From Podarcis gaigeae (lineage: Eukaryota), in assembly GCA_964106915.2 (NCBI GenBank), contig OZ066920.1: a stretch of DNA of 64,000 nucleotides. One strand, written 5' to 3'. The translations under genes and the position numbers were made by a program. Below the pieces are notes generated by a model, which had not been told where the DNA came from, ran no database searches, and saw only the letters and a program-made list of their open reading frames with translations. Numbering within the stretch: position 1 is the first letter of the stretch; the number at the start of each line of letters is the position of its first letter. Positions 1 through 64,000 of this stretch are shown here, piece after piece.

Positions 1-124
1 GCTCATCGATGGCCAGAATGAGCTGTATCAAATCACCATCAGGAACTTCCAATTTGTTGGAGGAGAGGAGAAATTTTAAGTCTCTTAAAAATTTCTGTTG
101 GGGAGTAGTCAAAGAACTGCCCAT
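1..124 (-). CDS. gag: Retroviral Gag N-terminus (matrix), betaretrovirus-like ERV; runs off the window edge
   Basis: Hand translation from ATG at 124: MGSSLTTPQQKFLRDLKFLLSSNKLEVPDGDLIQLILAIDE. Has the Gly2 myristoylation start and resembles MMTV/MPMV-type matrix. Lies downstream of an LTR, PBS and splice donor. Confidence 0.85.
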   Translation of the reverse strand, partial: MGSSLTTPQQKFLRDLKFLLSSNKLEVPDGDLIQLILAIDE

Positions 125-363
125 GTTTCTAAAATCAATATAAAAGGGATCAAACTCACCAGGGATCTTTTTTTAAAGATGTATAAGCGCTTTGAAATCC
201 TTGCCGGACGTGGTGAGCCGATGATATCCACTGCTTGGATCGAAAGTCCTCTCACAGTGTCTTTTAAAATCCTCTTAGTCTGCCTCAGACTGTTTCCTTT
301 AAGTTGCTTCTCTCGGTTCTCTTTGAAGTTTGAAGTCAGTCTCACACTGCTTCCTTTAGCCAG
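109..363 (-). CDS. Putative pre-gag (leader) ORF of the ERV, 84 aa, non-AUG (CTG) start
   Basis: Frame is stop-free from 435 to the stop ending at 109. In-frame CTG at 363 has A at -3 and G at +4. K/R-rich with a hydrophobic C-terminus. Overlaps gag by 16 nt in another frame. Confidence 0.4.
   Translation of the reverse strand: MAKGSSVRLTSNFKENREKQLKGNSLRQTKRILKDTVRGLSIQAVDIIGSPRPARISKRLYIFKKRSLVSLIPFILILETWAVL
154..162 (-). promoter_or_regulatory. Probable ERV major splice donor
   Basis: Minus-strand CTG|GTGAGT about 35 nt upstream of the gag ATG, the usual position of a retroviral major donor. Confidence 0.6.
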
Positions 364-400
364 CCTCCTTTCTTTTAAGTTTTCCTCTTCTTTTAATTGA

Positions 401-418
401 GCCTCAGAGAGGGCACCA
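401..418 (-). promoter_or_regulatory. Primer-binding site complementary to elongator tRNA-Met
   Basis: Plus strand 399-418 GAGCCTCAGAGAGGGCACCA matches the 3' end (with CCA) of vertebrate elongator tRNA-Met(CAT) as I recall it. It starts 2 nt after the LTR's terminal CA. Confidence 0.85.
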
Positions 419-420
419 CT

Positions 421-743
421 TGTTGGAGCCTGCCGTTACAAGTGGCACTTCTTTAGGGTAAAATAAAGACCCAGAAAGCCAGTAATATTTCCATAATATG
501 AGAGGGCAGCTCGTTCATGCTTCTTCTCCTCTCCGGTCACTTTTTATTGTCCTTTGTTCTGTCCATCCGCATGGCCGTTTGCCAATCTCATGTTACCTAC
601 ATCCGGCCAAGCTTTTATTGCTCCCCATCGCCATATAGGGTCATTACATTCCAATGCATTGTAAAGCTCAGAGTGCTGGTCACGAGGTCCAGAGGTACCC
701 TGCATCATTTACAAACCTCTGCCATGGCTTTATGACTCCCACA
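421..743 (-). mobile_element. 5' LTR of a betaretrovirus-like ERV (323 bp)
   Basis: Minus strand starts TGTGGGAG and ends CTCCAACA (imperfect terminal inverted repeat). Two CAATAAAA motifs (TATA-like near 613-620, polyA-like near 543-548). Directly followed by the PBS. Confidence 0.85.
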
Positions 744-1189
744 AGAGCTTCCTCAGTCATGTGTTCTGTTGCATCTTGAAAGCCATCTCCATTCACTAAG
801 GAGTTTAAGATATTCAGTGAGTTTGTATAAAGTAACCTCCGTCAGCTGTTTCTGTCAACCAGTCAGTCCTCAACCAGGGCTGGTAGCAGGATGCACCAAA
901 ATTAGGTGGTTAACCTCTGTAAGCAGATGCTATGGGAGTGAGACAATGAGATCCCATCTCACATATGGAAGCATGCTTTGAGGTCCTCAGATCGTGGGTG
1001 AAATATTAAATTACTCCTTGTCTATTTCTTTAGTACTAGGGGAAACACTTTTTGTCATCACACCCCCAGAGAAAACTCAAAATCACATCAGCCCCAGCTA
1101 AAATGGTCAATAGTCAGGAATTATGGGCATTGTAGCCTCTCAATATCTGGAGGGCCACAGGTTAGCTACTACTAACCTGTAAATTTGCC

Positions 1190-1325
1190 CAGTGCTATTT
1201 TCCTAGAAAAAGAGGTGCCGGAACTCACCATGAACACATCCCTTGTTCTCTTAGAATGCTAATGGTGCCCACCTGAAAGGTGCTGGAACTGAGTTCTGGC
1301 CAGTTCTGTCTGAAAAAAAGCCCTG
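1190..1325. mobile_element. hAT-type MITE
   Basis: CAGTGCTATTTT...AAAAAAGCCCTG termini; near-perfect 8-bp TSD AATTTGCC/GATTTGCC. Same family as 18358. Confidence 0.7.
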
Positions 1326-2842
1326 GATTTGCCAGTTATTATTTCAACACCTCAGAAAAAGATCCCCTCCAACTCATCCCCATTTTTCAGTTGAGTCCAA
1401 AACATAGAGGTGTGTGGATATTCCCACTCGTGCAACACGCCCTTCACTAGTTTTGAGTGAAGAAAGCCACACTGTCAGTGTCATGAGTCACACATTCAGG
1501 GCTGCATTTTCAAGTAAGGCATTCTTCTTAATTTAATAAATCCACATAGGCACACATACACTTGAATTTACCCCCTGTGGGTGAAAATGTTAATCAATTT
1601 ATTCCTTAATCAAATATTAAAAGTGAGAGTTTTTAATTGCAGCTATCCCCTGTGTGTGGCTGTTCAGTGCTGATAACATTATGTTGTAAGCAAACAGTAT
1701 ACATTTCTTGACTTGGGCAATAGGTTAATAAGTTTCCCCATATTCTTCCAGTATTATTTCCGGCACAGTCCTAAAAGTTGTTGCACTCTAGCAATAGATC
1801 TTTGGATGAAGTGTATAGCTGCCCTGAACCAGCTAAAAGGTGATCCATGAGACCAGGCTGTTAATCAGAATAAACTTTCATTTAGAAATTCACACTATTG
1901 GAAAACTCTAATCAGTTAAGCAACTGCTTAATTAAAAGAAAAAAAGTTAATCAACTGAAAAGTGATTAATCAGTCCATTTTTTATTTTTTTCTTTATCGA
2001 TTCCTTCCCCTCTAAATCCATATTTTCTTCATCTTTCTTATTGCGGGACATGAAGATTTGCTAGTTTTCCCAGTCTTCTCACCTGAGTGCAACTATCTCC
2101 CAGATGAAGAACAAAACTTGTTCCACCATCAATGTCTGGTATTGGCATTGGGTATTACTCTTCCATAGTTACTGTGTCTCAGAATAGCAGAGAAAATAAA
2201 ATTATTTCAATATGTTAAACAAAAAGGAAAAGGGTGGAAAACCTGTGTCCCTCCAGACATAGAGAGGCACAACGCACAACACCCCAAACAACTGTCCATC
2301 AATTTACACATGGCGTTACAAGGAGGAGGAGCTACCATTGTGTTTGTATCAATGGCTGTCACCCAGTTATGTTCATTTTCATATGAATATAACAGTGTAT
2401 AACTAAAAACACACATTAATTATGGATGGATGCATGTCATCATCTTTGAAGAGACATTCACTCCGTTCTAAGGGAGAAATTCTGCTTTTGATAGCTTCTG
2501 CCATCCACAGTTATTGTAAGTGTTTTTAACAACCACAACTTATTTGAAACATCTGCTTCCAGATTGAACAGGGTACCTTTTTTTCAGGGCAAGCCTATGC
2601 ATGCTGATCTGTAAGTAAGCCCATTGCAAATGTGCGTGTGTACGTGTTCCAAATGTTTTTGGAATATAGTTGCCATCAGCACCCTCAGTCAGCATGGTCA
2701 GGGATGATGGGAGTTGTTGGTGAACATCATGTTGGTTCCCCTGTTGTATATGATTGCAGCCCTAATGGATCGTTTTAAAAATCTGTTGACTAAACAGATT
2801 GACTAAACACTGCAGCCCTAGAGAATCCTAGTGTGACAGCAA

Positions 2843-2844
<2 letters not shown>

Positions 2845-2880
<36 letters not shown>
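2845..2880. repeat. (GT)n microsatellite
   Basis: Direct observation. Confidence 0.98.
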
Positions 2881-2882
<2 letters not shown>

Positions 2883-5104
2883 AATGTGAGGGAAAGAAGT
2901 TCAGGCCTACATTTTGAAATAATTCATCCCACACATTTCTGATGCCAGTGGTACTAGAGCCAAATAACACAAGCTCCAAATGATTGCAATGAGATGAAAT
3001 ATTATCGCTCCTTCTTCTTAGCACAACAGTTTGACAGAAAAGTGAATTTGCAATTGGTACCATTTACTGTATTCATTATAATTTGTCATGAGTTTGAGGT
3101 ATAACTTTTTCTGCCTCATCTGTTCTCTGAAAGGTAAAATAAATGGTACTGCTTTGACCTTTTTTAGTATTCTGCAATTTGATTCGCTTGCCATTTCCAT
3201 CCTCCCCTGTTTACAGTCTCCACAACTTGTGACTGGAATGGACCGTCACTCAAAACAGAATACTGAAAAGGTCATTGAAGTACCATTTACTGCACATTTT
3301 TCTCTGAACTCATGGAGTATTTAAGTCTGTGATCTTGATTTTGGTGACAGATTGCCATGAAATCAGGGGCAGGGGTGGGAAGTCATGATCTGTTCCCTTT
3401 TGTGACAACAGTTGTGACAGAAGAGTAAAAAGGTGTAGCTGCTACAGTGCTCATAGCAATCACTCATATTTTCAGTTATTTATTCTTTTGTTGAAGTTCC
3501 TGGCTTGGATTAAATTCAGGAAATCCTATTTTGTTACCTTCATCTTTGGTTTACTAAAATAGTAATTGGAAATCTGGTGGGACTTTATATTTTATGGTTC
3601 AAACAACAACCTGCACAACTCCTTACCTGCACAAAGAAATATAGCTCTCCTAATTTATGTTTTAGGTTAATATTCATACACAGAGTTCTATTTACCACTA
3701 TTGTATAAGCATATCTCTGATGACTCTCTGTGCTTTTGGGTTGAGAAATTAAATAAATAAATTATTATTATTATTATTAAAAATTTCAATTGAAATCTAG
3801 ATGAGGAACAGGAATAAATTTTGATCTTCTTTTAAAATGAACAATACTAACAGGAGAAACATGGTTTTATAATTAGGAATCTTTAAGATGCAATTCTAAA
3901 CCCACTTAATAGAGCATTAATTTGAATTTAGTGGAACTTACCTCAGAGTAAACATGCACAGGATGGTGCTACATAACCACAATTCCTTGTCCACAACAAC
4001 TGAATGAGAAAATGAGGTGTTTCTTTCCCCCATTCAAAACAAGCAAGAGTCTTGTTATTTGTTCTCATGTTCAGATATCTTTTTCTTCTTGCAAATCTAA
4101 CATAGTGCAGAGCCACAGGATGAAAGAGGGTATATTCATTGCTGTCTTGAAAAGTCTGAGAAAACAACAGCAACGGCAGATGACATGGACTGTGATGTTA
4201 CCCTTCACATGTAAATAAAGTGAGAACCTGTGGTATTCTAGGTACTAAAGCTGGGATTTGCTTGAAAGCTGAATGTAGCTTCCCATTTGTCAGCATTGTT
4301 CTGTGGATGATTAGATCTAAAATCCAAAACCTGAACTGGGTTTTACTAATTACTAATTCTTGATTTTAAAAATCCTTCTCCGTTTCATATGTGAGAAGAT
4401 CTGTCACTTTACTATAGCACTTCAGTTGCAATGATCAAGGATTCTCAGTCCATGTTATTCTTGGCATGAAAAGGCCCCTAGCAGTACATTTTTGGTAGGC
4501 TATTTTTTTTTAAGAGCAAAAATCTTTTGAAACATTCTTCTGTTCAAAACAGACTGCAGATGCTGACCTTCAGGGTTATGCTATGGAGTCCATCTATTAG
4601 AGTAGGCTTTTTCTCTCTGAAGATGGGTTGTTCTGCCTTGTGTGACAGGACAATGGGTAAAGGACTTCAAACCAAATTGTTCTTCTATCTGATGTTTAAG
4701 CACTGAAAAGTAAGGTCTGGGGGATAGAAGTTGGGTTGCTTTGGACTGCTGGGATCTGTAAGTTCTCTAGTCTTGTGGTTCACAATGTATATTGAGGGGC
4801 TCAAATCTGCTTGTTTCAGTGATGCATATATCTCTAACTAGCCTACTTCTCAAAATGAAACACTGGGCAGTAGTAAGCGTACAAATATGATATCACATTT
4901 TGTGAGCCTGCTTCTACAAATGAGATATGAAAGGGATTTTGTGGTGATAACAACAGTCTCTGAGATAAATTATGAATAACACTGGAGCTCTGCCTGAGAG
5001 AAGGCTAATTGAACACTGAAATTCATTATCAGTAATTCTGGGTTGGTTCATACACAGGCTTATTATATGGATAAAGGGATAAGCTTGGATACCAGTGTCC
5101 AGAT

Positions 5105-5476
5105 AATATATCTGCACAAACGAAAGCATAGTTTCAAATGTTTGGGGATGCTTTTTGAGGAACAGTTGAAGGAGCTGGATATGTCTAGCCTGGAAGAGAG
5201 GAGACATGACAACCATCTTCAAATATTTAAAGGGCTGTCACATGGAAGATGGAGCAAGCTTGGTTTCAATTTTGAAATATTTTCTGACAGTAAGAGCTGT
5301 TCAAAAGTGAAACAGACTCTCTCAGGAGGTGGTGGACTCTCCTTCCTTAAGTAGAGCTTGGATGGCCATCTGTCATTGATGCTTTAACTGAGATTCCTGC
5401 ATTGCAGGGGGTTGGACTAGATGACTCTCAAGGTCCCTTCCAACTCTACAATTCAATGATTCTATGAATCTATGAC
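5105..5476 (+). mobile_element. CR1 LINE 3' fragment
   Basis: Degenerate ORF2 tail (EEQLKELDMSSLEERR) plus 3'UTR GGGTTGGACTAGATGAC..GGTCCCTTCCAACTC and an (ATTCTATG)-like tail. Confidence 0.85.
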
Positions 5477-5813
5477 AGAAGAGCTCCTTCAATTTATGGA
5501 AGAGACTGAGATCCTGTGGAGCCTTTCACTGGAAGAAGATGGTTTCTACATATTCCCTCTTCCTCCTTTCAACCTCCAGAGCCATCTCCTGTGCTGTTCC
5601 AGAGGTTTCCTTAACTCTCCTAAGCAGCTTTACAAGGGTGCAGGAGGAAGGAAGAAAATATGGAAACCACTCCCCCCTTGCTCCAGTGGAAACATCCTGT
5701 GAGTAGACCTCCACTCATGTTGAACTCTGATTGCAAAGCATTTTGATGGGAAGTACATTCTGCTTTCTATTTTGGGTCATATCTGGACAGGAAAAAAACT
5801 TGCCAGATAAGGC

Positions 5814-6346
5814 TGTCAGGCGTGGACCGGCAGCCGGCTTGATAACAGCACACAAGATATAATTAACTGGTAGATTTATTGCAAGCAACAATTACAGTGG
5901 TACCTCTGGTTACGAACTTAATTCGTTCTGGAGGTCTGTTCTTAAGCTGAAACCGTTCTTATCCTGAGGCGCACTTTCACTAATGGGGCCTCCTGCTGTG
6001 CGCGCCCCTCCAGCGCACGATTTCCATTCGCATCCTGGGGCAAAGTTCGCAAAGTTCTAGAAGCAGCTCCTTACGGGTTAGCAGAGCTCGTAACCTGAAG
6101 CATTTCGTAACCAGAAGCGTTCGTAACTCAGACCGCTCTATCGGAGCGTCCATTCATAACAGTCAAGTTACTCTTCTGAAGAGTCCTTCTGGTTTCTGCA
6201 GAATATCCTGAACTTCCGACCCTTACGTTTTAGGGCTTGTTTTCTTTCTAGGACTTTCCCTATTCACCCGGTTTTGGGGCTAATGGTGTTAGTTGCCTCC
6301 TCTTCCTGTGAGGAACTGTTCACACTCCTTTGTGCCCGGCATGACT
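5814..6346 (-). mobile_element. Solo LTR-like element (TGTCA...TGACA family) interrupted by a MITE
   Basis: Start TGTCAGGCGTGG is the reverse complement of the end of the 34105-34594 element. Right end uncertain, no TSD seen. Confidence 0.5.
5895..6132. mobile_element. Truncated pogo/Tigger-like (Tc1-mariner) MITE
   Basis: TA|CAGTGGTACCTC terminus and an internal body related to 51641-51882; right TIR missing. Confidence 0.8.
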
Positions 6347-6699
6347 GTGCTTCTTGCAAGAGCTGGCTGCTCTCCAGCCTGCTCTGCCAAAGCAGATAAA
6401 CAGGGTTCCTGCCAGCTCCCAAAAGAGGAGCGGTTGACAACCCCCCTGCTCCAACTGTCTGAGAAATATGCAAGCCTCTCTGCTCTCTCTGCATCTGCCT
6501 GCTGTCTATTTCAGGCAGTACATCTTGGCTTTCGGCTGGCATGTTCACGACAAAGCCAGGTGGGTTGCTGTTGCTTATTGGGAAGGGTTAAGATAGCAGA
6601 CAAGTGGCAGCCAATCTGGTGCTCCTGCTAGTGTGCTTGCACCACGCTGACCTCCGCCCTGCTTCACTCCTTCCTCTCTGGTAAGCAACAGTGACTCAC

Positions 6700-6893
6700 C
6701 TGCTACAAGGAAATGGATTTTGGTTCAGCAGCTCAGCAATGGACTGATCAGCTGAACGGCCATGGGAAATCACCAAACGTTTGTCCCCGTGGGTTTTTAA
6801 GGAACTTCTCGAAAGCTGATTTCGATGTGATATAGCCAATCTCAGGGGTGGCCTAAGCAATACTTCCATCTACGACTCTATAAATCAGCCAAC
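6700..6893 (-). CDS. Candidate host exon containing a start codon (unidentified gene)
   Basis: Acceptor ttttgtgctgcag|G at 6893, donor CAG|gtgagt at 6700. ATG at 6869 is open to the donor: MEVLLRPPLRLAISHRNQLSRSSLKTHGDKRLVISHGRSADQSIAELLNQNPFPCS. CpG-richer than the flanks. Confidence 0.4.
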
Positions 6894-7785
6894 CTGCAGC
6901 ACAAAATAGTCAATATAATTTTAGCTCAACTGGAGTTAACATAATGAAGAGACTATTGGACTATGGATTTGGGGGGCAGCAGGAAGAGCAGTGTGCTTTT
7001 GCTTGCATTTTCTCATTGCTAGGCATTTCTCATTATTATGCTTTTCTTCACGCTTCTAAAAGTCATACAGTTTTTGCTTTGGCTATGAAGTTGTAACATT
7101 ATTATTGTAATATGGAATCAAAAAGGTCTCATTCCCTCCACATTCCCTACCCACTCAGCATTGGATAGCCTGAGAGCACAGTCCTATATATGTCTACTCA
7201 GTAAGCCCCACTGAATTAATTGGAATTTATTCTCAGAAAACTGGGCATAAGATTGTTGTAGCTCTGGACCTGTAGCTCAGCAGTGGTCAACAGACCTTAA
7301 TTTTAGCTTTCTATCTGAGACAAGCAGTTTTAAGGAAAACTAATTATGAATAGGGATAGGTATGTGTATTGAAAGAAAGCATTTCTTAGCCATAGCCTGG
7401 AGTTTTATTAAGTGCATCCCTGTTGACATATAGGATTGATCTGAATTATTCACACAACTTATTTAGGCAGCAGTCATATACCCACTGGCCTGAACTTTTG
7501 TGAAGCTCACTGCTGAGCAGACATGAACAGGATGGCACTGTTTAGTGAGAAGTGATTCCTACTGATTTCAGTAAGACTTACTTTTAAGAAAGCACATTAA
7601 ATGACTTAAAAGACAGCCAAGTCATTCTTTTTCCCAAATCAGATACAAGCTGGTTTGGAGGGAAGACACCTCAAAATGTAGTATTTCATTAAAAATGACA
7701 GGATAGATGTGGATTGTGGTTTGACATTGTGTGTACACAGATTCCTATGTTGGCTATTTGCAATTTAGTAGCACTGCAGAGAGCT

Positions 7786-8094
7786 TGTTGGGGAGACCAT
7801 GCATTAAAAAGGGACTCAAAAATAACTTAAACAAGGTTTTAATAACAATACACTAAATACATCAACAACAAACCAGACCCAACCACCAACCCATCCCCCA
7901 GGGTAATGGGAGAGCTAGGTGCTGCTCTTTATATACTACATCCAATTGCTGACACAGCTTAATTAACACAACCTAGCAGCCCCTGCTATGTTTCACAGCT
8001 GTAAGATTGGGTCTCGTTATTTGCCCTGGCCCTGGCCCTTAAAGACATACACAACTTGTGAAGCAATAATGAACCTTCACATGACCATTCAACA
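7786..8094 (-). mobile_element. Possible solo LTR
   Basis: TGTTG...CAACA termini with minus-strand TATATAAAG and ATTAAA motifs; no TSD match. Confidence 0.4.
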
Positions 8095-8864
8095 TCCTAA
8101 ACCAGTAGGGGGATGTAGAATAAATGAGAGTATGTACACAGCCTAAGATTGATGCCAATTTGAATGTAAATGAATCTAGAACCTTCAGAAAAGACTTCTT
8201 TTTATTTTTAAACCTTATGTCAGAGATTCACAGTGTTTGCTTGCAAGTCCCATGTAGCAAAGAAGAAGGGGGGGAACCCTAAAATTTATTTTATTTTTTC
8301 CCCTAGGGTGAATGTTAGTTTTATATTGTCATTCATCATGGGAGTGATGTGTTGAAATAAGGCCATATTTCATTTTGTTCTATCAGTGCAGTTGTAATGG
8401 GAACATCTTTGACTCAATTCCCCATTTTAATGGAATTGTGGTTACCCTCTATCTTGAGGTTTCAAAACTCACTTCATGCTCACAATAACTCTCAGACTTG
8501 ATGATGCTAGCTACTTTTTATTACGCTATTCAGTATAAAATATTACGACAAAAGCTAGGCTATTAATACTGCACATATCACCTACAGCCTAGGTAATTTT
8601 GGCACCAAAGCTCTTTTTCATCTCTGCACATTTCCAGTGCTCAAATGCTGAAACACCAAGGAGAATAAATAGCTACTTTAAAAGTATACAGAAAAGTACA
8701 TGGATGGCATGCAAGCAGTATCAGTATATTACAGGAGAAAATGTCTGACAAGATTACAATGCAGATGAAATTTAAAATGCACTACAAAACATAGCTTGAA
8801 GAGTATGGGCCCACCTTACTTTGCCTGGTGTTTACTGTAAGCTTTTGCTCTATTATGATTTATT

Positions 8865-9270
8865 ATTATATTTATTTATATTCCACCATTTTCTCAAACT
8901 ATGAATCAAGGCAGCTTACAAGAAAAAAAGAACACAGATAAAATACAGAAAGCAAAAAGATAGTATCTAAAATGTGATTAAATAATAAAATGATTTTAAA
9001 ATATATATAAAAACAAATGAATTAAAATACAGATAGTGCTGTGCTGCTTTTACTACCAAACACTACTTCCTTAAAAACTTCTTTAAAAACAGTCAGTTCC
9101 CCAAAGCCTGTTGGAATCAAACAGTCTTCACCTGCCAGCAGAAGGACGACAAGGAAAGAGCGAGTTTAACTTCTCTAGGAAGCGAGTTCCTAAATCTGGG
9201 AGCAGCCACTGATGGGCCTCTCCCATGTCCCCACCAATCATATCTTTGAGGGTGGTGGGACTGAGAGCAT
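8865..9270 (-). mobile_element. Old L2-type LINE 3' fragment
   Basis: TTTATATTCCACC..AAGGCAGCTTACA 3' motif and a degenerate antisense ORF2 C-terminus similar to 56845-57240. Confidence 0.6.
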
Positions 9271-9676
9271 AGTTGCCTAATGATTCTTATGTTAAATATT
9301 CAGGATAAACTTCCTTGGAAAAAACTATTTTCTTCTATGGAATTAACAATAGGAGATTCCCATGAATCCTTCCACATACTTTTTTTTTTTTTAAGTGGCT
9401 GTGTGGGCCCACTGACACCACACACCACCACCATATTCCCCTAATGCAGCGTGTGGAATGCAGCGTGTGTACATATGTACACATATAGAGCTCCTCCAGA
9501 TGAGGACCAATTAGTGATGGATGTGGCTAGATCACAGCCTGGCAACCCCAATTTGTGAATTTTCTCAGTGCGTGGAGGGGTTGGTGTAAATTCATTCTTG
9601 CCACTAATTAGAGGCAAACCCCTAAAATTGAGTTCAGAACTGCACATTACAGAAAGCATGGGGTTGCCAACAAAAC

Positions 9677-9677
<1 letters not shown>

Positions 9678-9736
<59 letters not shown>

Positions 9737-9751
9737 TTGTTGTTGTTGTTG
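9678..9751. repeat. (AAT)n followed by (TTG)n microsatellite
   Basis: Direct observation. Confidence 0.97.
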
Positions 9752-10230
9752 TAAAAAACAGAGACATCACCTTACCAACAAAGGTCCGTATAGTTAAAGC
9801 CATGGTTTTCCCAGTAGTGGTATATGGAAGTGAGAGCTGGACCATAAAGAAGGCTGATCGCCGAAGAATTGATGCTTTTGAATTATGGTGCTGGAGGAGA
9901 CTCTTGAGAGTCCCATGGACTGCAAGAAGACCAAACGTATCCATTCATAAGGAAATCAGCTCTGAGTGCTCACTGGAAGGACAGATCGTGAGTCTGAGAC
10001 TCCAATACTTTGGCTACCTCATGAGAAGAGAAGACTTGCTGGAAAAGACCCTGATGTTGGGAAAGATTGAGGGCACAAGGAGAAGAGGACGACAGAGGAC
10101 GAGATGGTTGGACAGTGTTCTCAAAGCTACGAACATGAGTTTGACCAAACTGCGGGAGGCAGTGGAAGACAGGAGTGCCTGGCGTGCTCTGGTCCATGGG
10201 GTCACAAAGAGTCAGACACGACTAAACGAC

Positions 10231-10264
<34 letters not shown>
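9752..10264 (+). mobile_element. Bov-B (RTE clade) LINE, 5'-truncated, with (AAC)n tail
   Basis: ORF 9802-10233 (MVFPVVVYGSESWTIKKADRRRIDAFELWCWRRLLRVPWTARR...AWRALVHGVTKSQTRLND) is the characteristic Bov-B C-terminus, frame intact. Confidence 0.95.
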
Positions 10265-10266
<2 letters not shown>

Positions 10267-10730
10267 GGTTGGATCCAGAGTTTGTGCATGTGAAACTCCA
10301 CTTACTAGACACTCCCACCAAAGGAAAGGGGATGGATTTTTGCCGGTTCCTCTTTCCATTTGCTGTCCTCTGTAGCCCTCAGTAATCCAGGAGGAGACCC
10401 TCCAGAACAGTGTGGGAGGTAGCTTGGGGTGGAAGGAGAGATATGGCAAAAATTGCTTCCCCCTCCATCTTCTTGTGGAAGCTTCCACTGAATTGTACCA
10501 AAATATATGATGATAAGAGTGTGAGTCATAAATATTTGTGGGACTTGATTGTGCCCTAGGCTAGGGATTAGCCACACCTGCTGTAGGAGAACACCTGTAC
10601 AACTGTTTTTGATAGAATGATACATTTTAAATGCTTGGTGCTGTATATGAAAAAAGAGATAGGCAAATCCAACCTTGCTGTTAAATTGTTGTTGTTTTTT
10701 GCTCCTCAAGGAACCGCAGGATGAAAAGGA

Positions 10731-10920
10731 GAAGGGATGTAGCTCCATGGTAGACAACTGCTTTTCTTGCAGAACGTACCTGGTTTAATCCCCAGGATCT
10801 CTAAGTACGGCTGGGAAATCTACCATGTCTGAAACCATGGAGAGCGGCTACCAATCAGTGTAGAAAATACAGAGCTGGGTAGACCAATGCATTACTCTAC
10901 CTCAGTATAAGGCAGCTTCT
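10731..10920 (+). mobile_element. Old tRNA-derived SINE
   Basis: A/B-box-like head (TAGCTCCATGGTAGA..GGTTTAATCCCC) and AAGGCAGCTTC tail. Related copies near 13265-13425 (-) and 50962-51480. Confidence 0.6.
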
Positions 10921-13900
10921 GTTACTATGTCCCTAACTCCTTCCAGATGAGTTACATTTTGACAACAGCATTTATTCTCTAGGGCTCCACCTCTTTGCCC
11001 AAACCTCTAGCCTTATTTAGCAAGAATTGCTTGTCCCTTTGCTTTCCCCACATTTTAAACAAGCAAAAGATAAACCAGCTCATGAAATCAAGTTTAGCAC
11101 TTCACTAGTTGATTGTTTTTCTGCTAGGTCATTTGCTCAATTACTTGCTTCAGTAGTATAGTGCAATTATAATTTGCTAGAAATTATAATTTCCTCAATC
11201 CTCCAGCCAGCACAGCAAAATTCAACAAAGCTATTGAAACGTTGTTCTGAGGGGTATTCTCAGAGGCTTTACTTACTGACTAGTTCTTCATTTGCTTCAC
11301 TGCACTATAAGAAGAGGCAATCCTGGGCACATTACTGTGGCCAGAAGCGACTTTGATTCATTTGGGTTTACACATGCATAGCTATGCGCAGGGTTTCGGC
11401 CAAAGACACTTTCATGGCCTTGAGGTCTTTGTAGGTTGCTCTTGTGTGCGAGCAGAACTTTTGATCTCTGGCAGCTGCATCTCTCTCTCTCCCTCACACA
11501 CAACCCCTTAGCTAGTATGTTTCCCCCTTAGCAATTGGCATTGGGTCAAATCCGAGACTTTATTTTGGGAAGAAATGGAGCTTTCAGTACCAGCTCCTGA
11601 TCTGCTACCGAAATGCTCTAATCTCCACACGGCTTACCATTTTGCCATTGTAACTTTTGAAAAGTTTATAGAGATCAATCGGGGTGTAGGAGAATAGAAG
11701 CTGCCCATGTGAGCACTGCTGTAAGTTAATACAAAGTGTGGAGGATTCAGCTAAAAGAGACAAAAATCAAATATCATGCAGCATGATGGAAAGAACTTGC
11801 TATGTTCAGTATAAATAAAAAAGGTGTCATATTCAGAGCTGCATATTAACAGAACAGCCTTTGACTGTGGTGGGTGAATAAGGGACTACTAGTAGCAAAC
11901 TGATCAAGTAGAATTTTAGGATGTCTACTAACATCTACTCTTTTTCTGTATTAATATATTTGGATGACGTCTTCCACACTGTGTCACAACTGCTTAGATA
12001 CTTCCCTCAGATGGGGCACATGGGGAAGAGACTCAGATGATGAATGAAGGGTCCAACTTGGGTCATGTGGGGAAAGGTGGTCTTGAGTTTTTATCCAACT
12101 CTGATTCCCATGTGTTCATCTGAGATTCTGAACAGAGCCTATGAATATATAAGCTATACATGTATCCTGCAGGGTGTATAGATGGCACATAGGTTTTGCA
12201 AGAACATTCAGCTAGTTCTCTATAGGGCATTTTCAGTGATGGTCCCACATCTCTTGAATTTTAAGAAATCCTTAATAACTCATGGTAGGTTCCCTCACTT
12301 CCTAGTTTTAAGCGTGCCCTTGACACCTTTCTGTTAGATTTCCTTTTATTTTGCTGGTGCTTTCAGTAATTTGTTATGCAGTGTTATTGTTTCATTTGAT
12401 CATTTTTATTGTATGCTGCCCTGGGAGCGCCTTTTTCCTTGAAGGGAGGGAGGGAGGGACATGCCTTATTTTAAATCAATCAATCAATCAATCTGGGGAA
12501 GGGTGAGAAGCACCAGAGGGAGTTAAGCCCATAGTCACCTTATTTGCTACCCAACAGATGGATAATAGATGTAGAAATAGAAAGCCCTCTTTTGCTTTCT
12601 ACACTATGTTAAAAACATTATTGAGTTATACATTTCAGGCCCCAAAGCGCTTTTAGTGTCACTTGTGAAAACAGCCTAAAAATCAAGGACTAAATCGGAA
12701 AATCAATAACTCACTCCTTTTAACACTCATATCCCAAGGTACTGTAGAGATAGACGTGTTAATGAATATACTTTTGTCCACCAATGAACTCATTTATTGT
12801 TTTAAAGACAAATGAATGACAGGCACTGTGGTAGCAAAAAAGTTAAAGAGCCTGTTTTATTTAAACTCACTCCTCTGTTCAAAGATAAAATAGTGTAGTA
12901 TTGCAGCTCCTTTATCCATCTATCCATTGGGGACATCAAGAATGGGCAGAATTTTGTCTGCCAGGACTATGCCTCCAATTAATCAAAGGTTGGCACTTGT
13001 GATTTTACTTAATCCCATTTTGCTAGATTATTGATTTTTCTTCCGCAGGCTTGGGAGCGTGTGGTTCTCAAAACATGTATTTCATGTCAGCAGTTGTCTT
13101 TTTAATTGGTCAAGTGAAGCGAGACCTTACATTCAGCTCAGTGATCGCCCTGTTTGTAATTCAATAACTTTTAAAAACTTCATCCAGTCAGTTCTTATGA
13201 AACATCATTGGTTTCCATGAAAGGGGGTGGGGTGGGGGCTATCCTTGTGGTTGAAAAGGTGCAAATATGTTCTTCGGAAGCTACCTTATACTAAGTCATA
13301 TGCTAGTCCAGTGCTGTCTGCACTAACTGTAAGGAGTCAGCTCTGCATTGAGATGCTGAGGACTGAACCTGGGCCTGTTTACATTCAAAGCAGATGCCTT
13401 ACCACTGAGCTATGGCCATTTCCCTTAGTAGAAGTGTTCTCGAAGAGTGAGAAAGGCTGGGGAGACCCAGCCAATACTAAGAAAAGATGTAAGACCCATT
13501 CCAAACCAGTCTTACGAATGACCTTTGAATGCGCTAGGGCATAATACATTTACCTTATTTTATCAGTGGTATAACATAGACAGTTGTTGTCACAATTGAC
13601 CTTTTATGCCACAAAGCTACCTGGTCTGGTCTCCCATAGGTTTTCCTATTTTATTTCAGAAATTGCTTTCTATCCTTTCCTCCTTCCCTTCCCTCCCCTT
13701 CCACCATCTGTGTGATTCCACCCTAGGGTGGCTTATTTGAAGTGAGGGGAGAAAACATGGCATTTGTACATAGCTTGTGTTCATTCCTGCTTTCATTCCA
13801 CAAAACGGAATGAATAAACTTTCCCCTTAGGGCAATTCTGCTTTGGGATCCCTTAGGGCAACTCTTCATACTCTCAGTTTAGCACTGTGGTACCAAAATG

Positions 13901-14463
13901 GAAGCACATAGTGGTGCCAGGAAGAGTCAATGAACAAAGCATACCCCACAGCCTTGCTTTCAGATCCTGAGTTGTGCAGTCTTCATGGCTGGCACTTAAC
14001 TTTCAGCCGACTCCCTTTCGTGTTGCTACATTTAAATACACTTGCTGTGAGTCCTGGCTTATACTTATGTAATGATAGCATACCAGTGGCATGTCTCATT
14101 GGGCATCAGTCACTGGCATGCTAATATTACATGCAAATCAATCACTGCTTGTGGTCAGCAGAATCAAGTTGGATGGGGTTTCACCCATGACCCTCATTCT
14201 GCATACACTAGATGCTTATAGATATGCCTTGCTCTCCAGTTGGAGCTAGGATTATGCTGCCCAGAGTTTGATCAGAGCAGCGACAGTGAGAGACTGAGTA
14301 CAAGGGAAGGGGGTCAAGAATAATCCAGCAACTATTGCTCTGCGAAAATACCTGATCGGTCACAAAGCATACTGTGCGATGCCGGGCGAATCATTATCTC
14401 TCAGGGTAATCTTCCTCACAGGAGTGTTGTGACCATAGAAAGGGTCAAGCCCTGAGCTCTCGA

Positions 14464-14467
14464 CAAA

Positions 14468-14510
<43 letters not shown>

Positions 14511-14720
14511 ATATTATTATTTATACCCAGCCCATCTGGCTGGGCTTCCCCAGCCACTCTGGGCGGCTTCCAACAAAATATTAAAATACAGTAATGCATC
14601 AAACATTAAAAGCTTCCCTAAACAGGGCTGCCTTCAGATGTCTTCTAAAAGTCTAATAGTTGTTGTTCTCTTTGACATCTGGTGGGAAGGCATTTCACAG
14701 GGCGGATGCCGCTACCGAGA
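14464..14720 (-). mobile_element. L2-type LINE 3' end with (AAAT)n tail
   Basis: TTTATACCCAGCCCATCTGGCTGG..CTGGGCGGCTTCCAAC motif; ACAAATAAATAAA present on both sides. Short copies of the same 3' end near 21130-21220 and 28880-28985. Confidence 0.75.
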
Positions 14721-16059
14721 ACAAATAAATAAACAAATAAAAGGGTGTTTTGTCAGGACTGGAATACTTGACTGTTGCTCTATGGTAGTGATGCTACTCA
14801 GCTGCAGATACTAAAAGCCAAGGAGTGAGGTGCATCTTTTCAAGGATAGAGGAGAAAACGTGGCCCTCTCCCTGATTCTGTAGGAGCTGCAAGTGTAATC
14901 AATGTTTGTTTAGGGACCAAGCTTTGGCCAGAACTCCCACTATCCCTAGCTAGCACAACTGCTGACAGGACATGGCATCAGAAAACATATGGAGGACATA
15001 TTCAGAGGCAGATTTGGGGGAGCATGCCTGATTTGGTTGCACTGGGAGTGGAACCCCAGGGGCCCCACATATATGATGTAGAATGAAAGAAGAGGCGAGG
15101 TGGTGGTGGTGGTGAAATTTGGTGTCTCACAGAGCACTGCTGAAATTTGAGACCTCAAGGTCCATCATTAACACCATGCTAAGGAAAACTGTTTTAAAAG
15201 CTTAGGGACTGTTGTAAAGCTCACAGTGACAGATATACCAATAAGAAAAGAATAAGATATCACGCTTTTTCATGGAACTATGAGATGTATTCCTCTCACA
15301 CCAGAGGGAGCACAGCAACCCTGAAGATGTCTGATGTGAGGATTTATTTATTGGCACTACTTGCTGGTGAAATTATATTTGCTAACTTGCTCCTGATAAT
15401 TTTCATACATACAATTTGTGCCGCAAAGCAGGCCCTCTGTGCATACACATTAGCAATACCTTGGACAATAATTTAGATGCCAAGTGACTATCATTCTATG
15501 ATCTTCCTGTGGCAATAGTAATTAAAGGAAGCGTGCAGGTCAGTGGAAACTGGAGATAGAAAATATTCTCAGTCATTTCCCCAAGTATCTTTACTATAGC
15601 TGGCAATAGAGGAAGTATTTTTGGTTTGCTTTTATAAAGGAGTTTTTAAAAATAAAATAAAATGAAGGAACTTATCTCACATATATTAAAAATGTATGGA
15701 ACATCCATTAGTAGTCAGGGTTGAGCTGAAGGCTTTGGGGCTCTATCAGCGCCTTATGCATCGTCTGACCTATAAACTACAGAGTTACAAGAAGCACATG
15801 TGCAGAATGAAGATTCAGGGGTAGCTGAAGTTGTTACCTCAAAGTTGGCATTTCCTATGCACAAATTAGGAATTTTAAAGAATCACCTTAGTCATTTATG
15901 ATCTCTGCCTTTCCCTTGCTAGAAATGTGAGCTCCAGCAATTATAACACTGCTGTTTCCAATTTCAGTGACTGGAAACTGAGACTAGGTTGCTGTGGGTT
16001 GCAGTGTTGTACACATTACAGGATCAACACCTTCATTTTCCTTTCACTACTGATTTCTA

Positions 16060-16520
16060 CCATGGGATTAACCTTTCTCATGCCTGTCACCATGTGTTAT
16101 TCACAATGAACCCAAGATCCCTTTTCTGATCAGGGATTACTGCCAGTTCAGACTCCATCAGTCAATAGGATTTTTTGCCCAAATGTGTATCACTTATCAC
16201 TCACTTACCTTGAACCACATTTGCCATTTTATTGCCCATTCACTTATTTTAGAGAAATCCTTTTACAGTGCATTGCAACCACTGTTTGTTTTTATCACCT
16301 TGAATAATTTGGTGTTGGCCATCTTACTGCTTATTCCTTACTCCAGGTCAATTATGGTCAAGTTATAAAGCACCTGTCACAATACACATTCTTGTAAGAT
16401 CTCGCTTCTTACATCATCCTGCCTTTGTGAGAACTGTCATTTTATTCCTACTCACTGCTTCCTGTTATTTAAACTGTTTCAGATCCATAAGAGAACATGC
16501 CCCTTGATTGCTAAGTATAT
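16060..16520 (-). mobile_element. Degenerate CR1 RT fragment
   Basis: Antisense of CR1 ORF2 motifs (CCTTGAACCACATTTGCCATTT, ACCCAAGATCC). Confidence 0.65.
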
Positions 16521-16632
16521 TCTAGAACTGTATCGTCTATGCAGTTATTGTTGGATAGACCATCTGGACCCAGTGATTCATGCACCCTTCTTCTTTCTTT
16601 CTGCAGTGTTGGAGAAACTGGATACTTCTGTT

Positions 16633-16938
16633 TCATAGAATCATAGACTCGTAGAGTTGGAAGTGACCACAAGGGCCATCTAGTCCAACCCTCTGCAATG
16701 CAGGAATCTCAACTAAGGCATCCATGACAGATAGCCACCCAACCTCTACTTAAAAACCTTTAATGAAGGAGAGTCCACAGCATCCTGAGGAAGTCCATTC
16801 GTATGTCAAACAGCTCTTACTGTCAGAAAGTTCTCCCTGATGTTTAGTCAGAATCTTGTAACTTGAATCCATTGGTTTGGGTCCTACCCTCCAGAGCAGG
16901 AGAAAACAAGCTTCCTCCATCTTCCATGTGACAGCCCT
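16633..16938 (-). mobile_element. CR1 LINE 3' end
   Basis: CATAGAATCATAG tail and GAGTTGGAAG..CATCTAGTCCAACCC; reverse complement of the 5105 copy. Confidence 0.85.
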
Positions 16939-18357
16939 CTTTGGCTTAAGAATGTTGACCTTAAATTTCATCCACTCTCTCATTTCATATTGCATTATGT
17001 CCCATAGGAAAGAAAAGTGTCATTATGAAAACAAAATTGAAATTGTTCTCATGCCGCTCAACCAGCAGGCAGTTCAAATATTAATTAGAGAGTGTCAATC
17101 ATTCCATAGCTGTGTATACTTCTGCAAGCTTGCAATTGCCACACAATAAGAGCCTTTGAAAATATTTGGTTTTATTGTTAACCTGAAATATGGTGAATAC
17201 ACTGGACTTCTTTATTATTCTGTAACATTTATTCATCTAGGGTGACATCATGTTAACAGTTAGGCAATTTCAGAGAATAAAGCAATGTTTAATAAACCAT
17301 TCATTTGGAGATTGAGTAGCTACACTTGATAATTACACATCAAAACTGGAAACATGAATATTCATCTGAAGGCTGTCCATCTTCTTAGCAGAATTTCACA
17401 GTATACCTGGCCCAGAGCTCCACATGTGCCCCAGTGCACAACCTAAGTGCCTCCTGTACATGCAGCTTGCATTGCATCTGTGGAGAGGTAGTAGTTCTAT
17501 GTGTGCAAAGGAATGCTATCTGGATTAACTTCTTCCACTTAAATGAATGAGAAATGTTTTGTGGGCCACAGAGCTCCATGCACATCTCAAAACTCCCACG
17601 CCTGTACTGGAACAGAATGCTGGCTTTGATATCCTTGACAATCTCACTCCTAATGACTCACCAGGATGTACTCAGGTAGAAATTTAATCTTAGCTGGAAT
17701 CATGAAGAATGAGTGTTCTGTGCTTTTGCATCCCAATTTGACAATTAAGGATAATAATTTCCTAGTCTTAGTTCCTTACAGAGTAAAACTGTCCTGTAAA
17801 CCTACCTGCTCCACATTTTATTATGCATGTTTTTTAAAATAATAATAATGATTAGTTCCCTCCTAAAATTAAGTGGATTTTTTTAAGGGGGGACGACTCA
17901 CATTACAAATGCAACAAAAGAAAGTTTCATATTTAGAAAAAGAAGAAAAACCTCCAGTATTTTATTCCTCTGAATTTATACATTTGAATTAAACATTATT
18001 CACAATTTGAGTAGCATTATTCTACGAACTAGTTTCAATATCATGCTAAACCATACTATGGATTAGTGCAAGTGCACAAATATGCCGGTTCCTGGATAGT
18101 TTATTCCTGGACAGTTTATTATTGCGTTCTTTGGTTTACAGCTTGTTAGGAAGAGACAAACCATAGGCCTGGTTTTGGACCACATGCTAAGGGCTCAGCC
18201 ACACCACAGCTGAACAAACCACATTTTCCATGCCCTCTATGCCTCCCTACTGATCTGGTTTGTTTGCTGTTCCCACATGTTGTTGCAGAAGGACCACACA
18301 TCTGTTTGTTATTATTGTGCAGTTTGTGAAACATTGCCCATTTTGAATACCCTATGA

Positions 18358-18586
18358 CAGGGCTTTTTCTCAGCCGCAACTCAATGAGATCCACACCTCT
18401 TTGGTGTGTTCCGGCACCTCTTTTTAGCATACTAGCAGCTGTATAGTGGCATGGGGCCCAGAGCTGCATGTTGGAAGCATCTCACTTGTGGCTTTGTATT
18501 GTTTTCCCCCTAAAAAAAGCTCAACAAAGGGTTGTCCATAAAAAAGTGGGAGCTCCTGCACCTCTTTTTCTAGAAAAAAAGCACTG
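18358..18586. mobile_element. hAT-type MITE
   Basis: CAGGGCTTTTT...AAAAAGCACTG TIRs; perfect 8-bp TSD CCCTATGA. Confidence 0.85.
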
Positions 18587-20623
18587 CCCTATGACTTTGT
18601 GTAAGCAGCCCATAACCCCACCCCAAACCCACTGGCAGAGGAAGAGGAGTGGGGTGGGGGAGTGCATCGCCCCTGGCAGCACGATCCCCAGGGTGCCATC
18701 GCAGCTGCCCCCCGCACACGGTGGGTGGCGTGCCCTACCCCACGACACACGCCAGCCCCGCCCCTGCCTGCTCTCCACTCCTGGTGTCAGAGCATGAAGC
18801 TCCACCACTGCCCAAACCATGCACTTCTTGCAAGGGAAAGAAGGGAAATATGTGCACTATCCTCCCCCCCCCCCAAAAAAAAATTCTGGTCTTCCTACTA
18901 CTCATGGGCATCCTTCACTGCTGCTTTGCCTCTTCCATGAAGGCACCTGCACTTCTGAGGAAAGTGGTGGCTACCAACACATCCCTGAGTAAGAGAAAGA
19001 ACATTCCCCTGCCCACTGGAGAGGAAGGAAGGAAGGAAGGAAAGCATCTGTTACACGCACACACCTCCATTTCCTGTTAGAAGGGGCACTCAAAGCTTCC
19101 TCAAAGCTGTTGTTGAGTGCCTGGAGATTGGGGGGAGCTAGGGGGTGACCCCACTTTCTCCTCTACATATTCATAGGTATGTCATGTGAACAGAGTTACA
19201 GAAGATCATATATCATAGCCTAAGCTGTATTCCCTGCTAAGGTTTTGTATTTCCCACCCAAAGCCTTGTCCTTGCCACTAGTTTCCTCCTTTTTATAGTT
19301 ATTCAAGGTAGTGGCATCTTTGTCCTTAGATTCCAGTGTACATAAACAGAAGAAAAATCATTTATTCATTTCCAGCTGCTCACATTTTCTTTTGAGCATC
19401 TGTACAATGTAGTGCTGTCAGAATCCTGTAACTGCAGTGGGAAAGTTGGCTTTAAAAGAGGTTAAGATTTCTTCATGTTGAGCCTGGAAAAAATTACTGA
19501 ACAGTGTGTTGCTCTCCATTTGATTTTTTTACCTTCAAAATCCCCATTTATGAAAAGCCTGGTGCTTATGTTTTTTTTTCATCAGTCACACTGACAAATT
19601 GATCGGTGCAATGCAGATTTCAGAAACACAATGCTAAAACACAATACGGTGTATTTGTTTTGTTTTCTTGCTTGACTTGAACATCAGGTGAGTGTCCATT
19701 TAATAGAAGCAGGTACCCAAACAGTTCTAGATGTTGAATCAAATAAATCATTGCAAGGCTTGGGTAAAATATACTTTCACCTGAAAACGGTGAAGGTTTT
19801 ACAAATGCTTTCCGCTATATTAGGTTTTCCTTTGGTCTATGCATCCAGAGAGATTAGTCTTGTTGACACAGCACATTCTTTTGAAAAAGCAACGTAATTT
19901 CAAAAGACACACTGTATCGGTTCATGCATATATTTGCAATGCCCTCCAGGTACTGCCTCTTATTTCAAATTCCATAGGTTCTTGTTACCTGCAGTGCCAT
20001 TGACCAATCTGATTACAATTACACATCAAAAGAAGAGTGAGATGTTTTAAAATAAGTTAAATGAACATTTCATATCCATGTTTTTCTTCTCTTTTTTATT
20101 TTACCGTTCCCACCATATCCCACCATCTCTCCAAAGGGCTTGATGCGACATACACACTTCTTTCCCTCTCCATTTTATCTTCACAACAACCCGGTGAGGT
20201 AGGTTAGACTGAGAGATGGCCCAAAGTCACTCAGTGAGCTTCATGGCTAAATTAGGACTTGAATTTTCATTACAGAGGTTTGAATATTGTAACGACACAG
20301 ATTTCTTATTTTTCCATTTATGTGATCACTTGATACTATTTTTTAAAAATGGTGTAAGGGCCCACCTTTATATTATCTCAGACAGGAACCTCAACACTTA
20401 TTTCATTTATTTGTTTAAATATTTATAATCCATACTTTTATTAAAAATAAAATAAAATAGAACAAGACAGTGTACCTTATACAAAATTGCAATAAGAGCA
20501 ATAAAAATTCAAACAGAAACATAAGTAAAAATATAAATAATTACTGGTTGGTGAAAAGAACATAACTTTTCAAAGGCATAGCTGAAAAACTGTCTTTAGG
20601 CAATGCCTAAAAGGAGACAACTA

Positions 20624-20975
20624 GGGACGCTGGTGGCACTGAGGTCTAAACCGCAGAGTCTAGGGATTGCCGATCAAAAGGTCAGCGGTTCGAATCCCCA
20701 CAATGGGGTGAGCTCCTGTTGCTCGGTCCCTGCTCCTGCCAACCTAGCAGTTCGAAAGCACGTCAAAGTGCAAGTAGATAAATAGATACCACTCCGATGG
20801 TAAGGTAAACGGCAATTTCATGCGCTGCTCTGGTTCGCCAGAAGCGGCTTCGTCATGCTGGCCACATGACCTGGAAGCTGTGCGCTGGCTGCCTCGGCCA
20901 ATAAAGTGAGATGAGCGCCACAACCCCAGAGTCATCAACGACTGGACCTAACAGGGCTCTCTTTATCTTTACCTT
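20624..20975 (+). mobile_element. Sauria SINE
   Basis: GGGACGC..GGTTCGAATCCC tRNA-like head, GTGCAAGTAGATAAATAG core, (ACCTTT)-type tail. Confidence 0.95.
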
Positions 20976-22685
20976 CCAAGGAAGTCCCTGATTTAGAGAA
21001 GCCATCCCGGTTTCTGATTTGATCTCGGAATTTCCCGCTTTTCCTTAAGATTTTCATTGGAGAAACGTGGGAGGTTATGGAGTTATAAAGGCAATCCGGT
21101 ATAAGGAAGTTTTTGGTGTGTTTTTTTTATAAAAAAGTTTAATGTTTTATTATGTTTTTATATATGTTGGAAGCTGCCCAGAGTGCTGGGGCAACCCAAA
21201 AAGATGTGTGGGGTATAAATAGTAAAATTATCATTGTGGAATGGGATGTCCTTATTTTCATGGGATAAATGTTTGAGGGTATGTTATGGGGGGCGTGTTG
21301 CATTTAAAATGAACAAATAATCACCAACTTGCATGCTAGGGGGCTCCAAATTATTTTTCAATGTGAGCAGCCTTCTCTCCCCCCCCCCCCATCTTATTAG
21401 AAAATATACCAGTGGCTGTATCCAGAATACAGCAGCTTCACATGTTCATAGTGAGTGTAGCTTGAAACCATATTCATTGTATTGAAAAAAGATAAAGTAC
21501 CTGAGGCTGGTGCATGTGTGTTCGAGTGTCAATTGTACTTGCACACTGTGTGAGCTTTTCAACTTTTTTATTACATTGTAGATTATGTATCAGAAGGATT
21601 AGGACTGCTGTTATTAAAATGAATTTCACTTGCCATTTGCAGGACTTCAGTACCAAATAAAAGCATGTGTAATAAATGCTTTTATGCTTATCCTAGCATA
21701 GCTTAGATAAGGAAATGGTAGTTGAAACGAATGTGAGTGGGTGGGACAGAGACTGATTTAAAAAGAACTATTTGGTGGGAATTTCCCCCAGGGACTTTTG
21801 GAAACCAGCAGGCTGCATGAGTCTGTGGGGAAAAACCACATTTACCAGAGAGGATATCGCAGCAAGCCAGTTGGCCAAGAAGTATGTCCAATAGAGGCAA
21901 ATAAGCTGAAGGAAAGTTTTCAAGGAGAAAGAAAAAATAATCTGGAGGTTAATCAAAAAGGTTCAACAGTGTGAATGCCAGCTATAAAAAAACAAAAATC
22001 TTAGTTTAATTTAGTTCTTATATGCTTTGTAAACGGAGGTTAAAGCAGTTGTAGCTCACAGTAATAGATTTCATTTTGAATTGCAAGAGAAATAATAATA
22101 CTTGGCACTTCTAAAACTGCAATGCAAGAAGTCAAAGCATTTACTTATTTGGAACTGGCATTATTAAAAGGTGCACTTTTGTGGCATTGTTCCTGTACAT
22201 TTGAGACAATGTACAGAAAACCAATTTCATAGGCACTTGTTTGGGGTACACGACTGGGGACTCAACTCAGCCTCTAGGAACTTTTTATCTTACCTCTTCT
22301 ACCTGCCCAGTTCCTGAAACCTTTCCCCTTTATGCATCTAAATTATTGCTGTGGCATATTTAAATCCACAAACACTTCAAGGAGGATAAAATGCATTTGT
22401 GGGAATGATTTTGTACAGTTGTCCACATGAGGGGTTGTACCTAGTACTTTTCCCCAGGGGGTACTCCGTGGTATGCAGTACAGGTACCACTTTTTGTTGT
22501 TGTTCTAAAGTGTGGCACTTATGTCATGGTGAGTACCAGCACTGTGCATGCGTTGTATGTAGTAGTTTGCCTCTGGAAACACTCGAGTGCCGTATGGACG
22601 GTGGCGGGATCCTCTGCTTGTGGCTACAGCGGTGGCGGAGGGACCCTTTGCTCTGAATGGTTGGTGGGAGATACCAGATTATCAC

Positions 22686-23631
22686 TGTTAAGGCAACCAG
22701 GCTGATGCTTCCAAAATACTGAACTGCAGCAATGCAGTTGTGGATCCAATTGTTAAGAAACTTGCTTCTTCCCTTGGGGCCACTACCCATGATCTATTCT
22801 ATCATGAAGTCATATTTTTTCATAGAAAATTGTACTGCCGCAAAGCCATTTCCCGTCCCTGGGGAGATGACGTTGCAGGCTGGGAGCAAGCCCTCCCCAC
22901 GCGCATGGGGTGGAATAGCCCCAGCGCCATTGGTTGGTCCTCGGCTGCATCAACCCAAGACTGTCCAATTTGAACAGTCCGGGGGTGTGGTATGGGCTAT
23001 TTAAACTGCCCACGGCCGAGGACATGTTCCCTTTCTTCCGGCTCAGACACTTCTCCCCCCCCTCCTTAGGTTAAGCTCTTTATGTCCTGACCTTGCTATG
23101 GACTTTGGTTGGTCGCCTGTTTTTTAACAGGGGCCTGGTAGGAATTTTTTTCCACTTGGCAAATTGGCATCGGCCATTTGGTTTTCTGCTTACCTCATAG
23201 AAATTCATCACAACTTTGTAAGGTTTGGTGGTTAGGCATTGAAGTATTAGGTTGAAGGTGAAGGGAGGTAGTTGCCATCACCTACCCCTCCTATTTCAAG
23301 GGTATTCCATTAAAGGAATCTGAGGGGCATGATCCTGTCTGAAGCCGCAGACGGGGGGCTAGGGCCACCGCACGACCCCTAGTGGTGACCCTGGGGGAGT
23401 TCCTTGTTGATGTGCATCAGCAGGGCTCCCCTTCTGGCAGTTAACCCTTCCAAGACTCCTGCAGACAGGCAGGAGTCAGATATAGTTATAGTGGTTTCCA
23501 ATGCCTAAGCCAATACCACTCACATTCTGTAACCCATAAAGTTGTGGCCTTTTTCGCCCATTATCCTAAAATACTGTTTCATGTGTCTTTATTCCACTTC
23601 CCGGGAGGGTTTGGGACCTTGCCATGCAATA
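22686..23631 (+). mobile_element. Long solo LTR (about 945 bp)
   Basis: TGTTAAGGC...GCAATA ends, GC/CpG-richer than the flanks, TATTTAAA near 22998 and a degraded polyA signal (CATAAAGTTGTGGCC) near 23535. Confidence 0.6.
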
Positions 23632-23769
23632 TACTGTCTCCCATTATATTCTCTTGGTGGACTGGTAAAATGTGGACTAGATCGTGTGCTAATTCTAAGT
23701 GAATTTGTAGCTGCTCAGTGAACTGTGTCCCAAGATGCTGATCACTGACTTGTTATCAACTTGGAAAGA

Positions 23770-23983
23770 AAAGGAGTGATGCAGGGTGCATTTTCCAGTG
23801 TTTTCCAGGACCCAATGTTTTTACAAAGGGCTGGAAGAAATGCTCATCAGATTTGCAATAATGGATGGGGCAGCAGATAATCTAGAATACAGAAACAGGA
23901 TTTAAGATGAGCTTGACAGGATGGAGAAAGGGGCCAAATCTAACAAAATGAATTCTAACAGAGATAAATATAAAGTTCTGCAG
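23770..23983 (+). mobile_element. CR1 RT fragment
   Basis: Encodes degenerate LIRFA..G..DNLEYRNRI.DELDRMEKGAKSNKMNSNRDKYKVL. Confidence 0.75.
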
Positions 23984-25152
23984 GACTCAGGGCTGGTATA
24001 TTCCCTCTCCCTTATCAGGGAAACGGGATGCATTCCTTATCTCATTTGATCTGTTCTTAGTAGGCCTCTTTCTCCCACCACCACTTCTGTCAAAGCACTT
24101 ATGGCAGCACTCCTGGCCAGATCTCCTCTACTCACAGACCTGCAATATATATAATATTCCAGGAACCATAAGATGGAGGTCTTGGAAAATAAACATTATA
24201 TATTTGTGAGTATAATTCCCATGACCATTCCATTATGTCCACCATATGCGAATATATTTTTCTAAAATGTGGAATATTGTTACTGCTGGTTTTATTCAGA
24301 AGAGTTTGTGATAGCAGTATTTCTTTTACCAGAGTATTGACAAAATTTTGCTCACTTGGATCCTTTCAAATTTTGAAACCCCATTTTAAAAAGAACAAAG
24401 GTATCTTGCAATTATCCAGATACTTTGTATTTCTGAAAAAAGAAGATGACGGCGACAAGTAAATACTAAGAAATTTCGTTAGCAAATAAATTCCTATAGC
24501 ATGGTCATGGCAGTCAGTATTCAACACAGCTGATTGGCATTTGAAGTGCAATTTATTTGAATCACTTGTACTGGACACATGAAAGAATTATTTATCATTA
24601 TTCTGTGTTAGTGCCTAATTTACTACTCTAACAAGAGGCTGTTGATCAGCTCCTCAGCTGCTACTACAGAATGGAACAATGCTACTATAAGCACACATCA
24701 GCTAAAGATATGACCTCATCATTTCATATGACTTTTGCAGATGCATGATAGCAGATTCATAGATTTGACAATCAGCTGTCATTTTCTAGCATTCATGATA
24801 GCTATGTCAAGAAGAACTTCAATAGATCTGAAAATACCCTGGAGTTCTTTTGTGGTTGTTGGAACTGCTTAAAATTACATTGTCAGAAAATACATTGCAG
24901 GTGTACAACACAATACAACACAAAGCTTTTATTTTATTTAGTTTATTAACTCCAACAGAAACTAGATGAATAACCATTATTTCAAATATGGCAATATCAG
25001 ATAATACTCTTGGGGCCTATATAATAGCAACACAATCACATAGATGTTTACTCTGAAATAGGTTCCACTCTGCACAGTGGGAATTATTCCCAAGTAAGAG
25101 TGGATCTTTGCAGCCAAAGATATGTACATAGCATTTGTAATAAAGAATATTT

Positions 25153-25379
25153 TACCTCGGGTTAAGTACTTAATTCGTTCCGGATTAACCTGAAACTGTT
25201 CTTAACCTGAAGCACCACTTTAGCTAATGGGTCCTCCTGCTGCTGCTGCACCACCAGAGCACAATTTCTATTCTCATTCTGAAGCGAAGTTCTTAATCTG
25301 AGGTACTATTTCTGGGTTAGCGGAGTCTGTAACCTGAAGCGTATGTAACCTGAAGTGTATGTAACCCGAGGTACCACTG
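25153..25379. mobile_element. pogo/Tigger-like MITE (left TIR clipped)
   Basis: Ends GAGGTACCACTG|TA; near-identical to 51641-51882. Confidence 0.9.
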
Positions 25380-26046
25380 TATCCTTTGTCCATCCAATTC
25401 AATGTGGATAGAAAAACTTCTTTGGTGTGTGGAGGATGAGGGTCTCTCCCAGACATCCAATAAATGATTGAGTGTGCCCTTGTCACACTTCCATCTCTCT
25501 TTATTGAAAGTGGTACCACATGTCAATGATTCAAGGAACTGTGATGATCTCTGGATCCTTGCAGCATCTGTAGAAAGGACTCTATGAACTGAAAACATAG
25601 GTGTGGTATGTACCTTTGTTATCCATGAAAATCTTTCAATAAAAGAATTTTTTTTTAAATAAAATTTAAAAAATCCCCATGGACCTCATATACAGTATTA
25701 GGAGGAATACCATGGGTACACACAGAGGCTTGTTGCAGGAACAGGGTTACCATCTCATATGTGAATGTCGCGCAACTCCATATTCAGAATGGGTATACCT
25801 GCACTGTTTTCACATACATGCTGTTTTGCTCAATGAGCATTTGATAGTTTCTATTGCTTTTTCATGAATGACGGTTATATATATTATGTGATACACAATT
25901 TATTCTTCTTGTTCTTCTCTGGGGATCAATTATAGCCGAGTAAGATTGTCTTTCATGAACATGGTTTTAAAAGTGAGTCTGTAAGTGCCTGTGGAGGCCA
26001 ATTCGGGTTCCATACATCCTTCCATGGGCGGGAGTTGATCACAGTG

Positions 26047-26411
26047 GTAAAGGTAAAGGTACCCCTGCCCGTACGGGCCAGTCGTGTCCGACTCTAGGGT
26101 TGTGCGGCCATCTCACTTAAGAGGCCGGGGGCCAGCGCTGTCCGGAGACACTTCCGGGTCACATGGCCAGCGTGACGAAGCTGCTCTGACGAGCCAGCAC
26201 CAGCACCGCACACGGAAACACCATTTACCTTCCCGCTATAAAGCGGTACCTATTTATCTACTTGCACTTAGGGGTGCTTTCGAACTGCTAGGTAGGCAGG
26301 CGCTGGGACCGAACAACGGGAGCTCACCCCGCCGCGGGGATTCAAACCGCCGACCATGCGATTGGCAAGCCCTAGGCGCTGAGGTTTTACCCACAGCGTC
26401 ACCCGCGTCCC
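26047..26411 (-). mobile_element. Sauria SINE, full length
   Basis: Reverse-complement homolog of 30874-31236 with an (ACCTTT)n tail. Confidence 0.95.
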
Positions 26412-26482
26412 AGACATATCAGATATTAAGCTGATAAGAACAGATACTACACTTGATCTTAGCCAAAAGGCTGAGAAGCGAT
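26412..26482 (-). pseudogene. RNU2: U2 snRNA 5' fragment (nt 1 to about 71), retrocopy
   Basis: ATCGCTTCTCAGCCTTTTGGCTAAGATCAAGTGTAGTATCTGTTCTTATCAGCTTAATATCTGATATGTC matches the U2 5' end, including the GTAGTA branch-point-pairing motif, with a few substitutions. Confidence 0.95.
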
Positions 26483-27621
26483 CACAGTGAGGGTTTGCCA
26501 AACATGCCTTCCTCTTCACATGTTTCTCCCTTTCTCCCTGCGTCTGAGTGTCTTCAAAGTCCTTGGCACCTTTGATAAAGGCTGTTCTCCAGTTGGAGCT
26601 CTCGCAGGCCAGAGTTTCCCAATTGCTGGTGTTTATGTGTTATATGTGTTATATTTATTATGTGAATCATTCACAGATCTATTCATCAATTCACTTTTCG
26701 ACAAACTATTGCTCTTTTCTGTTTGCATATGAACATTCTTTCTCTCTCTCTTCATGTAGCATCAACACAACCCTATAATATACTCAGAATCTCAGGGAGC
26801 CAGGAGGAAAAGCCAGATTTCTTTGATCTAACTCTTTGTCCTTTGCATTTGACCTAACAATTGTCAAACTCTCTGTGTTGTTTCAAACTCTTTTATTACA
26901 CTCACATATCTTTTCTGTTGTTGTTGTTTCAAAGAGAAACAGAAACTCCTGATGATGAAGCTGTGTTTGATCATGTGCACTCATGTAACTGCTCAACCCC
27001 AAACTGAAGCATTCAAGTTCGGATGAGACACTGTCACCGGGTAAAACAGAACAGAGTAAAAGGATTGACAATTTAGTCTACAAATGCTCAACTGACACCT
27101 TGTCCTTCACTCTGACTTGCTAAAATACAGTGGAGAGAGGGGATGGAAAGAGCCAGCATGAATTCCTTCACCATGCTGGTGAACTTTGCCTCCAAGGACT
27201 AAAATACAAGAAAGGTTTCAGAAGCGAGGGTTTCTTTGCAAAATGTCTGAGTGGTATTTCATGTGGTTAACCCATTCAGTGTTTGGAAACCTCAACCATA
27301 TGCAGCTTGCTTCCACTATTACTGAGGGCAAAAGTATATTGACAGAGGTGCAGCTGTGTCTTTAGACATGGGTCGCTCACCAACAAACACCTGTAAAGTG
27401 TGGGTGGGGTCATTTCAATTAGGAAAATGTCAAGAAGGAACGGATGCTGAACACTGCTTCAGGTTTTACCAACATTTAGCCTGCAATCTTCCACCTTCAG
27501 CTTTCTTCAAAAAAAATCTGGCCACCTAAATATGTTTCAGAGAAGGCATATTATTTAATTTGTAACCTCCTCTTTTGTATGTCTGTTACTTTGCAGAGCA
27601 GGGATGGGGAATATGGGCCTC

Positions 27622-27623
<2 letters not shown>

Positions 27624-27661
<38 letters not shown>

Positions 27662-27689
27662 TCTATCTCTATCTATCATCTATCTATCT
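27624..27689. repeat. (CA)n plus (TATC)-like compound microsatellite
   Basis: Direct observation. Confidence 0.95.
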
Positions 27690-27717
27690 GTTTCTGGCTC
27701 TCTAGACTCTCCCCATA

Positions 27718-28044
27718 GGGACGCAGGTGGCGCTGTGGGTTAAACCACAGAGCCTTAGACATGCTGATCAGAAGGTCGGTGGTTCGAATCCCTGTGATGG
27801 GGTGAGCTCCCGTTGCTCAGTCCCTGCTCCCGCCAACCTAGCAGTTCGAAAGCTCATCAAAGTGCAAGTAGATAAATAGGTACCACTCCGGTGGGAAGGT
27901 AAACAGCGCTTCCGTGCGCTGCTCTGGTTCGTCAGAAGCAGCTTAGTCATGCTGGCCACATGACCCGGAAGCTGTACGACGGCTCCCTCGGCCAATAAAG
28001 CGGCAACGACTGAACCTAATGTTCAGGGGTCCCTTTACCTTTAC
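27718..28044 (+). mobile_element. Sauria SINE
   Basis: Consensus motifs; TSD CTAGACTCTCCCCA at 27702-27715 and 28045-28058. Confidence 0.95.
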
Positions 28045-28981
28045 CTAGACTCTCCCCAGCCAAACTCAGAGGTCCTATATTTCGCACCTTCCTGGAGTAC
28101 TTTTGCCTGCCTGGAGAGTGTTCTTGAATGTTTATAATGCCTCTTGGTTGCCTGGATAAAGGTGATAATGATATATGTGAGTGTGAAGAAACCACCTTAG
28201 TATACAAGTGTAAAAATCACATGCATTGCTCTGCTCACTTTTATCTGTGTGACTGGCATGTGACCCCTGGAAGGTTACCCAGAAGGAAATGCCACCCTCA
28301 AGCTGAAAAAGGTGCCCCACCTTTTTCCACTGCTGCAGGACATTGCATACAAGGTTGGAGATAGTACTTCTTTTTTAATAAAACAAAACAAAACCAAAAC
28401 CAAAACATAAAATCTCAAAGACTGATTTTATGGTAGATTTTGCAAAGACCAGTAATACAAAAATGAATCAGTAGCAGCCTTTGATCCTGACATCTGCCCA
28501 ATGGTAAGGGCAAACTACTTTTGTAACTTTGCTTTGCATGTTCAAAGGTTAAAACCTGACAGTGGCTATGAAGCTGAGGTGGCCGTCTGCCTTTCTTTAC
28601 AGAGAACAGCCTTCTTCTGTTTGAAGGGCGGCCAGTCCAACATCAGTTTCAAGACAAATAACTGTATGAAGGGAGAACAGAAGCCTTGAAGTTGTTCTTC
28701 AACTATCAACACCTGTTCAATGGACTGGCCAGGAAGAAAAGGCCTCTTGTTCACAACCTTCCCCCTGTGGAGATATGAATGTATTTCTATGAAAATTATA
28801 GTTATTATTCCTAAATCTGCATCTCAGCATATAGATTGGCATAAACAAATGTTACAGCCTCTTCTCTGTAGCCCTGTTCAGGGAAGTTTTTAATGTGTGG
28901 CATTTTAATGTATTTTTAATCTTTGTTGGAAGCCACCCAGTGTGGCTGGGGAAGCGCAGCCAGATGGACGGGGTACAAATA

Positions 28982-28982
28982 A

Positions 28983-29030
<48 letters not shown>
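28982..29030. repeat. (ATT)n microsatellite (tail of a short L2-type 3' end)
   Basis: Direct observation. Confidence 0.95.
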
Positions 29031-29031
<1 letters not shown>

Positions 29032-30618
29032 TCTCTGGGGGAGAGAGATCTCTGTATTGACTTAGCTTTAATTCCAGCATTGCAAGTGGGGGAGTAGATG
29101 AATCTTGGGGATACCTCCCAACTCTTTAATTCTTCTACGACCACACACAGTTTTTAATATTTCCTTCAACACCCCCTTCTCCTAGTCATGTTGATTGGAG
29201 TTGGAGTACGCTGGGTAAATAACTGTGATTAATATCCAGAACTGTCAGACAAAACAAAAGATTTCCCTTCCTTTCCACCCTCTGCCCATTCCAGTTCATG
29301 GTGTTTCCCTAGTCAGGTTGCTTTTGATTTTTTTTATCCTGCAGTCACTTTAAAAAAGCTGTAGTTTTGGGAGCCCTGAATCCACAGAGAGACTTTAGGG
29401 AATCTCTGATCCAACTCAATATGCCTTCATAAGCACAATCTGCAATATGAGCACCTCAGCCAAATGACCCCCTTTTGTCTCGTAGTTCAGGAAGCACACA
29501 GCCCTTGTGAAGCATATCAGACTTGTTATACTTCCAGTTTGGAATTTCCAAAAGCATGTCCTTTCAACCTCTCACCTCCAAAAGTGTGTTTCATATTCTC
29601 AGCGGGGAACTTAATATTATCTTCCCTTTCATTGCAATCCTTGTTGACTAATGCAAATTTATTCATAGGAGGTACACGAAAGTTCTGAACGTGAGTGAAT
29701 TTTCTGTGAAGATAAATGAAAAATGAGCCAAAGTCTTACACCCAGGAGATTTGGAAAGCTATTTTATTTGAGGGTGTTGTTGCTGTGTCCCCCCCCTTTA
29801 CTCCTGAAGCTTAATGAGACCAATAGGCTTGGCAAGCTCTCTCCTGGCTCATGTAGCTAGAGGGAAGCATAGCTGTTACTGGAGCTCATCCATTCTTGCT
29901 TCCACTCTCAAAGTTAACAGCTCCACCAGATGTGCTAAAACAAGAGCTCTGCCAGGCCATCTGATAAGCTTTTTAAAATACTGAATTATTCCTGTTTTCC
30001 TTTTAAAATGATAACTTATTGATTTTCAAGAGGGTTACTTTAAAGCCCAGTGGATCTCACAGTGCTAAAAAGCTATTTGCTTATCATCCACAAATCCCAG
30101 TTCAAGCCACACTCTTTATTAAACTTGATACCATGGGGAAAAAGGGGGAGTAACTCTCTCCAGCAAAAGCTCACAAGCGAACCTTTTAATATTAAAGCTA
30201 TGTTTCTAAATTCTCTAGGTTCGTTGGCCACTTGTAGACAGCAACAATAATATAAATGAGGATCAGTGTTGACATTTTCCTCTTAAGTCTATTGTCCCTT
30301 GAACCATTTCACTGATACAGCAGGTAACTTAAAAAAACTAAAGACTTGTAAATGGCATTGTAGCCTAACAAGCTCACTTAGGAACTGTTTCCAAGTTGGA
30401 TTTTAAAAGAATAAAAAAAAGTACTCTAATGCTTAATCCCTATGTAAAATACCTTGAAAGTAGGAGCTGTATAAACTATAACATGTGTGTGGGGGGGAAT
30501 ATTTGGGATACAGTATCTGGAAAAGGGCCACAATTCAGTTATAGTTCACTGGCACCTCCAGGTGCATTTAGAAAATATTTGTGTCTGAAACTCTAGGGAA
30601 ACTCTTCATCACTTTAGG

Positions 30619-30754
30619 CCAGGGTAGTCAACTTGTTGCCCTCCAGATGTTGTAACCTACAACTCACATCATCCCCAGCCAGCAGGACCAATAGCCAGGG
30701 TTGATGAGAGTCATAATCCACAATACCTGGAAGGCACCACATTGCCTACTCCTG
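30619..30754. mobile_element. hAT-Charlie-like palindromic MITE
   Basis: CCCTCCAGATGTTG..CTACAACTC.CATCAT..GATGAGAGT..CTGGAAGG hairpin body. Older relatives near 1057-1178, 2630-2742, 52655-52765 and 57885-57990. Confidence 0.7.
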
Positions 30755-30873
30755 CTGTAGACAATACTCAACTATATTCCAATGGAATAAGGCAGCTATG
30801 TACATTTCTATGTATTTTAATCTCACAAGCTATGGCACAGCATGTTTAATGTCCAGTAAGTTGCACAGAGGAG

Positions 30874-31236
30874 GGGATGCGGGTGGCGCTGTGGGTAAAA
30901 GCCTCAGCGCCTAGGGCTTGCCGATCGAAAGGTCGGCGGTTCGAATCCCCGCGGCGGGGTGCGCTCCCGTTGCTCGGTCCCAGCGCCTGCCAACCTAGCA
31001 GTTCGAAAGCACCCTCGGGTGCAAGTAGAAAAATAGGGACCGCTTTCTAGCGGGAAGGTAAACGGCGTTTCCGTGTGCAGCTCTGGCTCGCCAGAGCAGC
31101 GATGTCACACTGGCCACGTGACCCGGAAGTGTCTTCGGACAGCGCTGGCCCCTGGCCTCTTGAGTGAGATGGGCGCACAACCCCAGAGTCTGGCAAGACT
31201 GGCCTGTACGGGCAGGGGTACCTTTACCTTTACCTT
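30874..31236 (+). mobile_element. Sauria SINE (young, CpG-rich)
   Basis: Consensus motifs; TSD TAAGTTGCACAGA at 30857-30869 and 31237-31249. Confidence 0.97.
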
Positions 31237-34104
31237 TAAGTTGCACAGAAGATATGTAGGGTACAATCCTATTCATCCTTACATAGAAGTAAGTCTTAAA
31301 AACAGTTATGAGTCTAATATCTGGGTACATATTTTCAGGATAGGGTTGTTATATGTTAAATTTCTTTTTCTTTTTTTTATTCTCAGAGATATTTGCAAAG
31401 TTTTGACAGATCTGAAAGTAAATCAATCCTGAACTGGAGTCTATGCTTGCAATGTGACAGTAACAGTTGGATAATATCAACATGGTGTTCTGATATGTGG
31501 TGCAGTTCAGAATTTCCTGTCCTCCAAAGTACTTGTTTTCTTGTGGGGCCAACTTCAGGACTTAATTTTTTGAAATTTCAATGTCACAAATCCCAAGTCT
31601 GTAAACTTGGATGGAATGCTGATCTAACTCTGTATTGATCTCTCCATATTTTTAAGCAGTAGAAGACACTAACAAATGCAACACAGTTTTATCCAGCCAG
31701 TTTTCACCAGCATACCTCATGTCTTTTCATGTTAAATTGTGCTTTATAAGATATGACTTGACGTGACTTAACACAATCCTGGAGAATATGACATTAAATG
31801 ATGTGACATGGTGGAAATTTGCAAACGACAACCAGAAGATCCACTTTGCCTGGAGGACCTGGGTAATCTCATTGTATTTCTTCTAAACCATTTACTACAT
31901 CTTTAACTCTCAGAACCAATGGTGCATCTTTTGAACATCAGTTGTCATGTTGTGCCTTGACCTTCACGCAACCATGACAGACTCAACAGGTCAATCTCAT
32001 CAGTTTCTTCTGTATGATAAACATATATATCCCATATAGTTTGTGTGTAAGAAATATCTAGACTAAAGAAAAAGGTTATGTTTGAATAATCACCTTATTT
32101 TGATCTTAACAGATGAGGATAAGACAAGACATGGCATGCTTACGGAGACAGCAACCCAATAGCTGAGATAATCATTATATTTTTACAGGATATCAAAGCT
32201 ACAATGTCTTATTTTCCTAACCAGAGCTTACAGAGTTACAAAACATTCTGTAATGGACAGGGTGGTGGGATGACACTGCTCACCTGACCTCTGGTCAGTC
32301 ATGTCGCTGCTGTTTACTGGACAGTAGCAGGTGAACAGTAAGGTGGTGGCAAGATCAGTGTGGAGCAAATCTGACACACCTGCCATGTGTTTGCACCACA
32401 CCAACCTTCCTGCTTCCTCCTCTCTGTCCCTTCTATCTGGCAGTAAGCAGCAGCAACACAACCAACTGGATGTCAGGTGAGTGGTTGTGCCCCACCATCC
32501 TGTCCTCTACTGAAAAAGTTGTTGCGGTGATGCAAACTGGAGGACAACTTTATAAGAAATGTAAGGCTTATGATACATTCATGCTCTGATAAGGTAGGTA
32601 CTAACACTCCCCCCCCCCAAGAGCAACTGGATTATTCACCAAAATCATCTTCATTTTTTAAACCTCATACCACAACTACAGCTGCTAGGTTTAGGTATGA
32701 GAGAACCGCTTCTGGAGAGTAAAGAAGCACACAGCTGGGTGTCATCAGCCAGGTGTTTCAGGTGGAAAAACATCTGTGCTGGTAAAATATTTATGAGTGA
32801 ATCTGTTTAGGGTCAGGTTGAAATGAACCATTTTACAAAGGCCATGGCAATTCACATTTACGGAGTTAGAGAACAGCCTGGTTTTTCGCATCCTGATTCA
32901 CAGCGTTGTTTAAGGTGTGGAAGTGTTGAATTTAGTCCTTGACTTCACTTAAAATTGTGGATCGAGCTACAGGCAGGCTATTTATGATTACACTGGAAAT
33001 TGCATTTCAGATACTTTCCTTTTTAAAATTTATAGCTTAGTTAATTTTGCCAATTTCTTCTTTCTTGCCCTCCCTAATTCCTGTTGTTGTCTTAGTGGAA
33101 ATTGGACGAAGACCTAGATTAATATGTTCCTGTATATTATCCTACATACTCTAATTGATTAATTGCTGGGATTCTTAGAAAGGGAAACATAAAACCAGCT
33201 TTCCTAAACATAAAACAGCTTTGTCAGGCCTTCAGTTGAAGGTGGAAATTAGATCAAAAGTTGCTGTTGAGATGTTACCAAAAAAGCTGAAAATGATTTA
33301 AACTGATATACAGATATACTTTTTAAAATGTAATTTCATTTAAATGTAAAATAGCACTGCTTCTCTTTTGTCAGTCAGTGTTTTCTCCACCCCAAAAATC
33401 CTGTATTTATTCTTGTAAAAATACATAAAATGTTTCACTCATCTGGAAAAAAAAATTCTGGCTTTTCAATATTCATTTAATTTGCTGTACTATCTTGGAG
33501 TGACTAAGAAGGGCAGGTTTTGTTTTTCTCTAAATGTATCATTTTAAGCTTTACAGCTTGGTGCAGGAAGCAGAAAACGGATGGAGAATAACAAAGAATG
33601 CAAATAATATGAGGTTTGCTATACACAAAAGTGAAGGTCTAATTAAGAAGAGCACAAAGGTGTATCAAGGCATGATCATAACAGGTTAGAAATGAATACT
33701 TTTTCTATATGCTGCATGCAGGTGAGAAAAGATGTATTTATCTGTTAGAATACAAAGCAATATTCATTACATGTTTTGTATTACATTTTTTAAATGCTCA
33801 AAAACAGTCTCTGTTTTCTATGTGGTGGCAAATTCAGTTAACATGATTTGTTTCATCAGTGCATTTTTATAATTTGCTTTCTGCATAATTTGTTGGAAAA
33901 GTGAGAGAGAAAAGACTGGAGTGAAAGGATGGCTACTTGCGGAAAGCCCAAGTGTAAAGATGGGAGCAGCTGAGAGGATGCAGGGTGATATGATGCTGGG
34001 ACAGAGCTTAAAATAAAGAAGTTAAATTAGATGTAAGTGTGCGTTTCTGTGTTTGGCCATTTTGGCTAAGCCACACCCACCTGCCCATCATATGACATCA
34101 GGGG

Positions 34105-34594
34105 TGTCAGGGACTGGACTGATCAGGAGGAATGGGAAATTAACCCCCGGTCTGATCAGTTCCTCTCAGAAGAGGAGGAGAAGGAGGGGTGAGTTTTGCA
34201 ACCCCTGTCTCCAGCAGTTTCAGAAGGAGAGAGAGACTGGGATGGTGTACAGCTGAATAAGGAGTTGCCTAGTTACGAGATACTGGAGGAGAAGGAGGAG
34301 GAAGTTAGAGAGCAGACAGCAGAGAATTCCCGGGAGAGTATGGGAGACCCTCCTAATCCAAGGGCTCAAGAACAGAGAATGTGGAAGGATGTGACTCCTG
34401 TGACTTCCAGGTTTCCAGGATGTTGTGGGAGACAGAAGAGGAGGGACTCAAAGTAGCCAACGTCTCCTATTCATGGAGACATGAATCTTTTGCCTTGCAA
34501 CCAGATTACTGAATAAAAAGCCATAAAACACAAACTGTTTGTTCTTCTTGCCTCTGAGGCTACCGGGGAAGAAGAAGATACCCCACGCCTGACA
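34105..34594 (+). mobile_element. Solo LTR (TGTCA...TGACA, probably Gypsy-type)
   Basis: TGTCAGG/CCTGACA inverted ends, AATAAA near 34512, near-TSD AGGGG/AAGGG. Confidence 0.75.
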
Positions 34595-35577
34595 AAGGGG
34601 GAGACAGCTAAAACCTTGCTGTACTGAAAGAGAGTTTTCAGGTACCTGAAAACCCCAGTGTAAAGCTATGAAAGGTGACGCTTTAGAAAGGGGATTTGCA
34701 AGAACCAGCATTCAGATTAAGACTTGCTGAGGACAATGAAAACAGACCTGATAACGTTTTACATTTGCTTACATACAGGTACATAGGCAAGAATACTGCA
34801 AATCAACAATCTAACTAAAACATATATCTCGCAGTAAGACTGTTTGCATCTGAAATATCTTTAAATGAAAAATACCTTATGATATCTTATTTAGCATATA
34901 TGAAAAATGTTATTGTACAGCAAAGCAAGAGCAATTGCAGGGTTTAGCATTTACAAAATAGATTTAGAAACACATTATGACAAATTGTGGTACTATGAAG
35001 TACATTTTTGTCCTATCAGAACAACGTCTGTTTTTCCTGTTTCCTATATTTAAAAAAACTGATCAAGTATATTTTTTATAGCCAGGGCCCCTTACAATCT
35101 GTGGACCCATGTGCATAAATCAATCACTGAATTAGCTAGTGGTTATCTCTTGCTAAGCCCCTTTTGAAGTGCTGCCTGGTGGAGTGCTTGAAAAAGAGCT
35201 TCTCAATAATGTCTTGCAAAGCACTTTGCAAAATGCTCTGATAGATGCATGCAAGGCAAAAAAAAAAAAAAGTCACCTGACACCACTGTGACATCAGGTG
35301 ACTAAAGGTGGGTGGCCCTGCCCACCAGTCTAACTTGGCCCATGAAGAGTGAAGGAAAATAACAATATGGCATGTCAGCCAGATCCTGCCTGTGTCCTTG
35401 CCCCCATTGTAGGACTCCCGTCCTATTAAGGATGGAATAAAGCAAGCCAGGTCAATGTATGTATGGAGTACAAACAACATAAGAAGCACTATGAAGACAC
35501 CAAATCTGTATAAGAGCACATAATCACACCTACTACATGGCGCTGAAGGCAGTGAAGAAGGCATACACTGCTTCCTT

Positions 35578-35856
35578 CATTGTGGTGTAGTGGTTAAGAG
35601 CGGTAGTCTCGTAATCCTGGGTAACCGGGTTCGCGTCTCCGCTCCTCCACATGCAGCTGCTGGGTGACCTTGGGCCAGTCACACTTCCTTGAAGTCTCTC
35701 ACTTCCTTGAAGTCCTTGAAGTCTCTCAGCCCCACTCACCTCACAGAGTGTTTGTTGTGGGGGAGGAAGGGAAAGGAGAATGTTAGCCGCTTTGAGACTC
35801 CTAAAGGGGAGTGAAAAGCGGGATATCAAATCCAAACTCTTCTTCTTCTTCTTCTT
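35578..35856 (+). mobile_element. tRNA-headed CORE-type SINE with (TTC)n tail
   Basis: TGGTGTAGTGGTTA A-box, GGGTTCGCGTCTCC B-box, GGGTGACCTTGGGCCAGTCAC core, GCCGCTTTGAG L2-like tail. Confidence 0.85.
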
Positions 35857-36112
35857 GGATCCTGGATAATGTCTGGACCCTGCTATTTTCACGTGACGAC
35901 AGCAGGTTTGATCTGGACTTCTAACTGCATCAGTATGGGAGATGGTGCAGTAAAGGACCATTTCTTTGCCACCTCCCTGCCCCATATCTTCTGCTTTTTA
36001 CAGTGTGAGCACTGGAACTTCAGCAAACTCCACTGCTGTTGGTCAGGAGTTCAGAATGCAGTCTACATAAATCAAAAATTCAAATGGGGGGAAATGAGTG
36101 TAGGAGGAGGTA

Positions 36113-36472
36113 AGGTAAAGGTAAAGGTACCCCTGACAATTAAGTCCAGTTGCAAACAACTCTGGGGTTGTGACACTCATCTCGCTTTACAGGCTGAGGG
36201 AGCTTGCATTTGTTCACTCTGCAGTTTTTCCAGGTCATGTTTTCAGCATGACTAAGCCGCTTCTGGCGAAACCAGAGCAGCACATGGAAATGCTGTTTAC
36301 CTTCCTGCTATTTATCTACTTGCACTTTTGGGCGTGCTTTTGAACTGCTAGGTTGGCAGGAGCAGGGACTGAGCAAGAGGCACTCACCCCATCTCAGGGA
36401 TTTGAACCACCAACCTTCAGATCGGCAAGCCCAAGGCTCAGTGGTTTAGACCACAGAGCCACCCGCGTCCCC
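36113..36472 (-). mobile_element. Sauria SINE
   Basis: Consensus motifs; TSD TGTAGGAGGAGGTA on both sides. Confidence 0.93.
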
Positions 36473-36934
36473 TTGTAGGAGGAGGTAGGAGGAGATAAAA
36501 ACATAAGCTACCACTCTCCTTTTTTGTTTTGCCTTTACTGAAATAAAAGTGTACGATCCATTAAAAGGTGCCTTCCAAGAAAGCTTTCCTTGGAAAATTA
36601 GTATGTTGAAAGTGAATATAGATCTAGGAGTATTAAATATTCCAACAGAAGGGGAAGAATCACTTGGCAATATGTCTATCGAAAGACATTAGGTGGAAAT
36701 GTTTTGACAGTGTTCCTCTGTGCGTGTATGTGTGTGTGTTTAAATAAAGCATTTCCAATTAAAATTCATGGGAAGGAGAGCAGAATAAAAATGGACATGA
36801 ATTTTAGAGAAACAGAGACAAAGGAGAAAAAGATGATTTAAACATGGCATGTCTGACCAGTCCCTACACTGCCTTGCTGAACCTCTCAATACACTTCTGG
36901 CAAACAAAGCAACCTGGGTAAGTAGTATTGCAGG

Positions 36935-37767
36935 TAGGGATGGGGGAGAATTTCTATTCAGTTTGCCTTTAAATGTGAAACTGTCAAATTTGCATTTTCA
37001 AAAACAGTATGAGAACCAAAACACAGCCATGCTTTGAAATTTGTACTTATCTGAATTTTGTGATGCAATTCTCCAACCATATAATGTTTACAAAAAGGCG
37101 TATAATAGGGAGTAGTACCCATATGTAATGGTTGTGAGGGGTTACTTGTGCGTAAATTGCCTTCAGTTTAGTTAGTTTGCTTGCCCAACCATGCTTAGGG
37201 TCAGAGCTCACCCTCCGTGACCTGTTAGTCACTTGCAGAATCCGAGAGTGGGCTTCTCTTGAACCTCTTCCAGCATAAAAGCTGTTTGACCCCGAGTCTC
37301 CTCCTCTGTTCCCTGCGCGGAACGCATCTGCGGGGCGTCCCAGCGCTCTCTCCACTAGTTTCGGGTGAAGGGTCTTGGAGCCCTGTCACCAATTCCTCCA
37401 TCTCCCTCTCTTCTCTATGGGTGTTACTCTGAAATCCTTCCCCCCTGCTAGTCCCCTCTCCGGCATCGCTCGGGAGCCCTGCCTCCGTTTCTTGCTCTGA
37501 TGGCAGTTCCCTGACACCATACAAGTGCATAATTGGCAAAAATAGAATGCAGGAATTCATTATATTTGGATATCTTGCTTGCAAGAATGTGTAGTTAAAA
37601 CAGCATACAAAAATATGTTTATTAGTAGAAATTCACACTAAAATGTGATGGATTTTCATGACGATTTTTTAAAACAGCCAAATGCTGTAAAAATATGGAG
37701 AACTGGATTTAAGATTGGATTAATGAGAAACTGAGAGAACCAAAATTAACAGATTCTCCCATCCCTA
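36935..37767. mobile_element. Old hAT-like non-autonomous element hosting a solo LTR
   Basis: TAGGGATGGGGGAGAA...TTCTCCCATCCCTA TIRs. Related copies near 51040-51339 and 59905-60200. Confidence 0.65.
37124..37516 (-). mobile_element. Solo LTR (393 bp)
   Basis: TGTAA...TGACA ends with perfect 5-bp TSD CCATA. Confidence 0.85.
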
Positions 37768-39102
37768 GTTTTCGGAGCTCCAGATATGCATAATCACTAG
37801 TATTGCTTTCTTACATAAAATGTTTGCTGGAGGCCTAGACGGGGCAAATTTGCTAGCATTTTCTATAAGTGGGAATAGGCAAGTACATTGGCACATACAG
37901 TAATCCTGAGGTTTAGACTGGAATCTACTGTGGTCACCCTTGAGATTCATAGTGAAAGGTAATACATTACAAAATCTCAGCTGGCACCATGCATATGACA
38001 ATGAGATATGTGTTTATGCCAGGGTGGAAACCTAACACTCCTTTCACAGATACTGGCCACTTTAGCACCAGATAACTATCTATTGCCTTACCTGGCTGGA
38101 GTGATAGCTTTAGGATAGCTTTAGGGAAGTGAAATGAAATTAAAGATATGGGTTGGTTATAGGGGTCTGGGTCTTCTCTCTGAGCTCCATCTTGAGGTGA
38201 ACAGGAGAAGTTTCTATCTTTTCTGTAACAGATATGCTTTTCAAATAAAAGCTCATTGATCATTATTCCTACCGTGTTGATTGAGTAATTACAAAAGGAC
38301 TCCGCTATTCTTCAGAGACCTAGCATTAAAGTTTCTCAGGGTGGTCTGGAAGGAGCCATTTGTGACAGGAGTTAATAAATAAATCCAGCCAAATCAGGTA
38401 CTTCATTAGGAGGTAAAACATCCATAAATTATCCTTCACTGTTTTAGACTTCATGATTCAAAGGAACTACAGTGCATGTTTGTCTTAAGGACAATTGAGA
38501 AGACTTGTTCCACTCTTCAGTTATCATCCTATTTCCAAGCTTTTCACCAACATAAACTTTATATATTTGTTTCAGCAAGTTAATGCTATAATTGCTGCAG
38601 TGGATAAGGGGTTTTGTCATTTATTTTAAGAAAGGGCACAGTAACAAAGGTTCTGAAAGATACAGCTAAGAATGTGTGTGTCCATGCAAACATAGCAATC
38701 TTAAATATTTACATTTTAAAGTGCACATAGAGAAGTGGCTTCAAACTAATTTTTTATTTAAATGGCAAAAGGATCATACGCAAGTGTGCCACCAGCACCT
38801 TGTATCCCCCATCCCCATATACAGAGTTCCAGAAGCTTTGCCTCTCATACTAACCTCTGCCCTTTCAAATTTCAGAAATGCATTTAGAAATGAAACATCA
38901 GAGGCTGCCCTGCCAGACAATTCAAATCAAAACAAAAATGGGGGGGGGGCAGAGATTGCTATTGTTCGCATATGCATTCATTGTCAGGACCAGATTAACT
39001 TCATGCAAATGCAAGTGGCAATTGTAGACTGCAATCCTAAACCTGCTTACTTCAGAGCAGACGTGGTTAGGATTGCAAACTTTGCAATACTGCAGGAACT
39101 TA

Positions 39103-39417
39103 AAAGGTAAAGGTAAAGGACCCCTGACAGTTAGGTCCACTCGCAGACGACTCTGGGGTTGTGGCACCCATCTCACTTTACAGGCTGAAGGAGCCGGTGT
39201 TTGTCCACAGACAGTTTTTCCAGGTCATATGGCCAGCATGACTGAGCTGATTCTGGTGAAACCTGAGCAGCGCATGGAAATGGCGTTTACCTTCCTGCCG
39301 GAGTGGTACCTATTTATCTACTTGCACTTTTTGGTGTCCTTTCAAACTGCTAGGTTGGCAGGAGCTGAGACCAAGCAACGGAAGCACACCCTGTCATGGG
39401 GATTTGAACTGCCAACC
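39103..39417 (-). mobile_element. Sauria SINE, 5'-truncated
   Basis: Consensus motifs in antisense. Confidence 0.9.
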
Positions 39418-39526
39418 CGAGGTTGGGACTTACTTTTCAGTAAACATACACACACTAAAGCTGCAATCCTAAACCCACATATGTGGGAGTTGTTGATATT
39501 TGTCTGTCTCAAGAGACCATTGAGTG

Positions 39527-40185
39527 TGCCTCCAGGGGTGAAGTCAAAGCTCAGTGTTAGCAGTACCAAAGTGACCTTCCTGGGGCACAAGTCTGGGCAG
39601 TGTGTACGGAGGTCCTGGGCTGCCCAGATGAGAAGACTCGGTGGTGTGGTCCAAAGGAAAGCAGAGCAGTATGTTTGGCATCAGCTTGGCTGCTGGAGTT
39701 GCTGGAAGTAGGCATACAAGGCACTATCCAACCATCTTAGGGACTCTATTTCAGATTTGTGTAGGGTTTACTCATGAGTCTTTTCTCCTCCTGAAGTTAT
39801 CCCACAAGGAAGTGGAGGTTTAGGATCAGAGTTTTCCTTCTCCTAGATGGGCTACCTTCCCAGGTTGATGAACCCCAACTGCCCCTCACTTCCCTCTATA
39901 GCACATGCAGAAACCACTTTCTTGACCATTAGACCCACTATTGGTTTCATTTGCTCAATCTTCCAGAGCCTGTCTTCGCATGCAGGGAAATACCCAACTC
40001 ACTGAGGGTTTGAGAACCATTAGCTATCCTTTACTGGTTTAGTAGGCCAGTCGAAGCCATTTCCTGAGATGTGGCCTCTGTCACACGCTGACAACTTCTA
40101 GGAGCCACAGATGAGAGCTGAGTGTAGGGTGGGGACCAAAGGTGGACAAAGGAGTACGATGTGTCCCTCACCAGAGGTAGTACTC
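39527..40185 (-). mobile_element. RTE-derived non-autonomous (5'UTR + 3' end) element
   Basis: Antisense AGCCCATCTAGGAGAAGGAAAACTCTGA (RTE 5'UTR-type motif) and a TGACTTCACCCCTGGAGGCA end; no RT ORF. Confidence 0.55.
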
Positions 40186-41938
40186 AGCCTTGAATAGCAT
40201 CCCACCTAAGAGTAAATCCTATTGAATTAAATGACACTTACTTCTGAGTAGACACACTGAGACTCCTGTCCTACTAAGACACTCTTTCTTTCCACCCCCC
40301 CGGCCCCCGGTGTTGGGCATCCAAGTGTTGAAGCAGCAGCCTATTGTAGCATAAAGGAAAACATTTGGCCCTTAGAAAGATGTGCATTTCTCTTAACAAA
40401 TGATTAGTACAAGCAAGTTATTTCACTGGTCTCAGAAAACATTTGGAAGAATATGCTTGGCATATACTTGGCATTTTATTTCGGGGTTCCATCTAGAAAA
40501 TAGGGGTTATTGGACCTTTGCAGAAAAGGAAATAAAGGCAGATTACTTTTGATCTTTAGAGTATATAATTGTGACTTCTGGAGGAAGAGCAGTGCTAAAT
40601 TACTTTTTTTGCTACATGCAGTAATCACTTCTTTCTTTAAATTGATATATGGCGACAGCTGTTAAGTACATTGTGCCAACAAGTTTGCCTCCAATATTTT
40701 AGATATAAATGGGATTTTCCACTTCATAAATTGGTTGAGAACCAAGATGAAAATCCAGACCCATCTATAAATATGAATGATACATGGCTATTTCATAGCA
40801 AGAGATGGAATGACTCAAATAAAAAGTTGCTTTTCCATTTAGCTGTCACATTTGCATATTATTTTCTGTCAGGGCTCTTGTGTCTGAAACATACATATGT
40901 CAACAGGCTGAAATTCAATATAGGCAGCTTTCCCCCATCACTGCACTGCCATCAGCCTGTATGCCACTATGTTATAATTAGTCACAAGAACTGTGTCACA
41001 CCAAAAATACAAGAAACCGACACAATTTAAGTGTAGCCCACTGGACATTTAATGAAGACTCAGGTCAGCTGTTGACAAGACATGTATTAGTGCTAACAAA
41101 CCTTCTCTCCATCCATGACAGCTGGTATAATCTGACCAGTATCCAAAGGTTTAAGGTTAAAACACCAACCAAGCAGATTCCATCCCTCCCAAAATGTATG
41201 CAAAAGCACACCTCCTCCTCTCTCTTTGGTGTGCACATTAAGGATGGTCCACACTGGTTCAGAACCAAAGCACATGGCACTGTCGCATTCCAAGGTTGCA
41301 TTCAGACAGCACTTTATTCCCTTTTCCAGCTGTTTCCTGACCTGATAATTTCCACATTTTATGTGATCTTTCACACAATGTAGAAGCTGTTTCTGGAAAA
41401 TTAGTGGAATCCAGAAAACATTTAGAGCTTGTCTCTGTGTTTATTGCTTCCATAAAATAAAAAATTGTTAGCCTGGGAAAATGTGGGAGTTGTCCACTGT
41501 AATTTTTCAATCACTTACATGGGACGTGGGGTTAGCTTTGCAGCCTAACACACAAAGGCAGAATTGGTCAAGTAAGTGTGCATACTTACTGATGATCATA
41601 GTAGTCCCTTTTTTTATCTGGATTATCTGTAACAAAATGTACTCCTGGACTTAACCCCTTTTTCTTCACAACCAGCTGAAAAGAACAGATGTTCTCATAT
41701 TAAATACTTGCTATTTATGCCTTTCTCTCTCCCATTGCTGACATATAAATTGAAACATCATTTGGACAAAGGCTTGCTCTTTCTGCAGAAAAAGGTTTTA
41801 GCTTCAGACCTAACAAAATGTATATGGGAAGAAGCATTTCTCTCTCCCTTTGCATTAGAATTAGAAGGATACTATTCTTTTATAACTGCATTTTTTTAAA
41901 AAAACAAATGCAGAATATGCTAGTTGTGGCTGCAACTT

Positions 41939-41940
<2 letters not shown>

Positions 41941-41986
<46 letters not shown>
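41941..41986. repeat. (GT)n microsatellite
   Basis: Direct observation. Confidence 0.98.
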
Positions 41987-41991
<5 letters not shown>

Positions 41992-42399
41992 GTATCCTAG
42001 CATTGGTTACTTGGCCAAAAATAGTGGAGTGATATGCCAAGCTGACAAGAGGCGATTGTGTGTGATTGCCTAAGTAACACTTACTGTGTGTGCCTTGGTT
42101 TCCCATCTGTTTAACTAGGGGGAAATGTAGATTTTGCTGTCAGTAAACTCTGGCTTCTCAAATCAATTGTCAAAAGGAGAGCAATTTGAACATTAAAATG
42201 ACAATGTTCTTAGTTGATTAATTTTGGTCGGAAGCCAGATAACAGTAAATTAATAACCAAGGGACAGAGACTACTTCACCTTGAAATGTGGTCTGATGGC
42301 ATAAAAAGCATTCTTAAAAATGAACCCAGTCTTCCTCATGACTTTGAAATCTACTAGATGCAATTTAAATTCCAAATGGTCATAATCTGTGGCCATCCA

Positions 42400-42765
42400 A
42401 CGAACCCAGAGTCATTCAATGAAGCTGAATTCAAGGCAGATTAAAGGAGATACTTATTCACACCGAGCACAGTTAAACGATGACATTTTCTCGCACAAGA
42501 TGTAAGGATGGCCACTAGCTTAGATGGATTTAGAAAGAGCTTAAATTCATGGTGTATACAGCTAGCAGTGGCTACTAGTCATGATGACTATATACCACCT
42601 TCACCAATGGTGACCTCAGAATACCAGTTGCTGCGAATCACAAGTGCAGAGAGCATCATTGCACTCAGGTTCTGTTCATGAGCCTCTCATAGGCATCTGG
42701 TTGGCAACTGTAAGAACAGGATGTTGGATTAGATGTGTCCGTGGTCTGATCCAGTAGGGATCAAC
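42400..42765 (+). mobile_element. Old CR1-type 3' fragment
   Basis: GGCCACTAGCTTAGATGG..AAATTCATGG and GAACAGGATGTTGGATTAGATG..GGTCTGATCCAG motifs. Confidence 0.6.
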
Positions 42766-43268
42766 TTGCATTTTAAATCATGTATGTCCAGTACCCAGAT
42801 TCTCCCTCTCTTCCAGTGCCGCAGTTGCAGAATAGAGTAGCCTGGAGGAGATAGGAAAAGAGGTGACTCCCAGACAATGCTGTGCCTGCTGTTTGTAGCA
42901 CAGGTTGGGTTGGAGGAGAGGAAGAGCTGCTGTGCTATGAGTCACAGGCACAGTGCAGGTTGGAAGAAAGAGCATTGGGCAGTTCTCCATATACTTCAGA
43001 TTGGCTTGTATTGTGATTTCCTTCCCCGCCCTCAGAATAATGGGCGAACACCACCTTTCTCTGAAGACTGTGAATCTAAACCTGGGGATTCAGCTCAGCT
43101 CTCTTTAATAACAGATGTGCACAATTTGTGACCCATCAAGCCAAATGCATGCCAGCAGCCATGTACTGTGATCCACAGTACCTCTTGTTTTGCTTCTTGA
43201 CTGGAACTATACAACTCAGGAGGGGGGACTGTAAAGTACCAGTGAGGCCAAGTCACACATGGTGCAGG

Positions 43269-43435
43269 CAGTGGCGTAGCGTGGGTTGTCAGCACCTGGG
43301 GCAAGGCAAGTAATTTGTGCCCCCTAACCCATGGATTGTGTCCCCTAACCCGTGGATTTGTGCCCCCTAACCCTAACCCCCAGATGTTGCGCCCGGTGTG
43401 GCCGGCCCCCCCTGCCCCCCCACACTACGCCACTG
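43269..43435. mobile_element. hAT MITE containing CCCTAA repeats
   Basis: CAGTGGCGTAG...CTACGCCACTG TIRs; perfect 8-bp TSD GGTGCAGG. Confidence 0.9.
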
Positions 43436-43503
43436 GGTGCAGGCCTAAGCTACAACAATACAGTAATTGATTACCCAAAATACACATCTCTCTCTCTTGC
43501 GCG

Positions 43504-43536
<33 letters not shown>

Positions 43537-44518
43537 TGCAGCATGGAAGGGATGTTGATCTTGTGGGAAGGATCCATGTTAATGATGTTAGTCAGGGAAT
43601 GCATCCTCTTTGAATGCTTTTGGTTTGCTTGAAATTGTCCTTGAACTGAGATTATGCCTTTTGCTTGCCTACGTGGAATCATAATATTTTAGTGTTGGAA
43701 GGGATGTTTGCATGTGTCTTTTGTTTCTAGGCCCGTCCAACACTGGGATGCAACTTCTGGAATGTTTTCCATAAGGAAATGTGTTGCTTGTCTTGATTGC
43801 TCGTGGGAGACTACTACCAAATCTAGATGCTTCCTCTGATTTAATAGCACTTACTATTGGTGTGCCTACGTATTCCCTGTGGCAAAATGGATGTTTATGC
43901 CATTCCAGACCTTGAAAAAGTGTTTGGAGTGATGGCTTGTCAAACCATAATCTACTGTTGCAAAGTCTCACAAGTCTCCATCTCCCAGACAGAACTGGGA
44001 TTTCCCCCCCAGTCATTAAATATTCACACACAGCCCTGATATTGGTTTAAATGGTTCTCCATTGATTTGAGCTGCATCAAAAATGCATCAGGAGCTGTGG
44101 CCATTCATCATGATTTTCCCTGACAGTTTCTGAAATTAAGACATTTGTTCAATTATAACTCTGACTTCATGTTCTGTTGCAAGTGATAATAAGAGGAGAA
44201 GTACAATTCTACAAGAACAGAAAAGGGCAAGTGGATTTGACAAAGTAACCATTTCTGCCTGATTTTGATCAAAGGGCAGCTCCCAAAAGGTACTTTATGT
44301 GTTCTCCACTTCTTCTTTTTGTCCAGCATAGAGACAATCCAGGGTTAGCACTGTTTTGATTTCCTTTGAATGACATAGCGTCATTGTAACATATTATTAT
44401 TATTAGCCTGACCCCGTCCTTTGGCAAACCTCACAGAACTCTAGCCCAATGGTCGCCACTAATTTGATTTGAACTGATTTTATAATGAAATGATTTTGGA
44501 ATGTTGTATTATTTTACT

Positions 44519-44724
44519 GGGACGTGGGTGGCGCTGTGGGTAAAACCTCAGTGCCTAGGACCTGCCGATCGCATGGTTGGAGGTTCGAATCCCCGCGGCG
44601 GGGTGCGCTCCCGTCGTTCGGTCCCAGCGCCTGTCAATCTAGCAGTTTGAAAGCACCCCCGGGTGCAAGTAGATAAATGGGGACTGCTTACCAGCAGGAA
44701 GGTAAACGGCGTTCCGTGTGCTGC
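44519..44724 (+). mobile_element. Sauria SINE 5' half, cut off at the Penelope element
   Basis: Head and core match 30874; 3' half absent. Confidence 0.9.
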
Positions 44725-45240
44725 GGTGATTGGCAGATAGCTGTGATGAGCCTGTTGACGACTCTTAACGACTGCAATAGGTCTTACAGGAAAAAGCAAG
44801 GGTGAGAAGGTAAAAAATGGCTTTGTCATGTATAATGAGATAAGAATCCAAGGTCTTTGTTCAGACCAGGTGTCTCCATGGTTTTAAGTTTGGTGATAAG
44901 TTGCAATTCAGCAGCTTCTCTTTCCAGTCTATTTCTTAAATTCCTTTGTAGTAAAAAAACTACTTTGAGATCTTGTATAAAATGTCCTGGGAGATTGAAG
45001 TGTTCTCCTACTGGTTTCTCTGTCTTGTGATTCCTGATGTCCGATTTATGTCCAGGCTCATCACAGCTATCTGCCAATCACCCATTCCCACCACCCTTCT
45101 GAGTAATACCCCTCCCCACCTTCTCACTATATAGAAGGGTCTGGAAACTTCTGTTTCAGTGTATCTGAAGAAGTGTGCATGCACATGAAAGCTCATACCA
45201 AGAACTAACTTAGTTGGTCTTTAAGGTGCTACTGGAAGGA
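44725..45240. mobile_element. Penelope-like element: GIY-YIG C-terminal fragment (-) plus inverted pLTR segment (+)
   Basis: Minus ORF HKSDIRNHKTEKPVGEHFNLPGH..DLKV..LLQRNLRNRLEREAAELQLITKLKT..PGLN is a typical PLE endonuclease end. 30-bp inverted duplication at 44725-44754 and 45053-45082. Confidence 0.9.
45161..45198 (+). ncRNA. Minimal type I hammerhead ribozyme in the Penelope pLTR
   Basis: GTAT-CTGAAGA-a-GTGTGC-at-GCACAT-GAAA-GC-TC-ATAC: CUGANGA and GAAA boxes, helix II, helix I GTAT/ATAC, palindromic AGCT helix III. Confidence 0.8.
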
Positions 45241-46311
45241 ATTTTTTTTGTTTTGACCTCCCTGTCCCTAAAGGTAACTTTCTTCCACCACTGGTGGCTG
45301 TCTCATTCAAACACCCAGGAAGGCTGCCAACTATCACTCAGCCTCAGCACCCATCAGCCACACTATGTGGGTTATTAGCAATCAAGATAACAACAGAAAT
45401 GTTGCTCAACAGTGTAACAGCAAACATGCCTGAACAACTTGTATTTTTCTATTTTGCATTTGCTAAGCAGAACTTTTGTCTCTTTGCCATTGTTTTGTAA
45501 GCCTTTCAAAGCCACAGAAGTAGTGCAAAGTTAACTGGGATACTCAGTGATTAAGAATTTAACTGGGTTAAAATTAGGAATACAACACAGTTCATTAAGA
45601 AGGTGTCATATTGGAGCTGTACTGTATTTAGACTAATTTGTATATTTGGCAAATGTGGATAATGGAGTATCATCTGTTGTGCTTACTCATTTACATTATT
45701 ATTATGTTCTTTACGGTATCAAAATGAAACACATCAAATATAAGCTGGAGGGGATGGTTTAATAGTCTAAACATCCATATGTGTTTTCTGGAATGGAAGC
45801 TTCATAATTCCATACACAAGCAGTTCAGGCTATAATCCTACCAGTGACAACTCAGACATGTAGGATGGTTCCACCACTTAACATTTCTTCAAACCAGAAC
45901 TCCAACAATATATATGGTAGCATTATGATGTAATTAAGAACATAGCTATGACTGTCCAAAAGCCCCCCTGATATATTGGAATAATATGCAAGGGGGTTGT
46001 GGGGTATTCAGCTAGCATGTGAAGAGGTTTTAAGTATATACGATACTGCCAAACATATGGTGGGTGGTAGCATTTATGAACTATTGTATCCTGATGAGAG
46101 CCTGTGTGGTGCATTTTTTGAATTATTATACCTGAATTTCGGGGGGGGGGGGTTGCCCCTGATCGAGCAGTATGGCAATGTGGAGCATCTCAAGGTGGTG
46201 GGCATGGTCCTAGACCTGCCTTGCTTGAGACCTATATCTTTATATGAGACAGCCCCTCAGTATGGCAACATGCTGTCTTCATGCTTCCCCACCTTTACAG
46301 CAGTATGATAT

Positions 46312-46990
46312 TGTCAGGAATCAGGGACAGATCAACAATAAAGCACCCGGTGTCAGTGAAATTAACTCTTCAAAAAAACCAAAACAACATAGGCCTAGTG
46401 ATTACAAGACCTGGTAGGTCTTGCCCCAATGAAGCAGTTGTGAAGACTGATAGTCCCTGCCTTCCCACCACTTTCTGTGGCTCCTCCCCTGGTCATAGCT
46501 GGCAACGTTTCCCTTTTTTTAAGGGAAATTACCTTATTCCGAATAGGATTCCTTTCAAGAAAAGGGAAAAGTTGACAGTATGCCCCTGGTTCCTCCCCCA
46601 GCAGCCTTAGGTTCCTTCATCTTGTCTCTCTTTGTTCTGCAGGAAGGGGGGCTGGTCACAGCAGGAGAGAGTGAATCCCTGGATTCTTCAACGGCCTGCC
46701 TCCTCTCTGCCTCTTGATTCCATTCTGCTTCTGCTTCTAAGCCTGGACTGCTCTCTGCCCCAGCCTCTTCCTGCTCACTAAGCCCTGTTGCCTCTTCAGC
46801 TGCTGACACCCCATTCTCCCAGTCTGCTCCCTCGTCTCCATCTGACCATTTTCCCCACCACTTATCCCCTGGCTCTGAGTCTTCTCCTGGGGTACCCTTG
46901 CGGATTCCCCAGCTTGCGCCTCCCACCACTCCTCAGCATCCAGCTAGTCCATGACTTTACCCTTTTACCATTTTACCTTAGTCCATGACA
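46312..46990 (-). mobile_element. Solo LTR (679 bp)
   Basis: TGTCA...TGACA ends with perfect 5-bp TSD GATAT. Confidence 0.85.
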
Positions 46991-48223
46991 GATATGCTGC
47001 TTTCCTGCTCTGTCCTAGACTTCATGCCTTATAGATTCACACATCGAGGATATATTGTAGAATGGCAAATCACTTCATGGAAGTACTGAGGCATTGATTA
47101 CCACCTTCACCGCATCCTCTCCACACCTACCTTTATCCACATATGGTTACATTTTGCAAATGACATTCTCTAGCCACCAGATTGATATTTTCTTGCTTTT
47201 CAATAGCAATTTTAATGAATTTATCCTTTCTGACATTTGCATTTGTCTTTAAATGCCACCAGATAACAGGGTTTTAATCATTCCAAATAGCTTTTTAATT
47301 ATAGACCTAATTACTTTTGCAGAAGGTTAAGCTGCACAAACAAGAATAAAACTGTTTGCTTGCGCTGTGTGTTGAGAATGATGTAGTGTTTTCACATTAG
47401 GTATTCTGTAAACTTCCTCGGTCAGTTTTACGTGACATTTTAAAAAATCCCCCCTGTACTTCAGAAGGAAAGAATTAGATTTCAGGACAGTTTAACATTC
47501 AACTATGTGCAGAGCCCATTAATCTTTTAATTAATTATGAAATCAAAGCCAGCCATTCATTTCAATTGAAGTCAATGTGTGTCTGTGTATGTGTGCATTT
47601 CTGTGTCCATGCATAGGGAGGTACTCATTTAATGAAAAAAGAAATTTAGTCTGTAGATTCTATTTTTTCTCATTTATTTTCCTCTTACACTTTCCCAAAT
47701 GTCTGGGATGTATTCCCCCCACCCCCACCCCCCGCCCTTGGAGAACATGTTACACTGAACCACTGTAACACACCTTACTAATGGGATGGTAAAGTTATTA
47801 TTATAATGGAATTAAGATACTCTGCATAGTCCGTTAGCATGGGAAACACAAAGTTAATTTATGCACCATTTTCCTCTTTAATAATATACTCTTTATGGGC
47901 TGCTTGTGGAGTGTGAAAATGAGGGCAGATTAGACCCATGTGGGTTGCCTCATTCCTTCCTGTTGAAAAACACTTCAGGTGAATTTATATTTTATGACAT
48001 TATTATTATACCAGAACAGCTGCCTAACAGCATGGCTTACTTGCATCTATTTCTACAAATAGTATTTCTAAAATGTACGTTACTAATTTTATCTCAGAAC
48101 AGACCAAGATACTTATAAACAAATGCAGTACAGAGCCAAACATGCCCATCAAAGTGTAAAAGCAAACTCTTCACTTCAAATCTGTAGGACACATCAACCT
48201 TCCCAAATGTGGTGCCCCTAGAG

Positions 48224-48354
48224 CAGGCTTTAGCAAACCCAGCCCATGTTTTTGGTGTACAACTCCCATGATCCCTAGCTGGCAGGACCAGTCGTCAGGA
48301 ATGATGAGAATTGTAGTCTCAAAACATCTGGAGGGCCAAGTTTGAGGAAACCTG
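48224..48354. mobile_element. hAT-Charlie-like MITE nested in an older relative
   Basis: CAGGCTT...AAACCTG ends; TSD CCCTAGAG/CTCTAGAG. Confidence 0.8.
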
Positions 48355-48826
48355 CTCTAGAGGCTTTGGACTAGAATTCCCATCAGTCCCAGTCAACATG
48401 GCTGGTGGTCGGGGCAATATGAGTTGTAGTCTATAACATATGGAGTACCAGGTGGTATCAAGTGGGAAAAGTTAGGTTATATTGTGCTAAGTTAGCGGGG
48501 ATTTTTCAATGTCATCTTCTTGCTGTAGCAAATTTTTATTAAAGTTTTTTTAAAAATAAATAAAATAAAACAATTAGATAAAAGAAACTAATCTAAATAA
48601 AAATGGGGGAAAGCAGAAAAAGATAAGGGGAAATTAACAATCAATCTGCAATTAACAGAAAGTGGATCTGCCCTCAGTCCCCACCAGGCAACTGACTAAC
48701 CCCACACTGTTAGATCCTGGGGTCAGTGGGTGGGATTTCCAGTGTGTGAAAAATGGTGGAGGAGCAGGAGAAGAGGCCTCCTTTTGGAGACGAGCTATTT
48801 CTTACTCCTGATTGAAACACACCTTA

Positions 48827-49213
48827 AAGGGTGAAAGGTAAAGGACCCCTGGACAGTTAAGTCCAGTCGAAGGCGACTATGGGGTTGTGAGGCTCATCTC
48901 ACTTTCAGGCCAAGGGAGCCTGCGTTTGCCCACAGAAAGCTTTCCAGGTCATGTGGCCAGCATGACGAAACTGCTTCTGGTGCAATGGAACACCATGATG
49001 GAAACCAGGGCGCATGGAAATGCTGTTTACTTTTCCTCTGCAGCGGTACCTATTTATCTATACTTGCATTGGTGTGCTTTTGAACTGCTAGGTTGGCAGG
49101 AGCTGGGACAGAACAACGGGAGCTCACCCTGTTGCGGGGATTTGAACTGCCAACCTTCTCATCAGCAAGCCCAAGAGGCTCAGTGGTTTAGATCACAGCA
49201 CCACCCGAGTACC
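48827..49213 (-). mobile_element. Sauria SINE
   Basis: Consensus motifs; flanking CACACCTTA duplication. Confidence 0.92.
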
Positions 49214-50258
49214 TGTAGCACACACCTTATTCGCTATCCAGCAGTGGGAAGGGGCAAATCCGCCCCTTATGCCAGCCGTTGACTGAAGAAGCACCATTCT
49301 TTGCCATAAGACTATTCAGACAATGGAAATGATAAAACAAGCAGGAGATTTTTATAACACATTCAATTGATTAAAAAGATATCAAAGGCTATAGGGTCCG
49401 ACGAGCAACATTTTCAGGATTATGGAATCTTTGGGGTGTTTTCAGACTGCTTCTGAAAAGCTGGCCTCAAGCAGGGCTGAGTAATGTTGAGCAGACCTAA
49501 ATGAACCCCAGTCCAAGAAGGTAATGAAGTGACATGTTTGGGAACACTCTTTGTAAATAACCTCAATTAATTTCCTTGATGTTTTTTTCCGAGTTTGAGG
49601 TTTTGTCTTGATGGGCAAATTGCAGGTTGCATGGAGGCTATTTATGGTTCTGCCAACTTGTTATGTTTTAATTGAAGTAGGATGTACTTGTCCTTGCTTA
49701 TGCAGCACTGTTGCCCTTTCAAAGGTGAAGGCAGGATGGCATGTGACTTCAGAATGTGCAGTCTGAGGAACACAATATTAAGCGACACCCCCTTCTATTA
49801 AACTATGTAACCGAGGAAGAAGACCAAAGAAAGGCATACATTGCTGTTAGCCTGAGGGTAGGCAGCAGGGTTCTTATTAATGCAGCAGTGTTGCCATCGG
49901 CTTCAAAATCCTGTTGTTTCTAACATTCTGCATAAATACATTACTGTAACTTTTTTAAAAAGGTAAAGTCTCTGAATCTTTGCTAGTTTTGTTTATCCAT
50001 GAAGAGTAAGTTGACAGCACATGAGAAACGTGTTGAAACAAAAATATCAGCAAGAGGGATGTCCTTTTCCAGAGGGACCCACAGGAGGGGAGAACACTCT
50101 TTTGTTTGGGTCCTGCTTGCAGACTTCCCACAAGCATCTGTGTTACCACTGTGAGAACAGGATGCCAGACAAAGTGAACCGTTGGTGTGATCCAGAAGGA
50201 CTCACTTCTTATGTTCTCACAGAGTTGCCACTAAGTGCCTTATGCAAGGTATTTATTC

Positions 50259-50651
50259 GGAGATGTGGGTGGCACTATGGTCAAAACCATTGAGCCCCTT
50301 GGGCTTGCCAATCAGAAGGTTGGTGGTTTGAATTTCTGCAATGGGGTGAGCTCCTGTTGCTCTGCCCCAGCTCTTGCCAACCTAGCAGCTTAAAAGCATA
50401 CCAGTGCAAGTAGATAAATAGGTACTGCTACTGCAGGAAGGTAAATGCCATTTCTGTGTGCTCTGGTTTCCATCATGGTGTTCCGTTTTGCCAGAAGTGG
50501 TTTAGTCGTGCTCACCACATGACCTGGAAAGCTGTCTGTAGACAAACGCCGGCTCCCTTGACCTGAAAGCGAGATGAGGGCCGCAACCCCATAGTCGTCT
50601 TTGATTGGACTTAACCGTCCAGGGGTCCTTTATCTCTCCCCCCTTTTTTTA
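50259..50651 (+). mobile_element. Sauria SINE
   Basis: Consensus motifs; flanking CCTTATGCAA duplication. Confidence 0.92.
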
Positions 50652-50961
50652 CCTTATGCAAAATTTGATGTGCAAATGCTGTTAAAGCAATGTATCCAAG
50701 GAAATCTGAAAAAGTTCCAAATTTCAATAAGGTATTTGTCAGAAAGAGTAGGGAGAGAAAGAAAAGTGGCTTCCATAAATTCCCTGTCATCCTGCTTCAG
50801 GATTAGGGTGAGGTGTTTGGGATTTTGTTGTCTGAGATAATGGTACAAGGCTGCATTTCTACTTGCTTCCTAGGACCTGCATTTCAATAAACATGCCTTT
50901 TCTTTGCGAAAGAAAAAATAGATTCCTTCAATGAGTCAATCCAGATGAAGCATATGGCATA

Positions 50962-51480
50962 GCGAAGGGATGCAGCTCCGTGGCAGAACATTTGCTTTGC
51001 CTGCATAAGGTCTCATGTTCAATCACCAGCATCTCCAGGTAGGAATGAGGGATAAATTGGACTCAGTTCACATTTAAAGATGAACTTCACCAATTTGCAC
51101 TTCCCAAAACAGTATGTGAACTGAAACACTGTCTCCTAAATAACACACAGAAATGCTTATAATTGGGGGAAATTGCTTTGCAAAAATGTGCAAATTAAGA
51201 GAAAATCACACTAAAATACTGAAGTATTTTCATGAAGACTTTGAAACAAAAGTTCACAAACTGATGTAGAAATGTGGGGAATTGAATTTAAGACTTAAAA
51301 AAAAAAAACCACTGAGAGAGCAAAATTGACACCTCTCTCTCCAGGCAGGGCTGGGAAAGACCTCTGCCTGAAATCTGGAGGGTCTCTGCCAATTAATGTA
51401 GACAAGACTGATTTAGAAGGACCAATCTTTTGACTCAATACAAGGCAGCTGCCTGTATTCCTACAACTTTCGTGAGATTG
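50962..51480 (+). mobile_element. tRNA-derived SINE split by a hAT-like insertion (about 51040-51339)
   Basis: Head and tail match the 10731 family; CTCCAGG duplicated on either side of the insert. Confidence 0.65.
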
Positions 51481-51640
51481 TACTGTTTGAAAGTCCCCCC
51501 GCATGAGAAACTGACCACACAGGGAATGATAACACAAGGCTTTTCTAAATAAAACACCAGTTTTAAATGCAGGCTTGCTTTCAGAGAACCAACATGCCAT
51601 CTGAAATTGAAAAATTCCCTCATAGGATTGTACCAATATA

Positions 51641-51882
51641 CAGTGGTACCTCAGGTTAAGTACTTAATTCGTTCCGGAGGTCCGTACTTAACCTGAAACT
51701 GTTCTTAACCTGAAGCACCACTTTAGCTAATGGGGCCTCCTGCTGCCGCCGTGCTGCTGGAGCACGATTTCTGTTCTCATCCTGAAGCAAAGTTCTTAAC
51801 CTGAAGCACTATTTCTGGGTTAGCGGAGTCTGTAACCTGAAGTGTATGTAACCTGAAGAGTATGTAACCTGAGGTACCACTG
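51641..51882. mobile_element. pogo/Tigger-like MITE, full length
   Basis: TA|CAGTGGTACCTCAGGTTA...TAACCTGAGGTACCACTG TIRs. Confidence 0.92.
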
Positions 51883-54540
51883 TTTATGAACTGGGTCACA
51901 GCAGCCTTCACACTTTGGGAAAGTGGGATCCTTACAGTTTAGAATGCCACTAAAAATATGGTATGTGTGTTCATCCTGGTATGTGTGTTCAACCTGACAG
52001 AAATTTCTAGAACTATTTCCGGCGTGGACTGCTGCCATCATACTTTGCATCTCACTTCCACACACTGCTGATAGTAGCTGCCTGTGGGGGGCACGAGAAC
52101 ACCTAAAATGATAGTAACAATCCATATTACTAGCTGTAGAACATATAGCCAGGACAGGAATTACACTTGGAGGCCTATTTGGGTGATAAATGTAACCACT
52201 TGCAGTTCTATTCTGGTTGCATGTAACACTTGTAAAATAGAGGTACTATCTCAACAAGGAAATCAAATCCAGGTATTTTATCAGCATTCACTACCATTTT
52301 GGGAGGAATTCTGAATGCAGTTTTTAAAAAAGAAAATTAACTAAAGTCAAACAATAAAACTATGCTGGAAATACTGGTGTCTATGCCTCTGGGTTTCTTC
52401 CAAAGTATTTGCAAAGCAGTTATCAAAACTGCAGCGGCATCTGAAATATGGCAATAATCATGGAAGAGGTGGCTGCATGAATTGCTTTTGCAACATTATG
52501 ATTTTGCCTTAAAGATGAAATAAGTATTGCTGTGAGAAATTGTGTTTTGTATGGAGTTCTTCGCAGCTCACATTGAAGATTTCCTTTCCTCTTTTAAATA
52601 TTGCAAGACAAAGGAAGAAGAACAGAGGACAGGAAATGAAGCAGACATGTAGTACATCTTTCCCCAACCTGATGCTCTCCAGAGGTTGTGGTACTCCAAT
52701 TCCCATCAGCTCTAATGGTCAGGGATGACAGGACTGTAGGCCAACACATAGTTGGGGAAGGCTGATGCAGAGAATTGAGATATCATTTCCAGTTCCAACT
52801 TGGGAAGATGCTTTATTATGTTATATGCTAAATTCATACTAAAACATTTGCTGCAGCAACAACAATATTGTCTACAGTATGAGCAGTCATTTATTATTGT
52901 ATTTCATCTAAATAAATTAAACACTGCTAGCATGAGAACATGGAATAGGAAGAGCTTTTAATAAGCAATCCCATACATATTTCTTCAGAAGTAAGCCACA
53001 CTTCTGTTCATTGTGGCATAGTCAGGCAAATGCTGGGGCACACATCACATACCTTCCAACTTTTTCCAATGCAAAACTGGGGTGCACATCTTCTGGGATG
53101 TGCTTCTAGATAAGTCATGGGACCCATGTCTCACTTCACCTTGGGGGGGAACTTTTTGTGGGTGAGATCTCACACACAGCCCAAAAACATGTGTTGTGGG
53201 TGCTGTGCAAGATAGCAGCCTCCCCAAAACATGCTTTTTCAGGGTGAGAGGTCAGCATGAGAGCACAAGGGATCATGACACCCAAAATGGCCACCAACAC
53301 CTTGCAAGAAAAAACAGGATGTTCTCTTTTTTCCAGTGCACTTGGAAGGTACTGTATAACATAAGTGCTGATACTTATTGGGGGGGCACTGCTGACCACA
53401 ACTCTCTTCTTTGGTCCTTTCAGTGGTCACAATTGTGACTACCACCTTTATTTCCCCAAAATACAATGTGCCATGTTAACTCTTTTGGCTTTATCTGATT
53501 AATATTTTCTTTTTTCATGGTCATTATTTTCTAATGCCTGTGGTAATGGGATATGTATACTATTTTAAAAATGCATTACAATTGATTCTACCAAGAATCC
53601 CCATAAAATCTTTTCTATGACATCATACATTCCACTCAATTTTGACAAATTTTTAGGTTGGGGTGGTCATCTGTCAGTTTCCTGAACCATGCTGATGTCA
53701 CAAATTCAATACTGAAACAGGTCTATAGGGCATCAAGATATTGCAAAATCCAACAAGCATGCTGTGGTAGCTGATAGTGTTGTAGATTTGTAGGGACTCT
53801 TTAAATGGCTCCTGGCCTAAAATATAGTACCCTTGTGGTAAGATGTTCCAGATCAGTCCTTGGCACCATGCCTCAAGCCATTCTGCATAATGCTGCAGGC
53901 ACCACATTCTCACCAGAATTTAACAGAAGAAGGTTCCGCTGAAGCTTCTGAGGCAGATGATGCAACTATTTGGCCTGATGCCAGTAATGCAGAAGTAGAG
54001 CAACAACCATGGCTCAGGAGGCAGAGAGGGGACAGAGCTTCTAGGACATGGCTTCTAAATAATGTAATTTGCTTCTGATTAAGTACTTCAGCTGCAGTCG
54101 GTATTCCCTAAATCTTAGCACCAATTATTCACAGGTACCCAAAGCCTGAAGCACATTATAGCCCTGAAGAAACATGTAAGCTAATGAATATGGACATTTT
54201 TTTAAAAAAAGTTGAACACATGACATTTCTCCTGTGGAATAATAGAAGTGACATATTTCATGTTAAGAGGCAACCTATCCGTTGCTTCTACCCCAAAGAG
54301 ATGAGGACTAATTTACACTTCATAAAAGTGTCTTGCAATTAGCAACACCTACATTACATTTCTATGAAGGAATCTTCACATTCTGTAGGGAACGCCAGCT
54401 GCTAGAAGGCTTCTCTTGAAAAGCCTGCTATAGAGCGTACACGAACAACATTCCCAGGGATATTGTGCGGAGGGCAATGATAAAGAAGCCCCACTCCCAT
54501 GCTGTAGAAGAGTGCTGGGAGAAATTATGCTCCTCTAGAT

Positions 54541-54678
54541 CAGCGGTTCTCAACCTGTGGGTCCCCAGATGTTGTTGGACTACAACTCCCATCATCCCTA
54601 AACTCTGGTCTTGCTAGCTAGGGGTGATGGGAGTTGTAGTTCAACAACATCTGGGGACCCACAGGTTGAGAAAGGCTG
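54541..54678. mobile_element. Young hAT-Charlie-like palindromic MITE
   Basis: Near-perfect hairpin; perfect 8-bp TSD CTCTAGAT. Confidence 0.92.
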
Positions 54679-55599
54679 CTCTAGATGTTGTTGGATTCCA
54701 CCTCCCATCATTCCCATCAACATGGCCATCCAGTGGCCAGAGAGGATGTGAATTGTATTTCCCCCTTCCATCTGGTTTTCTGTTCCTCTCTCAACAGTTA
54801 GTTGTGGCCACTGAATGTTCTCAACCTCAATGGAAAATTTTATTGGTTCTTCCCCCTGTTCCTTCACCAATATGCCCTTATAGTTTTCCAAAGTTTGGGG
54901 TTCCCACAAACCCCTCTTCTTCATGGTTGGCGCTGTTTTGGCTACATAAGCAACAGCATCAGCAATAGAGGGAATGATGACTAGATGCAGCAACGTAGAT
55001 GAAAAGTTTCCTCCTTTGGGAATTTCTCTGATCCTTGAGGAAATGATGCAGAGGACCTAGCTGTAGCTACCTTCTTCAGAAGAAAGAAGATGCAGCAATG
55101 CCTGAGGCAAGGTTTTCTCTGAAGTAACACCGGGCTTCTCTAGGGAGGAGGAGCATCAGCTCAGCTCATTCTTAATTTAAATGGAGAGCTACGATGTGTT
55201 ATACACACAGGTATTCTAACTGGGACTTTTTTTGGGATGCTACCTATTTTCTATCTATCAAATCTATCTACATTCACAGTGAAACAATGGCAATAATACA
55301 AAAGTATAAAATATAAATAAATCAGGGCAAGAGGAGACATCCAGCAGTAGCAGTGGATGATCAGTGGATGCAAAGAGGTGGCAAAACTAAGACGAGACAG
55401 CCTTCAAGGAGGATTAGAAAATGTTTGTTGATTGGTTTTTTTTAAAAAAATATTGTAAACATGTTAAAATGCTAGCAGGTTTGGAGTAAGCTCAGCAGGA
55501 AAAGTTATTCTGAGAATAAAGTGGAGGAAAGAATGTATAGATTAACTATAATATGCAGCAGCAATAGATAATTTGAGGAATCTATGGAAGGGTGGAAGT

Positions 55600-55910
55600 A
55601 GGGTTGCCATATTTCAGTGAAAATCCAGACAGAACTTTTTGACAGAGTTGTGTGTGCTTTTTTGGGGGGGGAGGGGTTGGGCCAAAGTTGTTGAGCGTTT
55701 CTTAGTTTTGCCCAAAGTTGTTATGCAAAAAGACATTGTCATTTTTGAGCTTTTTTTGGGGGGGGGGAGATTGACAAAAACAGCACTGTTGCCATGAACT
55801 GCCATACATCCAGATTTTCCCAGATATTTTGTTGATTTCCGCCTGGACACTGCTGCCGACTGCAGTATTCCAGATATGTCTGGGAAATTCAGAACATAGT
55901 GGAAGCCCTA
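55600..55910. mobile_element. hAT-like MITE (TAGGGTTGCC type)
   Basis: AGGGTTGCCA...GGAAGCCCTA ends; GTGGAAGT duplicated on both sides. Confidence 0.7.
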
Positions 55911-56092
55911 GTGGAAGTTGACTATCAAGAAAATGTCTATTGGAAAATGTTTGACCAATTGTATTGTATTTTTGGAAAATTTATAAATAAAATAAGAGAG
56001 GAGAGGTGCTTTCCCCACCCATCTGGAAGTTCTTCAGTCTTTCTTCTGCAGTCCATCACTCACTGATAGATACGTCTGTAAATACTAAATAT

Positions 56093-56135
56093 GGACCTCC
56101 GGAACGAATTAAGTACTTAATCTGAGGTACCACTG
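56093..56135. mobile_element. pogo/Tigger-like MITE end fragment
   Basis: Reverse complement of the first about 43 nt of the 51641 copy, ending CACTG|TA. Confidence 0.85.
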
Positions 56136-56797
56136 TATTGTTAATTTAAGTAGTGCATGACTGAACACATCATGGAAAGTCCCAGAAAAAACATAACTTT
56201 GGCACGCTCCTTCATATTTTCCATTCCTAACATCGTGGGATATGAGACAGGTATTTTGATCCTGCATGCAAGGATACGCAATGCATTCTGAGCCAAGGCC
56301 TCAGAGAGATTTGGGGCTTGTCAGAGGCGAAGGAGAAACTATATGTGGCAGCATGAGTCCCTGAAGCACTTTGTGGCATCTTAAATATTCCATATTTATT
56401 TTATTTTTTTAAGCTGCAGACAAGAGACTACCGGTACTCAAAACAAAACTAAAAGGGTGGATTCTAGCATTTGGCAAATGAACTTTGGTTTGCACCATGA
56501 CTTCATCACTGCCTCCCTGAAGTCACACATGCACCCCTCCAAATCTGCTCCAGAGAGCCCCCCAAATTCTTCAGAGAAGATTTTGAGGGTGTGCAGGAGA
56601 CTGGAGAGTGGGGAAGAGAAGCTGTAGTAGTAGTAGTAGTTTATTAATTAAATTTCTATACTGCCTCTCATAGGAGCCGTCTCCTAGGGGCTGAAGGGGT
56701 TTTGGTTCCCCCAAGAAAATATCTGGGAGGGTCAGGCCCTCCCAAAGTTGATGGGCATTGCCATTCAAACAATGTGTGTGCACCATGCCATGTGATC

Positions 56798-56841
<44 letters not shown>

Positions 56842-57240
56842 ATTTTATTTATATCCCGCCCTCCCCAGGCGAAGCTGGGCTCAGGGCGGCTAACAACAAT
56901 AAAATAGTACAAAATTCTAAAATCATTCATTCTAAAATTAATTCAAATCAAATTGATGGCAACCATTGGGCTAGAGATTGCCAAAGGAGGGAGTCAGGCT
57001 GTGCCCTGGCCAAAGGCCTGGTGGAACAGCTCTGTCTTGCAGGCCCTGTGGAAAGATGTCAAGTCCCACAGGGCCCTAGTCTCTTGTGACACAGCGTTCC
57101 ACCAGATCGGAGCCACAACCGAAAAAGCCCTGGCTCTAGTTGAGGCCAGCCTAACCTCTCTGTGGCCTGGGACCTGCAAGATGTTTTTATTTGAAGACTG
57201 TAAGTTCCTCTGTGGGACATACCAGGAGAGGCGGTCCCCA
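56798..57240 (-). mobile_element. L2 LINE 3' end with (AAT)n tail
   Basis: ORF 56994-57179 (RARAFSVVAPIWWNA..ETRA..LTSFHRACKTELFHQAF) is a typical L2 ORF2 C-terminus. An older L2 piece follows to about 57750. Confidence 0.88.
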
Positions 57241-59459
57241 GGTACGAGCCCAGACCCCCCGCCCCCAATATTTTATGCAAGTTGGCCCTGCTGCCCTTTA
57301 TCTAAGGGTCACAGGGTGGTTTACAATATAAAAACACAAAAATACATGCCATAGTAACAAACAAATCCCCTACCACCAGTTTAAAAGGCCATAAATTGTT
57401 TAATTAGCTAAAGACCTAGGAGAAGAGGAATGTTTTTTCCTAGCACCTAGGGATATGAAACAAAGACACCAGACAACCCTCCCTGGGGAGAACATTCAAC
57501 AAGTTGGGATCCACAAGAGATAAGGTCCGTTCTCCTTTTGCCACCCTCTGGACCTCTCACAGACGACGCACATGAAGAAGGACCTCAAATGATGATGGTA
57601 GGATCCACGTTGGTTCATATCGGGGGAAGTGGTCCTTAAGTTATTGCAGTCCTGAACAATTTATGGCTTTATAAGTCAAAACCAGCACTTTGAATTAGGC
57701 CTGGAAACTAATTGGCAGCCAGTGAACTCAGTTCAGGATTGGCATTATATACTAAAAAAAGTCACAGAAATGAAAAAATGGCAGGCTTCATTTCAGCCCC
57801 TTCTATTCTCATTTGTAAATGAGAAGTAAAGAATAAGCACCTCATCAAAATACTAGATGACAAAGTAAAGACAATATCAGAGCTGGCCCTCCAGATGTTG
57901 TTCAACTCCCATTAGCTCCAGCCAGCATGGCTAATGGTTGGAGATGATGGGGGTTGCAGTACAACATCTGGAGAGCCACAGGTTCCTCATTCGTAGACCA
58001 GAGGGAGAAAAAGGCATGGAAATGTCAAATCGTCAGCTTAGTAGTACTAGTAACAGTTCAAGCACGTCTTCAGATGATCTTTGGTCATATTTTGTGGCTT
58101 TAACATTGTGGAAAGATAAAAGCCAGAAGAAAAGTCATATTCTGCTGATTTTCAAGTTCATCCAAATGCTCTTAGCACCTGTTCTTTGGTTTCCCCCCCT
58201 CATTATGTATTTACCTTGGGAAATGTAACATTTCATTCTTGGGAAGAGAGAGAGAGAAGGAGAAAGAATTGTATGAGAGGCAGAGGGAGGTAGAGATAGC
58301 CTTGAGGAAACAGCTGCATCCACTGAATGCAGCTGCATCCACTGAACTTCCTTATAGTGTCACTTTCCATTTCATCATCCTCAGGTAAGAGTTGTCATAA
58401 AAGCTTTATATAATCTGAAACTGCAGTAGTTTCACTTTATGCACATCTTCTCTTTGTACCCATCCTCAATGGTGAAATGCTGTCAAGGTTTCTTCTAGTG
58501 TAGCCCATACAGGTGTATCTTGAAAGAAGAGCTCTCTCACATTCATTTCATTGCATGTCTGCGCATTCAGTGGATTAGGGATCATAGAGCTCTGCACACA
58601 CAGAGCTGTATCCATATGACAGTGAACTCGGATTATGCAGAATTCCTGGCCTTGTGGAAGCCGCTGCATGGGTGCAGTTGCATACATGTCAGGACATTTT
58701 TCAAGTTCAGCTGAAAGCATGGGAATCAGGGGACATGGCAAAAGGAGCAAACTATATGTTAACCTGATGGTGGTTGTGTATGGTTAGTAGATTTATTTTG
58801 TTTTAAGCTGTACTTGGGGTTTTTTTTGTATTCTGCCCTGGGATCTTATGGTAAAGAGTGGGTGAGAAATCTAATAAATAACAAACAATAGCAGCAACAA
58901 CATTGTTCCTGAATTTTAGAATGCTATACTCAGAACCAAGTCTCATTGAGTTCAGTTGGTCATATTCCAGGCTATGTGCATAAGACTGCTACCTTACCTG
59001 GGACATAAACCCCACTGAAGTCAATAGGACTTCTGAGTAGATGTAGATAGGTCTGTGCTATAGGGCAGGAAGCCACTGGAGTATCAAATACATTTTATTT
59101 GCCTGCTTTATTTTATAAAGTAAATGGAGTCCAATTCCATGACTCCATTCATAAACCTTTGACTCTCTATGTGAAGGACCCAGTGCACTTACTGAAAGCT
59201 TAGCAGAGCAGATGCTTGATGTACTTTCCTATCTGTAGATGACCTTATAAATGAAATACGCTGCTCTTTGAAACCAAAAATTAATATGTCTTCATCTAGC
59301 AAATGCTGTAAATCATCACTGGATTACACTAGATTGAGACAGAGGAAATGGATAGTGTAAGCAGAACATAATACATTTCATTCTTGGTGAAACATTGTTT
59401 ACTAATTATATTATGATTCTATCAACTGTCTTGGAAACTCCTCAGACAGAACACTATAG

Positions 59460-59594
59460 CAGGCATAGGCAAACTCGGCCCTCCAGATGTTTTGAGACTA
59501 CAATTCCCATCATCTCTGACTACTGGTCCTGTTAGCTAGTGATCATGGGAGTTGAAGTCCCAAAACATCTGGAGGGCCGAGTTTGCCTATGCTG
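59460..59594. mobile_element. hAT-Charlie-like palindromic MITE
   Basis: Long TIRs; TSD CACTATAG/CACTTTAG. Confidence 0.9.
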
Positions 59595-60349
59595 CACTTT
59601 AGCCTGCCAATTCAGTTTTATTTTGAGTGGCCTTGTATGGTCTAAAAATCAGCAAAAACCACCTTTTCCAGATTTTATGTTTTAGAGCTATGTTACAACA
59701 AGCCCCCAGTAGATATATAGAGGAAAATAAACAGTCCACTAGTTTATCAGGTTGCTGTTAGTGTTGCTTTGGACAAATGGTTAGATAGCAGAAAGTAAAT
59801 GAATTCTTACTTCTCTTTCACACAACAATGGCATATCTGGATGGGAATCTTGCCCTCTCTCATTCCAGTATTTTATATGTGATATTTTGAAGTATAGGAA
59901 GAGTAAGGATGAGTGAATCTCTTGATTTTGGTTTCTCTAAAAATTCATGTGTGTTTTAGTGCATATTTATCTTAATATACCTATTTCAAATGCATTTTTG
60001 CCCAATATAATACATTTTACATGCCATTTTCACGAATATATGGGTTTATATGCACACATTAGCCTAGTATGTACATTTTTGTACATGGTACTTAGCTGGA
60101 GCACTGCATTGCAAAATTCAGAGAAATGTGAATTTGTAGTTCATGTATTGTTTCAGAAAGTTCACTTTTAAATGTGAACGGAATCAAAATTTCCCACCAA
60201 GGGGAAGAGTTACTCCAAAAGATTCAAAACACAACAGTAGAACTCAACGCCCTAATTGTGCCTTGGGTCACTTAGACAGGACAGCTTGTGCTAGCTGTTT
60301 TCATCCCCATCTATTAAGAAAATATGAGAGCGCTTGCACGGTTCATTAA

Positions 60350-60707
60350 GGGACGCGGGTGGAGCTGTGGGATAAACCACAGAGCCTAGGACTTGCCGAT
60401 CAGAAGGTCAGCGGTTTGAATCCCCGCGATGGGGTGAGCTCCCATTGCTCGGTCCCTGCTCCTGCCAACCTAGAGTTCGAAAGCACGTCAAAGTGCAAGT
60501 AGATAAATAGGTACAGCTCCTGCGGGAAGGTAAACAGTGTTTCTGTGCGCTGCTCTGGTTCACCAGAAGCAGCTTAGTCATGCTGGCCACATGACCCAGA
60601 AGCTGTACACCGGCTCCCTTGGCCAATAAAGCGAGATGAGTGCCGAAACCCCAGAGTCGGCCACAACTGGACCTAATTGTCAGGGGTCCCTTTACCTTTA
60701 CCTTTAC
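60350..60707 (+). mobile_element. Sauria SINE
   Basis: Consensus motifs; TSD CTTGCACGGTTC/CTTGCATGGTTC. Confidence 0.96.
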
Positions 60708-61272
60708 CTTGCATGGTTCGTAAGGCAGAAGGTTCTTTGAAAACCTTATCTGAAACCTGGGAATGTGCCATGATGGAATGATGTATTGGGCTGCAGTCCA
60801 TGAGGTTGTGGGTAGTCATAGGAAGTTATTACAATCCCTGAAGCACAGGTGAGCAATTTTCAGGGTTCTGCAACATCTAGAAACTTAATTGCTGGTAATT
60901 AGCCGGTTGGTCAGGGTAGGGCTAACAACCACGGGTCATCCTTTCATGTAACCGAGAGCTGACTATATTCCCCTCACAAAGCCACAATTCTCAGTGTTCC
61001 CTGGAAAGATGGATTGATTGTTAAACCACCCTGGGGATTGTGTAGCTCCGTGAGGGAAATAGGGAACCCATAACAACACTTAGCACCCTTAACAAGCTCC
61101 CAGAATTCTTTGGAAGAAGCCATGAATCTTTAAAATTATATCAAGGTTTGAATGTATGGTGTGAATGTGGCCTGTGATGAGATCCAAGGAGCTTCATGAT
61201 GGAGTGGGGATTTGAACCTTGGTTTCCTCAGGTAGGGTTGCTGACCACATTTCTCCTTCTTATGTTATTGAC

Positions 61273-61276
<4 letters not shown>

Positions 61277-61312
<36 letters not shown>
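61277..61312. repeat. (GT)n microsatellite
   Basis: Direct observation. Confidence 0.98.
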
Positions 61313-61313
<1 letters not shown>

Positions 61314-62932
61314 GGCTGCACATATTTTCTGTGTGGCTTCTCGTGCCAGATAAAAACTGAACCCTAGTGAGTAATACAACATTACTTGATAGAAATAAAA
61401 ATAAAATAAGGAAATCCAGGATGAATTCATCTCAGGAAAAGCAGTGGAGGTCTTTCATTTCTGCATGCACAAGAGGCCTCAGGCAGGCATCTTGCCATTT
61501 ACTGTTAACGGATGTTCATAAATGGCAGATATACATCTTACAATCCCAGATCAGAAGTAGCCCCGGACATATTCTGGGAAATGTTTTATTTTCCCTGCAC
61601 ATCTCTCACAACAATAGACCCTTTACAGCTCTTCCTCTATTTTGGAATAACATGCAACACCACAATCACTTGCTCTATCTACTGCCTGTATGAAATTATT
61701 TATTTTGCTTTTCCTTCAGTGCTGAATAATGCCTGAAGTTTTCAATAACAACTAATAAATCTTGTATTTATATCAGCATGAAAGGTCACACTGGTAGATT
61801 TGTTTCCTATAACTGCTCTTGAATAAATAAAATAATAAACAGTGACAGTGTATGGAGTTTTATAATGCAATTTGTACATGTTTTCAATTCTCTCGCTCAT
61901 CCTTGTTTTACAGATTAAATTACTGGAATAAGCTGGCCATCCTCCAGCTATTAATAAAATCCCTCCAGACACTCCACTTTATAAACCTTGAAAACAGCAT
62001 CTGTAGCAAGCTGTAAAATATTAATCCAGAGCTCAGGAACAAAAGATACTGGTGCTGTTCTGAAAACTAAAGTGCTAAGAACAAATAAAAGCATATTCAC
62101 AACATCACATTGAATAGCACAGGCAGGCATGTACACACGAGCATGCACACGTCCTCAGAAGGTCTTGCTCAGTAGATTTATAGACCAAGTTATTGTTATT
62201 ATTGCTATTACAAGCAAGCAGCTTCTACATAGTCATCTCAAGGCGGTGAATAGTAAAACAGCATAAAAAAGTTTTAAAATGGTAAACCTTCACTGATCCA
62301 AATGGGCCAGAAAAACACATCAGGGTGAGGAAGTAGATGCCCAGGGGCACATCCATTGAGGAGCATGCTCAAGCGCGGGGATGCTTGAGAAATTTGATCT
62401 TGGCCTGATTTGCACCTCTTGGCTTAATCAGAAGGTAGTTACCCTTTGTATTCATTGGAATCTTTATTAAGGGTGCTGAGAGTTGTTATGAAACCCCTAT
62501 AAAAACCAGCCCTCCTTCCCAGGGAACTCTGGGAATTGTATCTCTCAGCACCCTCAACACTCAAAACCACCTGGGAGGAAATGAGTAGAACTCACATCCA
62601 TGTTACTAGATGCTTGAGGAAGTTGATCTTTGCAAAATTGGATAAGGACTGGCTGGCCCTCCACCCTCCATGACTAATGTGCAGCTTGGAACATAGCCAC
62701 CCACTGGAGTTTATGCTTAGCAAATGTAGTGACACAATTCTTGGCTCAATATTCACACCAGTGTGCATTTTAAAATACAATTAGAAATGAATATATCTAG
62801 TCATTTGTATTCTAAGAGAAAATGTGTTTCAATGTGTATTTAAATATATATTTTAATATGTTTTGTGCAGGGGTTTTTTAATTAAAAAAAACACCTTGCA
62901 AATTATTGCAGACATGGAGTAGAACCAACTTA

Positions 62933-63270
62933 AAGGTAAAGGGACTCCTGAACATTAGGTCCAGTTGTGACCAACTCTGGGGTTGCGGCGCTCATCTCAC
63001 TTTATTGGCCAAGGGAGCCAGCGTACAGCTTCTGGGTCATGTGGCCAGCATGACGAAGCCGCTTCTGGTGAACCAGAGCAGCACACAGAAATACCATTTG
63101 CCTTCCCGCTGGAGCGGTACCTATTTATCTACTTGCACTTTGTGCTTTCGAACTGCTAGGTTGGCAGGAGCAGGGACTAAGCAATAGGAGCTTACCTCGT
63201 CGTTGGGATTCGAACCACCAACCTTCTGATCAGCAAGCCCTAGGCTCTGTGGTTTAACCCACAGCATCCC
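62933..63270 (-). mobile_element. Sauria SINE
   Basis: Consensus motifs; TSD AGAACCAACTTA. Confidence 0.95.
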
Positions 63271-64000
63271 AGAACCAACTTACAAGTGACATATATGAAC
63301 GTGGCATTAAACAGAAATAGACTGATGTACCTGTCCCTACTATTCTCCCTGGCCATTGCAAGAGGAAACAATTTTGTCACTTTCCCTGATTAGGTCCAAT
63401 TCCTGGCCAGCCAACATGGCCAGAAGCTGAATATTCCCCTGCTGAGGTGAACTACATTTGGATAAGAGGCAGTTTTGCTTTATCTTTCAGCATTTACTAT
63501 TCACAGGAAAGCCATTTGTAGAAAGTGTGTTTTCACTTTCAACCATGTATCACTTGAGGGGGGGAAATGTTTGGGAAAATGTCTCTTCCTGAGAAGTCTA
63601 CATTTTAAGCATTTAAGAAAGAAAAGCTCTTCTGTCAAAATGGCAGGGAAGTGGCTGCTCATTTTCCCTTGTTATCTTTTCTAAATTGTGCTTTTCACAT
63701 GCTTGCACTGACAAAGAAGGATGGGGAGGGAAAGGAGACAGAGAGGCAAGCAGGTAGATTGAGGACATCTGTTGGAAATCTTGTTTACTCTGCCCACTTA
63801 CTCGGTGCCTTGCATTCCTCAGAAAAGGCAGCACTTTAATTGCCCATTTCCTACCGACATTAGATGTGCTTAATTGGCCTAGAAGTGATTCTCTGGGAGT
63901 GCTGAGACAGGGAAAAAGCCACCATCCTCTGGGATAAGAGCAGGCCTGTCCCCCCCCCCTCCTCTTTCTTCACTGTAATGGGACTGCAAAATAGCATTTT

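Follow-up and report, generated by a model that had tools for sequence, protein, structure and literature searches.

A shortened, very probably non-autonomous member of a lizard class II endogenous retrovirus family with a primer-binding site for elongator tRNA-Met

Introduction

The first 743 nt of a 64,000-nt stretch of Podarcis gaigeae DNA (G000:C16:42966001-43030000; the whole stretch is called the window) carry the signals of the 5' end of an endogenous retrovirus (ERV), all of which read on the minus strand. A sequence-only reading had described them as the start of a young, possibly complete provirus of a little-described, betaretrovirus-like squamate lineage, primed by elongator tRNA-Met. 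The locus raises the questions of what the element is, how it was copied and which tRNA primes it. The ERV at window positions 1-743 is referred to as the focal copy and its relatives in the same genome as the focal family. Positions 1-743 very probably belong to a non-autonomous derivative, 2.8 kb long, of a beta-like class II ERV family of lizards, and form its 5' end.

Results

Structure of the focal copy

The coordinates of the determined features are presented in Table 1. The bounds of the 5' LTR were fixed by the second LTR copy and by the 6-bp duplication AGAGCT, and they agreed exactly with the 323 bp and the TG...CA ends read earlier. The target-site duplication (TSD), predicted as AGAGCT if 6 bp long, was found in that form on both flanks, and the 2-nt spacer and the splice-donor motif were located as described. 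GTGAGT of the latter was present in 64 of 65 copies with two LTRs. The claimed 20-nt match of the primer-binding site (PBS) to elongator tRNA-Met was reproduced in pattern searches of host tRNAs, with 20 of 20 positions identical to the host gene at C25:12.035 Mb. The arrangement of LTR and PBS is not due to chance, since a 20-nt tRNA match stands two bases behind an LTR, and a pattern composed of the LTR end and the PBS matched 68 loci in the genome and its reversed control none. No tRNA gene was detected in the window by ARAGORN. The ratio of observed to expected CpG was 0.43 in positions 1-743 versus 0.23 in the remaining window, in accordance with the noted retention of CpGs.

Table 1. Features of the focal copy (window positions unless a contig is given).
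Feature	Position	Strand	Remarks
Target-site duplication AGAGCT	744..749	+	Present once at the unoccupied site of run X7; the other copy lies past the 3' LTR, to the left of the window
5' LTR, 323 bp, TG...CA (TGTG...AACA)	421..743	-	Bounds from second LTR and TSD
AATAAA motifs within the 5' LTR	619-614 and 548-543	-	
3' LTR, outside the window	G000:C16:42963967-42964289		3 differences in 323 (320/323 identical) to the 5' LTR
Spacer AG, 2 nt, between LTR and PBS	419..420	-	
PBS for elongator tRNA-Met(CAT), C25:12.035 Mb isodecoder	399..418	-	18-nt site at 418-401, with 20 nt matched in all
Leader, presumed packaging region (from position)	125..398	-	Retained in mapped copies
Splice-donor motif CTG|GTGAGT, predicted	154..162	-	29 nt ahead of the gag ATG
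gag start, matrix, MGSSLT myristoylation motif	1..124	-	Runs on left of the window

The gag ATG at position 124 stands in a strong Kozak context and 41 codons fall within the window. The description of an uninterrupted, myristoylated Gag start held for these codons but not beyond them, as the frame stops after 107 codons, left of the window.

The focal element measured 2,777 bp from LTR to LTR, with the 3' LTR about 2 kb to the left of the window. Its internal order was determined as PBS, leader, matrix, a capsid scrap, a reverse transcriptase (RT) piece, a few C-terminal codons of integrase, the start and end of env, the polypurine tract (PPT) and the 3' LTR. The matrix region matched Pfam Gag_p10 (4e-11), and the 290-nt RT piece covered RVT_1 profile positions 23-141 of 205. 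The YxDD motif, protease, the integrase core and the env ectodomain were absent from the 2,777-bp element. Of what had been expected to the left of the window, the 3' LTR and the TSD were thus found, and the genes gag, pro, pol and env only as scraps at best.

Mapping of the focal copy onto the natural long copy L074 revealed three deletion junctions: J1 from capsid to RT, J2 from RT to the end of integrase and J3 within env. The overlaps at J2 and J3 were imperfect short similarities, and J1 contained about 11 unmatched bases. The signals acting in cis (two LTRs, PBS, leader and PPT) were kept, whereas pro is gone entirely, gag and pol for the most part, and env in its middle portion. LTRs, PBS, PPT and a TSD of its own without a working pol are the properties of a non-autonomous ERV derivative.

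Elsewhere in the window, a LINE scrap was observed at 9736-10233, presumably Bov-B/RTE-like from its translation, and repeat copies at 26057-26434, 31037-31432, 39028-39711, 48842-49282 and 60408-60815, which, also from translations, we take to be Sauria-SINE-like. No long host ORF was found in the 64,000 nt.

The focal family in the genome

The 68 census loci and three loci from a DNA search were examined (71 in all), and at 65 of them the fetched sequence included both LTRs. The other six were left out as the exact PPT and 3' LTR were not in the fetched stretch; automatic calls of the 3' LTR end could not be relied on at about three loci. An exact 6-bp TSD was determined for 57 of the 65 two-LTR loci. 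The median identity of their LTR pairs was 99.1%, with 60 pairs at 98% or above, seven at 100% and five below 95%. The elements were 2.6-5.2 kb long at 62 loci and longer than 6 kb at three. With a tolerance of 12 nt, J1 was shared by 18, J2 by 42 and J3 by 56 of the 65 loci, and all three junctions by 18. Three small groups (L097/L098, L103/L131/L132 and L137/L138) shared the TSD and adjoining bases, which leaves about 61 independent insertions. Solo LTRs were flanked by TSDs in all five cases fetched.

The same junctions at distinct sites indicate that the deleted forms were themselves copied. As these forms have no pol, the enzymes would have been supplied in trans, by a reasoning that also applies to IAP 1-delta-1 and ETn (PMC6466679), and we infer that the focal short form is probably a non-autonomous derivative copied in this way. 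The long relatives have the LTR type, PBS and PPT of the short copies, and their RT DNA is about 95% identical. The full RT region was detected in at least five long copies (RT search, 150 of 505 candidates scored). None of the five long copies examined had all four genes open, each being broken in at least one, and consequently a helper was not identified in the assembly.

At two loci, L012 and L026, the 6-bp TSD is intact and yet the identity of the LTR pair is only 90-93%; the LTR of the focal copy shares 96% identity with the 3' LTR of L012. This points to recombination of LTR subtypes in the course of reverse transcription or to gene conversion.

The distribution of the loci was uneven: C32 (29.5 Mb, 1.9% of the genome) contained 17 of the 68 PBS matches (25%) and many other class II RT matches. 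The enrichment would fit C32 being a W chromosome that serves as a refuge for ERVs.

Primer usage

Among seven anticodon-arm matches found in the host by pattern searches and ARAGORN, five were genes of elongator tRNA-Met(CAT) with four different 3' ends. A host gene with initiator features, presumably an initiator by its A1-U72 pair and ATCG T-loop, differs from the PBS match at its 3' end. The PBS was complementary to the elongator and not the initiator tRNA-Met in all 68 pattern matches.

The census pattern permitted 32 different 18-mers, of which three were observed: type A at 61 loci, type B at five and type C at two. Type A equals the C25:12.035 Mb isodecoder; type B, which differs by three linked changes, equals the tRNA-Met genes on C16 and C17; and type C, with one change, equals the gene at C25:12.041 Mb. 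No intermediates between the three types were present among the 68 loci, and the fourth host isodecoder was not used. Single-base PBS departures that matched no tRNA found were detected at three of the 71 loci. In a quick tree of the leaders, the five type-B copies were spread over four or more positions. Since recombination between copies is visible in the five LTR pairs below 95% identity, the scattering of the variants may partly reflect recombination.

Such a pattern would be expected if the progeny PBS is a copy of the primer's 3' end, a process described for both HIV/SIV (PMC4549124) and ETn/MusD (PMC7472051). The one-to-one correspondence of PBS variants to host tRNA-Met isodecoders supports, from sequence alone, that elongator tRNA-Met is the actual primer of the focal family. 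The PBS of a sister family (see below) matches type B over 15 nt, which extends the probable use of Met beyond one family. The earlier statement that Met priming is uncommon, with HML-5 as an exception, was borne out: a Met PBS has been described in class II for HML-5 (PMC3778440, PMC1779541) and in 33 of 87 HERV-L chains (PMC4724089).

Mixed tRNA gene clusters were observed at L031, L035 and L041 (C25 near 12.03-12.04 Mb and C2 near 116.69 Mb), with the contents Leu, Ile, Met, Lys; Met, Lys, initiator Met; and Glu, Met, Phe.

Classification

The domains were called from natural open frames spread over different long copies. Gag contained p10, p24 and two zinc knuckles (two CCHC knuckles in L073, L074 and L075), Pro the protease, Pol the RT, RVT_thumb, RNase H and integrase with IN_DBD_C, and Env the TLV_coat domain. 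In L074 the gag, pro and pol frames were 1/0/2 (-1/-1), with slippery-like heptamers in both overlaps. The best PDB match of RT was 7SR6 with 464 bits, compared to 207 bits for HIV; that of integrase was 7USF/3JCA with 201 bits, RSV-type entries reaching 150 bits and below; and the best Gag matches were ERVK-type. We take 7SR6 to be HERV-K, 7USF and 3JCA MMTV and 5EJK RSV. The nearest database RTs were those of Varanus (60% identical) and of sea turtles and Naja (56-57%).

RT and Pol group with class II and not with Gypsy or gammaretroviruses; in the RT tree the split from gamma-like rows was at 100/100. The careful tree comprised 31 of the 62 rows of the quick tree and no ALV, MMTV, JSRV, HML-5, python or lentivirus RT. 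In these 31 rows the focal and the sister family were joined at 84/88. Both stood in an unresolved fork with reptile ERVs, separate from the SRV/IAP clade (89/88) and, with weak values (85/54), from the mammal and bird ERVK group. A join with a Varanus protein in the quick tree (95 SH-aLRT, with a long Gypsy-like row present) fell open in the careful tree.

The pro region of the focal family aligns with dUTPase but its catalytic motifs are lost. A Pfam dUTPase match was obtained with none of its three pro frames and with all six from two related families; a Pfam G-patch was found in none of the nine. An AlphaFold2 model of the pro frame, made for a dUTPase-like fold, was unusable (mean pLDDT 32.7).

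Env is of gamma type, with CWLC, an immunosuppressive motif, CX6CC and TLV_coat, and its best PDB matches were syncytins and MLV TM. It is 93% identical to Podarcis muralis LOC144326313, and the other named matches came from lacertids and snakes only, which supports the squamate host proposed earlier.

In the genus Betaretrovirus, a tRNA-Lys PBS is a marker (PMC3621094), together with dUTPase at the N-terminus and G-patch at the C-terminus of pro (PMC3621094, PMC1224870). The gamma-type (D) Env agrees with the genus, where beta-type (B) and gamma-type (D) Env both occur. The focal family is nevertheless a beta-like class II ERV and probably not a member of the genus, since the Lys PBS, dUTPase and G-patch marks were all lacking. 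Of the betaretrovirus-like assignment, the class II and beta-like part stood; the three genus marks were not found, and the RT lies outside the mammalian SRV/IAP clade.

Related families and RT motif variants

The sister family (L077, L078, L079, L084) is 70-77% identical to the focal family in RT (70% over 298 aa) and has YMDD and a weak Pfam dUTPase match. It is very young, with LTR pairs 99.7-100% identical, and L077 seems to be arranged in tandem. A third, more distant class II family (L080-L082, L085, L086) is largely located on C32, and its dUTPase is recognisable but motif-degenerate. The PBS of the third family begins TGGTGACCCC and presumably resembles the tRNA-Trp site of avian alpharetroviruses.

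YTDD (codon ACA or ACC) instead of YMDD was detected in L072, L073 and L074 of the focal family and in L080, L081 and L086 of the third family. YMDD was present in L076, L085 and the sister family. Among 132 scanned RT rows, YTDD occurred in five, all from this genome. A recombination tract explaining YTDD in the two families was sought and no shared DNA tract was seen; the motif looks convergent.

An insertion of 1.8 kb in the long copy L072 is rich in GC; it has short terminal inverted repeats and a duplication of 8 bp and contains a tandem array of 118 bp. It gave no Rfam and no credible Pfam match, and we presume that it is akin to a non-autonomous hAT transposon.

Age and presence of the insertion

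A related species, organism E, has an empty site here: a single contig of 1,382 nt from run X7 passes from one flank directly into the other and leaves out 2,783 nt, which corresponds to the element and one TSD. Contigs of organism A (runs X1, X2) and of organism B (run X4) reach from either flank 28-29 nt into the LTR ends, just short of the 31 nt required for a bridge, which suggests that the element or a solo LTR is present in organisms A and B. The flanks of X1 were without any difference, and X1 may be the source and hence not independent.

The flanks differed by about 0.8% from organism B (11/1,435) and by 1.4% from organism E (19/1,379), and each LTR of the focal copy has changed by about 0.5%. 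This fits an insertion between the splits of organism E and organism B, with the wide margin that three substitutions bring. At a borrowed primate substitution rate of 2.3-5e-9 (PMC3778440), the insertion is roughly 1-2 million years old. The proposed young age was thus upheld by the comparison of the LTRs (3/323 different) and by the empty site.

Origin and copying of the short form

The short subtype might keep a translated Gag-RT fusion of about 356 aa that aids its own packaging in cis, and the focal copy would have lost it after insertion; this is rather unlikely. At J1 the capsid frame continues into that of RT, and it stays open to the end of the RT piece in 11 of 18 short copies (323-356 aa), although not in the focal copy. 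The sole shared indel in the fusion frame is 15 nt long and all its frameshifts are private, compared to six shared frameshifting indels in the env remnant. A cis-packaging fusion has been reported for IAP 1-delta-1 (PMC6466679). The omega of the fusion was 0.50 for shared variants and 0.86 for singletons. However, the env remnant, which cannot make Env, has a similar omega of 0.46 for shared variants, so that helper genomes can have passed on the signal through recombination. Selection on the fusion, as an explanation of omega, was discarded because of this control. The difference between shared and singleton variants was also weak (Fisher p = 0.11), and at 0.5-1% change since insertion 67-81% of frames are expected to be stop-free under neutrality. 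Three apparent shared stops in the omega test stem from scoring the columns singly.

It is improbable that the helper was the younger sister family and not the long copies of the focal family itself. The sister family has at least seven RT matches with equal scores, nearly or fully identical LTR pairs and a Met-type PBS (isodecoder B), and the five long copies examined are all broken somewhere. Against this, the young short copies interleave with their own long copies in the leader tree, and no LTR or leader sequence of the sister family was seen in the short copies, in which only the RT piece aligns.

Separate deletion of each short copy from a full provirus after integration, or spread through segmental duplication, is very improbable. 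The three groups with common TSDs and adjoining bases are as duplication predicts, but the remaining loci have distinct TSDs with the same junctions within the 12-nt tolerance, which refutes this explanation for the bulk of the family.

A young, complete betaretrovirus provirus at the focal locus, to which the intact LTR, PBS, splice-donor motif, Gag start and retained CpGs had pointed and which the longer relatives in the genome might favour, is refuted by the 2,777-bp length and three internal deletions, the matching 3' LTR and TSD about 2 kb away, the stop in gag and the scraps of gag, RT, integrase and env that alone remain.

Discussion

The focal copy is best accounted for as a non-autonomous derivative. 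In the proposed mechanism, nested deletions would have arisen stepwise through template switching. The RNA of a short copy would be packaged by Gag and Pol from fuller members of the family, primed by elongator tRNA-Met, reverse-transcribed and integrated; copying of the tRNA primer into one strand would generate the PBS variants. The focal copy has probably been inert since its insertion.

The focal family is a young class II ERV family of reptiles with many copies and stands close to the base of the beta-like radiation, a region with variable primer tRNA, dUTPase and env type in which few reptiles have been sampled. Its copies may serve as a natural record of primer choice, and its nested deletions as one of a retrovirus shrinking in steps into a parasite of its own family. 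Due to their presence or absence between related species, the insertions could be used as markers. No rule is overturned by the family: each of its traits has a precedent, and Met-primed class II ERVs and such derivatives are known.

A broader proposal appears doubtful. A reptile class II branch might have been active in lacertids until very recently, with elongator tRNA-Met priming as a fixed trait (two families, RT about 70% identical), dUTPase decayed to a non-catalytic domain, RT working naturally with YTDD (two families, ACA/ACC codons, no shared DNA tract) and the Gag-RT fusion used in cis to hijack helper particles.

Class II ERVs are known in reptiles in general (PMC8922424), and alpha-like env has been described there (PMC13568524). 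No description of the focal family, or of YTDD in any ERV, was found in the mostly open-access literature searched, Repbase and Dfam being outside its scope. The lineage is little-described, as stated earlier; its reptile relatives are annotated automatically only. This applies both to the class II ERV proteins of Varanus, Naja and sea turtles, the best RT matches (56-60% identical), and to the Env counterparts in Podarcis, Zootoca, elapids and Crotalus.

The Python molurus ERV and the avian avibeta2 clade, which are basal class II, are described with -1/-1 frames and two zinc fingers and without dUTPase or G-patch; in avibeta2 the env is gamma-like and the PBS is that of Phe instead of Lys (PMC3482500, PMC1224870). 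The focal family differs from them in the elongator Met PBS and in a decayed dUTPase-like domain in pro; the python ERV is likened by description only. HERV-K(HML-5)/HERV-K22 is, like the focal family, a class II group with a methionine-tRNA PBS, and differs in being of primates and about 55 million years old (PMC3778440, PMC1779541). From the reptile grouping only, in a tree with no HML-5 RT, we infer that Met priming of the focal family probably arose independently of HML-5.

Close parallels are IAP 1-delta-1 and ETn/MusD of the mouse, described as keeping two LTRs, PBS and PPT around an internal gag-pol deletion, like the focal family (PMC6466679). They likewise outnumber their helpers, and 1-delta-1 also has an in-frame gag-pol fusion (PMC6466679). 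The focal family, in contrast, combines three nested deletions with env remnants, a Met primer and a lizard host, and a cis role of its fusion is putative.

Follow-up and report, generated by a model that had tools for sequence, protein, structure and literature searches.

A truncated U2 snRNA heads a complete short interspersed element on the minus strand of the window, the designation used here for the whole 64 kb stretch of DNA that was analysed, and the observation of a U2-headed SINE is confirmed. In minus-strand order, U2 snRNA nt 1 to 70/71 (26482-26412) is followed by the SINE from its first base onwards (26411-26047), with the snRNA located 5' of the retroposon, both parts in the same orientation, no spacer in between and thus a flush inner junction. 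The two parts very probably came in one event. The unit is, with modest confidence, considered a one-off chimeric retrocopy, in the generation of which the Bov-B reverse transcriptase would have finished the SINE and then jumped onto U2 snRNA, with a dead-end copy as the outcome. As such, the element is a new combination, U2 with a Bov-B-driven SINE, of an already known type of chimera.

The U2 head and the SINE body

The head (26412-26482, minus strand) has been assigned by the Rfam model RF00004 and its structure line, with a match that starts at 26482, reaches 88 bits compared to a gathering score of 46 and is the sole above-threshold Rfam match in the 64 kb window. The head follows the U2 consensus up to and including stem IIa and carries two substitutions across approximately 66 nt, both at conserved columns (nt 11 and nt 53). 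The break comes after the first 3-4 nt of the 5' arm of stem IIb. The match to the model is artificially prolonged by cmscan over about 30 bases of the SINE, so that genuine U2 sequence stops near 26412-26413. The original prediction had U2 nt 1 to about 71 joined flush to a complete SINE, of which the start at nt 1 and the completeness of the SINE stand, whereas nt 71 may belong to U2 or be an additional base; this ambiguity arises because 2-6 extra bases precede SINE nt 1 in four of the five neighbouring copies with a duplication of at least 10 nt. These extra bases, which separate the duplication from SINE nt 1 at the SINE 5' ends at 30874, 27718, 49213 and 36471, place the T of the TA at a near-constant distance of 15-17 nt before the SINE start.

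The begin of the head at the first nucleotide of the snRNA in the orientation of the SINE fits an RNA template. Within the 64 kb window, a further U2 copy was not found, and equally an Rfam search with E values up to 0.5 recovered no other snRNA head on either side of the element, with 15 weak matches all below the gathering score. For a comparison of the ages of head and body by CpG loss, the head possesses too few sites.

The SINE body (26047-26411, minus strand) has a length of 365 nt and has been delimited by end-to-end alignment with the other copies of the same SINE in the window (n=10). The name Sauria/Squam1, which we take to apply, was set from tail, length and insertion signature, and not by comparison with a library or a consensus. 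The body is complete, since its start column is common to eight of the ten other copies in the alignment, with six of the ten starting at SINE position 1 according to the BLAST table. The best identity of the SINE to a copy in the window is 88.8%, its 30 retained CpG are the joint highest number among the 11 copies, and compared to the two nearest neighbours it has changed at 5 of 21 CpG sites and at 5 of 145 non-CpG columns. Judged by these comparisons, the SINE is a member of a young group, and with the two substitutions of the head set beside them, head and body look similar in age. The element ends with an (ACCTTT)n tail, as described for the Sauria SINE (PMC13295347), and tail and insertion signature of Sauria/Squam1 have been reported together in the literature (PMC13295347; PMC6007223).

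A U2-like head is present on none of the ten neighbouring copies (best local score 5-8), which is a very small sample as 65,000-131,000 copies are given per lacertid genome (PMC10670947, table 1). In metagenome contigs, two motifs of the SINE gave no match. The SINE and its density point to a lacertid as the host organism. Individual neighbours deviate in their own ways: the copy at 39420-39473 carries unrelated sequence, which is not U2-like, in place of the first 55-60 nt; the young copy at 44519-44721 ends near nt 205 and is tailless; and the copy at 27718-28044 misses about 26 nt internally.

Target-site duplication and host LINE

One exact 10-nt repeat flanks the whole unit, with a downstream copy at 26037-26046 and an upstream copy at 26480-26489 (minus strand), the latter consisting of 7 nt outside the head and 3 nt in common with U2 nt 1-3. 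The size of the target-site duplication is thus 7-10 nt, in agreement with the single duplication of 7 nt, extendable into the U2 start, that had been read from the sequence originally. In 20,000 random position pairs, a repeat of at least 10 nt with loose placing arises by chance in 0.16%, and an equally tight 7-mer in 0.075%. Around the SINE alone, the best repeat is 4 nt long, and a repeat of at least 9 nt around the U2 part alone is absent.

Upon removal of the unit together with one copy of the repeat, the homologous protein P0001 aligns over 56 residues without a gap, an alignment that is not restored when only the SINE or only the head is removed. Equally, residues 1-49 and 50-98 of a second homologue, P0002, meet exactly at the insertion site across the two flanks, so that the empty site is codon-exact with respect to two independent homologues. 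As the host LINE is recovered codon by codon once the unit and a single copy of the repeat are taken out, U2 and SINE are highly likely to have come in one event, and the claim that they were inserted as a single unit is upheld by the duplication around the whole and by this empty site. Alternatively, a tailless U2 retrocopy might have arrived first and a SINE have inserted later, directly at the 3' end of U2 and with no separate duplication. Tailless U2 copies are indeed known in a lizard (PMC5322556) and represent the commonest human U2 retrocopy with 57 of 58 (PMC4476161), but this sequence of events needs a second strike on the very same base with neither duplication nor loss of host sequence, compared to a duplication of 10-14 nt retained in five of the eight neighbouring SINE copies examined, and the site is not of the L1-type TTTT/A expected of tailless copies (PMC4476161); it is considered very improbable. 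Capture of U2 sequence as DNA while the insertion was being repaired, or an error of the assembly, is very improbable too, as the head starts at the first base of the RNA and promoter DNA is absent, and an exact duplication together with a codon-exact empty site is hard to obtain by misassembly. A tailless U2 retropseudogene alone had been considered as well and was rejected on the lack of a repeat of at least 9 nt around the head alone and a target that is not L1-like.

Sequence words from the interval 25450-27100 (n=175) occur with a share of 51-66% in 14 of the 24 listed runs, which carry 6 organism labels and derive from 5 studies, shares that cannot separate filled from empty sites. The share near 0.1 in six of the listed runs provides no evidence either way, and an RNA run is not among the listed holders of these words.

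The host of the insertion is a LINE fragment, the upstream part of which (26490-26639, minus strand) corresponds to the end of an endonuclease/reverse transcriptase open reading frame with an identity of 73% to P0001 and 78% to P0002, and the downstream part of which (25905-26036, minus strand) comprises the zinc-finger end, a short 3' UTR and a GAA-rich tail. P0001 was found by searching with the upstream flank alone, as one match among two candidates, and its sequence runs on into the downstream flank. The relative P0014 harbours Exo_endo_phos and RVT_1 and is matched at its C-terminus. As endonuclease and reverse transcriptase domains precede the matching C-terminus in longer relatives, the host fragment represents the 3' end of a LINE. 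We assume that this LINE belongs to the RTE clade. Pfam families were recognized neither in the flank peptide nor in P0001, and an Atlas search returned unnamed clusters only. The reading through of the host upon removal of the unit, as initially proposed, holds at the junction, but not beyond, as the frame shifts about seven codons downstream in conjunction with a small deletion. At about 26020-26030, the host LINE is short of a stretch in the first half of the terminal zinc finger, with a shift of the frame as the consequence, a loss suited to marking the locus in comparisons of orthologues.

Other repeats have been encountered in the surroundings of the element. The host LINE fragment is flanked by an AT-rich direct repeat of 18 nt (25874-25891 and 26648-26665; one mismatch), which may be the older target-site duplication of the LINE itself. 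Related palindromic elements of approximately 90-100 nt at 54560-54660, 59480-59575, 30640-30735 and 57885-57975, sub-threshold for mir-5408, are guessed to be short DNA transposons of the non-autonomous kind. A further interspersed repeat, approximately 230 nt long, is present in three copies which are 74-88% alike (25153-25380, 51647-51883 and 5889-6127).

Routes to a U2-headed SINE

The sequence of events that is, on balance, rather favoured would start with a nick by the Bov-B endonuclease in the old LINE fragment, approximately one helical turn downstream of three T, with reverse transcription primed on the SINE tail, steps which derive from knowledge of the family and are partly seen at this site. 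The SINE would then have been copied up to its first base, where the copy indeed reaches, before a putative template jump to U2 snRNA near nt 70/71 and copying of U2 to nt 1; the jump could have landed on the 3' end of a broken U2 molecule or on an internal position at stem IIb. The end of the cDNA would finally have joined the target via the 3 nt of microhomology visible at the site, to result in one duplication of 7-10 nt. Because the coding sequence of the LINE extends as far as the duplication at the head, the chimera is without a U2 promoter, and as an internal pol III start at the SINE would drop the head, U2-headed daughters of the chimera would not be expected.

The target site contributes to this assessment. 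For the Sauria SINE, a signature has been described in which the duplication begins with a TA and three T precede this TA by some ten bases (PMC13295347), a spacing that is exact in three of the five neighbours with a duplication of at least 10 nt. In the upstream host flank of the chimera, a run of three T is located 11-13 nt before the duplication; its distance to the T that precedes the duplication equals that in these three neighbours, with a background of 3.4% for an exact and 7.8% for a fit within one base in a register that was chosen after looking. The dinucleotide at this outer site is TC, compared to the TA of the published signature. As a whole, the site leans towards a Bov-B cut outside of the U2 head. 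The single outer duplication, the codon-exact empty site, the start at U2 nt 1, the T-run spacing, the headless neighbours, the precedents and the similar ages taken together make a one-off origin somewhat probable, against which the TC site, the post hoc register and the TA spacing inside the U2 head argue. One-off U2 chimeras are rare, as only one of 58 characterised human U2 copies is joined to a repeat (PMC4476161, table 1), and a member of a family is more likely than a singleton to appear in one random window.

This latter consideration applies to a different route, on which a Squam1 SINE would have inserted into an active U2 gene, with the nick at a TA at nt 55 or 58, so that the U2 promoter would have given rise to a U2(1-71)-SINE RNA to be copied by Bov-B from the SINE tail, once or often, possibly with the formation of a family. 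In five of the six ordinary full-length copies examined, a TA is located 15-17 nt before SINE nt 1, and the U2 head possesses TA at 17 nt and at 14 nt before SINE nt 1 with two of the three upstream T each, the trace to be expected of an earlier SINE insertion in a U2 gene. This rule, with two or more T demanded, is satisfied by 4 of 42 head lengths (30-71 nt) compared to a background of 5.8% in the window. Furthermore, the start at U2 nt 1 and the complete SINE need no added assumptions on this route, and U2 and U1 heads have founded families in crocodilians (PMC4494074). However, the spacing test is post hoc, with lengths of 30-71 nt as the only ones scored and 19 of the 42 passing if any TA is accepted, the T run is incomplete at both U2 sites, a second headed copy is not among the 10 neighbours from the 65,000-131,000 copies of a lacertid genome, and a family of this kind was not found in the literature searched. 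A source gene is regarded as the main rival, a possible but rather doubtful origin, and that a Squam1 SINE in an active lizard U2 gene, transcribed from the U2 promoter, seeded a U2-headed subfamily driven by Bov-B is unlikely.

The original prediction had placed a one-off template switch and ligation of RNA side by side as mechanisms, of which template switching emerges as the most likely and ligation is disfavoured. Ligation would have joined a 5' fragment of U2 with a cyclic phosphate to the SINE RNA prior to retrotransposition, as for U6/L1, and agrees with the flush junction and the same orientation of the two parts. Full-length pol III RNA is expected to carry a 5' triphosphate, and the SINE is complete up to the very base on which this triphosphate would reside, whereas RtcB needs an acceptor with a 5'-OH; U2 is also without the natural cyclic phosphate end of U6. 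Ligation by RtcB has been shown for U6 (PMC6789731), but with a triphosphate acceptor 0 of 26 full-length products were obtained (PMC6789731, section 7), and truncated U2 RNAs at the break points of retrocopies are described as not found in human libraries (PMC5322556). The probability of a ligated precursor is consequently very small.

Significance and comparison with known chimeras

As a singleton, the element widens the capture of snRNA to include U2 as well as a Bov-B-driven SINE, and it possesses the duplication missing from the earlier RTE-SINE case, namely the opossum U6-RTESINE1, the sole RTE-SINE case of PMC4476161, which has been left unresolved there; its interest is then limited to specialists of retroposons. 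As the member of a family, it would represent a SINE in which an snRNA promoter has taken the place of the pol III start, with a bearing on the birth and the transcription of SINEU-like elements, a question left open by Kojima 2015. If a subfamily from a source gene should be true, an independent origin of snRNA-headed SINEs would exist outside of the crocodilians, so recent that its source locus with the promoter might still be found, and the question of transcription would be directly testable. A report on a U2-Sauria/Squam1 chimera or family, or on U2 joined to any Bov-B-driven SINE, was not found in a search that scarcely covered subscription journals, repeat databases and supplements, and this absence is accordingly weak.

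Precedents are more ample than the U6-L1 elements of mammals and the crocodilian families to which the original prediction referred. Chimeras in the lizard Anolis include six U6-AnolisSINE2, three U6-L1, three U6-L2 and three U6-RTEX, the last an RTE-like LINE (PMC4476161), and two copies of human U2-Alu chimeras are on record (cited in PMC4494074). U2 is also listed among the RNAs that form chimeras with L1, and in the same source U6/L1 chimeras are each unique and non-propagating and U3 heads are mostly truncated (PMC11838501). Hybrids of snRNA and retroposon are usually one-off accidents.

Among the known systems, the LINEs Keno and Utopia, which have U2 genes as their target, resemble the element as a retroposon that adjoins U2 sequence (PMC4640811). 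They have been rejected as a relation, as in their case U2 is broken at nt 38/39, the 3' part of U2 follows and the element is coding (PMC4640811), whereas the chimera breaks U2 at nt 70/71, lacks any U2 sequence behind the SINE and does not code for protein. U6/L1 ligated by RtcB shares the flush junction of snRNA and retroposon and the single insertion, but consists of a full-length snRNA and a variably 5'-truncated L1, in contrast to the truncated snRNA and the complete partner in the chimera (PMC6789731).

The crocodilian SINEU equally possess a 5' fragment of U2 ahead of a short retroposon (PMC4494074). These elements are present in hundreds to thousands of copies, end with poly(A), prefer Mariner-N4_AMi as a target and are moved by Tx1-Mar (PMC4494074), whereas the chimera is known from one copy, which lies in a LINE fragment, has a complete SINE as its body and ends with (ACCTTT)n. 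Membership in SINEU was rejected on the tail, which is (ACCTTT)n and not poly(A), and on the host, which is the end of an endonuclease/reverse transcriptase LINE open reading frame and not Mariner-N4_AMi, a single site that says little on preference. With the snRNA-headed retrocopies, that is U6-AnolisSINE2 and U6-RTEX-2 of Anolis and U6-Mon-1 of the platypus (PMC4476161) as well as human U2-Alu (cited in PMC4494074), the chimera has in common the 5' position of the snRNA, the same orientation of the two parts and one duplication, features attributed to template switching in those cases. It differs from the retrocopies of PMC4476161 in its components, a U6 head there and a 3'-truncated U2 with a full-length Bov-B-driven SINE here.
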